Source: Candidatus Babelota bacterium (GTDB lineage: Bacteria > Babelota > Babeliae > Babelales > CAIQNR01). Taken from it: a stretch of DNA of 64,000 nt. Positions 1 through 64,000 of this stretch are shown here, in pieces. The stretch covers positions 72,722 to 136,721 of the forward strand of contig CBFHTA010000001.1 of assembly GCA_965658655.1 (NCBI GenBank), in the 5' to 3' direction. The notes below the pieces were generated by a model. It did not search any database. It was not told where the DNA came from and was given only the letters and a program-made list of their open reading frames with translations. The number at the start of each line of letters is the position of its first letter. Position 1 is the stretch's first letter. Made by a program: the position numbers and the translations under genes.

Positions 1-1
1 A

Positions 2-340
2 CTTGCAAACAAATACTCACTCGGCATTGGCGGCCATTTACGTGAAGAAGATATGCAAGGAGCAACACTCTTTGATTGGGCACAACGAGAATTTGATGAA
101 GAAATTAACTATTCAGGAAATTTAGAAATCACCCCACTGGGTATCTTAAACGACGATTCAAACGATGTAGGCAAAGTACATGTAGGCTTTGTATTCTTGC
201 TCAAAGGCGATTCTGCTGACATTTCTATTAAATCCGAGCTACAAAGCGGAAAACTTTTAACGCTTACTCAGTGCCAAGAAAAGTATGATGCAATGGAAAC
301 CTGGACCCAATTAGTCTTTGATTTCATCAAGAAGTCGTAA
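2..340 (+). CDS. NUDIX-like phosphoesterase (5'-truncated by window edge)
   Basis: Frame is open from base 2 (LANKYSLGIGGHLREED...). Carries SLGIGGH, REFDEE and GILNDD-x-N-x-VGKVH motifs typical of the predicted NUDIX phosphoesterase family. Confidence 0.7.
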   Translation, partial: LANKYSLGIGGHLREEDMQGATLFDWAQREFDEEINYSGNLEITPLGILNDDSNDVGKVHVGFVFLLKGDSADISIKSELQSGKLLTLTQCQEKYDAMETWTQLVFDFIKKS

Positions 341-420
341 ATTCATTGCATTCTCCCTTCCAATCTCCTTATAATTAAAAACTATAAGGGTTAGCGGGTA
401 ATTTAAACTGGGAGTATGTA

Positions 421-1347
421 ATGACTGAACAAGTCGGATTTTTTGGCAAAATGAAACGAGGTTGGCAAATCGCTATGGCAGGATGGAGATTCATCCTCAA
501 TAACCCCTCCTGCTTAATATTTCCACTCATTTCAATCATCACTCAAGCACTCGTGTTTATTCCCCTTATTGCATATGTAGTGATTTACCTTTTAGAAAAG
601 AAAAATACAGAACATCTAGCAGCCCATCAACAGACACAACTTCCTTCGTCTATGATCGCATTTTATATAGTTATACTTTTCTGTGCGGGATTAGTAGCAA
701 GCATTATGTACACCGCTCTTAGCCATTACATGGCACAGAAGTTAGAAAATAAACCAACATCAATTTTTTCGAGTCTTGGTCGCGCATTTTCTAGACTTGG
801 CACCCTGTTGGCTTGGACCGCTATAAACATGATACTTACCGCAATCTTCAACTGGATACGAAAATCTGCTCGTGATGATACATTTCCTTTTAATATTATC
901 GCAAGCTTAGTAGCAGGAATATTGCAATTTGCATGGCAGTTTTTAACTTTCTTTGTTTATCCCATTTTTGCTCTTACAGAATTAAGTGCAATTGGCTCAA
1001 TTAAAGCATCGGGAGAAACTGTTAAAAAAATGTGGGGAGAACAGATTGGTGCTACCTTCAACATAAGCCTTATAGGATTCATCGCTATTTTAGCTTTGGG
1101 CTTTATTATATGGCCACTATCCTTTTTTATACTGGATGGATCAATTCTCTTCGGAACAACACCGAACAACCTTGCCGATCTTATTGTTATACTGATCTGT
1201 GTGGGCTTGCCCCTCATGATTATTAATCTTTGGATTGCAACCGCAAAAACATTATTCAAAACTGTAGCTTATCTACACACACAAGGAAAACAAGTTGGGC
1301 CATTTGAAGAAAACTTTATTCAAACAAGTTTTATAACTAAACCTTAA
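421..1347 (+). CDS. Polytopic membrane protein (DUF6159-like)
   Basis: 308 aa with ~6 hydrophobic segments and a 'SIKASGETVKKMWGE' motif; GGGAG RBS upstream. Confidence 0.6.
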   Translation: MTEQVGFFGKMKRGWQIAMAGWRFILNNPSCLIFPLISIITQALVFIPLIAYVVIYLLEKKNTEHLAAHQQTQLPSSMIAFYIVILFCAGLVASIMYTALSHYMAQKLENKPTSIFSSLGRAFSRLGTLLAWTAINMILTAIFNWIRKSARDDTFPFNIIASLVAGILQFAWQFLTFFVYPIFALTELSAIGSIKASGETVKKMWGEQIGATFNISLIGFIAILALGFIIWPLSFFILDGSILFGTTPNNLADLIVILICVGLPLMIINLWIATAKTLFKTVAYLHTQGKQVGPFEENFIQTSFITKP

Positions 1348-1363
1348 AACTCAGGGAGGGGGA

Positions 1364-2023
1364 ATGATTTATTTGTGGAATATTCCAGATCTCGTACAAG
1401 ACTTAAGAAACAACGCAATACCCCAAGAAGAAGCTGACTGGTATTTTGTTTTAAGCCCAGTTCTTAGCACCCTCAATGGAATATTTTTTGGTGTTATTTT
1501 GTTAGGTCATCATATTGTTGAATATTCTTTTCAAGGATGGTTAAAAAAACCACACCCAGCTATTGAATTTTACAATCATTGGGGTGCAAGTTTTGCAATA
1601 CTTACCGTCCTTGTTGCAGTAATTGGATTATACCTTTGTTATCGTGCAAACGAAAAAGGTGATGGTAAGAATTTTTGGTCACGAATGGCTTGTTTAAGTT
1701 TCCCCATAAATATTCATATTACGGTATACGCAATAGCTGCATTAGCAATTATCGGATTTTTTGCATATTTTTTCTTTCAAGGGAAAATTATGGCTTTCCA
1801 ACAGAAACTTTCTGGTGCGCCCGTAATCGCAACACCCTTCTTAATAGGAAAAATTAATCGCTTTACAAAAAATTTACGTGCTATGATTTTAATGGGATAC
1901 CCAGTTCTTGCACTGGTTCCAGCTGCTTTATCTTGTATACACTATGCAATATTAAGAAACCTGATAAAAGAAGTTGCTCAAAAAGATCCTATTGACCACC
2001 AGCCGTACGACAAATTCGATTAA
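1364..2023 (+). CDS. Hypothetical membrane protein
   Basis: 219 aa, ~4 TM segments, GGGAGG RBS; no recognisable catalytic motif. Confidence 0.65.
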   Translation: MIYLWNIPDLVQDLRNNAIPQEEADWYFVLSPVLSTLNGIFFGVILLGHHIVEYSFQGWLKKPHPAIEFYNHWGASFAILTVLVAVIGLYLCYRANEKGDGKNFWSRMACLSFPINIHITVYAIAALAIIGFFAYFFFQGKIMAFQQKLSGAPVIATPFLIGKINRFTKNLRAMILMGYPVLALVPAALSCIHYAILRNLIKEVAQKDPIDHQPYDKFD

Positions 2024-2058
2024 AACTTATTTTTTATTGATCGACCTTTTAGGCTTAG

Positions 2059-2442
2059 TCAACCATTATGCAAACAAGATACCATTTCACCTTTTTTATC
2101 TGGGTGAAATGTCTCAGAATTATCCTTTAAAATCTCCCCTTCCTTATCAAACACAAGTACGCGTTTAATATAACCTTTACGCTCCTTAGTATCATACTTA
2201 CTCCCCACAGGAGTATTGATAATCACACAATACCTTCTTTCAGGAAGTTGCACAGTGCTATCCACCACTTTTCCTGGGAAAAAATCAAGAGTCTCAACTT
2301 CATTCTTTAATCTTTGAACAATGTCATTCTCGCCCGAATCCTGAGATTCTTTAAGAAAAGAAGGTAACGAATTGTTTTCTTCAGATCCATATAAGCTTAT
2401 AAAAAGTGATAACAACACAGTAAAAATTCGTATCTTGTTCAT
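2059..2442 (-). CDS. Hypothetical secreted protein
   Basis: 127 aa, N-terminal signal peptide (MNKIRIFTVLLSLFISLYG), AGGGG RBS. Confidence 0.65.
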   Translation of the reverse strand: MNKIRIFTVLLSLFISLYGSEENNSLPSFLKESQDSGENDIVQRLKNEVETLDFFPGKVVDSTVQLPERRYCVIINTPVGSKYDTKERKGYIKRVLVFDKEGEILKDNSETFHPDKKGEMVSCLHNG

Positions 2443-2549
2443 GAAGTCCCCTGATTAGTAATTAATATAAGAAACTTATGTGTATCCAACTTTTTTCAGA
2501 AGGGCAAGTTTTTAATGTTATTTTCCACAAAGTGCTCCAAAGGCAAAGA

Positions 2550-2577
2550 TTGCCAAATAAGCAAAATATGCTATTCT
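2550..2577 (+). promoter_or_regulatory. Putative sigma70 promoter for rpsA-ndk
   Basis: TTGCCA (2550-2555), 16-nt spacer, extended -10 TGcTATTCT (2569-2577). Confidence 0.5.
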
Positions 2578-2664
2578 ATAAGGCGTATTAATAATTTGTT
2601 TAACCTCTTTTAACCCCGTATCTGCTTAGTTCTTAAGCTGCGGGCATCACCCCCAAGGGAATGA

Positions 2665-4452
2665 ATGTCAAAAGAAAGAATAAGGCCAAGTCAATTTGGC
2701 AGTGTAAATAGCATAGAGATTGAACCTACTGATAATCTTGAGCTCAACGAAGAGCAATTACAAGAACTATCTGAGCTCTATGAAGGATTTTTCTCTGTAT
2801 GTAAACCAGGGAAAGTAGTTGAAGGTAAAATTTCCAACGTCAGCAACGATGGTGTGTTGGTAGACATCGGATTTAAGTCAGAAGGTTTAATTCCACGCTA
2901 CGAATTTTCACAACACGAACTTAAAAAATTTAAAGCTGGTGACACTCTTGAAGTTATTTTTGATGAATTAGAAAGCATTGATGGCTCATTAGTTCTCTCT
3001 TATGAGAAAGCTAAAGCGCTCAAGGCTTGGGATAGCATCATGAAGCTTCATGAAGAAGACAAACCTGTTGAAGGTGTGGTAACACATAAGGTTAAAGGTG
3101 GTCTTTCTGTTGATATCGGAATCCCTGCTTTCCTACCAGGTTCTCAAGTTGACGTACAACGCGTAAACAACTTTGACCAATATGTCGGCCAAACTATTAT
3201 TGCCAACATTATTAAGGTAAATAAAAAGCGTGGAAACGTTATTATTTCTCGCCGTAAACACCTAAGTGAACAACGTGCTGAAGTACGTAAAAAAGTTCTT
3301 GATACGCTTGATGCTGGTCAAACCATTGAAGGTTTGGTTAAAAACATCACCAACTACGGTGTGTTTATTGATATCGGCGGTGTAGATGGTCTCTTGCATA
3401 TCACTGATATGACTTGGGGACGTATTTCTCATCCAAGCGAAATTGTTAAAATTGGTGACACTATTAACGTAAAAGTATTGTCATTCGACAAAGACAACGA
3501 AAAAATCTCTCTTGGTATGAAGCAGCTTACCGACAACCCATGGGAGCAAATGACAGCTTCTATTGAAGGCGGCACACACATTAAAGGTAAAGTTTCTAGC
3601 ATTACCGATTACGGTCTTTTTGTTGAAGTTCAAAAAGGTGTTGAAGGACTTATCCATATCTCAGAAATCTCTTGGACAGATCGTATTACCGACCTGAAAA
3701 AGCATTACAAGCCAGGCGATGAAGTTGAAGCGCTTGTTATCTCTGTAGATAAAGATAACCGTCGTATGTCTCTTTCTATTAAGCAATTAGACAAAAACCC
3801 TTGGGAAACTGTTGCTGAAGAATTCAAAGTAGGCGAAAAAGTTAAAGGTACCGTAAGCAACATCACCGACTTTGGTGTGTTTGTTCTTCTTAAACCAGGT
3901 ATCGACGGCTTGATTCACGTTTCTGATTTATCTTGGACAGAGCACATTGAACATCCTGCAGACGTTTACAAACGTGGTGACGCGATTGAAGCGGTTATCT
4001 TAGGTGTTGATGTTAATGCTAAGAAAATTTCTCTTGGCATTAAGCAATTGGCTCAAAATCCATGGGAAAACATCGAGAAACATTACCAAGTAAACAATAT
4101 TGTTGAAGGTGAAATTTCTCGTTTAACCAACTTTGGTATGTTTGTAAAACTAGAAAGCGGAATCGAAGGTCTTGTGCACATTTCTGAACTTGCTGAGCTC
4201 AAGAAAGAAGACAAGAAAATCGAAGATGTTTACAAAGTTGGAGAGAAACGTCAATTCCGTGTAATCAAAGTAAGCAAAGAAGAACACAAGCTTGGTTTGA
4301 GCACAAAACTTGATGAAGTTACTAAAGAAGAAAAACACGTAGCAAAACCTCAAGAAAAACAATCTTCAGAACCAGTTGTAAAAGCAAAGAGTCAATTCCA
4401 AATGGCTCTTGATGAAGCAGCAGCTCGTAACAAAGATAACGATAAGGAATAA
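2665..4452 (+). CDS. rpsA: 30S ribosomal protein S1
   Basis: 595 aa, six S1 repeats (GVFIDIGGVDGLLHITDMTW, GLIHISEISW etc.). Confidence 0.98.
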   Translation: MSKERIRPSQFGSVNSIEIEPTDNLELNEEQLQELSELYEGFFSVCKPGKVVEGKISNVSNDGVLVDIGFKSEGLIPRYEFSQHELKKFKAGDTLEVIFDELESIDGSLVLSYEKAKALKAWDSIMKLHEEDKPVEGVVTHKVKGGLSVDIGIPAFLPGSQVDVQRVNNFDQYVGQTIIANIIKVNKKRGNVIISRRKHLSEQRAEVRKKVLDTLDAGQTIEGLVKNITNYGVFIDIGGVDGLLHITDMTWGRISHPSEIVKIGDTINVKVLSFDKDNEKISLGMKQLTDNPWEQMTASIEGGTHIKGKVSSITDYGLFVEVQKGVEGLIHISEISWTDRITDLKKHYKPGDEVEALVISVDKDNRRMSLSIKQLDKNPWETVAEEFKVGEKVKGTVSNITDFGVFVLLKPGIDGLIHVSDLSWTEHIEHPADVYKRGDAIEAVILGVDVNAKKISLGIKQLAQNPWENIEKHYQVNNIVEGEISRLTNFGMFVKLESGIEGLVHISELAELKKEDKKIEDVYKVGEKRQFRVIKVSKEEHKLGLSTKLDEVTKEEKHVAKPQEKQSSEPVVKAKSQFQMALDEAAARNKDNDKE

Positions 4453-4453
4453 T

Positions 4454-4861
4454 ATGACAGAAAGAACATTAGCTATTATTAAACCTGACGCTGTTAAAGC
4501 TGGTTTTTCTGATGCTATTATTGGTCACATCGAAAAAAACGATTTTACTATTGTAGATCAGAAGAAAGTACAACTTTCTAAAACAGAAGTACAAGGTTTT
4601 TACGGTGACGAACATGGCGAACGACCATACTTTGAAGAACTCGTAAACTTTATGAGCTCTGGAGATGTTGTTATCATGGTTCTTGAGCGTGACAATGCTA
4701 TTAAAGGCTGGCGTGACCTTATGGGTGCTACCGATCCTGCAGAAGCTGCAGACGGCACCATCCGTAAACTTTTTGGGACATCTAAGGGTAATAATGCAAC
4801 CCATGGATCAGATTCTCCAGAAAGTGCTAAAAAAGAAATCGAATATTTCTTTGCTAGCTAA
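4454..4861 (+). CDS. ndk: Nucleoside diphosphate kinase
   Basis: MTERTLAIIKPDAV...NATHGSDS catalytic His motif. Start placed at the ATG just after the rpsA stop, with an AAGGA RBS. Confidence 0.97.
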   Translation: MTERTLAIIKPDAVKAGFSDAIIGHIEKNDFTIVDQKKVQLSKTEVQGFYGDEHGERPYFEELVNFMSSGDVVIMVLERDNAIKGWRDLMGATDPAEAADGTIRKLFGTSKGNNATHGSDSPESAKKEIEYFFAS

Positions 4862-4891
4862 TTAAACATTTTTAAAGAGAGGGAACAACTT

Positions 4892-5779
4892 ATGCAGAAT
4901 CGTAAACCGCTTATATATTCATTAGTTGTTCTCTCTCTTTTTTTATGTCCGCTTTTTGGCCAAATTGTAAAAGACCAAAGAAACATTTGGATCTTAATAC
5001 ATGGAACCTTTGAACAAAAAGCATCTCTGGTAGTCCCCAAATCTCGTTGGTGGAGAGAACAAGATTCTTTTCATAAAGAACTTAAAGCTCATGCCAATAA
5101 TGCAGTAGTTCACAGTTTCAACTGGTGTGGATCAAACTCACATAAAAAAAGAATAGAAGCAGGAAAACAACTTGCACAATTCATTACGAAAATAGCCTCT
5201 GAAAACGATATCATTCATCTAGTTGGGCATAGTCATGGTGCTAATGTAGCCACCCTCGGTGCACAAGAACTTAAAAAACTTAATCAAAACATAGAAATTG
5301 ATACACTTTTTTCTTTAGCAGCGCCTGTTGCAAAAGCATATCAACCCCTCAAAGCAAATATTAAAAAAGTCTTTAGCCTCTTCTCTTATGCCGATTTTAT
5401 CCAACCGGTATTTGGCCTTTTTGAACGTGTTTATCCAGAAGAAGATCATATTTACAATATTCAAGTAAAAATTGACGGCATTCTACCGAATCACATCTCT
5501 ATTCATCATCCTACTGTTGCTCGCCATCTGCCGGAGCTTGCAAGCCTTCTTCCAAATAGCAAACCTCATACTGTTCATTTTTTTTCAAACAAAACTCCAC
5601 AAATTACTCTTGATACTACACGAGAAAAAGACTTAGAATTCGATAAGTATCTTACAAATCAGCTTATTACTGCTTTTCGTAAAAGCAAAGAGAGCAGCCA
5701 ACTTAAAGAATTAAAAGAAATTTCTAAAGAAACTAAACGTAGACTTGCTGTAATACTTGCTCTTAAAAAAAAACCATAA
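4892..5779 (+). CDS. Secreted alpha/beta hydrolase (lipase/esterase-like)
   Basis: Signal peptide, LIHGT oxyanion motif and GHSHG nucleophile elbow. Confidence 0.8.
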   Translation: MQNRKPLIYSLVVLSLFLCPLFGQIVKDQRNIWILIHGTFEQKASLVVPKSRWWREQDSFHKELKAHANNAVVHSFNWCGSNSHKKRIEAGKQLAQFITKIASENDIIHLVGHSHGANVATLGAQELKKLNQNIEIDTLFSLAAPVAKAYQPLKANIKKVFSLFSYADFIQPVFGLFERVYPEEDHIYNIQVKIDGILPNHISIHHPTVARHLPELASLLPNSKPHTVHFFSNKTPQITLDTTREKDLEFDKYLTNQLITAFRKSKESSQLKELKEISKETKRRLAVILALKKKP

Positions 5780-5787
5780 GAAAGTAG

Positions 5788-6522
5788 ATGAAGCAATTAC
5801 TACATATACAAAGAAAAAAAACTATTGGATTTTTCGATTCGGGAGTAGGTGGCCTATCGATCTTAAACAAATGCTTAAACCTAAAAGTGAAAGCTTTAGT
5901 TTATTTTGCCGATACAAAGTACCTACCCTATGGGAACAAAACTCCTGAATTTTTATTAGAACGCGCTATTTTTATCACCAACCACTTTCTCCAGCAAAAC
6001 ATTGATACCATCGTGGTTGCGTGTCATACATCTTCGGCCACTACCCTTTCTCAACTTCAAAACCTCTTTCCTCAAGTAACCTACATCGACATGCTCATTC
6101 CCACTATCAACATAGCTCTAGAGAAAACAGAATCTGGCCGTATTGGAATTATGGCAACTCAGACGAGTATTGATTCGCATGTTCATAAAAAATTGCTTCT
6201 CGATCGAAATTCAAAGCTTTTTATATTTGAACAACCATGCCCAGACTTTGTACCCCTCATAGAAGCGCAAGCATCAGAAAAAAAACTTAATAACGCTATC
6301 AGAAAATACTTAAAGCCTCTCTTAAGCAACCATATCGATACCCTGATCTTAGGCTGTACGCATTATGCTTTCTTAGAAAAACTCATTCAAAAGCAAGCAC
6401 CCACATTGAAATTGATAAGCGCTGCAAACTGTCTTGTCCTTGACTCCAATTCAATGCAGAAACCAAAAGTTCACATTGAAAGTAGCGGTCCTCTGAATGC
6501 GAAGCCCTTTATTCATGAGTAA
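5788..6522 (+). CDS. murI: Glutamate racemase
   Basis: FDSGVGGLS, PYGNK, VACHTSS and LGCTHY catalytic Cys motifs. Confidence 0.95.
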   Translation: MKQLLHIQRKKTIGFFDSGVGGLSILNKCLNLKVKALVYFADTKYLPYGNKTPEFLLERAIFITNHFLQQNIDTIVVACHTSSATTLSQLQNLFPQVTYIDMLIPTINIALEKTESGRIGIMATQTSIDSHVHKKLLLDRNSKLFIFEQPCPDFVPLIEAQASEKKLNNAIRKYLKPLLSNHIDTLILGCTHYAFLEKLIQKQAPTLKLISAANCLVLDSNSMQKPKVHIESSGPLNAKPFIHE

Positions 6523-6638
6523 TTATGAATAAAAATTGAAAGATTCTCCAAACTGTATGTAGACCTTCATGATTATCAATCGTCAAAAGTCTATACAGAC
6601 AATGGACTAAAAGACCAAAATACACTATAGAAAAGTAA

Positions 6639-7070
6639 CTAGACGCTTACTTGCACCCTTTGTTTAGCTGCTTCATCTAGGATCCCATTTACAAACTTAT
6701 ACGCATCTTTTTCTGAAAAAGCTTTAGCCAGCTCAATTGCTTCGTTAATGATAACCGTAGAGTGAGTATCGTTTTGCCCCATTTCCCAGATAGCTAATCG
6801 TAAGATTAATCTGGTGCTGCACCCTAAACGATCAAGACGCCAATTAGCCAGAAGTGGTACAATTTTTTCATCTAACTCAACGCGTTGGTCAACAACTACT
6901 TGAGCTGTTTGAACTATTTCACCGTCTTCAGGAATATCAGTTTCAAATTCACGATTAAAAAGGTATACAATCTCAGAAAGTGAAACTGTATAATCAAATG
7001 CCTCCATGGCATAGAGGAGATGGAAAATTAAAGATCGAACATCTCGACGGGACGTAGCAACGTTACTCAT
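6639..7070 (-). CDS. nusB: Transcription antitermination factor NusB
   Basis: NWRLDRLG, LILRLA and INEAIELAKAFS...KFVNGILD motifs; lies downstream of efp. Confidence 0.95.
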   Translation of the reverse strand: MSNVATSRRDVRSLIFHLLYAMEAFDYTVSLSEIVYLFNREFETDIPEDGEIVQTAQVVVDQRVELDEKIVPLLANWRLDRLGCSTRLILRLAIWEMGQNDTHSTVIINEAIELAKAFSEKDAYKFVNGILDEAAKQRVQVSV

Positions 7071-7082
7071 CAACAAAACCCT

Positions 7083-7643
7083 TTATGCACGCTCAATATA
7101 ACTACCATCTCTGGTATCAAGCTTAACCTTATCACCTTCATTAACAAATAGCGGAACTTGAACCGTTTTCCCAGTTTCAAGTATAGCGGGTTTGGTTGCA
7201 CCACCCTTTGCAGTGTCTCCACGAACGCCAGGTTGAGTTTCTTTAACCTCAAGAACCATAAATAATGGTGGTGTTACACCAATTGGTTTACCGTCAAAAT
7301 AAAGCATTTCATAGATTTCTTCTTCTTTAAGATAACCCATTACATCTTCTAAATTGCCTTTATCTAAAGAGACTTGATCAAAACTTTCTTGATCCATAAA
7401 GTTGTAAAGTGCGTCATCAGCATATAAATACTGCATGGATTTACGCTCAAGCTGTGGATTGTTGAATTTATGATCAGATCTAAATGTTTCCTCAAAAGCA
7501 GAACCTGAAATTAAATTTTTAAGCTTAAGTCTAATGATTGCCCCACCTCGACCCATTTTATTATGGTGGAAATCAAGAACTAAATGTGGTTCATCTCTAT
7601 GCAAAATCTTGTTGCCTTTACGCAAATCAGACGCTGAAAACAT
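7083..7643 (-). CDS. efp: Elongation factor P
   Basis: DLRKG, KMGRGGA tip loop, PGVRGDTA and KPAILETG...VPLFVNEGDKVKLDTRDGSYIER motifs. Confidence 0.97.
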   Translation of the reverse strand: MFSASDLRKGNKILHRDEPHLVLDFHHNKMGRGGAIIRLKLKNLISGSAFEETFRSDHKFNNPQLERKSMQYLYADDALYNFMDQESFDQVSLDKGNLEDVMGYLKEEEIYEMLYFDGKPIGVTPPLFMVLEVKETQPGVRGDTAKGGATKPAILETGKTVQVPLFVNEGDKVKLDTRDGSYIERA

Positions 7644-7743
7644 AAATACCTTTCAAAGACAAAAAAGTGAAAAACGCTTATTCATCAGTATAAGCAGCCT
7701 TATATAAAAAGCAACTCAGAGCTTATTTATTTGCCCAAAGTTT

Positions 7744-9099
7744 TTATTTTTTTCGCATCAAATATAACATTCGTTTTGAATTAACAATTTGCTCTTTAAA
7801 TTCGATCTCAAAATGTTTCAAAAATGCCTCTTCAAAACCATCTTCAGAATATTCTATAAAAATATCCGCTCGAGTCGCCAAAAGCTTTTTTACTTTTTTG
7901 TCAGCTTTAGGAACAAATTCAATAATCAACCACTGCCCCAAAGAAGCAAAGTAAGAAGCAATATAATCAAGAGGAATATTATTAGAAATAGCTAAATGAT
8001 GCACTAATGCAAGCGCCAATAAACAATCTGGCTTACCTCTTTTTTCTATAGCAATACGTTCTGTATTCGCCCAACCAACTGGAGGTGATGGATTAGTTAA
8101 GTCAAGAAGTAAAGGTAAGATTTTAATTTCATTATTTTTTTTACTTTGAAGATAATTATTTTCTACACATGCAGGATCAATATCAAAACAAAGAACTTGA
8201 TCACTTATTTTTGCTGCAAGTCTACTAAAGAAACCATCATTACCACCCAGATCCCAAACTAATTTAGGTTGTGTAATACGTAAAAATTCATCTACTAATC
8301 GTTGTTTATCTTTAAGGCCCATTTCTGTATAACTATCATCTTGATAATAATCTACCCACTCGGTGCCCTGAGCCGTCCATTTACATCCTATAATACCTGA
8401 TCGCAAACTATCAATAAGGCCTTTCAATTGGTGTAAAGACATTTTTTTTTCTGAAGTTGCTTGTTTAGTACTATCTTCATATGCTTTTTGCGCTCGAGCA
8501 TGTAAATGGACATGTAACAATAAAGATAACCGTAAACATGTAGTCATCGGTAATAACTTAGAAGCTAAATCAAGCGGAACACCATCAATATGATTTTTAA
8601 ATAAAGAATTTAAGCGAATATCCTTATAAGCCATTAAAGCCAAAGGAGCTAAGAAATGCTGACAAAACTGTTTATAAGCAACCCAAGGTTTTTCTTCTTT
8701 ATATTGCTCGAAAGAAAGAGTATCAATAAAGATAGGTTTGCCATCTTTAAACTGTACATTATAAACTGATGCATCCTTTAAAGACATGCCATGATCAAGC
8801 GCCTTTAATTGAATATCAAGAGTCAATAGAGCAGCATCCTTTAACTGACTAAAAGACCATTCATAGGGGTAAGAAACAAAAGGAATAAGGTGAGGAGCAA
8901 TCACTCGAGACTCGAGATCATTAAGAATTTCTTCATGAGAAATAAGTAATTTTTGACTTACTAATACCTCATACAATCCAGAGTTTTTCAACAAATCGTA
9001 ATCTTTAAAATAGGAGGAATTAATTTTTCGATAAAGCTGCCCCTGATTCCAATAGAGAAATCCGTTAGGATCTCTAAAAGATGCCTTTACTTTTTCCAC
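7744..9099 (-). CDS. NoeA-like protein: kinase-like N-domain fused to class I SAM methyltransferase
   Basis: SFRDP N-terminus; LKDASVYN...IFID kinase-like motifs; C-terminal VWDLGGNDGFFS, CFDID and LALVHHL methyltransferase motifs. Confidence 0.75.
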   Translation of the reverse strand: MEKVKASFRDPNGFLYWNQGQLYRKINSSYFKDYDLLKNSGLYEVLVSQKLLISHEEILNDLESRVIAPHLIPFVSYPYEWSFSQLKDAALLTLDIQLKALDHGMSLKDASVYNVQFKDGKPIFIDTLSFEQYKEEKPWVAYKQFCQHFLAPLALMAYKDIRLNSLFKNHIDGVPLDLASKLLPMTTCLRLSLLLHVHLHARAQKAYEDSTKQATSEKKMSLHQLKGLIDSLRSGIIGCKWTAQGTEWVDYYQDDSYTEMGLKDKQRLVDEFLRITQPKLVWDLGGNDGFFSRLAAKISDQVLCFDIDPACVENNYLQSKKNNEIKILPLLLDLTNPSPPVGWANTERIAIEKRGKPDCLLALALVHHLAISNNIPLDYIASYFASLGQWLIIEFVPKADKKVKKLLATRADIFIEYSEDGFEEAFLKHFEIEFKEQIVNSKRMLYLMRKK

Positions 9100-9113
9100 A
9101 ATGATCCCCGATT

Positions 9114-9299
9114 CTATTTAGAAAATTTACGTGTAAAATAAGACTTAATCACACTCCAATAAGTCTTTATTCCGTAAAGAACCCCCACAATCCCAGCTGC
9201 AAATAACTGTAAAAAATAACTTCCAGTACCGGGATCAATATAGCCATAGGCCGAACTTACTACTGTTAATGATACCAATAATGTGACTAGTCTCTTCAT
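9114..9299 (-). CDS. Small membrane protein with YIDPGTGS motif
   Basis: 61 aa with AAGGAG RBS: signal peptide (..SSAYG), YIDPGTGS, one TM helix, basic tail (TRKFSK). Confidence 0.85.
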   Translation of the reverse strand: MKRLVTLLVSLTVVSSAYGYIDPGTGSYFLQLFAAGIVGVLYGIKTYWSVIKSYFTRKFSK

Positions 9300-9580
9300 T
9301 GTAACTCCTTTTTAATTACACTTTTTAAAATCATTTTTAGGCTAAAACATAAAGAACTTAAGTCAATATATCCCAGTATTTAAAGCCTTCATCTAAAGTT
9401 TTCATATCCCAACAATCTTTACCTCATAAGGTATAATTGAAAAATTAATACATGCTGTTTTCCTTACCTGAAACAAAACTATAGCTTCGCGGATCACGTA
9501 ATCGATTGTTGACTATAAAAAAACCAATTGGTGTATATTGCCAATCTTGATCTTGTCCTGCAAATAAAGAGTTAACTTTT

Positions 9581-11119
9581 TTATTGTCCCCCCATTTCTA
9601 TGGTATTTATTTCATTAATCGGCATTTTAACTATCGTATGCATATCAATATTTTTTAGGAAATGAAAGTATGAAAAATAGCAATTATCTGGCAATACACT
9701 TAATTCTTCTCCCAAATAATAATTAAAAAGAACTCTAAAAGTATTCACACTCGAAATAGAATGATAAAGTTTATCTCTTCCTCCATTAGGAAAGTATAAA
9801 GCATTTAAAATTGACATTCTTTCTTTAACTGGAAGTTTTTTATTACTTTTAAATATACTTCTATCTGAAAAATCTCCATGATCTCCCTGAACAATAATCA
9901 CAGGAGGACTTTGAGAATTTTTTAAAATTGCTTCAATACATTTTTTTGTATGTAAATTTACAGCTTTTACTTGATTGATGTAACTTTCTTTTTGGCTTTC
10001 AATAAAGATTCCTGAATCATCACTATTACCTTCTATAATAGTTCCGTCTGCGTTAAAAGCTGCTGGACCATGAGGGCAAACAATATGACAAAAAACAAAT
10101 AACGGACCCTTACCAGCATACTTAGAAGGGATTTTTTCTAATATTTTAAATTGATCAAGTATATTGTGCCCTCTATTAAATAATTTAAAATACTGCGCAA
10201 AAGGAACAAAAAGTGTTTTTGACAAAATATGAGAAGAAAAAAAACCAAACAATTGCACTCTCTTTCCATAGTCTGCACTTGAAATATAATTACACGGGGA
10301 CCAAACGCTTCCAATATTAATAAATGTATACCCATGGCCCTTCAATAAACGTATAACTTCCGCATTTTCCCAAAAATTACCTGTTGTAAGCGGCCATCTT
10401 TTATTTTTTTTCAAAACCTCATCAGAAGATAAATAGTCCATCAGAAAGGTGGAAGACAAAGAAGCCTCCGTATGGCAATAATTACTACAACTCTGTTCTG
10501 CAATAAAAAACCCTTTAGTCTTTAAGAACTCAATAAAATTATTATTGTTATAGCCAAATTGCTCTTGTAAAACATCATGTCGAGTATAAGCATCGAGAAT
10601 GATATAATAAATATTAGGCTTTTCACCAATGTTTTTTTTTACGTATCCTGGCTTTTTAAAGTTAAACATTTGCCACTCTGCCCAATAATCCGGAATGATC
10701 ATAATGCAAGAAGAAACAAAAAAGCATCCTGTTAAAAAAGTAAAAAAATGAACTGTTTTTTTAGGATTTAACAAAGTAGAAATTAAATATGCAAAAATTA
10801 TAAATATTATCCCATACAGTGCTATTAAATAACGATAGTGCCCCCAAGAAAATTGTGAAAACCACTTAAAGCACACAGAGCAGTGACCAAGTAAAAGTGA
10901 GAAGAGAAAAAAAGCAACCGCAAACAGAAACGTATAAATTCGAGCTTTATATTTATTCTTAAAAAGAAGAGTTGCTCCTAAATAACAAATAAAGAAACTT
11001 GCGTTCAGTAGGCCCCAAAGACAAGCAACCTCTAATGCTCTAGTTTCTCGTATATTAGACTTTAACCCATTTTGAATATATCCAGAAATCAAAAAAAATG
11101 TCTCTAATGGTAACATCAC
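9581..11119 (-). CDS. Membrane-anchored alkaline-phosphatase-superfamily transferase (LtaS/EptA/sulfatase-like)
   Basis: About 4 N-terminal TMs, then [23 protein letters not shown] (candidate Thr nucleophile), HIVCPHGP and IVQGDHG metal-binding motifs; AGGAGAGG RBS. Confidence 0.8.
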
Positions 11120-11223
11120 CTCTCCTTTTTAAGCTTAAAAAACCCCTCATACCTTACCCCATTTCTCTAAAAATAAAACCCTGGTATTCTAAGAAAGATG
11201 CTAATTTTTACCTAGGAGAATCC

Positions 11224-12504
11224 ATGAGCTTAAAAACTATCGATCCACAAATTTCAGCTGCTATAAATCAAGAGCTAGAGCGGTCAGAACTCACCTTAGA
11301 TTTAATAGCGTCAGAAAATTACACATGGCCTGCTGTTATGGAAGCGACCGGATCGGTCATGACCAATAAATACGCTGAGGGGTATCCTTCTCGAAGATAC
11401 TATAGTGGATGTGTTCATGTTGATACAGCGGAAAATTTAGCTCGCGATCGCGTAAAAAAATTATTTGGGGCTGAACATGCTAACGTTCAACCTCATTCTG
11501 GTTCTCAGGCAAATATGGCTGTTTATTTTGCTATTTTAAATCCCGGCGACACTATCTTAGGGATGAATCTAGCAGCTGGCGGACATTTAACTCACGGATA
11601 CCCAATCAATTTTTCTGGCAAATTTTATAATTCTATTAACTATGGTGTAAACAAAGACACAGAACAATTGGATTATGATGAAATTGAGCGCCTTGCAAAA
11701 GAACATAAGCCAAAACTGATTATCAGTGGGGCTTCTGCTTATTCACAATTTATAGACTTTGAACGCATTGCAAAAATTGCAAAATCTGTTGGTGCTTACT
11801 CTTTAGCCGATATCGCTCATATCGCTGGTCCTATAGCAGCAGGTCTGCACCCTTCTCCTTTTCCACATATGGATTTTGTAACAAGCACAACACACAAAAC
11901 ACTACGTGGTCCTCGTGGAGGATTAATTTTATGCAAAAAAGAATTTGCATCAAAAGTAGATAAAGCTATTATGCCAGGTATTCAAGGTGGCCCACTAATG
12001 CACCATATTGCAGCAAAGGCGGTAGCTTTTAAGATTGCTCTTGAGCCAGAATTCAAAGAATATCAGCAGCAAGTTCTCCTCAATGCAAAAACAATGGCAG
12101 ACACTTTTGCAAAACTTGGTTATCGAATAGTAACAGGTTCTACAAAAAATCATTTAATGGTTGTAGACGTAAGAAGCAAAAACATCACAGGTAAAGAAGC
12201 TGAAGAAACACTCGAAAAAATAGGCATCGTAGTAAACAGAAACTGCATTCCATTCGATACAGAAAGCCCTTTTGTGACCAGCGGCATTCGCCTAGGAACA
12301 CCGGCTTTAACAAGTCGCGGATTCAAAGAAACTGAGATGCGCTTAATTACTCAACTAATAGATAAAGCAATTAAAAATCGAGACAATGAAGAAGTACTAA
12401 ACGGCATTACAAAAGATATTAAAACCCTCTGCTTATCATTCCCTATTTACAAAGACCAACTGTCTGCTATATCTACACAAAGAGAAAGCATTATTCAGCA
12501 ATAA
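11224..12504 (+). CDS. glyA: Serine hydroxymethyltransferase
   Basis: [15 protein letters not shown] and [14 protein letters not shown] (PLP lysine). Start at the ATG following an AGGAG RBS. Confidence 0.98.
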
Positions 12505-12521
12505 AATTTTTGAGGTAGTAA

Positions 12522-13211
12522 ATGAAGGCAGAATTTGATCAGTTTGCAAAAAATTATCGTAATGATCAAACAGACGGTCACAATTTTCTAACAGGAGAAG
12601 ATAGCCATTACTTTGCTCGTTTAAAAGCAGAAAAACTTAAAGAGTGGCTTCCTTTTTATTTTTCAGGTACCCCACAAACTATACTTGATTTTGGCTGCGG
12701 CGATGGAGTTATGACTCAGGAAGTCTATCGCCAATTCCCTAAGTCAGAAATTCATGGAGTCGATAACTCTTCTGAAAGTGTAAAAATCGCTCGGAAGAAC
12801 TACCCCCATATCAATTATCACATTTCAACCGATAATTTATCTATGCTTGAAGCAAACTCATTTAACGTTGTCTTAGCAACTCATGTATTTCATCATATTT
12901 ATTTTAACGAGCACGAACACTACATCAAAGAACTTATGCGTGTATTAAAGCCAGGTGGAGTATTTGTATTTTATGAACTCAATCCACTAAACCCAGGAAC
13001 CTGGTATATTTTTAAAAACCATCCCATGGAAGTAAACGCTACCATGCTAAAGCCATGGTATACTCGCAAACTTGTAGCACCCTACGGGACCACTGATTTT
13101 ATTAGTTATGCCTTTTTTCCTAATTTTTTAAAAACTCTTAGACCTTTAGAAAAATATATATCTAAGATACCCCTTGGAGGATTGTACGCTATTATTTTAA
13201 AAAAATCTTAG
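12522..13211 (+). CDS. Class I SAM-dependent methyltransferase
   Basis: ILDFGCGDG, GVDNS, VFHHI and RVLKPGG motifs. Confidence 0.9.
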   Translation: MKAEFDQFAKNYRNDQTDGHNFLTGEDSHYFARLKAEKLKEWLPFYFSGTPQTILDFGCGDGVMTQEVYRQFPKSEIHGVDNSSESVKIARKNYPHINYHISTDNLSMLEANSFNVVLATHVFHHIYFNEHEHYIKELMRVLKPGGVFVFYELNPLNPGTWYIFKNHPMEVNATMLKPWYTRKLVAPYGTTDFISYAFFPNFLKTLRPLEKYISKIPLGGLYAIILKKS

Positions 13212-13220
13212 TCTACACTC

Positions 13221-14123
13221 TTAAGGTTCAGCCTGATTCACACGAAGAAACAGAGACACTAAAAAAAAAATTAATAATACAAAGAATAATGCTGGACCAA
13301 TACAAATAAAGAAAAAATAAACCCAGTTAATAATGTCTAAGTAGCGATTAGATACGCCGCTCTGAGAATAATAATACAATACGGGACCGCTCCAATAACG
13401 AAAAGGAAGCTCAATAGTATTACGAATCAACCAAGAAGAAGAATAACTGCCATATTGAAACATCAAAATATTATTAAAATGGGCTAACCAATAAATAGGA
13501 TATGTTTCTAGTCGAGCTTTATAAGCAACTTCTCCATAGAAAACAGACTCTATTTTTTTAAAAGAACCATCTAATAAAGAGTTTGCGATATCAATTGCTC
13601 CTAACAATTGACCATCCCTTTGAAAGCTTACATTAAAAGTAGGGTCATATATTATCCATTTTCCATTTTGAAAAACTTCAACTAAAGTATGAGTTGCAAA
13701 AGGGTCTCCAATACTTTTCACAACAAACAATTTGCGTGCTTTATATCCTTGCAAACATAGCGCATATAAGAAGAGCTCTGACATTCCATTACAAGTTAGT
13801 CCCCCTCCTAATTTTGCATTAGTATAAAAATCTCTAACATGCTCAGATTTCCATTTACGATTGTTCTTTTTATCTACAAAATTCATCACTTTTTGCATTA
13901 TTTCAACTGGAGAATCTCCCTTAAATTTAGAAAGTTCTTGCGGCGGTGAATATGGATACCGATAATCAAGAGCTTTAAAATTTTTAACAGGCACTGTTCT
14001 CAAAAAATGATTATGATTTCGCAAGAAATAAAAAACTTTATATTCAAAAAAAGCAATCAAAAACAAGGCGCCCAAAAGCATATAACGCCATTTATCATCG
14101 ATATTTATTTTTGATTTATTCAT
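13221..14123 (-). CDS. Membrane-anchored transglutaminase-like domain protein
   Basis: N- and C-terminal TM; Cys-His-Asp triad context GLTCNGMS / HTLVEV / WIIYDPT. Confidence 0.7.
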   Translation of the reverse strand: MNKSKINIDDKWRYMLLGALFLIAFFEYKVFYFLRNHNHFLRTVPVKNFKALDYRYPYSPPQELSKFKGDSPVEIMQKVMNFVDKKNNRKWKSEHVRDFYTNAKLGGGLTCNGMSELFLYALCLQGYKARKLFVVKSIGDPFATHTLVEVFQNGKWIIYDPTFNVSFQRDGQLLGAIDIANSLLDGSFKKIESVFYGEVAYKARLETYPIYWLAHFNNILMFQYGSYSSSWLIRNTIELPFRYWSGPVLYYYSQSGVSNRYLDIINWVYFFFICIGPALFFVLLIFFLVSLFLRVNQAEP

Positions 14124-14168
14124 ATATACTCTTGCTGCTCAATACATCCTCTAGAAGACTCATATTAC

Positions 14169-15293
14169 TTACTCACAAAAATACACATTAAGGAAATGAA
14201 TAACTGAATGCACTCCATATAATACTGCCACACTAACAAAACCCAATAAATAAAGCATTGTAGGAATTGTTAAAAAACCTGGGAGGGCCCCAATAAATAA
14301 CATTGCCAAATAAGGGATTTCTATACGCCACGATTTGGGACTATAATATGCTGCAATTAAACCTATATTTGAAAACAATAGAAAGTAATAAATGAGTATT
14401 CCTAATTTTGCGAACAATACTCGCAATACAAAATTAGGGCTGTAAAAACATAAATTTATAACTTCATTACGCAAAATAGATTCATAGTGTGAATTTAAAT
14501 ATACCGCCTGACCATCTATTTCTTTTACTCTTGCCATTGAACAACCATCGGAAAAATTAATATTCTTATTATTAGTAATAAATCCAAAACCCATATAAAT
14601 ATTATGCCAAAATGTATGTTGTAACTTTGCTTCTTTAAATACATACCGTTGCCTATGTAAATATTGATTGCGATGTTTTATTACATTATGTATATGCAAT
14701 TTAGCAGATCCTATTCCCAAAGTAAGCAAACTCAATAATAAAAAAGTTTTACGAGAAACCCTACAAGAACAAACAACAGCAACAATCGTACCTACTAGAA
14801 GAGGCAACCCCGAAAAACTTCTTACAAAATTACCATACTCAATTACCAAACCCACTAACAAACTATAAGCACAAAGACTTTTATAATATTTTTTTTCTAG
14901 CAAAAATAAAAACCAAGGGAAAAAGGAAACCGTAAAAAAATAAGTTACATAAACATCTGAAGACAACCATGCAACACCACCCAATCCACTTACACCAAAA
15001 AGCACTATGCTCTTACCAAGCAACGTTTTTGCTTGAGATAGAAGCGCTGTTCCTGCAAAAAAAACACCCGAAAAAACCTGTACTAAAAGAAACCACCAGG
15101 CAGCATCTAAAGCTGATAAATCAAAAAATGAAGCAAAGAGTGGAACGAAATAGAAAAGGCCGGCCTCTCCGCCAAAAGAATGTTCTACAGGAACCGGTTG
15201 AGTTTTTGCATATTTAAGAAGAGAAATCCCTGTTTGTTGATATAATGCCGTTGCCGCTTTAAGAATGCCAATTCGTATGGGCATAAGATTCAT
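14169..15293 (-). CDS. Polytopic membrane protein, GT-C-like group A (FWHN family) copy 1
   Basis: 374 aa; HTFWHNIYMGFG, FAKLG and ALPG motifs shared with three other ORFs in the locus. Confidence 0.7.
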   Translation of the reverse strand: MNLMPIRIGILKAATALYQQTGISLLKYAKTQPVPVEHSFGGEAGLFYFVPLFASFFDLSALDAAWWFLLVQVFSGVFFAGTALLSQAKTLLGKSIVLFGVSGLGGVAWLSSDVYVTYFFTVSFFPWFLFLLEKKYYKSLCAYSLLVGLVIEYGNFVRSFSGLPLLVGTIVAVVCSCRVSRKTFLLLSLLTLGIGSAKLHIHNVIKHRNQYLHRQRYVFKEAKLQHTFWHNIYMGFGFITNNKNINFSDGCSMARVKEIDGQAVYLNSHYESILRNEVINLCFYSPNFVLRVLFAKLGILIYYFLLFSNIGLIAAYYSPKSWRIEIPYLAMLFIGALPGFLTIPTMLYLLGFVSVAVLYGVHSVIHFLNVYFCE

Positions 15294-16230
15294 TACTTAG
15301 GTCTCCAGTTGTTTTTTCCACAATATAGAGTGGCCGCTGCTTTTGTTGCATATACATACGTCCAATATATTCACCTACAAGCCATGTAAGTAAAAATTGC
15401 ACTCCTGTAAAAATATAAATAATTGTAGTTAACCATTTAAAAAGTGGATAACGAGTTTGATAAAAAACTGCATCAAATGTTATATAACCTAACATAAAAA
15501 GACCTGTTGCGATTACAAAGGCCCCAATATAAGCCGCCAATTCTAAGGGGAAAAAAGAAAAACCCGTCAAACCGTCGAATCCCAGTTTGAAACTTTTTGC
15601 CCACGTATAACTAGGATTACCCGCTTGGCGTTCTTGTCTATTAAAATCAACAAAAGTATGTGTAAATCCCGTCCAAGCAACTAGTCCTCGCCAATAACGT
15701 GTAGGTTCTTGAGAAGAACTAATAGCATGTAAAACCTTTTTATCAATTAAACGAAAATCTCCTACATTACGTGGAATCTTTATTTCTGCTATAGCATGCA
15801 ATAACTTATAATAAAAATGAGCTACCGTATCTTTAAGCCATCCATCATTACGTGCCGTACGACGAGCATATACAATATAAAATCCAGCATCCCATTTTGT
15901 AAGCATTTCTAAAATTAAATTTGGAGGATCTTGCAGGTCAGCATCTAATGTTACAATAGCATCTCCTTTTGCAGCGTCATATCCAGCAGCAAGAGCCATC
16001 TGATGGCCAAAATTACGAGAAAATGAAATCCCCTTTATTCTTGAATTTTGCTTAGTAAAATCGCGAATAATACTCCAAGAATCATCTTTGCTACCATCAT
16101 TAACAAAGATAATCTCCCATTCATATTTTACAGCAATTTTTTCTGTTACTTGTTGAAGTTGACTATAAAGAGCAAACAGTGTTTCTTGCTCATTATAGAC
16201 AGGAATTACAATTGAAATACACTTGCTCAA
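15259..16230 (-). CDS. GtrB/ArnC-like polyprenyl-phosphate glycosyltransferase (GT2)
   Basis: IPVYNE, NDGSKD, SRNFGHQ, DADLQDPP and GDFRL motifs; two C-terminal TMs; GEYIGR...RPLYIV. Confidence 0.92.
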   Translation of the reverse strand: MSKCISIVIPVYNEQETLFALYSQLQQVTEKIAVKYEWEIIFVNDGSKDDSWSIIRDFTKQNSRIKGISFSRNFGHQMALAAGYDAAKGDAIVTLDADLQDPPNLILEMLTKWDAGFYIVYARRTARNDGWLKDTVAHFYYKLLHAIAEIKIPRNVGDFRLIDKKVLHAISSSQEPTRYWRGLVAWTGFTHTFVDFNRQERQAGNPSYTWAKSFKLGFDGLTGFSFFPLELAAYIGAFVIATGLFMLGYITFDAVFYQTRYPLFKWLTTIIYIFTGVQFLLTWLVGEYIGRMYMQQKQRPLYIVEKTTGDLSNESYAHTNWHS

Positions 16231-16239
16231 ACTCTTCTC

Positions 16240-17172
16240 CTAAAATCCTAGACGTTCATCAACAATATATAACGATCGCTTTTTTTGTCTAAAATAAATA
16301 TTTCCCACATATATACCAATGAACCACAACAATAAAAACTGAATCCCCATCGCCATATAGATTACTACTGAAAGCCATTTAAACAGAGGATAGTAAGCTC
16401 CGCGAACGCAAGTATCCCATACTATGTATGAAAACATAAATATCCCTGTTCCACAAACAAAAGTCCCCACATACGCAGCAATTTCTAGCGGGAAAAGAGA
16501 AAAACTTGTTAAACCATCAAACGCAAGTTTAATCAATTTTTTCCAGGTATAACCTGTCTCTCCCGCAATACGCTCTGGGCGCTTAAATTCTACAAAGGTA
16601 CTTTTAAAGCCGGTCCACGCAACAAGACCTCGCCAATAACGAGAGAGCTCTTTACACTTTTCAATTTCAGTAACCACTTTTTTATCTAAAAGCCTAAAAT
16701 CTCCTACGTTGCGAGGAATCTCAACTTCTGCAACCAACGATAGAAGCTTGTAGTAAAGTGCTGCGGTAGTATCTTTGAGAAAACCATCGTTACGAGCAAT
16801 TCGCCTAGCATAAACAATTAAAAATCCATTTTCCCATTGACGAATCATATCTAAAATAAGTTCTGGTGGGTCTTGTAAATCAGCATCAATCGTAATAACA
16901 ACATCTCCATGTGCTGCATCATGCCCTGCAGTTAAAGCCATTTGATAACCAAAATTTCGAGAAAATTTTATTCCTATAACATGTGTATCTTGAACAGCAA
17001 GACTCTGTATTAATTGCCAAGAAGAATCTATGCTACCATCATTAACAAATAAAAACTGATAATCATATCTACTTCTTACCCTTTTGAAGACTTCACTTAA
17101 AGTACGATATATTAATGGAATATTTTCTTCTTCATTATAAATGGGAATTACGACTGAGATGAGTTTCTTCAT
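16240..17172 (-). CDS. GtrB/ArnC-like polyprenyl-phosphate glycosyltransferase (GT2)
   Basis: Same GT2 motifs (SRNFGYQ, DADLQDPP, GDFRL); close paralog of its neighbours. Confidence 0.92.
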   Translation of the reverse strand: MKKLISVVIPIYNEEENIPLIYRTLSEVFKRVRSRYDYQFLFVNDGSIDSSWQLIQSLAVQDTHVIGIKFSRNFGYQMALTAGHDAAHGDVVITIDADLQDPPELILDMIRQWENGFLIVYARRIARNDGFLKDTTAALYYKLLSLVAEVEIPRNVGDFRLLDKKVVTEIEKCKELSRYWRGLVAWTGFKSTFVEFKRPERIAGETGYTWKKLIKLAFDGLTSFSLFPLEIAAYVGTFVCGTGIFMFSYIVWDTCVRGAYYPLFKWLSVVIYMAMGIQFLLLWFIGIYVGNIYFRQKKRSLYIVDERLGF

Positions 17173-18130
17173 TACTCGTATTCATCCCTTTAAGATCTGT
17201 AGCGGATTTACCCACATACTCTTTCACTACATATAACGGCCGCTGTTTTAACTGAGAATAAATTCTACCAATATATTCCCCTAAAAGCCACATAAGTAAA
17301 AACTGCACACCAGTCGCTATATAGAGAATAACTGTTAACCATTTAAACAAAGGATAACGCGCATGATAAACAAAAGCATCAATCGTAATATAAGTAAACA
17401 TCAAAATACCCGTAGCAATTACAAAACTTCCAATATATGCAGCAATTTCCAAGGGGAAACGAGACAGGCTTGTAAGGCCATCAAAGGCTAATTTTACAAG
17501 ACGAAACCAATTATAACTCGAAGTGCCTTGAGAGCGATCAACAGAAACATAATTAACAAACGTGTAGCTAAATCCTGTCCAAGCTACAGTCCCCCTCATA
17601 TATGGTTCTCTATCTCGACATTGTTTTACTACCCGATGTACCTTTTTATCAATTAAACAAAAATCTGAAATATCCCCGGGCAAACGCACATCAGATACTT
17701 TATTTAGTAATTTATAATACAGTGTTCCTGTAATTTTTCTTAAAAAACCCTCTTGGCGATGAGATCGACGCCCGTAAACAATATCAAACCCTTTCTCCCA
17801 TTCTTTTATCATATCTGGCACTATGGTTGGTGGATGCTGCAGATCACCATCCATTACTACAACCGCATCTCCCTTTGCATAGTCATACCCAGCAGTAAGA
17901 GCCATTTGATACCCAAAATTCCGAGAAAAAGAAATACCTTCTACTCTAGAATCTTGTTTAATCAATGTTGTTATTTCATTCCAAGATTCATCAATGCTGC
18001 CGTCATCCACAAAAATTAATTGTAAGGTATTTTCTCTCTTTGTCTGTAAAACTCTGACCAACTCTTTATAAAGCTCCCTAATATTAAGCTCTTCGTTGCA
18101 AATCGGAACAATAATAGAAAGTATTTTCAT
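17135..18130 (-). CDS. GtrB/ArnC-like polyprenyl-phosphate glycosyltransferase (GT2)
   Basis: SRNFGYQ, DGDLQHPP and GEYIGR...RPLYVV motifs. Confidence 0.92.
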   Translation of the reverse strand: MKILSIIVPICNEELNIRELYKELVRVLQTKRENTLQLIFVDDGSIDESWNEITTLIKQDSRVEGISFSRNFGYQMALTAGYDYAKGDAVVVMDGDLQHPPTIVPDMIKEWEKGFDIVYGRRSHRQEGFLRKITGTLYYKLLNKVSDVRLPGDISDFCLIDKKVHRVVKQCRDREPYMRGTVAWTGFSYTFVNYVSVDRSQGTSSYNWFRLVKLAFDGLTSLSRFPLEIAAYIGSFVIATGILMFTYITIDAFVYHARYPLFKWLTVILYIATGVQFLLMWLLGEYIGRIYSQLKQRPLYVVKEYVGKSATDLKGMNTSNEETHLSRNSHL

Positions 18131-18140
18131 ATCTATTTAG

Positions 18141-19526
18141 CTATTTTAAAAGAAGAAGATTGGGATATACTTCAGTGGGTTTATACCATTTTTTAATAAA
18201 AGCATCATTCTGCTCAAAACTACTCAAAACATAACTATCAATTAAAGTTGGCTTGTATTTTTTGATTATCTCTAAGGCATTGATCGGTTCACTGTATGTA
18301 TCAGCTACTTTACTATAAAGATTACTAAATTTATTAGGATAAAACCACACATAGCCAGGAGCATAATGAGGAAAGAAAAAATTATTGTTAGAGATAACGT
18401 AACTTTTTTCATCTAAAAATTGCTCACAATACAAATATTTTTTGTATTGTTGATAATAAGAAAGAGGTCTTAATGCTAATAAATGGAGAAAAGAAGGAAC
18501 CAATAAAATTACACAAAAAGCCTTCTTGTAAGATTCCTTTATCGACAAACATTCCATGCCTTGAGCCGCCAAGAGAGAACCTATAAAAATATACAACAAG
18601 TGATATTGGGGAGCTTCAGGAGCAAAAAAAGCTGCCAAACAAAAGGATGGGACCATAAGAATACTAAGCGTTATATACTGTTTTTTATTTTGAAATATCC
18701 CATAAATAACAAGTCCCCATAACATTTTATCCGCAAAAAAATAGTGTTGTACAAAATAAGGCAACTTAGAAAGCAACATAGACTTTACTGTTGGCGCAAG
18801 TAATCGATTAAAATCAAAATTGCTTATTTTATAACTCCATACTGCTTCAATACAATAAAGATAATACCCGTAGATACCTAAAGGTATTAAAAAAACAATA
18901 ATCCAATACGCTAGACCCTCTAAAGGTATGCTTCGATGAAAAACCAAACACAAAAGAACTATCCCTAGCACAACAAGAACTAATGATACTTTTTGAAGAG
19001 TTAAAAAAGATCCTGCAAGAAATACACCGCTTAAAAAAATATTTGTAAGCAAACGATTTTCTTTATAAGAAAGAAAATAATAGAGCCCCATACTAAAAAA
19101 ACTTAATTGTAAAAGATCTGGACGAACTTGACACCCTCCTTGAAAGAACCCTTTCCAACAAAACAAGAAAAAGGCCGCATACCAACTAACGATAGAACCC
19201 CCTACCAATGATCCTATACGAATGAGATATACAAGCTCAATGACAACTAACCCAAGAGACAATACTCTTGCAGCAAGTAATACAAAAAAAGAGTTACCTA
19301 AAAACCAGTATAAACTCGAATAAAGATAATGTGCCGAAATATGGTGGTGCTGAAAAAAGTCTTTATAGGGAAGTAATCCTTTATGTATAAACCATGCAGT
19401 GCGCATACACTCAAACTCATCCATACCAAAAGAGTAGAAAAGCGCTCCTATACAAAACAGAAAAATCTGAATACCTACCAATATTTTAATAAATTTCTCA
19501 ATTAAAAACTTATTAAAAACAATCAT
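18141..19526 (-). CDS. ArnT/PMT-like GT-C membrane glycosyltransferase (group B) copy 1
   Basis: TM1 followed by DEFE...W...GLLPYKDFFQHH; QVRPD motif; ~11-13 TMs plus a C-terminal soluble domain. Confidence 0.8.
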   Translation of the reverse strand: MIVFNKFLIEKFIKILVGIQIFLFCIGALFYSFGMDEFECMRTAWFIHKGLLPYKDFFQHHHISAHYLYSSLYWFLGNSFFVLLAARVLSLGLVVIELVYLIRIGSLVGGSIVSWYAAFFLFCWKGFFQGGCQVRPDLLQLSFFSMGLYYFLSYKENRLLTNIFLSGVFLAGSFLTLQKVSLVLVVLGIVLLCLVFHRSIPLEGLAYWIIVFLIPLGIYGYYLYCIEAVWSYKISNFDFNRLLAPTVKSMLLSKLPYFVQHYFFADKMLWGLVIYGIFQNKKQYITLSILMVPSFCLAAFFAPEAPQYHLLYIFIGSLLAAQGMECLSIKESYKKAFCVILLVPSFLHLLALRPLSYYQQYKKYLYCEQFLDEKSYVISNNNFFFPHYAPGYVWFYPNKFSNLYSKVADTYSEPINALEIIKKYKPTLIDSYVLSSFEQNDAFIKKWYKPTEVYPNLLLLK

Positions 19527-20923
19527 AAAGTACTCTCTCGCAAGACGTACACATTGGGGTATTCCTTAATAGGGGCATAATATTCATATAAAAAATCAAA
19601 AACCTCTTGCTGCCCCCACAGCTTTCCTTTTTGTACAACTTTAGGCCTTTTTTTAAGAATTTCTAAACAAGTCGCAGATGTTAAAGAAGAACATCTTTGA
19701 TAAACCTGCTTATCTCCTTTAAAATCTCCATGCCAAAAATAATCTGGACTCATTCTAAAATTAGCAATCATGTCATCTCCAAAGCACCAATCTTTTGTAT
19801 CAGAAAGAGACCTAAAATAAGATAGCTCTTTTAGCTGTTTCAGATTACCAAAAGAAATATTGCCCATTAATATTTTAAGATTTGGCAGTAATAAAAAAAG
19901 AGAAAACAAAGGAATTACTAAAACTTTATCTTTAATAACTTTTTGTAGCGCATAAGCTCCCACAATAGACATATAAGGTAATATCATTAACCAATAGTGT
20001 AGACCATCTATTTTCATTGCAATCACACTAATGCCTAATATTCCCATTAATACTATTAGTCTTTGTTCTTTTATTTTCATTAACCCCCATAAAAAAAAGA
20101 ACCATAACATATGGTTGCCGAGAAAAACTCTATTTATAAAAGTCCTTAAAAAAACTGCCCAACTCAACTTTTTAGACATTTCAGCATTGAATAAATAGTT
20201 GCATATCCAATAAAAATGAAATTCACCTTTAAATAAAAGGATTCCCCAATAACTTAAAATTGGCAAAGCATATATAATTGCCCATGTAATAATATCAAAA
20301 AAGGGAATTCTATTTTCCCTCCACTCAAAAAACAAAATAATAAGAACAAAAGCAGGCAATATAAAAGATTTTTGTAAAAACAGAAAGGACAAAGAATAGA
20401 GCAGCGCGCTTACGCAAAGATTCTTCTGCTTTTTATGCGCAAGATAAAAAAAGAAAAATAAAGATCCAAGGGTGGCAAGAGCAATCTGAGGGGTATCAGG
20501 CCGTATCTCAAACCCCGATACTGCTACCATATTCCAACCCATTAAAAGAACTACCGAAAGCAAACCTAGATACTTATCATACAAAACCCCCCCCAACAGA
20601 TAAGTGCTTATTAAAGTAATTAAGAAAAATAAAAAAGAAATTCCCCGTGCAAAAAAAAGAAATGCTTCCTCTCCTTGTATATGAGTAAACGGAGACAAGA
20701 TATAATAAAATAAAGGATGATGGTGCTGAAAAAAATCTCTATAAGGAACCATTCCTTGCGCTACAAGCCAACTTGATTTTAAACACTCCATTTCATCATA
20801 AATAAAACCTCTACGCAAAGAAGCCCCGAAAAAAATAATAGCTGACACCAACACTATCAGTTTAAGAAAAAATGTATCTAAATTTTTCTTAGAGAATATT
20901 GTCTTAGTCATTGATTTTTCCAT
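19523..20923 (-). CDS. ArnT/PMT-like GT-C membrane glycosyltransferase (group B) copy 2
   Basis: DEME...W...GMVPYRDFFQHHHP, EIRPD and LQK motifs; paralog of 18141..19526. Confidence 0.8.
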   Translation of the reverse strand: MEKSMTKTIFSKKNLDTFFLKLIVLVSAIIFFGASLRRGFIYDEMECLKSSWLVAQGMVPYRDFFQHHHPLFYYILSPFTHIQGEEAFLFFARGISFLFFLITLISTYLLGGVLYDKYLGLLSVVLLMGWNMVAVSGFEIRPDTPQIALATLGSLFFFFYLAHKKQKNLCVSALLYSLSFLFLQKSFILPAFVLIILFFEWRENRIPFFDIITWAIIYALPILSYWGILLFKGEFHFYWICNYLFNAEMSKKLSWAVFLRTFINRVFLGNHMLWFFFLWGLMKIKEQRLIVLMGILGISVIAMKIDGLHYWLMILPYMSIVGAYALQKVIKDKVLVIPLFSLFLLLPNLKILMGNISFGNLKQLKELSYFRSLSDTKDWCFGDDMIANFRMSPDYFWHGDFKGDKQVYQRCSSLTSATCLEILKKRPKVVQKGKLWGQQEVFDFLYEYYAPIKEYPNVYVLRESTL

Positions 20924-22017
20924 TTATATAAAACATATAAACAACCAAAAAGACTATACATAACCGTAAGAGTAATAAATCCAATCAAATAAGGCGTCAC
21001 AGGAAGTGTTAAAATCCCAGGAAGAGCACTGACCCCTAAAGCAACTAAGAAAGATAATTCTATTGAAAGAGATTTAGGGTAAAACCAAGAACAAATCAAC
21101 CCTACAAAACCAAAATAGAGTAAAAAATAATAGAAAATGACACCAATTTTAGCAAAAATAGTTGTCGCAATAAAATAGCGCTTTTCTCTACACAGTCTAA
21201 AAACTTCATCTTTAATAGTTTTCTCGTAAAGCGAAGAAGGGTATCTTGCTTTTGAATTAATCTCAAGAGCCCTTTTTGCTCCACACGTGTCAGACCACAC
21301 TATATTTTCATTATTATTTAAAAACCCTAACCCAACATAAATATTATGCCAAAAAACATGCGATTTATTATAATCCATAGAAATATTATTTTTGACTAAA
21401 AATCTACTTCTTTCATTCAAATAATAACTATAATGCGCCCAAGGAAGAGAATATCCTAAAATAAAGAAAACAATGAAAATTAATTTAGTTTTTTTCTGAA
21501 ACTTAACACTTAACAATAAATAAACCCCCACAAAAACATATAAAGGCAAAGCCGAAAAGATTCTTACATTATCTGCAAAAGAACCCATTAAACCGACCAA
21601 GAAAGCACTTAACCAAAAAACATATTTTGAAAAATACATATCTGCATAGAGTAATAAGGCCAAAGGAGCTATCGGCAACATATATATAGAATAAATATGA
21701 CTTAAATATCTAAATGGCATCGCAAGACGCCCTAGAAAAAGCACTACTAATACATACTCTACATAACTCGTCGCCATACAAAAAAAAGAGCCGCCAATTA
21801 ATAATAAAGAAACAGCAAAAGTACAATAAAAAAAGCACCAAGAAGCTTGCACAGGAGAAAGCACAAACCAATTACTCAAAATAGTACAATAAAAAAAATA
21901 CCCTACATCATCGGCAGCGCTAGGAATTTTATACCCATTAATATCTCGAGTTAAAAAATAAATGCCCGTTTCTTTAAAAGTAGTTAAGATTTTCTTTAAA
22001 GGGTCAATTCTATTCAT
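20908..22017 (-). CDS. GT-C-like group A (FWHN family) copy 2
   Basis: ADDVG, NVRIFSAL, HVFWHNIYVGLG, FAKIG and ALPG motifs. Start moved to MNRID, which has a GGGGAG RBS. Confidence 0.7.
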   Translation of the reverse strand: MNRIDPLKKILTTFKETGIYFLTRDINGYKIPSAADDVGYFFYCTILSNWFVLSPVQASWCFFYCTFAVSLLLIGGSFFCMATSYVEYVLVVLFLGRLAMPFRYLSHIYSIYMLPIAPLALLLYADMYFSKYVFWLSAFLVGLMGSFADNVRIFSALPLYVFVGVYLLLSVKFQKKTKLIFIVFFILGYSLPWAHYSYYLNERSRFLVKNNISMDYNKSHVFWHNIYVGLGFLNNNENIVWSDTCGAKRALEINSKARYPSSLYEKTIKDEVFRLCREKRYFIATTIFAKIGVIFYYFLLYFGFVGLICSWFYPKSLSIELSFLVALGVSALPGILTLPVTPYLIGFITLTVMYSLFGCLYVLYKWKNQ

Positions 22018-23149
22018 ACAACTGCTCCCCACAATCTAAAAACCCATTATTGAAGGCATGCAGAGAAGAGTAAATGACATATACAAAAGTCATAGAAATA
22101 AAACCAGTGAGATAAGAAGCTACAGGAACGGTTAGTATTCCAGGCAACGCGCTTACTCCGAGACCAATAATGAAAGCACATTCCTCATGCCAAGGCTTGG
22201 GGTAAAAATAGCTTAACAGCAAGCCGACCCAACCAAAACACCATAAAAAGAAGAAAAAGACAACTCCCAGCTTTGCAAATAAAGAAGTAAAAACAAAATG
22301 TCTATCTTGCATCAACAAATCAAAAGTAAGTTCTTTAACCATCTTTTCATACCGTTCATTACCATATCTAATAGTAGGGTCTACTTTTTGAGCAGCCAAT
22401 CTCCCACTTGTGTCCGAATACTCTATATTGTAGTGATTTCGAATGAATCCTAACCCAATATAAATATTGTGCCAAAATCCTTTTTGAGGAGCCTGAATAC
22501 GAACATTCTCTACATGTGTTTTTAAAAATTCTTGAGACTTTTTTTGCTCATATAAAAAATGGCCATTAATAAAACTATAACTAAGGGCAAAAAAGAAAAG
22601 AGCTATGATTTTTTGTTTATAATTAAATGACTTAGAAAAAAAACCTAAAACAAGACATGCCAAAACAGCGGGTAGAGCAGAAAAACCCCTTACTAAATTT
22701 GCTACTGCAGAAATAAAGCCTATCAAAAAAGCGCCCCCAAACAACCAATAGGTTTTCTTTGTTTTTAGTACTGCTAACAATAAAGGAATTACTGATACCG
22801 CAAGAAAATAAGCCATATAAACATCATAAGCCTGTAACAAAAATTTACATTGAAAAACAAACAGGAAAAAAGTAACCACCAAACCTTTTAATGTTTTTGA
22901 GATATACAAAAAAGAAATCATCATCAGGATATAAGAAAGAGCCGCCATCCCTAGAATAAAAAAATGAGCTGCATTTAAAATATTACACCCAAACCAATAA
23001 GAAAGCATAGGCACATATAAAAACAAGCCAAAGTCATCAAAGCCCATAAATGGAGCATATCCTGAATCATTACAAATTACCCAATATACCCCTATTTTTT
23101 TAAAGCAATTATAAAGAGCTATCAAAGTGGTTTTACGCGCCCCAATCAT
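22010..23149 (-). CDS. GT-C-like group A (FWHN family) copy 3
   Basis: FDDFG, NLVRGFSAL, FWHNIYIGLG, FAKLG and ALPG motifs. Confidence 0.7.
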   Translation of the reverse strand: MIGARKTTLIALYNCFKKIGVYWVICNDSGYAPFMGFDDFGLFLYVPMLSYWFGCNILNAAHFFILGMAALSYILMMISFLYISKTLKGLVVTFFLFVFQCKFLLQAYDVYMAYFLAVSVIPLLLAVLKTKKTYWLFGGAFLIGFISAVANLVRGFSALPAVLACLVLGFFSKSFNYKQKIIALFFFALSYSFINGHFLYEQKKSQEFLKTHVENVRIQAPQKGFWHNIYIGLGFIRNHYNIEYSDTSGRLAAQKVDPTIRYGNERYEKMVKELTFDLLMQDRHFVFTSLFAKLGVVFFFFLWCFGWVGLLLSYFYPKPWHEECAFIIGLGVSALPGILTVPVASYLTGFISMTFVYVIYSSLHAFNNGFLDCGEQLYE

Positions 23150-24528
23150 CTTATTTTCTCTCTTAATATTCGTTTGCTATAGAAGTAATTTATTAAATAA
23201 GCCACAAAAAAAGACATAATCCAAAAATGTACTACTACATAACGATCTTCTATATGAGAGAGAAGAGCTATAGGGATCGACCAAATACAAGTTAAGAGCA
23301 ATAATACCTGGAAATAATATTTATCTTTTAGTGCAAGGGCCATTCCTATATATCCCACAAAAAAATAAAGTCGAATATAAACTGTCCTAAAGAAAAAATC
23401 TAATAATACCTGCGGAGAAGAGAATAACAGTAGCTTGTTCCAAGCGGTCATTGCTCCTTGATACAAGGCTGGATCATAATCAAACCATGTAAAATTCCAA
23501 CATAAAAGCCTTATTATTCGTTTTGGTATATTCCCCAACACAAACAAAGGGTCATCTTTAAAGTAATTCCAAAACATTTTTTTTGCTGCGTCATCAAAAG
23601 AAACCGTCCCTAAAGAAAAAGGTATTTGTTTTGCAGCCCAAGAATCTTGAGTGATTACACCCCACTTATTAGGGAACTCACCTAAACCATTTAAAAGTGC
23701 CAATCCTATAGGCCCCACAAAATATCGTCCATAAAAAAACTTATTAAATAAGCAAAAAGGTACCCAAAAAAATATGACCTGACTTATGATAAGAATTAAC
23801 CCCAGTAATCTAAATTTTGAGCTTCTATTATTAAAATTTGAGAATAAAAGATAGAAACTCGTTCCTAAAACTACAAAGAAAAGCGTGCTTCTTATCCATT
23901 GAATTAACGCTAGGGCAAGCCCTATTAAAAAGTATAATTTAACATCTTTTCGATCACAGGCACATTTAGCAACCACATAAAGTAGCAATACTATTCCATA
24001 ATAAACCCAAATATCATTTCTCCCCTGAATAGCCGTATAAAGCAAAGGGAAAAAGGCTAAATTACTTAGACATGTAAAAAAAGCAATCTCATAACTATGA
24101 AATAGTAAAAGAGCAATTTCATAAAGAAAAATAAAGGATAAAGCAAACAAAAAAATTTCTAATAATTGAACTTGATAAAAAGAAGGCGAACCTGTAAATT
24201 TCCATAATAGCCCAGCAACAAATGAAAAACCGATTGTCTCCACAATTGAATGATTACCTATAACCTTTCCGCTTGATGGCGTTCGAGACTCAATTTTACC
24301 ATCTTTCCAATACAGATCTTTTTCATACCAATAAAAAAGAGAATCGTGTTTGAAAAAGTTATAGGCAGAAATGTAATACCCTAAACAATAATGTTTATTG
24401 TAATTCACCCATTTATAGTTACACTTAACTCCCCAATACACAAAAGAACATGAAGCTAGCAAAGTTAAAACAAAAAATATAACTTTTATATTGAACTTAC
24501 TAGTAAAATTATTCTTAACTATCCACAT
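23146..24528 (-). CDS. GT-C-like polytopic membrane protein (group C) copy 1
   Basis: 460 aa; GLLWKFTGS, QWIR, FWVP, GRYF and SHIEDRY motifs shared with 29602..31089. Confidence 0.65.
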   Translation of the reverse strand: MWIVKNNFTSKFNIKVIFFVLTLLASCSFVYWGVKCNYKWVNYNKHYCLGYYISAYNFFKHDSLFYWYEKDLYWKDGKIESRTPSSGKVIGNHSIVETIGFSFVAGLLWKFTGSPSFYQVQLLEIFLFALSFIFLYEIALLLFHSYEIAFFTCLSNLAFFPLLYTAIQGRNDIWVYYGIVLLLYVVAKCACDRKDVKLYFLIGLALALIQWIRSTLFFVVLGTSFYLLFSNFNNRSSKFRLLGLILIISQVIFFWVPFCLFNKFFYGRYFVGPIGLALLNGLGEFPNKWGVITQDSWAAKQIPFSLGTVSFDDAAKKMFWNYFKDDPLFVLGNIPKRIIRLLCWNFTWFDYDPALYQGAMTAWNKLLLFSSPQVLLDFFFRTVYIRLYFFVGYIGMALALKDKYYFQVLLLLTCIWSIPIALLSHIEDRYVVVHFWIMSFFVAYLINYFYSKRILREKIR

Positions 24529-24559
24529 TGCTTACCTCACAAGTCTAAGTTCTTTGCTG

Positions 24560-25726
24560 CTAACAGTAATTTGTTGACCCGTTAACTACTTCACATACAT
24601 ATTCAACCTCCTGCTTTTTCAGTAACGGATACAGAGGTAAGGAAAGAGTTTGTTCTCCAATAACATAAGCAATAGGAAAATCTTGTTGCTTATATCCATA
24701 TTTTTTTCGATAGTAACTCATAGTGTGAATAGCTCGATAGTGAACAGCAACACCAATGAGATATTTCTGCAGGTGTAAAAGAAACTTATCTCGACAATCT
24801 GCCCAAATAGTATAAACATGATACGCATGCTTACTATTAGCTAAAATATTTGGTTTAGAAAAAGACAATAAAGTATTACTATACTGTTCCACCAAGGCTT
24901 TTCTTTTTTGATATAAATCATCAATCCTCTCTAACTGATGCAATAAGATAGCTGCTTGAATATTAGTCATATTGCACTTCATACCAAGAAACTCCATATC
25001 ATAATGTTGGTATTTTTCAGTATAACGATCGGCAGCATTTGCAGACAATCCATGCCCTCGTGCCTGCTTTAACCAAGCATACATATCTGCCGAATGAGTT
25101 GCTATTGCTCCACCTTCGCCAGAAGTAATATTTTTTGTTGCATAAAAACTAAAACAAGCAGCATCTCCTAATTGTCCAGGCTTATAACCGTCACGTTCCC
25201 CCTCAACGCAATGTGCCGCATCTTCTATAACAGCAAGTTTATGCACTTTTGCAATTGCCACAATAGTTTTCATATCACACATCTGACCATATAAATGTAC
25301 AGGTATAATTGCTTTAGTTTTAGATGTTATAGCTTGTTCAATAAGTTGTGCATTAATATTACCTGTAGATTCTTCTACATCCACAAAAACAGGTGTTGCC
25401 CCTACAGACTCAATGGCATTTGCTGTTGCAACATAAGAAAGTGGAGTCGTAATAACTTCATCACCTAGACCGATTTTAAAATATTTCAAACAAAGCTCTA
25501 ATGCATGAGTGCAAGACATCGTACCAACTGAAAATGAAACATCAAGATACTGAGAAAAAGCTATTTCAAACTGCTGAGTAACTTTACCTGTAGTCAAAAA
25601 CGTAGAATCTAAAACGCGCATAACCTCTTCTTTATCAATCGCAGTAAGATTATGTTTAAAATACTCAATTTTTTGCTTCTCTATTTCTAGAGAATGGCTC
25701 TTTATTCTTTGCTTCTCTAAATTCAT
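24560..25726 (-). CDS. DegT/DnrJ/EryC1/StrS (ArnB-like) nucleotide-sugar aminotransferase
   Basis: IIPVHLYGQ, EDAAH and SFYATKNITSGEGG (PLP lysine) motifs. Confidence 0.92.
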   Translation of the reverse strand: MNLEKQRIKSHSLEIEKQKIEYFKHNLTAIDKEEVMRVLDSTFLTTGKVTQQFEIAFSQYLDVSFSVGTMSCTHALELCLKYFKIGLGDEVITTPLSYVATANAIESVGATPVFVDVEESTGNINAQLIEQAITSKTKAIIPVHLYGQMCDMKTIVAIAKVHKLAVIEDAAHCVEGERDGYKPGQLGDAACFSFYATKNITSGEGGAIATHSADMYAWLKQARGHGLSANAADRYTEKYQHYDMEFLGMKCNMTNIQAAILLHQLERIDDLYQKRKALVEQYSNTLLSFSKPNILANSKHAYHVYTIWADCRDKFLLHLQKYLIGVAVHYRAIHTMSYYRKKYGYKQQDFPIAYVIGEQTLSLPLYPLLKKQEVEYVCEVVNGSTNYC

Positions 25727-25727
25727 A

Positions 25728-26501
25728 CTATTCCCCTCTCCAATGTTTATGATAAAGCAAAGCTACTGATTTACTTAAAAAACCCATTTTTTGATAAAGA
25801 CGGTTAGCGGGAATATTTTCTAATTGTGTTGTCACAAAAAGTTTTTTATCAAATTGATAAGCATACTTAATAGCTTTTATTAATAAATCCTGCCCCAGCC
25901 CTCGACCTCTAAATTTTCTATGAACAGCAACTAAATCTATATATACCCCCTCTGTCTTACACTTTAAAGAAATAAACCCCATGGGAGTGTTTTTTTCATA
26001 TGCAACAAATATTTTATCCGCATATCCAGAAAACGTATTCTTTATCCATTGTCGATAAAGTGTTAAGGCTCCTGATTCCCCAATAAGAGAATCTTTTGCA
26101 TAATGACTTGTTATAGACAGGTCTCGTATCATCTCCTGCCAATAAGAACTGTCTTCATCATATTTAAATGAATCTATAAAAGTATATTTTGTACTTTTTT
26201 TGATTTCAGAGCTTTTATATTCATATATTATCTTAGAACTTGTTAATTGATGACCTTGATTATGTGAAATAAAAGATCCAAGATCTTCAAAAGACACCGT
26301 TGTGAAAAGCAAGGTTATGTTGTTGTGTTTTACCCATATATTAAGATCAGATTCTGAAACATACTGATAAGCAGGTTCCCAATTGCAACGAGCAACTCCA
26401 ACTTGTAAGAGCTCCGTATCAAAAGACTCTCTAATGAGAATCTGATCGAGTATACAATTACTGTTTACTTGACCACTTAAAAGCTTTTTCTGAATATCCA
26501 C
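25728..26501 (-). CDS. GNAT N-acetyltransferase, WecD-like
   Basis: SHYAKD, LYRQWIKN, RGRGLG acetyl-CoA motif and VTTQLENIPANRLYQKMGF. Confidence 0.82.
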   Translation of the reverse strand: MDIQKKLLSGQVNSNCILDQILIRESFDTELLQVGVARCNWEPAYQYVSESDLNIWVKHNNITLLFTTVSFEDLGSFISHNQGHQLTSSKIIYEYKSSEIKKSTKYTFIDSFKYDEDSSYWQEMIRDLSITSHYAKDSLIGESGALTLYRQWIKNTFSGYADKIFVAYEKNTPMGFISLKCKTEGVYIDLVAVHRKFRGRGLGQDLLIKAIKYAYQFDKKLFVTTQLENIPANRLYQKMGFLSKSVALLYHKHWRGE

Positions 26502-27420
26502 TATACTTCCTTACTATATACAATGGTCGATTCTTTACCTCCACATAAATCCTACCTACATATTCTCCTATAATACCTACAACACACAATTGAACACCAC
26601 CTACAAATAAGATTGCAACCATAGTAGATGCCCAACCCATTACTGCAACCCCCGTTGTAAAATATCGAATAATGACTGTACAGCCTAGTAAAAAACTGAA
26701 CAAAGTAAACAAGAACCCTAGCAACGTAATAAAGCGCAAAGGAAACTGAGAAAAAGAAACAATAGCATTCAAAGCAAGCTGCAATTGCTTTAAAAAAGAA
26801 TATTTAGTAACACCATATCTGCGCTCCCCATGCTTAACTTCAACAAATGTGTGTTTAAAACCAACCCATCCAATAAGCCCCAATACATATCGTTGTTTTT
26901 CTTGCAAAGCACATACAGCATCTACAACAGGGCGAGTCATAATTCTAAAAATAGAGCTACTAATCTCTATATTTTCATTAAGCAAAAACTGCATAATTTT
27001 TATAAACAAAGCTGACGATATCTTTTTAGTCCACCGAAATTTTTTTTCTTTCCGCCATCCATAGACAACGTCGTATCCGGTTTGAAGCTTACTGTAGAGC
27101 TTATTAATTTCCTCGGGCTGATCCTGAAGATCACCATCCATAATCACCACATAGTCTCCTGTAGAGTGCTCCAAGCCGGCACTAACTGCAATATGGTGGC
27201 CAAAATTACGAGAAAACTGAATCAACCTATATATTGAACTTTTAAAAAACAACTTCTCTACTACTTGTGCTGTTCTATCTGTACTGCCATCATCTATAAA
27301 GATAATTTCGTGTTCAAGCTGAGCAAAATTTTTTTTTAAAGCATTCTCTAATCGATCTGCAAGAACAGAAATAGTTTCCTCTTCATTAAAAACAGGAATA
27401 ACAATAGACAATCTTTTCAC
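26458..27420 (-). CDS. GtrB/ArnC-like polyprenyl-phosphate glycosyltransferase (GT2)
   Basis: SRNFGHH, DGDLQDQP, GWAS periplasmic loop and GEYVGRIYVEVKNRPLYIV. Confidence 0.92.
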   Translation of the reverse strand: MKRLSIVIPVFNEEETISVLADRLENALKKNFAQLEHEIIFIDDGSTDRTAQVVEKLFFKSSIYRLIQFSRNFGHHIAVSAGLEHSTGDYVVIMDGDLQDQPEEINKLYSKLQTGYDVVYGWRKEKKFRWTKKISSALFIKIMQFLLNENIEISSSIFRIMTRPVVDAVCALQEKQRYVLGLIGWVGFKHTFVEVKHGERRYGVTKYSFLKQLQLALNAIVSFSQFPLRFITLLGFLFTLFSFLLGCTVIIRYFTTGVAVMGWASTMVAILFVGGVQLCVVGIIGEYVGRIYVEVKNRPLYIVRKYSGYSEKAFKWSSKQ

Positions 27421-28436
27421 AATTGTATTCTTCTTAAACTCGTATCAAACAATCCTTTATCTATTTTATCTTTTAAACTCGCTATTCGAACAAAAGAAGA
27501 ACTCTTCAGACGCTCTATTGGATATTTCTTAAGATTTTCATATAAATCTAAAATGCCTTCCTTCAGAGAGATAGTCTTACGTCCTGGAAATGTTCCTTCA
27601 AAGCGCATACAACTAATTTTATAATTTCGACCATCTTTTCCATCTGTAGGAATTTTTTCTACCAAGCATTCAGGACAACATTCCTGAACATAACGAGCAA
27701 TACCTGTTACTTGATAATTTTCTTGAGTAGATCCGATATTAAAAATTTTATTATGTACTTGATCTTTTGAAGCACTAAGGATCGTTTTATACGCGGCAAC
27801 AACATCATCGATATGAATTAAAGGACGCCACAATGTTCCTTCTCCAAAAATCTTTAATGGTGTCCCTACAAGAACATTTCTAACAAAAATATTCACCACT
27901 AAATCAAAACGAATACGAGGGGAAAAACCATAAACAGTCCCTGCTCGAACAAATACAGGAGAAAAGTCTTCTGTGGCAAGCTTTTGTATCTCTTGCTCTG
28001 CTAGTAGTTTTGATTTTGCGTAAGCTGTCTGTGGTCTTAAATGAGCCTGCTCATTTAAGAGTTTATCTCCTCCTCCTCCATACACAGAGCAAGAACTTGC
28101 AAATATAAATCGCTTAACTCCTGCTTCACGAGCCAATAAAGCAACTCTCACAGCAGCATATGTATTAATCTCATATGTTAAATCAATATTAATCTCCCCC
28201 AATGGATCGTTACTTAACCCTGCCAAATGAATTATTGTATCAAATCCATTTAAGTCTTCTACTGTAAGATCTCGTATATCTTTTTCTTTTGTAATCTCCT
28301 GAGAAATACCCAGAAGCTCATCGTGTAAAAATAAATTACTATCAATTCCTGAAATATTATATCCCTCAACGAGAAGATCAGGAACTAAAACAGACCCTAT
28401 ATACCCATTTGCCCCAGTTACTAAAACTTTCTTCAT
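27417..28436 (-). CDS. NAD-dependent nucleotide-sugar epimerase/dehydratase (extended SDR)
   Basis: GANGYIG, SSCSVYG, YAKSK (YxxxK) and RFDLVVN motifs. Confidence 0.92.
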   Translation of the reverse strand: MKKVLVTGANGYIGSVLVPDLLVEGYNISGIDSNLFLHDELLGISQEITKEKDIRDLTVEDLNGFDTIIHLAGLSNDPLGEINIDLTYEINTYAAVRVALLAREAGVKRFIFASSCSVYGGGGDKLLNEQAHLRPQTAYAKSKLLAEQEIQKLATEDFSPVFVRAGTVYGFSPRIRFDLVVNIFVRNVLVGTPLKIFGEGTLWRPLIHIDDVVAAYKTILSASKDQVHNKIFNIGSTQENYQVTGIARYVQECCPECLVEKIPTDGKDGRNYKISCMRFEGTFPGRKTISLKEGILDLYENLKKYPIERLKSSSFVRIASLKDKIDKGLFDTSLRRIQL

Positions 28437-28480
28437 TACCTATATCCTTTTAAACCTTGTCTTACTTTAAAGTACAAGCT

Positions 28481-29605
28481 TCATTCTATTTTCCTTAAAC
28501 AATACGTTAAGCTATAAATACCGTATACAAAAGCCATTGCTGCTAGGCCAGACAAATACGATGCGCGTGGAACTACCATAAGTCCAGGAAGCCCAGCAAC
28601 CACCATTGAAATCCAAAAAATATATTCTAAAATTCCTTTAGGATAAAAATAAGCAGCAACTAAACCAATATTGGCACACGCGATAACAAAGAATAATAAT
28701 ACCCCCAATTTTGCAAATAAAATCGATCCAAATAGAAAGCGCTCTTTACTGACAATCCTCAACACTTCATTTTTTAAAATTTTTTCGTACTCAGAAGAAT
28801 GATAAAGAATATGAGGATTTATCTTACGAGCTGCTTGAGCTGCACAATTATCGTTATATTTTATTTCAAGATAATTATCGACATACCCCAACCCTGCATA
28901 CACATTGTGCCAAAAAGAATGTGTATACGGAACAGTTTCTTTAACTCCATGCATAAACATATAAGATTGAGAACGCTTTATTAAAGTATTCATATGCTGT
29001 GCTGAAATACTTATACCAGCGATAAAAAAACATCCTAGTACTATTTTGCGCACCAACACAATACGAGAAGCAAATAATATAAAAAGTACTATAAATATAA
29101 GAACAGACAGGGAACTATATATTCGAATGTAATGGCAGTATCCCAACATCAACCCAACTAAAAAACTATATATATAATGATACCAAAAAATTTTTTTTTG
29201 TTTTTTAAATACATATAAAAACAAAGGAATAACACTAAAAGTACAAAAAATAGCTGCAATATAGGTATCAGTTACTCTAAAAAAACCCTCTCTATAAAGA
29301 AAAAAAGAACTTAAAACAGAATACAAAGTAATCCACCAATTACTCAATAAACGTATACCAATTACAAATACAATACCGGAAAAAGCAAGCATACTATAAA
29401 AAAAATAATCAATTGCTCTGGGTAATGGAATAGAAAACTTTTGACAAATCAACGGAATAAAATAATAAATACCAACGTCATCTGCTCCTGCTTGAGCTAT
29501 AGATACCAAACTATTATTTATTTTTGCTAAAAAAAAGCATCCAGTTTCTTGCAGTGCCTCTAAAGTTCTACCTAAGTTTACCATTCTGACATTCATAAGA
29601 TTCAT
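28481..29605 (-). CDS. GT-C-like group A (FWHN family) copy 4
   Basis: ADDVG, IRIYSSL, HSFWHNVYAGLG, FAKLG and GLPG motifs. Confidence 0.7.
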   Translation of the reverse strand: MNLMNVRMVNLGRTLEALQETGCFFLAKINNSLVSIAQAGADDVGIYYFIPLICQKFSIPLPRAIDYFFYSMLAFSGIVFVIGIRLLSNWWITLYSVLSSFFLYREGFFRVTDTYIAAIFCTFSVIPLFLYVFKKQKKIFWYHYIYSFLVGLMLGYCHYIRIYSSLSVLIFIVLFILFASRIVLVRKIVLGCFFIAGISISAQHMNTLIKRSQSYMFMHGVKETVPYTHSFWHNVYAGLGYVDNYLEIKYNDNCAAQAARKINPHILYHSSEYEKILKNEVLRIVSKERFLFGSILFAKLGVLLFFVIACANIGLVAAYFYPKGILEYIFWISMVVAGLPGLMVVPRASYLSGLAAMAFVYGIYSLTYCLRKIE

Positions 29606-31089
29606 GCAGGCACAACCCCTTTTAATTTTTTTCTTTTAAGAAATCGAACTAAATATAAAACTATGCAATATCCGGCATAACCTGCGCATACAGGATAAAT
29701 AAAATAGAAAGGAGTTACATATCGATGCTCTGGATGAGATATAATTGCTGGAGCAATTCCTCCAGCAGTCAAAGAGATCAAAAGCCCTAATAAAAAATAA
29801 TTTCTATTATATAGTAGGCAAACAGCTCCAAAATACCCCATCAACATAAAGAGTCGTACATACCATCGTCTAAATAAAAATTCTAACAAACTCAGAAAAC
29901 CGAATGAGTAAGCAACCTTTAAACGATCTCCATAATGAGAAAAACTATTATAATATTCCCAGTTCCATCCAGGAGTAATACTCCATGTAAGATCCAAGAA
30001 CAGAACCTTTTTAATGCGCCAGAAAAAACCTTTAAACCAAAAAACTGGGTCTTGCCAAAACCATTCCCAAAAAGCTTCTTTCATTTTATCATCCATTTTT
30101 TGAGTACCAATGAAAGATTCATCCAAATTAAAACGCTCCCTGGTATAACTAGTTACACAAGAATCACAGTATAAACCATTATTGGTGTCTGGGCACTGTG
30201 GATTAATCTTATTAGGACCTCTCCAACCCATACTATCTAGAAGCTGTTGGCCACTTGGAGCCGCAAAATATCTTCCATGCACTTTTTTATTAAATAAAGT
30301 CCAAGGTATCCAGAAACCTCCTATATTTGTGCCAATTAAAATAAAGGCAACCATCAAAACCGATTGCAATTGTTTTCTTTTGTCACAAAAAGCATAAACC
30401 CATGTAAAAAGAATACCCAAAACAAGAGGCCCAAAAATGGTTGGGCGCATCCATTGACAAAGAGCTACAAACAAACCCCCTATGACAGTTTTTTTTACAG
30501 AAACATTTTCATAAAATACTTTCATAAAGAGATAAAAAAGAACAACTGCCCCGTAAAAACAATATACATCTCGTATAGGATTTACATTCAAAAAAAGTAA
30601 AGGTAAAAAAAAAGAGACAAAACAAGCAGATAAAAGTGCGCTACCTTTTGGTAAAACAAGAAGCAAGCCCCAATAAAGCAATAAACAAGAAAATGCAAAA
30701 AGTAAGATCTGCAAAACCTGCATATCATAGTACTTTAAAGACCCTGTCACTTTCCACACTAAACCCATTAACCATCCATACCCAGGGTGCTCAAAAACAG
30801 GGATTTTTTTTTTGTCTGTTACTTTATTCACTTGGATTCCATTAGAATAAACAACAGAGTCTTTATAATAAGAAAAATTATTATATTTATAAACAGAGTA
30901 TGCTAGCTTTGTAGGGGTTTCAGGATAATAAGATCCATTTTTTTTTATAGCATTATAATAAGAGAAGAAAAAAAGTAACGTCATTGTTAAAGAGCAAAGA
31001 ATAACAATATACTCATTTTTATAATTGTGCCAAAATGCGTTCCACGTGCTTCTTCCATGTATACTGCTCAAGGACTTTTTCACGAGCAT
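29602..31089 (-). CDS. GT-C-like polytopic membrane protein (group C) copy 2
   Basis: EHPGYG, GLVWKVTGS, QWMRP, FWIP, GRYF and SHPEHRYVTP motifs. Confidence 0.65.
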   Translation of the reverse strand: MLVKKSLSSIHGRSTWNAFWHNYKNEYIVILCSLTMTLLFFFSYYNAIKKNGSYYPETPTKLAYSVYKYNNFSYYKDSVVYSNGIQVNKVTDKKKIPVFEHPGYGWLMGLVWKVTGSLKYYDMQVLQILLFAFSCLLLYWGLLLVLPKGSALLSACFVSFFLPLLFLNVNPIRDVYCFYGAVVLFYLFMKVFYENVSVKKTVIGGLFVALCQWMRPTIFGPLVLGILFTWVYAFCDKRKQLQSVLMVAFILIGTNIGGFWIPWTLFNKKVHGRYFAAPSGQQLLDSMGWRGPNKINPQCPDTNNGLYCDSCVTSYTRERFNLDESFIGTQKMDDKMKEAFWEWFWQDPVFWFKGFFWRIKKVLFLDLTWSITPGWNWEYYNSFSHYGDRLKVAYSFGFLSLLEFLFRRWYVRLFMLMGYFGAVCLLYNRNYFLLGLLISLTAGGIAPAIISHPEHRYVTPFYFIYPVCAGYAGYCIVLYLVRFLKRKKLKGVVPA

Positions 31090-32287
31090 TTTCTCCTATT
31101 TTGTTTCTTTCTTTTGTTGAAATATGTAAGCATAATTCACACGCTTTGACAAATCCTTGCACATCTAAAGGAGAAACCAAAATACCAACCTGTTGTTCTA
31201 TTAAAACATTTTTTACTTGAGTGCTATGATCTAAAAAAACAGCCGGGCTTAGAACTTCAGAAAGCTGCTCTAAGTCAGAAGCTATAACTGGCTTTGCCAT
31301 ACTCATATACTCAAATAACTTTGTAGGAGAACCAAAAAAACGAGTTCCATCTGCATTAGGAGCTGTAGGACATAAATAAGCATCGCACGCAGCAAGATAT
31401 TCTGGCGCTAAGTGTTGCGCAACTTTTCCTGTTAAGATTACCTGCCCAGTATCAATATATTTTTTAAGTTTTTGCTCAATAGAAGATTTTAGTGTGCCAT
31501 CTCCTATTAATAAAAAACGTGCATGAATGTATTTCTCGCAAATAACAGGAATAATTTTTTCAAGCATTGGAATACCATGCCAATGTCCAAACGTTCCAAT
31601 AAAACCAAATGTAAAAGTATCTCTTAGTTTATATTTTTCACGAATAATTGTACGTTTTTTCACTAATTTTGCCCCACTAAAAATTTGTTCTTCTACACCA
31701 TTCGGATTTACCAATATCTTTTCACAATCAACCCCACGATCTACTAAGTCATCTTTAAGCGCTTGTGAAACAGCTACAATTTGGGCTGCATGCTTTAAAT
31801 TTAAATTCTCAACCCAATAAGACAACTCAGTAAAACCAAACCAGCGCTTATACCAAGGATCAAAAGGTGAAGGTTTAAACCAATAAGCTTCCGAACCATT
31901 ATACTCAAGAATCAAGGGAATTTTACTATAAGCACTAAGCAAAACACCTGTAAAATTTAAAATGCTATATCGCTGATAAATAAGCTCAAATTTATATTTC
32001 TTCATAGTAGAAAAAATCTGAAAAAAGAAAAGAAACGTAGAAAAGAAGACTTCTAAACGCCAACGTAAATACCAAAATCGCCATCTAAGAGGATAAAAAA
32101 GTGGCCTCACAGAAAGAGAATAAAAAATAATTCCCTGAATTTCTTGCATAGTCTCAAGCATTGAAGAAGAAAAGACAATAACATTTTTATCTTTTTTTAA
32201 ATATTGTATAACCCCAAGAGCATGACCTATTGATCCTCCAATATTAATAGAAACTTCACAGATATCAGTACGAAGATAAAGTATCAT
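31019..32287 (-). CDS. GT4 (GT-B) glycosyltransferase
   Basis: NPNGV, GFIGTFGHWHG, SPTKLFEYMSMAKPVIAS and YTW motifs. Start at MILYLRTD. Confidence 0.92.
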   Translation of the reverse strand: MILYLRTDICEVSINIGGSIGHALGVIQYLKKDKNVIVFSSSMLETMQEIQGIIFYSLSVRPLFYPLRWRFWYLRWRLEVFFSTFLFFFQIFSTMKKYKFELIYQRYSILNFTGVLLSAYSKIPLILEYNGSEAYWFKPSPFDPWYKRWFGFTELSYWVENLNLKHAAQIVAVSQALKDDLVDRGVDCEKILVNPNGVEEQIFSGAKLVKKRTIIREKYKLRDTFTFGFIGTFGHWHGIPMLEKIIPVICEKYIHARFLLIGDGTLKSSIEQKLKKYIDTGQVILTGKVAQHLAPEYLAACDAYLCPTAPNADGTRFFGSPTKLFEYMSMAKPVIASDLEQLSEVLSPAVFLDHSTQVKNVLIEQQVGILVSPLDVQGFVKACELCLHISTKERNKIGENAREKVLEQYTWKKHVERILAQL

Positions 32288-33543
32288 TGTAAAGCTATAT
32301 CCCATTTAAATGGTAAATTAATGATGCCTTTATTCGGCCATAAAAAATCCTGTGAAGTTCTTGCATCTAATGAAACCGAAAATGTAATTATTTTATGCAA
32401 ACGAGTAATAAGATTACTTTTAAGAATTTCTCCTTTTACCCCTGCATTAGCAAATTCTAATGTAATACTATATGAACCCGGCTGCAAAACATCTTTAGGA
32501 ATGGAACAAATACTTTTATACTGAGCTGCATCTCGTTGAGAATTAGAAAAAAAAGTCTCAGAAGACTCAACAGTCATCGATAAAAGTTCATTCGACGCAT
32601 TGTATAAATAAATAATAACTGCAATCCGTGCGTTGTTTTTCTTAATTTTATATAAAATTTCTATTTCTATAGGCTCAGAGGAGGAAATGACACCTTCTTT
32701 ATACGCAGATTGATTTAAAATAGAAATATTACTTAATGCAACAAACTCTGACTTAGAAAATTCTTTTTCAGAAAAATTTACTCGTGCTCCCACTACAGAA
32801 GTTAGACCTAAATAATTTTCAATAATACTTTTTGGCAACCCTTGCCCAACAATAGTACTTTTTTCTAAATGCAAAACTTTAGTTGTAAGGCGAGCAACAG
32901 TATCCATATTATGAGAAACAAATAAAATAGTGCGCCCTTGTTTACTTATGCCTTCCATAGCTTTTAAACATTTCTTTTCAAATTCATAATCTCCAACAGC
33001 CAACACCTCATCAACTAATAAAATTTCTGGTTGAAGATGAGCTGCAACAGAAAAGGCCAATCTTAATCTCATACCAGATGAATACTTTTTTACAGGCAAA
33101 TCAAGAAATTTTCCTACTCCCGCAAAAGAAACAATTTCATCAAAATGCTTATTAATCTCCCAACGCTTCATACCAAGAATAATACCACTCATAAAAATAT
33201 TTTCTCGACCTGTAAGCTCTGCGTGGAAACCTGTACCAACTTCTAGCAAACTTGCCACCCTTCCTCGAACAATAGCTCTACCAGAAGTGGGTGCGGTTAT
33301 TTTACTTAAAATCTTTAAAAGCGTACTTTTGCCCGAACCATTTTTGCCAATAATCCCCAAGACCTCTCCTTGCTCGACTTCAAAAGAAATATCTTTAAGT
33401 GCATAAAAAGGCTCTTTTTTGGGTCCTTTTGTAAAAAATGACTGCATTTGCCCCGTTAACATTTCACGAAAACTCATACCTTGATCTTGAGCTGTTGCAA
33501 CAGAATACACTTTAGAAAGATTCTCTACTGTAATGGCCTTCAT
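32284..33543 (-). CDS. wzt: Polysaccharide ABC exporter ATPase with C-terminal (Wzt_C-like) extension
   Basis: Walker A GKNGSGKST, YSSGM, LLVDE and VSH motifs; ~170-aa beta-rich C-terminal domain. Confidence 0.92.
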   Translation of the reverse strand: MKAITVENLSKVYSVATAQDQGMSFREMLTGQMQSFFTKGPKKEPFYALKDISFEVEQGEVLGIIGKNGSGKSTLLKILSKITAPTSGRAIVRGRVASLLEVGTGFHAELTGRENIFMSGIILGMKRWEINKHFDEIVSFAGVGKFLDLPVKKYSSGMRLRLAFSVAAHLQPEILLVDEVLAVGDYEFEKKCLKAMEGISKQGRTILFVSHNMDTVARLTTKVLHLEKSTIVGQGLPKSIIENYLGLTSVVGARVNFSEKEFSKSEFVALSNISILNQSAYKEGVISSSEPIEIEILYKIKKNNARIAVIIYLYNASNELLSMTVESSETFFSNSQRDAAQYKSICSIPKDVLQPGSYSITLEFANAGVKGEILKSNLITRLHKIITFSVSLDARTSQDFLWPNKGIINLPFKWDIALQ

Positions 33544-33550
33544 AATTCCC

Positions 33551-34366
33551 CTATAATGCGTCTGCAAAAGTATCTTGTGCTACTTTAAAATACCAAAGAC
33601 TTATTATTCCAAATACTACCGTTACCGTTAACGAAACAATCATGGATTCTAGCTGCAAAGACTCTCCTAATAACGTCCATCTAAATCCATTGATAACTCC
33701 TACTAGCGGATTTAAACCTAAAAACAATACAAGTTTTTTTGGAACCATCGAAAGACTAAATCCTACAGAAGTACAATACAAACCAAGCTGACTCACAAAG
33801 GGAATAATATGTCTAAAGTCACGATATTTAACTATAAGTGATGCAAACATAAGACTTGTACTTAACGAAACAAACGCAAGCCACCCAAAGAAAAACGGAA
33901 AAAGAACAATCTGCTTGGGTGGCATAAATTGATAACGCAACAAAGATAAAAAAAGATAAAAAATAAAGGAAACCCCAAAGTCTACAGAACTACAGAGAAT
34001 ACGACTTGCAGGCAAAATAATTCGAGGAAAATATACTTTTGAAACTAACTGCTCATTAGCAAGGAAGCTATTACTTGCATACACTAACATATCAACAAAA
34101 AATTGCCACGCTAACATTGCAGAAAATACAATTAAAGGATAAGGAGCAACTGATGATTCTATGCCTGCTATTCGACTAAAAATAACAGTAAAAATAGTAA
34201 CTGTTAAAAGAGGCCTTAAAACAACCCAAGCAATTCCAATTGAGGTCTGTTTATAGTGCACCAAGATATCTCGCCAGCCAAGAAATAAAAAAACTTCTTT
34301 ATAGTTCCAAAGCTCCCGGACAAGCTCTTTCCATGATTTGCGCGATGTTATGATTGTTTCTTGCAT
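33551..34366 (-). CDS. wzm: Polysaccharide ABC exporter permease
   Basis: RDILVHYKQTSIGIAW, LVSKVYFPR, YRDF and LNPL motifs. Confidence 0.92.
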   Translation of the reverse strand: MQETIITSRKSWKELVRELWNYKEVFLFLGWRDILVHYKQTSIGIAWVVLRPLLTVTIFTVIFSRIAGIESSVAPYPLIVFSAMLAWQFFVDMLVYASNSFLANEQLVSKVYFPRIILPASRILCSSVDFGVSFIFYLFLSLLRYQFMPPKQIVLFPFFFGWLAFVSLSTSLMFASLIVKYRDFRHIIPFVSQLGLYCTSVGFSLSMVPKKLVLFLGLNPLVGVINGFRWTLLGESLQLESMIVSLTVTVVFGIISLWYFKVAQDTFADAL

Positions 34367-35199
34367 TATTTAACCTTTTTCGCTTCAATACAAATATACC
34401 ATCCCCACCTTTTTGCTAAAAGGTTTAAAAATGATTGAGGAATATACTTGTACAATCTTCCTATTAGACTCACAGGGGGCAAATCATGAATATCTAACTT
34501 TTCAATCCGTATATCTAAAACTCTAAACCCATTTCCTTCTAAAAGCTCTCTTAAGGAGCTCTTTGTATATACCTTTACATACGGATCACTATCACTCTCT
34601 GTAAATTCAATTTGAGCTAAACGCTGTTCAAATGTTTGCTTCAAAAAACCTCCACAGAGAAGGTAATCCCAAAGCCACAAGTGCAACCAATAAAAAATAG
34701 AGTTTTTGTTATATACCGTAAGCTGTAATGTACCATCCTCAAGGAGGTTATCTTTAATTTTTTTAAAAACAATCTCAATGTGTGGAATATGATGCAGCAC
34801 ACCAAATGAATAGATTAAATCAAATTTTTGATCAAATTCTAATTCCTCTGCATCTAGTTCGTGAATTTTTGCTTTTAATCCATAAAAAGATAAATGCTTC
34901 TTGGTCCGTTCAATATTTTCGGGAACAATGTCTATACCGGTATATTCAGCACCATACTTGCAAAACATATAAGCGTCGTAGCCCGCTCCACAACCAATTT
35001 CTAAAACTCGTTTACCTTTCCATTTTGGATAGTCAACAAGGTCAATTAGAAAATCGTGTTCTTTACCAAATCGTTCTTGTAAAACTTTTTCAAAAAATGC
35101 TTTGGTTCCAGGCTTTAAATCTTTAGCATGAGTAGTTCCTGCGGGATTTGCTCCCCACACATTTTTGGTTGCTTCTTTAATATTAGACTGTTGCCGCAT
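34366..35199 (-). CDS. Class I SAM-dependent methyltransferase
   Basis: VLEIGCGAG, GIDIV and YSFGVLHH motifs; abuts wzm. Confidence 0.9.
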   Translation of the reverse strand: MRQQSNIKEATKNVWGANPAGTTHAKDLKPGTKAFFEKVLQERFGKEHDFLIDLVDYPKWKGKRVLEIGCGAGYDAYMFCKYGAEYTGIDIVPENIERTKKHLSFYGLKAKIHELDAEELEFDQKFDLIYSFGVLHHIPHIEIVFKKIKDNLLEDGTLQLTVYNKNSIFYWLHLWLWDYLLCGGFLKQTFEQRLAQIEFTESDSDPYVKVYTKSSLRELLEGNGFRVLDIRIEKLDIHDLPPVSLIGRLYKYIPQSFLNLLAKRWGWYICIEAKKVK

Positions 35200-35815
35200 G
35201 TCTTACACTCATTTTTTTAGAAATATACACATTCGCGTCAACACCATTTGGATTTACCAAAATTCGCTGCTTTGATACTCCACGGTCGACTAACTCTTCT
35301 TTAAGAACCTGTGATACAACAACAATGGTATTGGCATTTTGTATATTTAATAATTCTACTTTTTTCATTAACCATTCAAATGTTAGCCACCGCTTTTTTG
35401 CAATCCAGTTACTTGCAATCCATGCTTCTGATCCATTGTATTCCAAAATAAGTTTTTTTTTGTAAACCCATTTTAAAAGTACACCAGTCATATTTAACAA
35501 ACTATATCTTTGATACATAAAAAGTACATCCCCTTTTTTAAGCAATTCCCTAACTTGAAAAAAGAAAAAAAAAGAAGATAAAAAAGAATTTATTTTCCAA
35601 CGCAAAAACCTTAACCATTCAGGATTATAAAGCTTTACACATTGTTTTAGATTTTGTTTCTTGAGAAGTCCTTGCATACACGAAGATGCACAGAGAACTT
35701 CATAACCTAAGTCTGTAAATCCTTGAAGCACGCCCAGTGTATGAGCAACCGACCCACCAGCTATAAGCTCTTCATCGCAAATATCGGTCCTTAAATACAA
35801 AATTGTTTTATTCAT
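35183..35815 (-). CDS. Stand-alone N-terminal domain of a GT4 glycosyltransferase (half-gene)
   Basis: 210-aa paralog of the N-half of 31019..32287 (YLRTDIC, GG..H.LGV, YQRYS, LEYNGSEA); ends just after NPNGVD. Confidence 0.7.
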   Translation of the reverse strand: MNKTILYLRTDICDEELIAGGSVAHTLGVLQGFTDLGYEVLCASSCMQGLLKKQNLKQCVKLYNPEWLRFLRWKINSFLSSFFFFFQVRELLKKGDVLFMYQRYSLLNMTGVLLKWVYKKKLILEYNGSEAWIASNWIAKKRWLTFEWLMKKVELLNIQNANTIVVVSQVLKEELVDRGVSKQRILVNPNGVDANVYISKKMSVRHAATV

Positions 35816-37767
35816 TAAAAAACCTGAGTTGCCATTACATTTTGCAAAATCCATAACTGCACTGAATAATCTCTATCTTGTCTTTGAGTCTCTTGCATAA
35901 GGCGATTGATTTCTTGCTTGCCAAATACAGCGTTTAAGCTGTGTTGCTTAGTTGAAAGCATATCTTTAAAGTAGGGCTTAAAGTACTTTCCAGATTTAAA
36001 CCAACGAGTAATTGGTGCTGCGAATCCCATTTTTTTTCTATAAATAACATCATGTGGCAAGATATCTTCAGCTGTTTTCTTAAGAAGATATTTAGTCATT
36101 TTATTGTTGTATTTAAACTTAGTTGGAACTTGGAGCGCAAACTCAACATGCTTGTGATCCAAGAACGGAACCCGCCCTTCTACCGAGGTTGCCATAGTCA
36201 TTTTGTCTACACGCATTAATAAAAGCTCAGGCAAACGTTGTTTAAACTCTAAGTAGATCATTGATTTTAAAAAATCTGCTGATGGATCAATGGAATACAA
36301 CTTTTTGAGATGATAATCAACAATGGCATAACTATCTAAACGTTGATCAATCCCCGGATAAATCTTTTCTAAGATAGGATCGAACTCTTCTTGTGGTGCT
36401 GGCATAATAGACTTTTTCCAATCTTCTGAAAAAGCCAGTGCTCCGCTCCAGAACAAGTGTCGGCCTGATGCCCACTGCTCGAGCAATGCTAAATGATATT
36501 TTTTTGATGGAAAAACTTGCGCAGCTAACCATGACCCTGATTTCTTAACTGCCTGAGGAATAAAACGAGCAGGCTGATAATACTTACGATAAGCCTCTAA
36601 ATAGTTAGCATAGTTTTGATAACCGCAATAAAGCTCATCTGCTCCTTCACCCACTTGCACCACCGTTGTTCCAGAATCTTTGAGTAATTTTGCTACATAA
36701 TAAAGGGGAACACAAACACAATCGGCAATTGGTTCATCTTGATGGTGAACCATCTTTTCAAAAAAATCGAAAGCCTCTTTTTCTGAAATAGAAATTTCGT
36801 AATGCTCCGTGTTAAATTTTTTAGCAACTTTACGAGCCCACTCAACTTCTGCGTACTCAGGACCATCAGAGAATGCTACATTAAACGTTTTAACACGATC
36901 AGTAAATTGAGACATTAAGGCTACATTTAAGCTCGAATCAACACCACCAGACAAAAAGACCCCAAAGGGGACATCCGCCATCATGCGCTTTTGAATAGAG
37001 TCTGTCAGTAATTTCTTTGTTTTATCTATACAAAATTGCTCACTATTTAAATCCACTCGATCATAATGAGTTTCTGGAAGAAGTGGATTATACCATTCAT
37101 GAAAAGTCATTTCTCGCTTTTCATCAATCTTTGCGTAATACCCAGAAGGCATTTTATATACGCCTTGGTACAAAGTCAGTGGCGCAGGCGTAACCATGTA
37201 CGTTAAATAATGGTAGAGCCCACGCTGGTTCAATTTCGATTTTAACCAGGGTAATTTCCACAAGGCTTTAATTTCTGAGGCAAAACTTATATGACCACCA
37301 TCCAAAGAAAAATAGAGCGGCTTGATGCCAATACGGTCGCGAACCAGATACCACTCATTTTTTTTTAAGTCTCCTAAAGCTCCCGCAAACATTCCCTCAA
37401 GTTTATCTAAGCAAGCAATGCCCCACTCTTTAAAAGCATACAAAAACACCTCTGTATCGGCATTAGATTTAAATTCATGGCCCAAAGCCTCTAGTTCTTT
37501 ACGCAAGGATTTGTAGTTGTAAATTTCACCATTAAAACAAATAACTACGGACTTATCAGCATCAAACATTGGTTGAGTTCCAGCCTTTGAAAGATCAATG
37601 ATGCTTAAACGCCGATGAACCAAAGCTACCTCTAAAGCTTGTGAACTCCAGATCCCAAAACCATCTGGACCGCGATGCTCTATGCTTTTATGTAATTGAT
37701 TAAGTATTTCTTTCTCGGCGGTAAAAATACCCGGCTTAGTTGAAAAATAACCTGCGAATCCACACAT
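35815..37767 (-). CDS. asnB: Asparagine synthase-like glutamine amidotransferase (glycan-associated)
   Basis: MCG N-terminus, HRGPD, RRLSIID, FNGEIYN, LSGGVDSS and GEGADE motifs. Confidence 0.9.
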   Translation of the reverse strand: MCGFAGYFSTKPGIFTAEKEILNQLHKSIEHRGPDGFGIWSSQALEVALVHRRLSIIDLSKAGTQPMFDADKSVVICFNGEIYNYKSLRKELEALGHEFKSNADTEVFLYAFKEWGIACLDKLEGMFAGALGDLKKNEWYLVRDRIGIKPLYFSLDGGHISFASEIKALWKLPWLKSKLNQRGLYHYLTYMVTPAPLTLYQGVYKMPSGYYAKIDEKREMTFHEWYNPLLPETHYDRVDLNSEQFCIDKTKKLLTDSIQKRMMADVPFGVFLSGGVDSSLNVALMSQFTDRVKTFNVAFSDGPEYAEVEWARKVAKKFNTEHYEISISEKEAFDFFEKMVHHQDEPIADCVCVPLYYVAKLLKDSGTTVVQVGEGADELYCGYQNYANYLEAYRKYYQPARFIPQAVKKSGSWLAAQVFPSKKYHLALLEQWASGRHLFWSGALAFSEDWKKSIMPAPQEEFDPILEKIYPGIDQRLDSYAIVDYHLKKLYSIDPSADFLKSMIYLEFKQRLPELLLMRVDKMTMATSVEGRVPFLDHKHVEFALQVPTKFKYNNKMTKYLLKKTAEDILPHDVIYRKKMGFAAPITRWFKSGKYFKPYFKDMLSTKQHSLNAVFGKQEINRLMQETQRQDRDYSVQLWILQNVMATQVF

Positions 37768-37775
37768 ATGCTTTC

Positions 37776-38795
37776 CTACAAATAATCTTCGTGATGATCT
37801 TTCTTAAGAATATCAATTACTCGTTTAACTTTTTCTACATGGTCTCTATGAACAACAAGGAAAATGTCATCTTTTTGGACAACGCAAATATTTTCTACCC
37901 CCACTAACGCAACTAAGAAATCTGATGCCTCCACTAAATTGTCTTTTGCATCAATTTCTATAATCGTACTTTCTTTTTCTTGCTCTCCTCTTAAAGATAA
38001 GAACGTATCGAGGTTACCAACATCGCACCACACAAAATCTGCGGGCAAAACTGCGCGTTTAATAGTTTGTTCTATTACGGCATAATCAATAGAAATAGAA
38101 GGAACCGCAGCGTAATCTCCTGACCCATGAACAAAATGGGCAACTGCTTCAAACACTTCTGGTGCCGCTTCTTGGCAAATGGTTAAAAAACTTTTTACGT
38201 GTGCTACAAACATGCCGCTATTCCAAAGGTAACCTTTTTCTATATAGTCTTTTGCCAAATCTACGTCTGGTTTCTCATGAAAGGCATGAACTGGTGCAGG
38301 GAACGTTGCTGTTTTATCGTACGAAATATAGCCATACCCTGTCACAGGATAAGAAGGCTTTAATCCCATCATGGTAATTACGTCATTCTGAGATGCAAAA
38401 TCAACAACATGGCCCATAAACTCTAAAAATTTATCCGTCTGCGGAATATAGTGATCAGCAGGTAAAAACATAAGAGTTGCATCTGGATCTCGTTCTTCTA
38501 CCATTAATGCTGCCAAAATCATTGCTCCTGCGGTGTTTCGAGCTTCTGGCTCAACCAAAATATGAGCAGCTAATCGCTCAATTGTTTGCCCAATAGCTTC
38601 TTCGTGTTCTTGCGTGGTCATAACCCAACGATTTTCAAAGGGAACGACAGGAACAATTCGTTCAATTGTCTGCTCTAGCAATGATTTATGTTTAACAAAA
38701 GGCAAAAGCTGCTTAGGACGTTTTTTCCTAGTCAAAGGCCACAATCGATCTCCACTGCCACCTGCTAAAATAATACTATGCACATTCGTATTCAT
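37776..38795 (-). CDS. manC: Mannose-1-phosphate guanylyltransferase (no C-terminal PMI cupin)
   Basis: ILAGGSGDRLWP, PKQ, EPEARNT, PADH, EKP, WNSG, SIDYAV and WCDVG motifs. Confidence 0.9.
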   Translation of the reverse strand: MNTNVHSIILAGGSGDRLWPLTRKKRPKQLLPFVKHKSLLEQTIERIVPVVPFENRWVMTTQEHEEAIGQTIERLAAHILVEPEARNTAGAMILAALMVEERDPDATLMFLPADHYIPQTDKFLEFMGHVVDFASQNDVITMMGLKPSYPVTGYGYISYDKTATFPAPVHAFHEKPDVDLAKDYIEKGYLWNSGMFVAHVKSFLTICQEAAPEVFEAVAHFVHGSGDYAAVPSISIDYAVIEQTIKRAVLPADFVWCDVGNLDTFLSLRGEQEKESTIIEIDAKDNLVEASDFLVALVGVENICVVQKDDIFLVVHRDHVEKVKRVIDILKKDHHEDYL

Positions 38796-39006
38796 ACTCT
38801 CTCTCCGTTTTTTGTATTATTTTGTACACTTGATACAGACCAACAAGTGTTACAGCCAACAGCAACAGCTCCACCATCATTCTCAAACGAGCACATCCAT
38901 CTGGCCCTGTAATGAATAAAAAACATCCTAAATAAGAGGTTATAAACAAAAAAACATAACACTTGTTGCAAGATTCATGCACATAGTCAACACGTTCGTC
39001 CCTTTT
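38776..39006 (-). pseudogene. Probable C-terminal remnant of a GT-C-type membrane protein
   Basis: Short hydrophobic frame with GPDGCARLRMMVELLL, resembling the terminal R-x-R-x-x-x-E TM motif of GT-C proteins; no upstream body. Confidence 0.4.
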
Positions 39007-41178
39007 TTATTCCGCTACTACTTCCTTAGTTCCACCGCCGCGACATGCTAAGTCATCGATTGTCAGTGTTAATTCTGACACCGTATTAAGACGTTTTAAA
39101 TCAATAGGCATCACTCTTTTTTCTTTTTTTAAACTTTCAAAGAATTTATTCATCAAGATTTCGTGACCTTTATCCTGTGACTGCATTGTTTCATTAAATC
39201 CAGGAGAAGTACCAAACCCTTTGAGAGTTTTATAATCATCCATCACAATAGATTTTGAATCAAAGAACACTTCCATACGCTCTTTACCAAGACCAGAGTG
39301 TCCAATTGCTGTGTACAATAAAGAACAAATAGAACCATCATCAAAACTAATTTGCACAGAGAAATTATCTGTTGGAAACAGGTTGTCTCCCTGTGGCTTG
39401 AGCGCTTCAACTGATACAGAAGATGGATTAGCTCCTGTTAAAAAACAGAATAAATCAAAAATATGACACGCTTCACCAATAATTCGACCTGCTCCAATAT
39501 CTGTTTGCACCCAATGATCAGCTGTAATATATCCAGCATTCATACGATATTGAATAACAAGCGGCGTCTTACGCTCTGAAACTTCCCACTTAATCTTTTG
39601 AACAAACGGCGCAAAAGAACGGTTATAATCTACACAGAAAGGTGCCGTTGGGTTATTTGCCAAAAACTCACTCAATTGCTTATGCTGCTCAAAAGTTGTA
39701 ACCATTGGCTTTTCAACAAATACCGCTTTGCCATAAGACAATGCATTAATTATTTGATCGCAATGAAACTTATGAGGAGACGCAATAACAAGCGCATCAA
39801 CTAAATCTTCTTCAAATAGTTCCCTATCATCAACCAGCGCTTTAGCTGGTCCATACGTCCTACTTGTATTCTCTGCAACCGTAATATTTGCATCAACAAT
39901 TGCAGAAATCTTCACACCTGGAATATTTTTCACCAAAGGTAAAAGCTTTACCTGAGCAAACCCTCCTACCCCGACAAAGCCTACTCTTAGAGAATCTTTA
40001 ATTGCAGGAATAAAGGTAATATTTTTTTGTGGAAGTGGTTCATGAACCGTAGGAATAAAAGATTCATCTTCTTTAGGAGTATAACGAATAACAACACCTA
40101 AAGCCTTTTGCTCTTGAATCAATTCATACGCTTTGGCAACATCATCTACATGAAACTCATGTGTAATAAGTTTATCGAGCGATAATTTATTTTGAGCAAT
40201 AAGCTGAGTGATTGCTTGCATATTTCGATTCTCTGTCCAGCGAACATAGTCGTAAGGATAATCCTTTCCATCAATTTCGTATGACTTGTCATAACGGCCA
40301 GGACCATAAGAACACGAAATAAGAAAGTCTATTTCTTTCTTATACATAGGATTACGTTGCAAGTTTAATCCTACATCACCAACCACAACAACTTTACCTT
40401 TGCGACGAGTAATTTCCATTGCTTGCTGCACTACTTCATTGCTTGCTGTAGCAGCAGTAATAATGGTACAATCAACGCCATGATGATTCGTTAAAAAATC
40501 TAATTCTTTTTTTAACCCTTCACCACCTTTATACACATAATCGGCACCCAAATCTTTTGCAGTATCAAGACGGTCTTGCAAGAGATCAACACCTATAACA
40601 GTAGCTCCTGCATTTTTTGCAAGCTGAACGGTTACTTGCCCTAAAAGTCCTAACCCTACCACGCAAACCGTTTCTCCTAGCTGAATTTGGGCTCGACGGA
40701 GACCTTGTAATGCAATAGAACCAATTGTAGTAATACTTGCATTTCTTACAGCATCTTTTTTTGGAACTGTAACGGCTAAATGCTCTGGAATACAAACCAC
40801 ATCAGCATGATTAGCCCACCCTGCTCCAGCGCAAGCAACATAATCACCAGGTCTAAACTGTGTTACTTTTTTACCAACAGCAATTACTTTTCCTGAGCAA
40901 GAATAGCCCAAAGCTTGGAGGGTTCCTTTTAATCTGCTCTCTACAAGAGCTCGTGTTCCTTGAACACCATGAGTAGCTAAAGACTTCAAAACGGCTTTTA
41001 TCTTTTGAGGAACATTACTCAGAAGAGGATTTTGAGCTGCATTTGCAATAGTAGCCGCCTCGGTTCCTGAACTAATAAAAGAATAATGCACAGAAACAAG
41101 CAATGCATTATCTGAAAGATGTGGTTGGGCTACTTTTTGAACAATCAGTTTTCCATTTTCTAAAAACACTTGTCTCAT
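39007..41178 (-). CDS. Bi-domain oxidoreductase (Zn-ADH-like plus Gfo/Idh/MocA)
   Basis: ISSGTE, GYSCSG, GLGLLG and SCSYGPGRYD...RWTENRN; second domain with GVGGFA, VEKP and GEACH. Confidence 0.9.
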   Translation of the reverse strand: MRQVFLENGKLIVQKVAQPHLSDNALLVSVHYSFISSGTEAATIANAAQNPLLSNVPQKIKAVLKSLATHGVQGTRALVESRLKGTLQALGYSCSGKVIAVGKKVTQFRPGDYVACAGAGWANHADVVCIPEHLAVTVPKKDAVRNASITTIGSIALQGLRRAQIQLGETVCVVGLGLLGQVTVQLAKNAGATVIGVDLLQDRLDTAKDLGADYVYKGGEGLKKELDFLTNHHGVDCTIITAATASNEVVQQAMEITRRKGKVVVVGDVGLNLQRNPMYKKEIDFLISCSYGPGRYDKSYEIDGKDYPYDYVRWTENRNMQAITQLIAQNKLSLDKLITHEFHVDDVAKAYELIQEQKALGVVIRYTPKEDESFIPTVHEPLPQKNITFIPAIKDSLRVGFVGVGGFAQVKLLPLVKNIPGVKISAIVDANITVAENTSRTYGPAKALVDDRELFEEDLVDALVIASPHKFHCDQIINALSYGKAVFVEKPMVTTFEQHKQLSEFLANNPTAPFCVDYNRSFAPFVQKIKWEVSERKTPLVIQYRMNAGYITADHWVQTDIGAGRIIGEACHIFDLFCFLTGANPSSVSVEALKPQGDNLFPTDNFSVQISFDDGSICSLLYTAIGHSGLGKERMEVFFDSKSIVMDDYKTLKGFGTSPGFNETMQSQDKGHEILMNKFFESLKKEKRVMPIDLKRLNTVSELTLTIDDLACRGGGTKEVVAE

Positions 41179-42527
41179 TTTTCTCTCTCTTTCTCTGATG
41201 AATTCGAAAAACCATAGTGTCTATTTTTATGTTCACTATCGCTTGTTTTTCCTGATGTTGGCCAATAAAACTGCTCTTGCTCTGCAGACTGTTGCCGATC
41301 CACATGAAACAATCCGCAAAAATCTAATACTTTTTTGTGAGCTAATATCTTTTTATCTAAAACCTTAAATTGACTATGGGCAACCAAGCAAACAATAACA
41401 TCCGCATCATTAACCCCGTCAAGCAACGAAACCGCCTTTGAACCTAAAGGAGTGCCTAACCTTTCTTTAGTAACATGTGGTTCACAAATTGTTACCTTTA
41501 CATCGTTAAATGTTTCTAATTTTTCTGCAATTTGAAAAGCTGGAGATTGGCGCAAATCATCTACATCGGGTTTATACGTTGCTCCAAGTATTAATATTTT
41601 ACATGATTTTTGATGAGTAATTTTCCATTTTTGAGCAACCTTAAGAATAGCTCCTAAAACTTCACGGGGTTTATTTTCATTAACCAAACGAGCCGTTTCT
41701 AACAACTTTGTATGCTCTGGAAAACTTTCAACTAAAAACCATGGGTCTACTGCTAAACAATGCCCTCCTACTCCGCAAGTAGGACGCAATAAGTTTACTC
41801 GAGGGTGCTTATTAGCAAGCTCTATTACTTCGTAAGGATCAATCCCAATACTATAAGCCATAGATGCAACTTGATGAGAAACCGCAATATTTACATCTCG
41901 ATAACTATTTTCAACAAGCTTGATCATTTCAGCTGTTTCAGCATTCGTTAAATATAAATCGCCACTCACAAAATATTTATAAAATGATGCAACGCGACGA
42001 GTCGACCCTCTATCTAAACCACCAATAACACGATCGTTAACTTTTAATTCATGGAAAATATTTCCCGGCAAAACTCGTTCTGGACAATGTGCCACAAAGA
42101 AATCTACACCAAAATCAAGACCTGTTTTCTCAGCGAGAAAGTTCGAAAGGTTTTTTGTAGTTCCTACAGGAACGGTCGACTCTAGAATAACAGTGTCGCC
42201 CTTTTTCAATACACTTGAAATTGAAGTTGCCGCCGAGAAAACAAAGGATAAATCAGCTTTTTTATCTTTAGTAAAAGGAGTAGGCACAGCAATAATAAAG
42301 TAATCTGCCTCTTCATAAATCTGAGAAGCTTTAAATGATTTTTTACTTAAAACATTGTGAAGCTTCTCTACAATCTCTGGTTCCTCAATAACTGGGCAAC
42401 ATTTATTGATACAGTCAATGCGATCTCCATCAATATCAACTCCTACCACTTCGAGCCCCGATTCCGCTGCTACAATGGCGGTAGGTAGTCCAATATATCC
42501 CAGACCCACAACACACACTTTCTTCAT
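41175..42527 (-). CDS. wecC: UDP-N-acetyl-D-mannosamine dehydrogenase (nucleotide-sugar dehydrogenase)
   Basis: GLGYIGLP, AVPTP, ESTVPVGTT, CPERVLPG, KLVENSYRDVNIA and GVGGHC motifs; adjacent to wecB. Confidence 0.88.
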   Translation of the reverse strand: MKKVCVVGLGYIGLPTAIVAAESGLEVVGVDIDGDRIDCINKCCPVIEEPEIVEKLHNVLSKKSFKASQIYEEADYFIIAVPTPFTKDKKADLSFVFSAATSISSVLKKGDTVILESTVPVGTTKNLSNFLAEKTGLDFGVDFFVAHCPERVLPGNIFHELKVNDRVIGGLDRGSTRRVASFYKYFVSGDLYLTNAETAEMIKLVENSYRDVNIAVSHQVASMAYSIGIDPYEVIELANKHPRVNLLRPTCGVGGHCLAVDPWFLVESFPEHTKLLETARLVNENKPREVLGAILKVAQKWKITHQKSCKILILGATYKPDVDDLRQSPAFQIAEKLETFNDVKVTICEPHVTKERLGTPLGSKAVSLLDGVNDADVIVCLVAHSQFKVLDKKILAHKKVLDFCGLFHVDRQQSAEQEQFYWPTSGKTSDSEHKNRHYGFSNSSEKEREK

Positions 42528-42537
42528 TGCTTCCTCT

Positions 42538-43716
42538 CTATCTAAAGTGTTTTTCTCGAACTCTTCCCAAAGAAGAAAGGTTCGCGGCAGCAGACAACTT
42601 TATAATATGAACAATTTTTTGAGCTGCATATCCATCACCATAAATTGTTCTCCGCACAGTCGACGTTTTTTGTAACAAAATTTCATATAATTTCTGAGAA
42701 AAGAGCCTTGGGTCTGTCCCAACAATCCAAGCTAACCCTTCCCAAACTCCTTCCATTCGTTCGCTTTTTTCACGCAGAATTAGAACCCGCTTCCCCAAAC
42801 TTACCGCTTCTTCTTGAATGCCACCGGAGTCGGTTGCCACAGCATCAGCATGCAATAATAAATAAACCAAATCTTTATAGCCTACTGGTTCAGTTAAAAA
42901 TACATTTCCAACATCTTTGAAATTAATTTTCTTAAGAGCTTGTGTTACTGCTGGATTTGGATGATAAGGATAAATGAATAACACATCAGGATTTTCAAGC
43001 GCAAAATCTTTGAGTGCCTTTATCATACGTTCAATACCGCCATTAAACGATTCTCTTCTATGCATGGTGAAAAGCACAATCTTTTGCTTACTTATCTGTG
43101 CCCCTGCAATAGCTCTCTCAATATCTGAACGAATTTTTAAAGTTCCTGAATTAATTTTTTCTTCAACAATGCGTAAAGCATCTACCACTGTATTGCCTGT
43201 GCAAAAAACAGTATCTCGTGAATTTCCTTCTGCAAGTAAATTAGCCGCAGCTGCTGTAGTTGGAGCAAAATGATATCTTGCAAAAAGACCTAAAGCAACA
43301 CGATTGAATTCTTCGGGATAGGGAGAATGCATATCACCCGTACGCAAACCTGCTTCAACATGGCCAACCGGAATTTGTTTGTAAAAAGCACTTAAGCCTG
43401 CTGCCATGGTTGTAGTAGTATCTCCATGCACAAGAACTAATGATGGTTCTACCTTTTCAAAAAGCATTTTCATCCCACTCAGCACTTGCTGAGTAACATG
43501 AAACAAATCTTGGTTTTTTTGCATAACACCCAACTCAACGTCTGGTTTTACGTCAAAAATCTCGAATACTTCTGTTAATAAATTTTTGTGTTGAGTTGTT
43601 GAACAAAGAAAAACAGGAATCGAAGCTTTCTTTAAAGCAAAATAAACTGGCATCATCTTGATACCTTCAGGACGCGTTCCTACTACAAGCATTACTGGAG
43701 CTGCTGTTTGATGCAT
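42538..43716 (-). CDS. wecB: UDP-GlcNAc 2-epimerase (non-hydrolysing)
   Basis: GTRPEGIK, HGDTTT, HVEAGLRT, PEE, GNTVVDA, HRRE and DSGGIQEEA motifs. Confidence 0.95.
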   Translation of the reverse strand: MHQTAAPVMLVVGTRPEGIKMMPVYFALKKASIPVFLCSTTQHKNLLTEVFEIFDVKPDVELGVMQKNQDLFHVTQQVLSGMKMLFEKVEPSLVLVHGDTTTTMAAGLSAFYKQIPVGHVEAGLRTGDMHSPYPEEFNRVALGLFARYHFAPTTAAAANLLAEGNSRDTVFCTGNTVVDALRIVEEKINSGTLKIRSDIERAIAGAQISKQKIVLFTMHRRESFNGGIERMIKALKDFALENPDVLFIYPYHPNPAVTQALKKINFKDVGNVFLTEPVGYKDLVYLLLHADAVATDSGGIQEEAVSLGKRVLILREKSERMEGVWEGLAWIVGTDPRLFSQKLYEILLQKTSTVRRTIYGDGYAAQKIVHIIKLSAAANLSSLGRVREKHFR

Positions 43717-43871
43717 TGACTACTCCTTCACGCATCATTTGTACTTCAACTTCTTTTCTTAATCGAATAACAATAGCACATATCCGATGGTTGGCAAGCA
43801 AAAAAGATTTAAAAAAATGCACTTTATGATTAGACTATTTTAATGAACAGATCAAAACAAAGGACCAAAGA

Positions 43872-44372
43872 ATGAAAATACTTTACGCTCCTTGGCGAGA
43901 AGATTACACAACCTCTTCTGCACGGAGCACAGACAATAAAGAATCATGCGTATTCTGCGACCAGCTGAGAGATCAAGACGATGAAAAACACTTTATTGTT
44001 ACCAGGTTTAAACATTGCTATGTCGTATTAAACCGCTATCCCTATAATGGAGGGCATCTCCTCGTTCTCCCGCTTGAACATACTCAAAAACTTTCCGCAC
44101 TTTCTTCAGAAGCCCGCACAGAACTCATGGAAGTTGTAACTCACTGCTCAACTATCCTAGAAAAAGAACTTAATGCACAAGGCATTAATATTGGGCTTAA
44201 TCAAGGCAAAGCTGCAGGAGCAGGTTTACCCTCTCATCTACACTTTCATGTTCTCCCTCGCTGGGCTGGAGATACTAACTTTTTACCCACATTAGCTCAA
44301 ACAAAAACCGTATCGGTTAGCTTAGAAGATCTTTATAATAAGCTTAAACCTCACCTTGACAAGCTTAAATAA
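43872..44372 (+). CDS. HIT family hydrolase (Ap4A phosphorylase/FHIT-like)
   Basis: APWR, CVFC, LNRYPYNGGH and HLHFHVLPRW (histidine triad). Confidence 0.92.
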   Translation: MKILYAPWREDYTTSSARSTDNKESCVFCDQLRDQDDEKHFIVTRFKHCYVVLNRYPYNGGHLLVLPLEHTQKLSALSSEARTELMEVVTHCSTILEKELNAQGINIGLNQGKAAGAGLPSHLHFHVLPRWAGDTNFLPTLAQTKTVSVSLEDLYNKLKPHLDKLK

Positions 44373-44459
44373 GTTTAAAAAGGGTTTTTTACTTATTTGC
44401 TCCAATACCGTATACTAGACAAGGTATTAAGTGAGAAATCTTATTTGTGAGGTTATGGT

Positions 44460-45272
44460 ATGAAATTGTATAAATGCATTCTTATGGTACTTTTAGGCGG
44501 TACCTTAAATATTAATGCTCGTATTCCTAAAGAAGTCGTTGAAAACATGACCTCTTCGCATCGATGTGAAGCAACAAATGCTGCTTTTTCTTCATTTGAT
44601 TCGGCCCTACAAAAAATGGATCCTTTTCCCCTAAGATCAGGCCCCCTGAATCTTAACACCCATAAAAATATAAAGACTGCCTTAAACGGCCTCTCAAAAA
44701 AAACTGATTCTAACTCCTTTAGGGAACTCCTTTCTAAAACAACTGAATGGTCAATCGAAAACCTTACTCCTGTTATTGCTGAAATTCGAAAAGACATAAC
44801 TCCAAAAATAGAACAAGCAAAAACAGTTTTAGTTTCAAAGTTACCCACAGCAGAATCTATAAGCACAATAGGTAAAGAAATATCTGAAAAAGCTATTGAA
44901 AATCTCACTCCTGTTATTACTAAAACTCGCAAAGACATAGCTCTGAAAATAGAACAGGCAAAAACATTTCTAGCCGCAAAAATAACTCAAGTAGAAGCTC
45001 TTAAGAACGCTGGGGAAGCAACAAATGAAGTTCCCTCTTCTACTAAAATGGAATGCGGAAGTCTTGAAAACAAACTATCAGACTTCAAAGAAGCATTCGA
45101 AAAATTAGAACCAAGTGCAGAGAAAACTTCTAGCTCCAACAGTCGTTTCTGCGATATTTTAAACAATCGCTGGACGATAAGTGCTGCTGTAGTTATCGGC
45201 ATAATTATCTACACAAGATACAAATATAAAAAATCACAAAGACAACCTGAAGGGGACGACTATGGACTATAA
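44460..45272 (+). CDS. Hypothetical exported protein with internal repeat and C-terminal TM
   Basis: Signal peptide, duplicated IENLTPVI..RKDI..KIEQAKT segment, C-terminal TM and basic tail. Confidence 0.75.
   Translation: MKLYKCILMVLLGGTLNINARIPKEVVENMTSSHRCEATNAAFSSFDSALQKMDPFPLRSGPLNLNTHKNIKTALNGLSKKTDSNSFRELLSKTTEWSIENLTPVIAEIRKDITPKIEQAKTVLVSKLPTAESISTIGKEISEKAIENLTPVITKTRKDIALKIEQAKTFLAAKITQVEALKNAGEATNEVPSSTKMECGSLENKLSDFKEAFEKLEPSAEKTSSSNSRFCDILNNRWTISAAVVIGIIIYTRYKYKKSQRQPEGDDYGL
44754..44972 (+). repeat. Two imperfect ~78-bp direct repeats, 141-bp period
   Basis: Copies start at 44754 (atcgaaaaccttactcctgttatt...) and 44895 (attgaaaatctcactcctgttatt...). Confidence 0.8.
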
Positions 45273-45630
45273 AATTCTTTCAGCATTCGTTCTATTAACA
45301 ACGCCAAGTGTAATGTTGCCTAAAATGTCGTGCACTCAAGTTGCAATACATAAAAAAGGTTTTGATGCTGCTTTTAAAAAATTCAAAAAAAAGCAAGAGA
45401 CATCTGTGGCCAAAAAAGCCCTACAAACATATACTGCTCACACTCCTCTAACTTACATAGACTTTAATGAACAAAATACTACTCATCCACTACTTCATAA
45501 AACAGAGATAAAATCTCCTTTAAGTATTTTATTAAAAGCATTCAGTGCAACTCTAGACATAGTGAACGATCCCTATCTTCGTCTTTTTGCTGTCATAGGT
45601 TTAATAGCCTATGCACGAAACAAAAAATAA
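45262..45630 (+). CDS. Hypothetical protein (signal peptide plus C-terminal hydrophobic tail)
   Basis: 122 aa; GGGG RBS; overlaps the upstream stop and is followed by a terminator. Confidence 0.6.
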   Translation: MDYKILSAFVLLTTPSVMLPKMSCTQVAIHKKGFDAAFKKFKKKQETSVAKKALQTYTAHTPLTYIDFNEQNTTHPLLHKTEIKSPLSILLKAFSATLDIVNDPYLRLFAVIGLIAYARNKK

Positions 45631-45644
45631 ATTTCTTAAATTTA

Positions 45645-45682
45645 GGGGGTCTAGATAAGATTTTTCTTATCTAGACCTTTTT
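45645..45682 (+). terminator. Intrinsic terminator
   Basis: ggtctagataaga-tttt-tcttatctagacc hairpin followed by a T-run. Confidence 0.85.
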
Positions 45683-45765
45683 CTTAGTCTATTGCCTTTA
45701 AGTTTCAAAATTGCTAAATCTAAAAGAATGTATTCTTTCATTCACATAAAAAAGGAGATCTTGCA

Positions 45766-46155
45766 ATGAAAATAGATACAGACCTAAAGAATCTCGTGCT
45801 TGTAATCGCTGTTGCTGTACTTATTCCTATGACAGTTAAATACGGCATCAAAGCATTCTCTCCAACTCCACGCCCTACAAACCACACACAACAGATTTTC
45901 TACGCTAAAATGGCTATTGGTGCTGCATGTCTTTACGCTGGAGCAAAAATGACTCCTGCTGTAATGGGTACTGGTGTATTCATTGGGGGTCTTGCTCTAA
46001 TGCTTAAAGGAGTACGTTGCTACTGGCCACACTTAGATTCTAAAATGCAATTCCTATTGCTATTATTAGGTCTTTGCTTGGTTTACTTCCTGATTCAACG
46101 TAAACACGGCGGAATGGGTGGATTGCGCAAAGTAGGCCGAGGACGCAGAAAATAG
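45766..46155 (+). CDS. Small 4-TM membrane protein with basic C-tail
   Basis: 129 aa, AAGGAG RBS, tail RKVGRGRRK, own terminator. Confidence 0.75.
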   Translation: MKIDTDLKNLVLVIAVAVLIPMTVKYGIKAFSPTPRPTNHTQQIFYAKMAIGAACLYAGAKMTPAVMGTGVFIGGLALMLKGVRCYWPHLDSKMQFLLLLLGLCLVYFLIQRKHGGMGGLRKVGRGRRK

Positions 46156-46176
46156 CTTTCTGTTTATCTAGAGTTT

Positions 46177-46205
46177 AAAGGACCCTTTCCGAAGGGTCCT
46201 TTTTT
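46177..46205 (+). terminator. Intrinsic terminator
   Basis: aaaggaccctt-tccg-aagggtccttt hairpin plus T-run. Confidence 0.9.
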
Positions 46206-46232
46206 GTTGCTTGCACACGTTTGTGCTATACT
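46204..46232 (+). promoter_or_regulatory. Putative alaS promoter
   Basis: TTGTTG, 17-nt spacer, extended -10 TGcTATACT. Confidence 0.5.
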
Positions 46233-46273
46233 AGTACGGTTAATATAAACAATTGTATCTGGATGGGAAGCCC

Positions 46274-48865
46274 ATGAAATCGTTGGATATCCGTAAAAAA
46301 TTTTTTGATTATTTTGTTAAGAACGGCCACGAACACGTTTCAAGTTCATCATTAATTCCGGCCCAAGACCCAACTCTTTTGTTCACCAATGCTGGAATGA
46401 ATCAATTTAAAGATTGTTTCCTTGGAGACGAAAAGAGAAGCTATACCCGTGCCACAACCATCCAGAAATGCGTGCGTGCCGGCGGCAAACATAATGATTT
46501 AGACAATGTAGGGTTCACCAAGCGTCATCTCACTTTTTTTGAAATGATGGGTAATTTCTCATTTGGCGACTACTTTAAAAAAGAAGCTATCCCCTTTGCA
46601 TGGAATCTTTTAACCAAAGGATATGGTCTTAACCCGGATAATCTTTATGTCTCTGTCTATAAAGATGACGATGAAGCTGCTGAAATTTGGGAGAAAGAAA
46701 TAGGTATACCTAAAGAACGTATTTATCGCTTTGGCAAAGAAGATAACTTCTGGCAAATGGGAGACACAGGACCCTGCGGTCCGTGTACCGAAATTTTTTA
46801 TGATACACGCCCACAAAATAAGCGCGATAAAGCTCCCGTACAAGAAGATTTTGATTCAGGGGAATTACTCGAAGTTTGGAATCTTGTATTCATGCAATAC
46901 AACCAACAAGAAGATGGTTCTTTTATAGAATTAGATCAAACTGGTGTTGATACTGGAATGGGGCTTGAACGTATCGCCTGTGTGTTACAAGGCAAAGATA
47001 ATGTATACGAAACAGATATCTTTACTCCTATTATTGCAGCAACAGAGAAACTAACCGGAATAGAATATATAAAACAAGATGCTCAAACTAAAGCAGCTTT
47101 TCATGTTCTAGCAGATCATATTCGTTCTGTTTCTTTAATTATCGCAGATGGTGCATCTCCTTCTAACGAAGGACGTGGATATGTTTTAAGAAAAATCATT
47201 CGTCGTGCAGCTTTGTTTACTCAAAAATTAACAAATAAAAACATCTTTCCTGAAGTGGCAAAAACATTTATTCAAGAAACAGCCAATATCTACCCCGAAC
47301 TAAAGACCAATGAAAAAATAATCATTTCTCTTTTAACTACTGAAATCGAACAGTTTGCTCACAACTTAGTTAAGGGTCAACAAATCTTAGATAGCTTTTT
47401 TAAGAAACAAGAAAAAGATACGGTCATTACCGGTGAACAAGCATTTAAATTGTACGATACCTATGGATTCCCTCTTGAAGTTACTATTTTAGCCGCCCAA
47501 GAAAACGGCTATTCTGTTGATGCTGATGCATTTAAAGAATGCATGGAAGAACAACGAAAACGTTCTGGGAAAAAAATGAAGCAAACAGAGAAAAAAATAG
47601 AACTACCAGAAAACATTAAAACTGAATTTGTGGGATACCAAGAGATTGTCACTGATTCAAAAATTGTAAGCTTAATCGTTGACGATCAAGCAACAGACTC
47701 AGTTGCTGAAGGTAAAGAATGTTGGATTATCACAGAAAGATGCCCATTCTTCCCAACCATGGGTGGACAAGTTGATGATACAGGAACAGTTACCATTCAT
47801 GGGAAAACAGTTGCTTTTACTGCACTTAAAAAAATTGGCCCTGCGATTGCGATAAAAATTAAATCGCCAGTAGCTTGCAAAGTAGGTGATACAGTAAGCC
47901 AACAAGTGGAAGAACAAATTCGCAAAGACACCATGAATAATCACACGGCAACTCACTTACTTCAAGCGGCTCTCATAGAGTTACTAGGCAAGCAAGTCAA
48001 ACAATCTGGTTCTGTAGTTAACCCTGATTACCTCCGCTTTGATTTCACCTACCACAAGAATTTAACTTCAGAAGAAATTAAAACAGTAGAAGACCGCGTT
48101 AACGGAATCATTAGAGATAATATTGTCGTTGATATTTTTGAAACCTCCCAAAAAAAGGCACTTGAGCGTGGGGTTCTTGCAATTTTTGGAGAAAAATATA
48201 ATCCAGAAAAAGTACGCGTTATTGATGTACCTGGTTTTTCAGCTGAACTCTGTGGAGGAACGCATGTTCCATCTACCGGAGTAATTGGCGCCTTTAAAAT
48301 CACCGAAGTCTCTGCACTCTCTGCAGGTAATCGTCGTATTTTTGCAGTTACCGGACAAAAAGCTTTAGAGTTAATGCAAAGCAACTTCAATACAGTAAAG
48401 ACTTTAAGCCAAGAATTTAAAGTAAAACCAAATGAAGTTATTGATACAATTGAAAAACAAAAACAGCAACTTCTTGAAGCGCAACAGCAAATAAAAATCC
48501 TTAAAAGAAGTGTAATTGACTCTCAAATCCCACTGTGGCAAAACAAGATAGAAGAAATCAATGGAGTACCATTCTTATACCTTGCCCTAGAAAGCTATGG
48601 GGCAGATGAGTTAAAAGTTATTGCAGAACAGCTTCAAAAGAAAACTCCTGGTTTCTATGTACTTGCCAGCAACAACGAAAACAAAGCTGCATTCTTTGCT
48701 TCACTCGCACCAGAATTTCAAGACACAATTGATATGAAAACATTTGCAACATGGTTAAAAGATGCAACTGGGATTCGTGGAGGCGGAAAAAAAGGAACCC
48801 TCCAAGGTGGAGGTCCAAAAATCACTAAAGATCTTACATCTCTTATTAAAGCAGGGCTCGCATAA
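46274..48865 (+). CDS. alaS: Alanine--tRNA ligase
   Basis: DPTLLFTNAGMNQFK, HLTFFEMMGNFSFGDYFK, editing HTATH and ELCGGTH, C-terminal GGG motifs. Confidence 0.98.
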   Translation: MKSLDIRKKFFDYFVKNGHEHVSSSSLIPAQDPTLLFTNAGMNQFKDCFLGDEKRSYTRATTIQKCVRAGGKHNDLDNVGFTKRHLTFFEMMGNFSFGDYFKKEAIPFAWNLLTKGYGLNPDNLYVSVYKDDDEAAEIWEKEIGIPKERIYRFGKEDNFWQMGDTGPCGPCTEIFYDTRPQNKRDKAPVQEDFDSGELLEVWNLVFMQYNQQEDGSFIELDQTGVDTGMGLERIACVLQGKDNVYETDIFTPIIAATEKLTGIEYIKQDAQTKAAFHVLADHIRSVSLIIADGASPSNEGRGYVLRKIIRRAALFTQKLTNKNIFPEVAKTFIQETANIYPELKTNEKIIISLLTTEIEQFAHNLVKGQQILDSFFKKQEKDTVITGEQAFKLYDTYGFPLEVTILAAQENGYSVDADAFKECMEEQRKRSGKKMKQTEKKIELPENIKTEFVGYQEIVTDSKIVSLIVDDQATDSVAEGKECWIITERCPFFPTMGGQVDDTGTVTIHGKTVAFTALKKIGPAIAIKIKSPVACKVGDTVSQQVEEQIRKDTMNNHTATHLLQAALIELLGKQVKQSGSVVNPDYLRFDFTYHKNLTSEEIKTVEDRVNGIIRDNIVVDIFETSQKKALERGVLAIFGEKYNPEKVRVIDVPGFSAELCGGTHVPSTGVIGAFKITEVSALSAGNRRIFAVTGQKALELMQSNFNTVKTLSQEFKVKPNEVIDTIEKQKQQLLEAQQQIKILKRSVIDSQIPLWQNKIEEINGVPFLYLALESYGADELKVIAEQLQKKTPGFYVLASNNENKAAFFASLAPEFQDTIDMKTFATWLKDATGIRGGGKKGTLQGGGPKITKDLTSLIKAGLA

Positions 48866-49275
48866 TGTCTCGAGGAAAAGACCGCGCAGGAATTATTATT
48901 GTTCAAGATGATCAAATACTTCTTATGTACAGAAAAAAAGGAAATACTGAATACTTTTGTATTCCTGGTGGGCATATAGAAGACGGAGAGGATCCTGAAA
49001 CAGCTGCTATACGAGAAATAAAAGAAGAAACTACACTTGATGTTGAGCTAACAGATTTTATGGTAGAACTAGAAAACCAAGGCAGAAAAGAAACCTACTT
49101 TCTTGCTAACCACTTCTCGGGAACACCAAAACTCAGTGGGGAAGAAGCAGATCGCAATTCTGAAGATGACGCTTTTGCATTAAAATGGATACCAATAGCA
49201 TTGCTTTCTAATCTTTTGATTTATCCAGAGCAACTTGGACTTAATCTGGCCCATATCATTAAAAGTCTTAAATAA
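48865..49275 (+). CDS. NUDIX hydrolase
   Basis: Nudix box PGGHIEDGEDPETAAIREIKEETTL. Confidence 0.9.
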   Translation: MSRGKDRAGIIIVQDDQILLMYRKKGNTEYFCIPGGHIEDGEDPETAAIREIKEETTLDVELTDFMVELENQGRKETYFLANHFSGTPKLSGEEADRNSEDDAFALKWIPIALLSNLLIYPEQLGLNLAHIIKSLK

Positions 49276-49283
49276 TCTTTAAA

Positions 49284-49607
49284 CTATTTAAGATTCCTTA
49301 TACTGTTAAATATATCATCGGGTGTAGAACCACTTTTAATATTATTTACAATCTTGTTAAGGAAAGCTTTTTGGCTTGCACTTGAAAGCTTTTCGTCTTC
49401 AATTTGAAGATAAAAATCTTGAGCTTGGTTAACTGCTTTTTTATAATAGCGCGGTTCATTATTATACCATTCTTTATATATGGCTTGATATAAAGAATGG
49501 TATGATGATTCTTTAATAACATTAATATTAGTGGTTGGTTGGCCTGCATAAGCAAACGATCCCGACAACGCAAATACTAGAATAACTAAATTTATTGAAT
49601 TCTTCAT
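49284..49607 (-). CDS. Hypothetical secreted protein
   Basis: Signal peptide ending AYA; AGGAGG RBS. Confidence 0.7.
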   Translation of the reverse strand: MKNSINLVILVFALSGSFAYAGQPTTNINVIKESSYHSLYQAIYKEWYNNEPRYYKKAVNQAQDFYLQIEDEKLSSASQKAFLNKIVNNIKSGSTPDDIFNSIRNLK

Positions 49608-49692
49608 TTTCCCTCCTTTGATTTACTCCACATTAAACCTCATAGAGAAAGTATACCAAATGACTAGAGGGTGATACAATAATCAGAGAGCT

Positions 49693-50208
49693 TTATGCTT
49701 CTATTAAGCTTATTGCTTCTTCGATGAGCTGATCAATTTGCACAGGATCTTCTTGAAAGTTACTTAGGACGTAATCAGCAACATCTTCTTTATTTTCAGG
49801 TCGCCCTACTCCAAAGCGAATACGCCAAAAATCTTGCCCGCATGCTGCAATAATAGATCGGAGACCATTATGTCCACGATGGCTTCCACCTTGACGAATA
49901 GCTATAGAACCAAACTTTTTTTCTAGCTCATCGTGAACCACCATAATATTTTCAGCATCTATTCCTTTCTTTTGTAAAAAAGAAATAACTTGTCCTGAAC
50001 TATTCATGAATGTTTGCGGCTTTATCAAAATAACTTTTTTGTTATTAAGCTGTATCTCTGCAACATGCATTAAAGGCTTTTCTGCCCACGAAGCCCTATG
50101 ACGTTCCGCGAGAACATCAAGAACTTTAAATCCAATATTATGACGATTTTTTCTATACTGATGGCCAGGATTGCCCAAACCAATAATTGCTTTTATGTTC
50201 TTTTCCAT
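49693..50208 (-). CDS. pth: Peptidyl-tRNA hydrolase
   Basis: GLGNPG, RHNIG, KPQTFMNSSG, HDEL and GHNGLRS motifs. Start at MEKNIK. Confidence 0.96.
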   Translation of the reverse strand: MEKNIKAIIGLGNPGHQYRKNRHNIGFKVLDVLAERHRASWAEKPLMHVAEIQLNNKKVILIKPQTFMNSSGQVISFLQKKGIDAENIMVVHDELEKKFGSIAIRQGGSHRGHNGLRSIIAACGQDFWRIRFGVGRPENKEDVADYVLSNFQEDPVQIDQLIEEAISLIEA

Positions 50209-50226
50209 GCTCTGTCTACTACTAAT

Positions 50227-50261
50227 AAAAAGAGCCGATGGATATAAATCCATCAGCTCTT
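50227..50261 (-). terminator. Intrinsic terminator after skp
   Basis: Minus-strand AGAGCTGATGGAT-TTAT-ATCCATCGGCTCT followed by TTTT. Confidence 0.75.
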
Positions 50262-50282
50262 CATTATCCGAATTAAAACTTC

Positions 50283-50819
50283 TTAGACAACTTTTGGTGC
50301 CTTTGTTGTTCTGTTCAACTCTGCAATAATTTGATCTGTTTTATCCAAAGATTTATGAACATACAATTTGCCTTGTTTATGATCTACTTCTGTAAAACCA
50401 AGTTTTTCACAAATTTTCCCAACCATCTCCATAAGTTCTTTTTGAACTTCAGCTAAAATCGTTTGTGCTTTTTGCTGAAACGCTTGTTGTTTCATCTTAA
50501 GCTCTTGTTCCATTTTCCCCAGATTTTGTGCTTGTTGTTGCTTCATGGTGTCGCTCATTGTAGACATTTTTGCTTGAAAGTCAGCAACTGCTGTTTGGAA
50601 TGCTGCCGCACCCTTTTCTATTGCTTGTCCTTCAGGGTCAAGCTTTGCCTTGATACTTTCCTGTTTTTTCTTAAAGTAATCTGCGGTAGTTGCAACTTTT
50701 TCTACATCCACAACAGCTCTTTTTTGCTGCATAACAGAATTTTGAGCCGCTACTTTTGCGTTAATTGCTACTGTAGAAAGCAACAGTGAAATAGCTAGAA
50801 GCTTTTTAAAATTGTTCAT
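50283..50819 (-). CDS. skp: OmpH/Skp-family periplasmic chaperone
   Basis: Signal peptide, AVVDVEKV strand, long Q/K-rich coiled coil, D-x-T-D-x-II-x-x-LN C-terminus. Confidence 0.75.
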   Translation of the reverse strand: MNNFKKLLAISLLLSTVAINAKVAAQNSVMQQKRAVVDVEKVATTADYFKKKQESIKAKLDPEGQAIEKGAAAFQTAVADFQAKMSTMSDTMKQQQAQNLGKMEQELKMKQQAFQQKAQTILAEVQKELMEMVGKICEKLGFTEVDHKQGKLYVHKSLDKTDQIIAELNRTTKAPKVV

Positions 50820-50898
50820 GGTCAATCCTCATGAATTTACAGTTAAACTTTTTATCCCTGTATTATTGTGAGCAGTTTAACCAGGTTGTCCTAAAACG

Positions 50899-53565
50899 TC
50901 AATTGGCAGAAGAAGATGCTCGATCAAATATTTTGCGAATTTCCTCAGCTACAATTAAAATTACCCCTGCTCCAAGCACAACAGACCAATCACTTAACCC
51001 CAGCGGAACAGTCCTGAACACAATTTGTAAAAAAGGAACATAGAGAACCAATAAAAGACCTGCCAAAACACCACCTAGTGCTAAAAAGAGCAATGGATTT
51101 CTCGAAGGAGACAAAGAAAAAGTAGAAAGAGTTAATGATCGGCAATTAAGTGCTGTTACCCACTGACAAAAAGTTACCGTTGTCATAACCATCGTTCGCG
51201 CCAACTTTAACCCTTGTGGCAAATACCAAATAAACACTCCTATAGATAAGAATGCTACAAGAGAAGCTATATATGCAATATGCACAACTAAACCTCGTGT
51301 AATAAGAGATGCATATTCAGTAGACCAAGTCGGTCGCAATAAATTATCTTCCGGCGCTTCAAGGGAAAGTGCAATATCAAGACAGCTATCTGTTACAATA
51401 CTTAACCACAAAATTTGTGCTGCCACAATAGGAAGAGGATAGCCAAGAGCCATAGTCAAAAGAATTAAAAGAATTTCAGAGAAATTGGTTACAAAGAAAT
51501 AAAGCACCACACGTTTAAACGCATAAAAAACATAGCGCCCTTCCTCTACGCCTGCAACAATGCTCGAAAACGAATCATCCAACAGAATAATATCTGCAGC
51601 TTCTTTTGCCACTTCACTACCTGTGTTTCCCATAGCAACACCCAACTCTGCAACAGCCAATGATGGTGCATCATTTACGCCATCACCAATCATCACTGTG
51701 GTTTTACCTTGCTTTTGGAACAATGTAACAAGTCGTAACTTATCTGCAGGAAGCACGCGCGCATAAACAGAAGTCTCATTTAGATGAGACGCCATTTGCT
51801 CATCGGTTAAGCCCTGCATCTCAATACCCTCGAGTATTGGTTGATTACTGTCATTAATAATGCCAGACTCTAAAGCCAAGTGAGTAGCAGTTTTTTTATT
51901 ATCACCCGTTGCCATTACCACCTGAATTCCTGCTTTTTTTAATTTCTTAATAATGCCAGGAGCAGCATCACGCAGCGTGTCTTGAATCCCAAACGCTCCC
52001 AATAGTGCAAGGTCTTGCTCGAATAAACCCTCAAAGAATCTCTTTTTTTCTCTAGCACCTTCTGGAACACTCGCAAGATCAAACTCTTTATAGGCAACTG
52101 CAATTACACGTAAACCCTGTTTTAAAAAATCTTCTATAAGTGTGTCTTGCTCCCTAGAAATACCTGCACAACGACTCTTAATAACCTCAGGAGACCCAAG
52201 TCCAAACGCTATACCTTTGCCGTTTTTTTCATAAAAACCTGCATGAAACTGGTACTGGGCACTAAACGGTATTTCAAACAATTCTTTATAATCTTTATAA
52301 ACCACATCCTCAGTCACGCCAGCTTTATCTGCACAAATTTCCATCGCGGCTTCACTAGAATTCCCCTTAATAGAATACACTCGAATAGTTTCTACATATT
52401 CTACTTTAGAGCGATCAAGAAGTTGAGCTGCCTCCAACATAAAACGTGCATCTTTATTCAATTCTGACTTACCACTTGAGTCAGTAACTTGCCCTTCTGG
52501 CAAATACCCTTTACCTGAAACTGTATAAACCTGTGTATTGGCAAAAAAAGTGTTTACCATCAATTCATTACGTGTAAGTGTTCCAGTTTTATCTATTATC
52601 ATAACCTGGGCTCGCCCAAGCGCTTCAACTGCCTGCAAGCGTTTTGCCAATACATTTTTTTTGGCTGTTCGATAAGCACCAGCAACAAGAATTAAAGTCA
52701 TGATAACCGGCAATCCTTGAGGAATTACACACACAAACAAAGCAATAAGAGCAGCAAAGAGTTCTGCAAATGGTTTACCCGTAGCTACACCTATGACTAA
52801 CAATGCAACACAAATAAAAATAATGATTCCCAAAATAAATTTAAGAAGATCTCCCAAATCTCTTTCTAAAGGCATTTGAGAAAAAGCCGCCCCTGCTAAC
52901 TGATTAACCTGTGCACTTTCAGTCTTTTTTCCGGTTGCTGTCACAATAGCTTTTGCTCTCCCCGAAAGAATATATGAACCTAAAAAAACCATATTATCTT
53001 GATCGTTCATAGAAAGGTTTTTGCCTTCTCTGGCAAAAACATCTTTTTCAACCGGATCAGATTCACCCGTAAGTATAGCTTCATCAACAGTTAGACCATA
53101 AGATTCTATAATACGCGCATCTGCAGAAACACGTTCTCCTTCTTGTAGAATCAGGATGTCTCCAGGAACCAGATCAAAATCATTAACAATTTGCTTTTTA
53201 CCATCACGAATAACAAGTGATTTGCTATTTTTAAACTGCTGTACTCGAGAAATCATTGTATAAATACGATGTTCCTGAATAGTTCCAATAGTAACGTTTA
53301 AAAGTAAAATAAGTAAAATAATGACGGCATCAAACCCATTGCCAGCAAAGAAAATAATAACAGCAGAAACAATTAAAAAATAAAAAAGAGGATCTTGACA
53401 CTGACTCAACAACAAAGAAAAAAACGTTTCTCTCTTCTGCTCTGTTGGTTTATTAGGGCCATATTTTTTCAAAGCTTGCTGCGCCTGCTCATTGGTTAAA
53501 CCCGTAGTGAGATTTACCCCAAAAGTTTGTGCAACTTTTTCAATCACCATCTTATAATACTTCAT
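50899..53565 (-). CDS. P-type cation-transporting ATPase (P2A-like)
   Basis: TGES, DKTGTLT, TGDN and GDGVNDAP motifs; 10-TM layout. Confidence 0.93.
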   Translation of the reverse strand: MKYYKMVIEKVAQTFGVNLTTGLTNEQAQQALKKYGPNKPTEQKRETFFSLLLSQCQDPLFYFLIVSAVIIFFAGNGFDAVIILLILLLNVTIGTIQEHRIYTMISRVQQFKNSKSLVIRDGKKQIVNDFDLVPGDILILQEGERVSADARIIESYGLTVDEAILTGESDPVEKDVFAREGKNLSMNDQDNMVFLGSYILSGRAKAIVTATGKKTESAQVNQLAGAAFSQMPLERDLGDLLKFILGIIIFICVALLVIGVATGKPFAELFAALIALFVCVIPQGLPVIMTLILVAGAYRTAKKNVLAKRLQAVEALGRAQVMIIDKTGTLTRNELMVNTFFANTQVYTVSGKGYLPEGQVTDSSGKSELNKDARFMLEAAQLLDRSKVEYVETIRVYSIKGNSSEAAMEICADKAGVTEDVVYKDYKELFEIPFSAQYQFHAGFYEKNGKGIAFGLGSPEVIKSRCAGISREQDTLIEDFLKQGLRVIAVAYKEFDLASVPEGAREKKRFFEGLFEQDLALLGAFGIQDTLRDAAPGIIKKLKKAGIQVVMATGDNKKTATHLALESGIINDSNQPILEGIEMQGLTDEQMASHLNETSVYARVLPADKLRLVTLFQKQGKTTVMIGDGVNDAPSLAVAELGVAMGNTGSEVAKEAADIILLDDSFSSIVAGVEEGRYVFYAFKRVVLYFFVTNFSEILLILLTMALGYPLPIVAAQILWLSIVTDSCLDIALSLEAPEDNLLRPTWSTEYASLITRGLVVHIAYIASLVAFLSIGVFIWYLPQGLKLARTMVMTTVTFCQWVTALNCRSLTLSTFSLSPSRNPLLFLALGGVLAGLLLVLYVPFLQIVFRTVPLGLSDWSVVLGAGVILIVAEEIRKIFDRASSSAN

Positions 53566-53675
53566 ACATCACCTTTTCTAAAAATTGAGCTCTATTCTAA
53601 AGTACAAATTCTATAGAAAAAATGCCAGACAAAAGATATTAAAAATACAAACCCTATCCACTTACTTTAAAGCCT

Positions 53676-54146
53676 TTAAACCTCTTCATACAAAAAGTTG
53701 CTTTTTTGATATTGCTCCAAAACAATAGGAGTAAACACTTTTTGAAAATCCTGCAAAGACTTGAAGGGCAAAGATTTAAAAGGTACTGTTTTAGATTCAA
53801 CAATTTTCCCTGTCGCATACGCTGAAAGAAAAGAATCATCTTCGTTACATTCATCCCCTTCCTTAATAACTGGCAACCGACCTTTAACAGTTGCAACAGA
53901 AATTGAAGAACACTTTTTTGATTCCAAAAAACAATCTAAAGCTTTATCAAGAAAATTGCTTGGCTTTAATTCTTTTCCTTTATACTTTGGTAGATCATCA
54001 TCTTTCTTAGCTTTTTCATACAAACCATTTATCTCATTCATTTGATCATCAGTTAAGAGTAATACATCTTCTCTATCAGCATCTGCCCCAAAGCAAGAAG
54101 CCGTGGGAACAAACAATAAAATGCTTAGAATAATCTTTCTATTCAT
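53676..54146 (-). CDS. Hypothetical secreted protein
   Basis: Signal peptide; 156 aa; no motif recognised. Confidence 0.6.
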   Translation of the reverse strand: MNRKIILSILLFVPTASCFGADADREDVLLLTDDQMNEINGLYEKAKKDDDLPKYKGKELKPSNFLDKALDCFLESKKCSSISVATVKGRLPVIKEGDECNEDDSFLSAYATGKIVESKTVPFKSLPFKSLQDFQKVFTPIVLEQYQKSNFLYEEV

Positions 54147-54230
54147 ACTTATGCCCTAAAAGTAAATTGCACCTAATCAAAATGATTATTATAAAGTACC
54201 AACATAAAATCGCAACTAAAAACGGCTCCC

Positions 54231-54986
54231 TTAAGTAAGATCAGGATGCAAAGCGTAATCAGCTTTAAGTGCATCTAAACGAGTGTAGAGAATACCGACA
54301 AATTTCATACCTGCCTTTTCTACAGCCTTTTCTACCGCTTTAAGGTTTTTTAATTTGTCATCAACAAAGATAACAACCTCTGGTTTATATTTGCAGGTTT
54401 TCAATAACACCATGAGAGACTCTCCCTTGTCTCCGGAGCCAGCAAAAAAAATGCCATGTTTAAATCCACCAGGAACACCGTGAAATAAAAAGACCTTCTC
54501 TTGTGTTGGCAGTGCTTTAAAATAACCGCTTTCAACAAAGCTCAAACCACATTTTTCTACGTTTTTAATAGTTGCATTTTCTACAGGAAACGATCGCGCT
54601 GTTAGGCCAATGGTTTTATCAGCTATCTTCTGAATGGCTTTAACAGTTTTTTTAGTCTCTTTGCCTTCAACCAATTTAAAAGAAAAGTGTGGATCCATTT
54701 GAATTTCAAAGTACACAGGCGCTATAATATCCCACGCAGTTTCAGGATCAACACCTTTATCAACAGCATGTTTAACACGTGCTTGCATCCACATGTCACC
54801 ACCCCGTTGATCTTTGTTATTGGGCATAACCAGCGTTTCATCTAAATCAAAAGCAACAAGCAATTTTTTGTCTTGATATTTTTTTGCTTCGGTTAGAACC
54901 GTACCAATTTCAGAAGATTTAATAATTTGAGCAGAAAGTTCTACCGACGAAACAAGCAATACACTTAATAATAATAATTTACGCAT
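54231..54986 (-). CDS. Secreted HAD-superfamily protein (DUF2608-like)
   Basis: Signal peptide; FDLDETL (motif I), LTAR, KG and FVDD (motif IV). Confidence 0.8.
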   Translation of the reverse strand: MRKLLLLSVLLVSSVELSAQIIKSSEIGTVLTEAKKYQDKKLLVAFDLDETLVMPNNKDQRGGDMWMQARVKHAVDKGVDPETAWDIIAPVYFEIQMDPHFSFKLVEGKETKKTVKAIQKIADKTIGLTARSFPVENATIKNVEKCGLSFVESGYFKALPTQEKVFLFHGVPGGFKHGIFFAGSGDKGESLMVLLKTCKYKPEVVIFVDDKLKNLKAVEKAVEKAGMKFVGILYTRLDALKADYALHPDLT

Positions 54987-55052
54987 GAAAAAGCCTTTCA
55001 AGAAGAGTTTAAGAAAGACACTAGCGTAACGGACAATAGAAAAATTGAAAAG

Positions 55053-55616
55053 TTATTTTTGTTGATAATGTAAACAGGTTATTTGAATAACAGGAAAAGA
55101 TTTTTGCATCATCTCTGCAACATTGAGTATATGCTTAGAAGTGTCATCAATAAAAACTATCGATGTCGGCAAACTTGCTTTGTCTGCACGATCAAGATAC
55201 TGCTTAAGAGTATCCCCTTTGCTTTGAAGCCCTGAATAACAAACACCATTATATTCAAACGACTGTAACATTTTATTCAAATAAAGAACTTTAGATTTTT
55301 CAAAATAAAAAAAATGCGCTCCTAGCTCATTTAAATTTGCAGTAATAGCTTGATGCAAATAAGAATATGAGCCCGTTAAAGAAAGAATGCGATCTGCCCG
55401 TGCACAAGACATATCAAAAACACTCTGAGTTTTATCCGTCAACCAACTATGGGGAATATTATCTTCAAACCTAAAAAGTGTTCCGTCTAAATCCCATACC
55501 ACCCAAGAGCCAGCATTCACAAAAGGTACAACTTCTTCAATACTATTAATTGTTCTCATTTCAGCACTCAAAGATGACATAAGAAAACATACCCCTAAGA
55601 AAAAACACCTATTCAT
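55053..55616 (-). CDS. Secreted HAD-superfamily protein (DUF2608-like), shorter paralog
   Basis: Signal peptide; WDLDGTL, LT, KG and FIDD motifs. Confidence 0.75.
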   Translation of the reverse strand: MNRCFFLGVCFLMSSLSAEMRTINSIEEVVPFVNAGSWVVWDLDGTLFRFEDNIPHSWLTDKTQSVFDMSCARADRILSLTGSYSYLHQAITANLNELGAHFFYFEKSKVLYLNKMLQSFEYNGVCYSGLQSKGDTLKQYLDRADKASLPTSIVFIDDTSKHILNVAEMMQKSFPVIQITCLHYQQK

Positions 55617-55742
55617 TATCTTCTCCCTAATTAATAATTTAGCAAAGAAAGTAACAAAAATGAAAAAGGGGAATAAAGAAAAGAATTTTAATACACAGTC
55701 ATTTTAGAAATTGGCTGTGCCAACCGTAGCCTTGGCGTAAGT

Positions 55743-56152
55743 TGGTGGAGGCGATGGGAATCGAACCCATGTCCGCATTATCGTAGATTATAAGCGCTAC
55801 ATGCTTAGTTCTTGTTTAATACTCTCCCAGCTACTCAAGAACAAGAACACTGGAAAAGGCAGGCTGGTATACAGCACAAGTTACGAACCTACTGAACCTA
55901 ACTTGACAGTTCTATCTTTTTTATAATACGAGTTAGATTAACTGATAGACACGAAAGCCTAACAAGCAGTTACTAAGGAAACTGTGCTTACGCAGCAGCC
56001 ACCATAGAACCATAAGAAGTCACAGACTTATCGCCCATGAATCCTGCGAATGTAGTGTCATTCATAGTTCGATCGTTTATTTTACGAGTATCCAATCAAA
56101 GCTCGGCATGCTCTCACAAGCGTCAACAACACGTCGAAGCCAGTGCGCCCCC
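55743..56152 (-). ncRNA. ssrA: tmRNA (410 nt)
   Basis: 5' GGGGGCG pairs with 3' CGCCUCC-A-CCA, including the G3-U70 Ala identity pair. D-loop-like GGCUUCGAC and T-arm GGUUCGAUUCC. Tag frame 56059-55988 ends AAA-stop. Lies immediately downstream of smpB. Confidence 0.96.
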
Positions 56153-56233
56153 ATGAATTTCAAAGTTCAAGCTATTATTTAAACTTGATATTTTCTGATT
56201 GTAACAAATACTAGTAAAAAAGTCAATGCGAGC

Positions 56234-56683
56234 CTATTTATAATCCTTAAGTTCTCGAGAAGTTTCTCGCTTAATATCTCGCTCTTTGAGCATCTGTTTT
56301 TTGCCCGCAGCTTTACGGTGCTTACAAAGCCCCAGCTCGACTTTTACTTTACTGTTTTTAAAATAGAGAACTAAAGGAATTACAGTTATTCCTTTACGCG
56401 AAATATCGCCGACAAGCTTATTAAGCTCTCGCTTATGCACTAAGAGCTTACGAGAACGTTTAGCTGTGTCTTCGTCTTTCTTATAGGCCTTGTCGTATGG
56501 AGTTATATGGCAGTTAACCATAAAAAGTTCGCCTTGATGAACATTGGCAAACGCTCCCGTTAAGTTTACATGACCCGCACGTAGCGACTTAACCTCATCC
56601 CCGGTCAAAACGATGCCAGCTTCTATTTTATCTAACACCTCGTAGTCAAAGAATGCTTTCTTGTTTTTACTGATAATCTTCAT
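56234..56683 (-). CDS. smpB: SsrA-binding protein
   Basis: NKKAFFDY, EAGIVLTGDEVKSLR and RKLLVHKRE motifs. Confidence 0.97.
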   Translation of the reverse strand: MKIISKNKKAFFDYEVLDKIEAGIVLTGDEVKSLRAGHVNLTGAFANVHQGELFMVNCHITPYDKAYKKDEDTAKRSRKLLVHKRELNKLVGDISRKGITVIPLVLYFKNSKVKVELGLCKHRKAAGKKQMLKERDIKRETSRELKDYK

Positions 56684-56695
56684 AATACCCTTCCC

Positions 56696-57166
56696 CTAAA
56701 AAGCCTTTTTTCTCGTAAGCACAGAGAAAAAATTCCAAAAAACAGGATACAAAGCGAAGGCCAAAACGAGGCCCACTAAGTTTGCTCCCAACATAAACGC
56801 CCAAAAAGAAATTTTCACAGTACCAAAAATTGCAGCTAGTTTACTGGAAACATAGACCATCCAAGTTGGATTAAATTGAGTTACAGAAATCCCATACCAA
56901 GAATGGAGAATCCAATGCCCACACACATAACCGCTCATATGAATTGGTATCATTGTCCAAGGATTATTTACCCCATATCCTACCGCCAAAAGCAACGGAA
57001 TATTAAGCCCAAACAACCACCCAAAAATTACGTGCATAGCTGTATGAAACCCTAAAAATGGAGAAAAAGAGATATAAATACCCAAAGAAGCAGCCACCGC
57101 CAACTTGTGCGGACAGCGTTCCTGCTTTGCTATTTTATGTAAAAATGTTTTCATTTGAGAGAACAT
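56696..57166 (-). CDS. DUF2062-family membrane protein
   Basis: PHKLA...G...FSPFLGFHT and NNPWT motifs. Start at MFSQMK. Confidence 0.8.
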   Translation of the reverse strand: MFSQMKTFLHKIAKQERCPHKLAVAASLGIYISFSPFLGFHTAMHVIFGWLFGLNIPLLLAVGYGVNNPWTMIPIHMSGYVCGHWILHSWYGISVTQFNPTWMVYVSSKLAAIFGTVKISFWAFMLGANLVGLVLAFALYPVFWNFFSVLTRKKAF

Positions 57167-57275
57167 ATTTCTACCCTTAAACCAAAATCTTTGATAAACA
57201 CCCTTTAATACAGTATATTCTACCATGATGGAGTTTGAAGAACAAGACAATGTAGCCCTTCAGAAAGGGGAATCC

Positions 57276-57971
57276 ATGAAAAAAACACTCTTTTTTATTC
57301 TGGTAACTAGCATAACCTTTATTCACAGCAACTCAAATCGGTCCCTACTTAACCTCTACCAAAACAGTAAAACCCCTGTTGGAACACAAAAAAACAAAGC
57401 TATCACCTATTTAGGCATGCTTCAGTTTCCTTCGCAAATTCAAAATCCATCAGTTAGGGCTTACTATAAAGGCCATATTGTAGACATGGAGAATGGAGCT
57501 TATTCGTTTATTGAAAATAGAAAATTTCAGGTATTTACCATTGTGGTAACTTTACTCCCTCCACCTACAACCAATACTCCTTCAAATTTGACTATTCCAG
57601 AGGGGCATCCTTATACGCGTTACACTCTCTTTAAAACTAATGCAAAGCAAAAAGAAGGTAAAAAACAAGAAGAATGGCGCGTAGAAAAAATAAACGACAC
57701 CAATGGGATAAAAGTACCCAGCAATGCACTACTAATCTTGCTTGATCCGGAATTAATTGACAATACTCGAGTACACGCATGGTTCAAAGATAGCTTTACA
57801 CTGAAGTTACCAACTCTTATTATGAAGAAGAACCTTTCTAAAAAAGCCTTTGATTCTGCTTATAATCGATCTGTCTTAACCGCTTTAGATTGGGATGTAT
57901 TCCATCAAAAAGTGGAGTGGGAAGAAAAAAAACATAAACAAAAACATATTGCTCGAAGAAGAATTGTATGA
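57276..57971 (+). CDS. Hypothetical secreted protein
   Basis: Start at MKKTLFF (GGGG RBS); signal peptide; ATGA-coupled to tsaD. Confidence 0.7.
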   Translation: MKKTLFFILVTSITFIHSNSNRSLLNLYQNSKTPVGTQKNKAITYLGMLQFPSQIQNPSVRAYYKGHIVDMENGAYSFIENRKFQVFTIVVTLLPPPTTNTPSNLTIPEGHPYTRYTLFKTNAKQKEGKKQEEWRVEKINDTNGIKVPSNALLILLDPELIDNTRVHAWFKDSFTLKLPTLIMKKNLSKKAFDSAYNRSVLTALDWDVFHQKVEWEEKKHKQKHIARRRIV

Positions 57972-58984
57972 AATATACCGTTTTAGGGGTGGAGTCTTCA
58001 TGTGATGAAGTTGCTGCTGCAGTGTATACCACCGATAAAAAATTATTATCCAGTAAGCTTTTTTCTCAAACTGAGATGCACAAAAAATATGGTGGTGTGG
58101 TCCCTGAGATCGCCTCACGCGAACATATAAAGAAAATTAATCAAATTACCCAAGAAGCACTCGATGCCGCTGGTGTAACACTTGATGATATCGACGTTAT
58201 TGCTGTTACAAGCAAACCAGGGTTACCCGGTTCTCTTTTGATTGGAACCTGCTTTGCAAAGGCTCTAGCAGAATCTAAAAATAAAAAAATTATTGCGGTT
58301 GATCATCTTGAAGGTCACGCTTTTTCTGCAAATATTGAACACGACATTCCATTTCCTTTTTTATGTATGACTGCCTCAGGTGGCCATACAAATATGTATC
58401 GCGTTACTAATTTTGGAGAATATGAATTTCTAGGAACCACTCTCGATGACGCAGCAGGAGAAGCATTTGATAAGATTTCTAAGCTGTTAAAATTAGGTTA
58501 TCCAGGTGGCCCTATTATTGAAAAACTAGCACGCGAAGCTGGATTTAAAGATTTTTACAAATACCCGCGCAACAAAGACATTGGATTAAACTTTAGCTTT
58601 TCTGGTTTAAAAACTGCAGTACTTTACGATCTTGTTAAAAAGAACGCGTATGACATGAAAAAGAAAGAACTTCTAAATGACAGCGAGCAACTAAAAAAAG
58701 AAGTTGCAAGCTCTTTTCAGGTATGCGTAGCTGATATCTTTGTAAAAAAAGTTGAAAAAGCCTTAGAACAATATGAAGACTACAAAGGGCTTGTTTTTGT
58801 AGGTGGTGTAGCATGCAATAATTATATTCGTCAAAGACTTACTGATGTTGCAACACAACACAATTTGCCTTACTTTTCTCCTTCTCCAAAATATTGTACC
58901 GATAATGCTGCAATGATCGCATACGTAGGTCATTACAAAGCGCTAAAAGGAGAATTCAGCGAACCTGATTTTGATATTTTATAA
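57968..58984 (+). CDS. tsaD: tRNA N6-adenosine threonylcarbamoyltransferase
   Basis: GVESSCDE, GGVVPEIASREH, HLEGH, SGGHT, DDAAGEAFDK and TDNAAMIA motifs. Confidence 0.97.
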   Translation: MKYTVLGVESSCDEVAAAVYTTDKKLLSSKLFSQTEMHKKYGGVVPEIASREHIKKINQITQEALDAAGVTLDDIDVIAVTSKPGLPGSLLIGTCFAKALAESKNKKIIAVDHLEGHAFSANIEHDIPFPFLCMTASGGHTNMYRVTNFGEYEFLGTTLDDAAGEAFDKISKLLKLGYPGGPIIEKLAREAGFKDFYKYPRNKDIGLNFSFSGLKTAVLYDLVKKNAYDMKKKELLNDSEQLKKEVASSFQVCVADIFVKKVEKALEQYEDYKGLVFVGGVACNNYIRQRLTDVATQHNLPYFSPSPKYCTDNAAMIAYVGHYKALKGEFSEPDFDIL

Positions 58985-59332
58985 GAGCCACCGATAAGAA
59001 TAGTAAAAAAAAGTTGTTCTGGTACTTTTTAGCCTTATTGGAAGTTTCTATACTATAAGCAGGTATTTCATACTCCTGTTTCCATAGATACCTCTAACTA
59101 AACTCAACCAAATAATGCAAAGACTGTAACTCGTGGGAACACAATTCTCTAGAAAAAGTATTCTGGAAATCCAACCAAACCTCCAGCCTTATTACTCCAC
59201 AAGACTAGCTCTCGTTCAGTCACTTGCCCAAAATGATCTACAGAGAATTTTTTCACAAAAAAACCCTAATAAAATATAAACAGTTTAATTATTCATATTC
59301 TATTAGGGTATATATTTTTAAATAAGCCTTAA

Positions 59333-60790
59333 CTACTTAGAACCATTCGCAGCTTTTTTAGCATTCATTGATTCAAAAAACTCTTCGTTTGTTTTAAACT
59401 TCTTCATCTTGTCAATCATGAATTCCATGCCTTCAATCATGTTCATATTACCTAAGAACTTTTGAAGAACCCAAGAACGTTTTTGATCACCTTCACTGAA
59501 AAGAAGATCATCACGACGGGTACTTGAACTAAGAAGATCATACGAAGGATAAATACGACGGTTTGCAAGCTTACGGCTCATATGCATTTCCATATTACCG
59601 GTACCTTTAAACTCTTCGTAAATAACTTCATCCATACGAGAGCCAGTTTCTACAAGAGCTGTACCAATAATAGTTAACGAACCGCCTTCTTCCATGGCAC
59701 GAGCTGCACCAAAGAAACGCTTTGGCCGTTGTAGTGCATTGGCGTCAATACCACCAGTCAGTACTTTTCCTGATGATGGAGCTGTAGTATTGTAAGCACG
59801 AGCAAGACGAGTAATAGCATCAAGCAAAATAACAACATCTTTACCTGATTCAACTAAACGCTTTGCTTTTTCAAGAACAATCTCTGCAACCTGAACATGA
59901 CGTTCTGCAGATTCATCAAAAGTCGAACTTATCACTTCAGCATGAGCACCCTTAACACAGCGCTTCATATCTGCAACTTCTTCTGGACGCTCGTCAATAA
60001 GCAGAACAATCAAGAAAACATCTGGATGATTTGTAATAAGACTTTGAGCAATCTCTTTTAAGAGAACTGTTTTACCTGCTTTTGGTGGCGCAACAATAAG
60101 ACCACGCTGTCCTCTACCCACGGGGGTAAAAATATCCATCAAACGTGTTGATGCAAAAGTAGGATTAGACTCTAAAGTAAATTTACTGTTTGGATGCATA
60201 GGAGAAAGTCGATCAAAATTTGGTCGCTCTCTCAACTTCATAGGGTCTTCAAAGTTAACTTTATCGACCTTAAGCAATGCAAAATATTTTTCATTATCTT
60301 TTGGTTTACGAATAACACCAGAAACTGTATCTCCAGTACGCAAACCAAAACGACGAATTTGTGAGGGAGAAACATACACATCATCAGGACTCGAAACATA
60401 ATCGAATCGGTTAGAACGTAAAAATCCAAACCCATCAGGGAGTCTCTCTAAAACACCCTCTACTTCGACTTCTCTGTCTGGGTGTTCTTGCATTTCTACA
60501 ATTCTTTCTACTAACTGTCTATGCAACAACAAGCTTGCACCTATTAAACCCCACCTACGAGCATGCATATTCAATTCTTGAGTAGAAAGCTCTAAAAGCT
60601 GTTCTTTTGTTAAAACTTTTGGGTGATAATCATTTTTATGTTGAGAGCCACCGCTATTACGGTTGCGATTGTCTCCTGAATGATTATTTTTTTGCGCAGA
60701 TGGCCTTGCCTGTGACGCAGGTTTGCCTGCAGGCTTTTTCTGACCTGTCTGTTTTTTCTTCGGTGCCACTATTTTCTTATCTTCTTTCAT
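59333..60790 (-). CDS. rho: Transcription termination factor Rho
   Basis: [33 protein letters not shown] and EEFKGTGN motifs. Confidence 0.98.
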
Positions 60791-60923
60791 TTATAAACCT
60801 CCGATTATGATAACGCGCCCATTTAACAACACCCCAAAGGAAGGCGTCATGCTTCTAAACAAAAGCATACACAACTCTTTTCATAATAATTGAATAACAT
60901 ACTGCGTAATCAGCTACCACGTA

Positions 60924-61805
60924 CTATTTACGATCACGCAACAACAACATAACTGGGCTTGCGATAAATATTGAAGAATAGGTTCCAACAATAATACCAA
61001 CAAGCAGCGCAAGTGATAGACTTCGTAATGACTCTCCTCCATATACGAACAATGAACCAACAGTTAAACCTGTAGAAATACTTGTTAAAAGTGTTCTTTT
61101 CAGAGTTTGGTTCAAACTTAAATTCACTACCTCGTTCGCTGTTTTGCTCGATTCTTTCACAAAGTTTTCTCTAATACGTGCGTAAATTACAATCGTATCG
61201 TTAATGGAGTAACCTAGTGTAGTTAGAATTGCAATGACTACATTTGGAGAGATCTCTTTGTCTAACAAAACAAAGACCGCCAAGATACACAGTGCATCAT
61301 GGAAAATAGCGACTACTGCACCCATTCCATATGATAAAGACCAAAACCTGAAAGCAATATATAAAAGCATTGCAAGCAAACCAAGCGCAACCATCCAAAG
61401 CGAGTTAGAGATCAATGCAGATCCCACTCCAGGACCAACTGCGTTAGTCTCTAAAATAGTCACTTTAGTATCAGTCAAATGTTTTTCTAATCCGTCTTTA
61501 ATAGTAGTTCCAAGACCTTGTACATTATTAGAAAATTCTTTTACCCGTACAAGCGCATCAACATCGCTAAACTCTCTTGTTGTTGCATCTTTAAAGCCAC
61601 TACCAGCTAAGGCGTTCTTTAAACTTTCTGAACCTACTGGCTTACTAAATTTAACTAAAAGCTGCGTTCCACCAACAAAGTCTACGCTATAACGAAAACC
61701 TTTATGCTGAATATAACCAAAAACACCGGCTCCTATAAGAACACAAGACAAAAGCGCAGCTGTAACACGGTATCTTAAAAAATTGATGCGAGGATATTGA
61801 ACCAT
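60924..61805 (-). CDS. secF: Protein translocase subunit SecF
   Basis: DFVGG, VGP, HD, GYSINDTIVI..RIRE, RTLLTS and GTYSSIFIA motifs. Confidence 0.95.
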   Translation of the reverse strand: MVQYPRINFLRYRVTAALLSCVLIGAGVFGYIQHKGFRYSVDFVGGTQLLVKFSKPVGSESLKNALAGSGFKDATTREFSDVDALVRVKEFSNNVQGLGTTIKDGLEKHLTDTKVTILETNAVGPGVGSALISNSLWMVALGLLAMLLYIAFRFWSLSYGMGAVVAIFHDALCILAVFVLLDKEISPNVVIAILTTLGYSINDTIVIYARIRENFVKESSKTANEVVNLSLNQTLKRTLLTSISTGLTVGSLFVYGGESLRSLSLALLVGIIVGTYSSIFIASPVMLLLRDRK

Positions 61806-61900
61806 CCTTACTCTCCACAAAGTTTAAAATCGTTTGGAATAATCATGAATACGTACCAGCAAGTCTTATCATGTTTTTATGTTTAAAGCAAAAAGATTTT

Positions 61901-62161
61901 TTACTCAGAAATCGGATCTATAGAAACATATTTACGGCCACCAAATCCATAGTGAAACCTAATAACCCCTGCTCCTTTAGCGAACAGAGTATGATCTTTA
62001 CCCATTCCTACTTTTTTTCCTGGATGAACCTTTGTCCCACGTTGACGGATGATGATTTCACCACCAGTTACTGTTTGGCCTGCGAAGAGCTTAAAACCTA
62101 ATCTTCTACCCGCACTATCGCGACCGTTGGACGTTGACCCACCCGATTTACTCGTTGCCAT
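61901..62161 (-). CDS. rpmA: 50S ribosomal protein L27
   Basis: [24 protein letters not shown] and GKDHTLFA motifs. Confidence 0.97.
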
Positions 62162-62320
62162 GAGAAATCCTAACTTTTCTTTTAAAGTGTTCTTAAGGGA
62201 TTTTTTGGAATTTTATCTAGAATCCTTTGATTCCATGATAGCCTTGAGTATGACAATATTGATTTTAAAAGTCAACACTTTCACCATTATGAGCTTATAT
62301 TCAGCATATCTAAGCTTAAT

Positions 62321-62635
62321 TTATATACATAAACAACAAAAGGGGCACCCAAGCTTACTACAAAAAACATACAGAGGAATGGCTCCCATAGCTGCTATTT
62401 CAAATTTTGTTGCCTCACGATTCAGGTCAACACGATAATTAGAAAAATAATTTTGTATTTCTTTCTCAGGCGTAAACGGCTTTTGAGTCGGTTGATTCTT
62501 ATGAACAACAAACTCGCGCGCCTCAAGATCTGACTCGTCTAGACAAGGCCTTTGAACAGATAAAGAATCCTTTTTTAAACCTTCTGTCTGCAGACACCCG
62601 ACTATAAACAATACCGTTAAGTTTATTTTTTTCAT
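62321..62635 (-). CDS. Small exported protein with Cys-rich hydrophobic C-terminus
   Basis: AGGAG RBS, signal peptide, tail VFCSKLGCPFCCLCI. Confidence 0.65.
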   Translation of the reverse strand: MKKINLTVLFIVGCLQTEGLKKDSLSVQRPCLDESDLEAREFVVHKNQPTQKPFTPEKEIQNYFSNYRVDLNREATKFEIAAMGAIPLYVFCSKLGCPFCCLCI

Positions 62636-62699
62636 ACCTTTCTCCTTTTATTGATTCATTGAATCAAAGCTGCCAAGAACAATAATAAAAACTTTTGTA

Positions 62700-63077
62700 T
62701 CAAGGAGTATCGTTATCTTGAGAGTTGCAGCAATGGCTTAGATGCCTCAAACAAAGATAAGTTGCCAAAGACAGTCCCGCAGTTGCTCCTACTAGAAGCC
62801 AAACCTCACACTTACTTTTCTTGCAGCCTCCACACCCAGACAAATCTCCTTCACAAGCTATCTTTTTAGTTTTTTGTAGACAATCAAAACAAGATCCACA
62901 AAAGCACTGTGTCCCTTTAGAGTTTCTCCCTAACTCTAACAACTTGCTATCAGGCACCTGAATAGACCTTGTCCCGTAATCAAGATCACGGTTTGTCCAG
63001 CTTTCCAGTTTACTTTCTGAACAATGTGAAACAGTCACTACCAAAAAACCTAGAGTTAGACTCCATCTTTTCTCCAA
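62700..63077 (-). CDS. Small Cys-rich exported protein with C-terminal TM
   Basis: TTG start with AGGAGG RBS; CFCGSCFDC and CGGC clusters precede the TM. Confidence 0.65.
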   Translation of the reverse strand: MEKRWSLTLGFLVVTVSHCSESKLESWTNRDLDYGTRSIQVPDSKLLELGRNSKGTQCFCGSCFDCLQKTKKIACEGDLSGCGGCKKSKCEVWLLVGATAGLSLATYLCLRHLSHCCNSQDNDTP

Positions 63078-63111
63078 AAGCCCTCCTTTGCTATATTATC
63101 TTCCTGCACCG

Positions 63112-63408
63112 TCAAGGTTTGTAATGAAGAATCCTTTCCTCCACCCATGGAACAAGTTTTAAACAAACAACAAAAGCAGCTGTTGCCGCAAAAACACATG
63201 CTCTTTTTGCATTACTATCAAGAGGAGCAAGTCTATCTGTTAAATCTATTTGATTATTTCGATCTGTTCCTTCTGGTATCTCAACCCAAGACTCCCCTCT
63301 CTGCATCCCAAATGTTTTTAAAGGATGATCTGTTTTTCCTGTCCATTCGTCAGAAACCCCATGCAGCTGCGTTGCTACTAACATAAAAACTACAGCCATT
63401 ATTCGCAT
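63112..63408 (-). CDS. Small exported protein with C-terminal TM
   Basis: Signal peptide; KRACVFAATAAFVVCL TM. Confidence 0.6.
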   Translation of the reverse strand: MRIMAVVFMLVATQLHGVSDEWTGKTDHPLKTFGMQRGESWVEIPEGTDRNNQIDLTDRLAPLDSNAKRACVFAATAAFVVCLKLVPWVEERILHYKP

Positions 63409-63426
63409 TTTGGTACATCCTTTCTA

Positions 63427-63777
63427 TTAACCCCCTGTAAAATTACCGCCATTCTGGTCTAAGTGTTGCTCGATTACTCCGCAAGTGGCAACCAAAATTA
63501 CTGCTGCTGCCGAAACAGCGGCACAAAGCGTAGCGTAGCACTTCCACCTAGGCTTTCTGCCAGTACAACAAGTATTTTTTGTACTATGTAAACTATGAAG
63601 TTCACTGTCACCACAAACAATTGCTCTCTCTAGAGAAAGCGGTGTCTTTACACTCGAAAACACTGTACTCTCTCCTGCCACCTCAATGCTCGGAGGGTAC
63701 CCATAAGGGTACCTTTTGGCACCAAACGCCTGTCTGCTCATTACCATTAAAACTAACAACATTGTTAGTTTTTTCAT
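63427..63777 (-). CDS. Small exported protein with Cys cluster and C-terminal TM
   Basis: Signal peptide ending AFG; TCC..RKPRWKC then TM; AAGGGG RBS. Confidence 0.65.
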   Translation of the reverse strand: MKKLTMLLVLMVMSRQAFGAKRYPYGYPPSIEVAGESTVFSSVKTPLSLERAIVCGDSELHSLHSTKNTCCTGRKPRWKCYATLCAAVSAAAVILVATCGVIEQHLDQNGGNFTGG

Positions 63778-64000
63778 GTCTTACCCCTTTAATCTTATTA
63801 TTCTCATGTAACGCTACAAGCTGATGCCAGAGACTCTTTATTAACAGAAGTTATTGTTGATACAACAATGCACTCTAATCATAGAGTTATCAATGCAAAC
63901 AGAAATGACATTAATGAATTGCTCCTTCTCTATTGTATCCATCCCGTGTTAACACCTTTTTCTGAATCATTTGAGGTAATTACAATTCCAGAACTATTTG

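Follow-up and report, generated by a model that had tools for sequence, protein, structure and literature searches.

Filamentous phages make small coat proteins that are inserted through Sec/YidC, cleaved by signal peptidase and built on the procoat plan: a leader ending in a small-x-small site is followed by a few acidic residues outside, a single helix and a basic C terminus. LPXTG and PEP-CTERM sorting signals combine a short conserved motif, a hydrophobic helix and basic residues. BcsF of E. coli-type cellulose secretion is a small single-pass inner-membrane peptide (PMC11470070); its helix runs on into an amphipathic extension and a cytosolic tail, the tail recruits the otherwise soluble BcsE, and it is encoded in one operon with the membrane AlkP-superfamily phosphotransferase BcsG. 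WbdD, the chain terminator of the E. coli O9a O-antigen, carries a kinase domain and a class I SAM-methyltransferase domain in one chain; according to PMC3447403, it phosphorylates and then methylates the end of the lipid-linked O-antigen and is membrane-bound through its own amphipathic helix. The micro-protein described here would be of a known kind, namely a small subunit with one membrane pass that is accessory to an envelope enzyme and laid out like procoat. Neither the libraries nor the literature that we searched contained its family, its motif or its kinase-methyltransferase partner, or any use of the motif to anchor TagF-like enzymes at their N terminus.

The window, a 64,000-nucleotide stretch of the genome of a Candidatus Babelota bacterium, encodes the micro-protein on the minus strand in a frame that runs from an ATG at 9299 to a TAG stop at 9116-9114. 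The genes and the site needed for the comparison are as follows, in window coordinates.

7744-9099, minus strand: partner gene, 451 aa, with a GTG start 14 nt past the micro-protein stop (ORF reading)
9114..9299, minus strand: micro-protein gene, 61 aa plus stop (ORF reading)
9305..9310, minus strand: Shine-Dalgarno sequence AAGGAG, 5 nt 5' of the ATG (sequence reading)
9581..11119, minus strand: membrane-anchored sulfatase/alkaline-phosphatase-superfamily protein, 512 aa, 281 nt upstream of the micro-protein (weak Pfam match, phmmer and conserved residues)

An earlier sequence-only reading had reported the 61-aa ORF, a strong AAGGAG ribosome-binding site and a YIDPGTGS motif encoded at 9242-9219. 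The exact translation that it quoted was recovered from the minus strand, the ribosome-binding site was found at 9310-9305 at the spacing given above, and the coding position of the motif was verified. In a scan of positions 7500-11300, no terminator was found and promoter-like sites did not rise above those in shuffled sequence.

The micro-protein is present as a single copy in its own genome (929 kb, 4 contigs, 95% complete). A word-indexed search returned three relatives of 60-61 aa with 65-70% identity to it over the full alignment. A profile built from the micro-protein and these three relatives and run against 1.84 billion cluster representatives matched 5,728 representatives at E<=1e-3 and 303 at E<=1e-10; the 5,728 are clusters at 50% identity and constitute a lower bound. 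Nearly all of the 150 family matches listed were between 56 and 163 aa long. A pattern scan of species-representative genomes gave more than 601 stretches, 436 of them confirmed. By their record labels, the best 80 loci belong to Bacillota, Chloroflexota, Nitrospirota, Armatimonadota, Planctomycetota and Acidobacteriota/Aminicenantes, as well as Omnitrophota, Desulfobacterota, Gammaproteobacteria, Bdellovibrionota, Patescibacteria, Dependentiae and others. No model in Pfam-A, NCBIfam or PHROGs covers the micro-protein or the scanned relatives: the micro-protein had zero Pfam matches at E<=1, none was recurrent among 51 relatives scanned, and PHROGs gave nothing better than E 0.002 for any of 49 family members. 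The nearest ESM Atlas clusters (scores of 0.88-0.89) consist of unnamed "hypothetical protein" entries, and a full-text literature search with YIDPGTGS-type motif strings returned no relevant paper. Conservation at the protein level across phyla rules out a chance ORF, and 9114-9299 is therefore confirmed as a real gene of a large, widespread and unnamed family, its translation being a prediction from sequence. The sequencing runs listed as covering the stretch are DNA runs of one study, with no RNA run among them. The earlier remark that gene callers often miss genes of this size holds only in part, as thousands of homologues are already predicted proteins in public collections.

Four segments can be distinguished in the protein.

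9243..9299, minus strand: leader, residues 1-19, with MKR, a hydrophobic core and A-Y-G (hydropathy maximum at residues 4-14)
9219..9242, minus strand: invariant motif YIDPGTGS, residues 20-27, predicted outside (family conservation counts)
9168..9218, minus strand: transmembrane helix, residues 28-44, with Gln31, A35, G36 and G39 (mean Kyte-Doolittle hydropathy 1.81)
9117..9167, minus strand: basic amphipathic tail, residues 45-61, with K45, W48, I51, K52 and F55, predicted cytoplasmic (family conservation)

The leader opens with basic MKR, continues with the hydrophobic stretch LVTLLVSLTVV and closes with A-Y-G, with small residues at -3 and -1. We counted residues in 154 family sequences, numbering positions from the motif Tyr as 0. 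Position -1 is A in 124, G in 22, C in 4 and S in 3, and position -3 is A in 94, V in 30 and S in 11, giving A or G at -1 in 146/154 and A or V at -3 in 124/154; Pro occupies -6 in 57/154. Since this is the classic signal-peptidase-I pattern directly before the Tyr, cleavage after A-Y-G is likely and would expose Tyr20 as the new N terminus. Over positions 0 to 7 the motif reads Y (154), I (82) or L (61), D (152), P (150), G (141), T (121) or S (27), G (153) and S (154), with T or S in 148/154 and Ala in 6/154 at its sixth residue, position 5. The sequence-only reading had made its case depend on conservation of the motif in homologues, and it is borne out by the Tyr and the Ser, both present in 154/154. 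The helix is marked by Q at position 11 (153 sequences), A at 15 (139) and G at 19 (128), and the tail by K at 25 (149), W at 28 (150), I at 31 (124), K at 32 (114) and F at 35 (117). Tail hydroxyls are variable, with Y (85) or F (59) at +27 and S (47), A (35) or G (17) at +33. Residues 45-61 have a hydrophobic moment of 0.75 and a mean hydropathy of -0.48. Conservation in the family is strongest outside the membrane and in the outer half of the helix. The protein is basic at either end, and in relatives described below the helix is followed by a fused cytoplasmic enzyme; these two features place the motif outside and the tail inside, so that the predicted topology is N-out/C-in.

To locate the partner at other loci, we used an HMM built from eight relatives of the window's partner. 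At 73 of 80 micro-protein loci from many phyla, the next gene downstream, in the same orientation, is a partner-family ORF of ~460 aa; three of these ORFs were fragmented by ORF calling and several were clipped at contig ends, and across the 73 loci the micro-protein stop and the partner start often overlap. The exceptions comprise one contig that ends after the micro-protein (L074), one locus with a sulfatase-like gene directly after the micro-ORF instead of the partner (L066), two with the partner ~3 kb upstream (L078 and L086) and three with other genes after the micro-protein (L026, L034 and L087). The 80 loci are the most query-similar of those found, which biases the 73/80 towards the query subfamily, and whole-genome samples are therefore the better test of linkage. 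Among 61 genomes of the own order, the micro-protein was found in 11 (E<=1e-10), and the full-length partner in 9 of these 11 and in 0/50 non-carriers. The Nitrospirota sample (93 genomes) had 11 carriers, with the partner in the same 11 and in 0/82 non-carriers. The third sample, 101 genomes from the phylum of a MAG labelled Armatimonadota, again had 11 carriers; the partner occurred in 11/11, adjacent in 8 and on a separate contig in 3, and in 0/90 non-carriers. Pooled over the three phylum samples, the partner was present in 31 of 33 carriers and in 0 of 222 other genomes, counts to which we attach no statistic because related genomes are not independent. The two own-order carriers without a full-length partner have a free micro-ORF directly before a TagF-like (PF04464) gene.

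Paralogues of the kinase-methyltransferase whose matches cover only parts of it (E 1e-12 to 1e-31) were also seen in genomes G021, G034, G041, G057 and G060, mostly within 387-502-aa frames and away from any micro-protein gene, and some genomes without the micro-protein have them as well. The closest public relative (L022/P0003/P0156), a 12.7-kb contig whose partner is 81% identical, is labelled as an "Alteromonas naphthalenivorans" MAG; other near relatives are labelled Dependentiae and the genome with the window has only 929 kb, and the Alteromonas label looks doubtful.

The partner protein was modelled with a pLDDT of 91.5 at full length and of 89.7 for residues 1-246 alone, and it divides into two domains.

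8374..9099, minus strand: N-terminal protein-kinase-like domain, residues 1-242 (predicted model, fold matches)
7744..8373, minus strand: C-terminal class I SAM-methyltransferase domain, residues 243-451, plus stop (predicted model, fold matches)

All 48 Foldseek matches listed for the kinase-like domain are kinases, at E about 1e-4, and all 50 VIA rows are kinases or pseudokinases, with middling Z values of 8.4-10.0 over 164-205 aligned residues. D109, N114 and D126 are invariant in the partner family and are spaced like the catalytic loop and the metal-binding Asp of kinases. Because the matches are uniform and these three residues are invariant, a protein-kinase-like domain is the best reading of the modelled residues 1-242 despite the middling Z values. 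Residues 243-451 match many class I SAM-methyltransferases at VIA Z 16-18, all tied and therefore assigning no subtype; the Foldseek matches of this domain include WbdD. A sequence search of the PDB with the single partner protein gave no match, and the partner profile gave marginal methyltransferase matches only. The partner sequence contains no membrane segment. Its family is large, with at least 8,000 relatives, all scored ones at E<=1e-20, and the 120 nearest relatives listed are 54-81% identical across phyla. Their source labels are "SAM-dependent methyltransferase," "PrmA" or "RlmE/FtsJ"; the "PrmA" label is wrong. N336-P337, just past strand 4, is also invariant in the partner and presumably recalls the (D/N)PP(Y/F/W) motif of amino-group methyltransferases.

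In its predicted function, the modelled partner resembles WbdD. The two differ in domain order, as the methyltransferase comes first in WbdD and the kinase-like domain comes first in the partner, and their sequence similarity is not significant (E 0.48-0.72, profile versus PDB, methyltransferase part only). Reversed order and insignificant similarity together rule out the partner as a member of the WbdD family. WbdD also has its own amphipathic membrane helix and a coiled coil, whereas the partner is without a C-terminal extension. The anchor is thus part of WbdD itself, but for the partner it would come from the separate micro-protein.

The micro-protein profile also matched 83 longer proteins. 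In 45 of these the module stands at the N terminus and is followed by PF04464, the TagB/TagF-type glycerophosphotransferase domain. One protein of 493 aa, from a 2.3-kb contig, joins the module to a 35%-identical relative of the partner, with the first ~58 residues of the kinase-like domain missing, and one of 893 aa joins a deviant motif to a sulfatase domain. Two other predicted proteins, P0011 (161 aa) with two tandem copies of the module and P0123 (393 aa) with the module at the C terminus behind a GT2 glycosyltransferase domain, could be either true fusions or two genes merged by the gene caller.

At 80 metagenome loci with the TagF-fused form (L102-L181), 78 TagF-like ORFs were found, and 72 of these carry the motif. 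For 63 of the 72, every available start codon is 14 codons or fewer ahead of the Tyr, and these forms therefore have no leader; among the others, one continues past the end of its contig and eight have a longer frame ahead of the Tyr, which is leader-like in a few cases. The motif accordingly works at or near the N terminus with or without a cleaved leader, standing 3-14 residues behind a start codon in the leaderless relatives, and the strictly free N-terminal Tyr of the sequence-only reading is not required, since those 63 forms leave no room for a leader. The fusions have only the motif in common with the micro-protein, their helix being without the Gln and their tail being different. Neither the kinase-methyltransferase nor the window-type sulfatase family was found at the 80 TagF-fused loci. 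At 68 of them the TagF-like gene adjoins one for a protein of ~890 aa, for example at L126:1582-4248 on the plus strand, in which a YidC/60KD_IMP domain (E 4.4e-21) and an AlkP-like domain are combined with additional membrane helices, and this AlkP-like domain aligns distantly with the window's sulfatase type (hhalign 84.5%, E 6.9e-6). Phosphonate genes are often present at these loci, namely a PEP mutase-cytidylyltransferase fusion, a TPP decarboxylase and an aminotransferase.

Apart from a few long gene calls, every one of the 154 stand-alone forms has the module at its N terminus, as do the PF04464 fusions. The sequence-only reading had likened the micro-protein to an LPxTG or PEP-CTERM sorting signal, and the analogy fails at this point, because the module is N-terminal and a fused enzyme comes after it, in the cytoplasm. 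The same N-terminal position rules out a sorting signal of the C-terminal type that has lost its passenger. No sortase- or exosortase-like gene was found among the neighbours scanned.

The partner consists of kinase-like and methyltransferase domains without a membrane segment. For this reason, and because of the adjacency, the co-occurrence, the alternative TagF-like partner and the fusions, we propose, with confidence that is about evenly balanced, that the micro-protein is an N-out/C-in single-pass membrane anchor or adaptor subunit for cytoplasmic phospho-glycopolymer enzymes. An anchor or adaptor is the simplest function that fits every context. The sequence-only reading had offered a covalent carrier, a glycan acceptor or anchor, and an enzyme subunit; its interpretation is partly supported, with the enzyme subunit favoured because of adjacency within co-translation range, co-occurrence with the kinase-like/methyltransferase protein and the TagF-like fusions.

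The gene, its family, layout, linkage, co-occurrence and fusions and the partner folds were computed here; cleavage, topology, binding, substrate and the role of the motif we infer, in the following sequence. The leader would take the N terminus of the micro-protein across the membrane, and signal peptidase I would probably cut after A-Y-G to yield a 42-residue peptide. This mature peptide would have its eight-residue YIDPGTGS tail outside, one membrane helix and a basic amphipathic cytoplasmic tail. The partner is probably translated from the same transcript, and the peptide would hold this soluble kinase-like/SAM-methyltransferase protein at the inner membrane face, near lipid-linked phospho-glycopolymer substrates. 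The peptide may also position the partner beside an outward-facing sulfatase/AlkP-type membrane enzyme. Peptide and enzyme would be joined covalently in the fusions and non-covalently where the peptide is free-standing.

BcsF supplies a precedent for this arrangement, as a small peptide that recruits a cytosolic protein and shares an operon with an AlkP-type transferase. However, there is no sequence relation, the micro-protein being without a Pfam match at E<=1, and BcsF serves a c-di-GMP sensor rather than a pair of enzymes. To our knowledge BcsF has neither a leader nor a conserved outer motif, unlike the micro-protein.

Several observations tell against the anchor reading. A plain anchor leaves the invariant outer octet, the near-invariant Gln of the helix and the conserved cleavage site unexplained. 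Only 1 of the 83 longer matches fuses the module to a relative of the partner. Stand-alone forms located before TagF-like genes retain the tail motif, and the tail is therefore not specific to the kinase-methyltransferase. In 3 of the 11 carriers of the third sample, micro-protein and partner are on different contigs. In the own order, moreover, the sulfatase-like gene tracks the micro-protein better (11/11) than the kinase-methyltransferase does (9/11).

The 512-aa product of this sulfatase-like gene has several N-terminal membrane helices. Its match to Pfam Sulfatase (PF00884) is weak (E 3.2e-4; 20.5 bits, under the cut-off of 25), and two of its orthologues exceed that cut-off, with 27.4 and 26.3 bits. 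With phmmer it matched, at E 1e-34 to 1e-55, proteins of ~500-540 aa that follow the partner gene in other phyla, and by sequence comparison it is clearly orthologous to them. In 25 sequences D176, T217 (at least 90%), H345, H350, D413 and G415 are conserved, comprising the superfamily signature of a metal-binding Asp, a nucleophile Thr ~40 residues on, a His pair and Asp-His-Gly, which is also present in a second subfamily. We take this pattern to mark LtaS/EptA-type enzymes. Of the 80 micro-protein loci, 44 contain a sulfatase-family match; for 32 it is to the window's type with E<=1e-40, usually immediately behind the partner gene. At other loci this position is taken by sulfatases of different subfamilies, 600-900 aa long. 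The remaining 36 loci are without a match, and many of their contigs end early. Of the 61 own-order genomes, all 11 that carry the micro-protein have the sulfatase-like family, and 0/50 others do. In Nitrospirota, at the thresholds used, a dedicated sulfatase-like gene of either subfamily is detected in 3 of 11 carriers (type A6 in one, type A10 in two), against 11/11 for the kinase-methyltransferase, and the sulfatase link is thus the looser of the two. The sequence-only reading had expected homologues to be linked to glycan or AlkP-family genes, and linked glycan genes and AlkP/sulfatase-family genes were both found.

In an own-order relative (G023:C12:4930-12063, part of which is L010), three sulfatase-like paralogues stand in tandem upstream of the partner, in the opposite orientation; of two micro-protein matches, the weak one (E 2.3e-4) falls between paralogues two and three, and the strong one immediately precedes the partner. 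Further envelope-type genes occur near the micro-protein in the window, at 12522-15293: a class I methyltransferase gene at 12522-13211 (plus strand), a membrane protein with a transglutaminase-like core at 13221-14123 (minus strand) and a multi-pass membrane protein without any family match at 14169-15293 (minus strand).

These counts bear on a different assignment, which we consider unlikely, in which the micro-protein is a subunit or regulator of the outward-facing sulfatase/AlkP-type enzyme, its helix packing through the Gln and small residues on the membrane domain and its motif contacting the catalytic domain, and the kinase-methyltransferase is a mere pathway neighbour. The exact correspondence in the own order, the 44 loci with a sulfatase match, the two loci (L066 and L086) at which the micro-ORF directly precedes a sulfatase-like gene, the AlkP-like neighbour at 68 of 80 TagF-fused loci and the concentration of the most conserved residues outside or in the outer half of the helix are all consistent with such a role. 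However, it fits poorly with the 3/11 in Nitrospirota and with the 36 loci that are without a match, and in the Bcs system BcsF does not touch BcsG (PMC11470070). A predicted complex of micro-protein residues 20-61 with the 512-aa protein scored 0.01 against a mark of 0.32, in a run without controls, and this score speaks neither for nor against a contact.

Membrane enzymes of the AlkP superfamily are known that put phospho-groups on Ser or Thr of exposed proteins. The hydroxyl of Tyr1, Thr6 or Ser8 of the mature peptide could be phospho-modified by the AlkP-type transferase or prime a polymer, making the micro-protein an acceptor or carrier. The invariance of the motif Tyr and Ser and the catalytic signature kept by the linked sulfatase-like families are in line with this. 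The Ala found at the sixth motif residue in 6/154 sequences is not, many carrier genomes have no detected dedicated AlkP-type gene, and the motif is also found at the start of large enzymes of the cytoplasm, for which there is little logic in acting as a carrier; we therefore rate the acceptor as quite improbable.

The partner itself might act on the micro-protein, the kinase-like domain phosphorylating its cytoplasmic tail or the methyltransferase methylating it, as the protein-kinase-like fold of the neighbour and the strict co-occurrence of the pair in the Nitrospirota and third samples would allow. The tail, however, has no conserved hydroxyl, and the conserved Tyr, Thr and Ser lie across the membrane, which makes this very unlikely. 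A phage-type coat-like or holin-like membrane protein or a toxic peptide unrelated to the flanking genes hardly merits consideration: the leader, short acidic outer segment, helix and basic tail recall the procoat in layout only, but the outer segment has only 8 residues, neither PHROGs (49 members, nothing better than E 0.002) nor the Pfam phage-coat families gave a match, the gene is chromosomal with the same fixed enzyme partner in three phylum samples, and the neighbours scanned are cellular envelope genes with no phage genes among them.

For the anchor or adaptor reading, the invariance of the outer octet, of Gln31 and of the cleavage site suggests that the peptide makes a further contact, in the membrane or outside it, which may be with an AlkP-like enzyme, with a YidC-like insertase domain or with the micro-protein itself. 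Short outer tails are typical of YidC clients, and the likeness to procoat extends to the TagF-fused relatives, which adjoin the protein with a YidC/60KD_IMP domain. A bolder proposal, which we advance as speculative and rather doubtful, is that YIDPGTGS and the helix constitute an undescribed, very widespread N-terminal extracytoplasmic "tail-anchor" signal dedicated to enzymes that build surface polymers with phosphate or phosphonate. The invariant tail outside would serve either for docking, as a handle, or for insertion, as a signal that the YidC-like domain of the neighbouring protein reads; a cytoplasmic enzyme (kinase-methyltransferase or TagF-like) would be coupled across the membrane to an outward AlkP-type transferase in a two-sided complex, and the 61-aa gene would be the free-standing form of the signal.

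If the anchor or adaptor reading is true, an unnamed family of at least 5,728 clusters, spread over many phyla including genome-reduced lineages, would gain a context and a testable role. The large partner family would become tractable as a kinase-like/methyltransferase didomain that may cap or modify envelope glycopolymers. The motif, which also heads TagF-like enzymes in phosphonate clusters, would serve as a search handle for envelope-modification loci, and a concrete question would be posed: for what reason do eight outer residues stay invariant?
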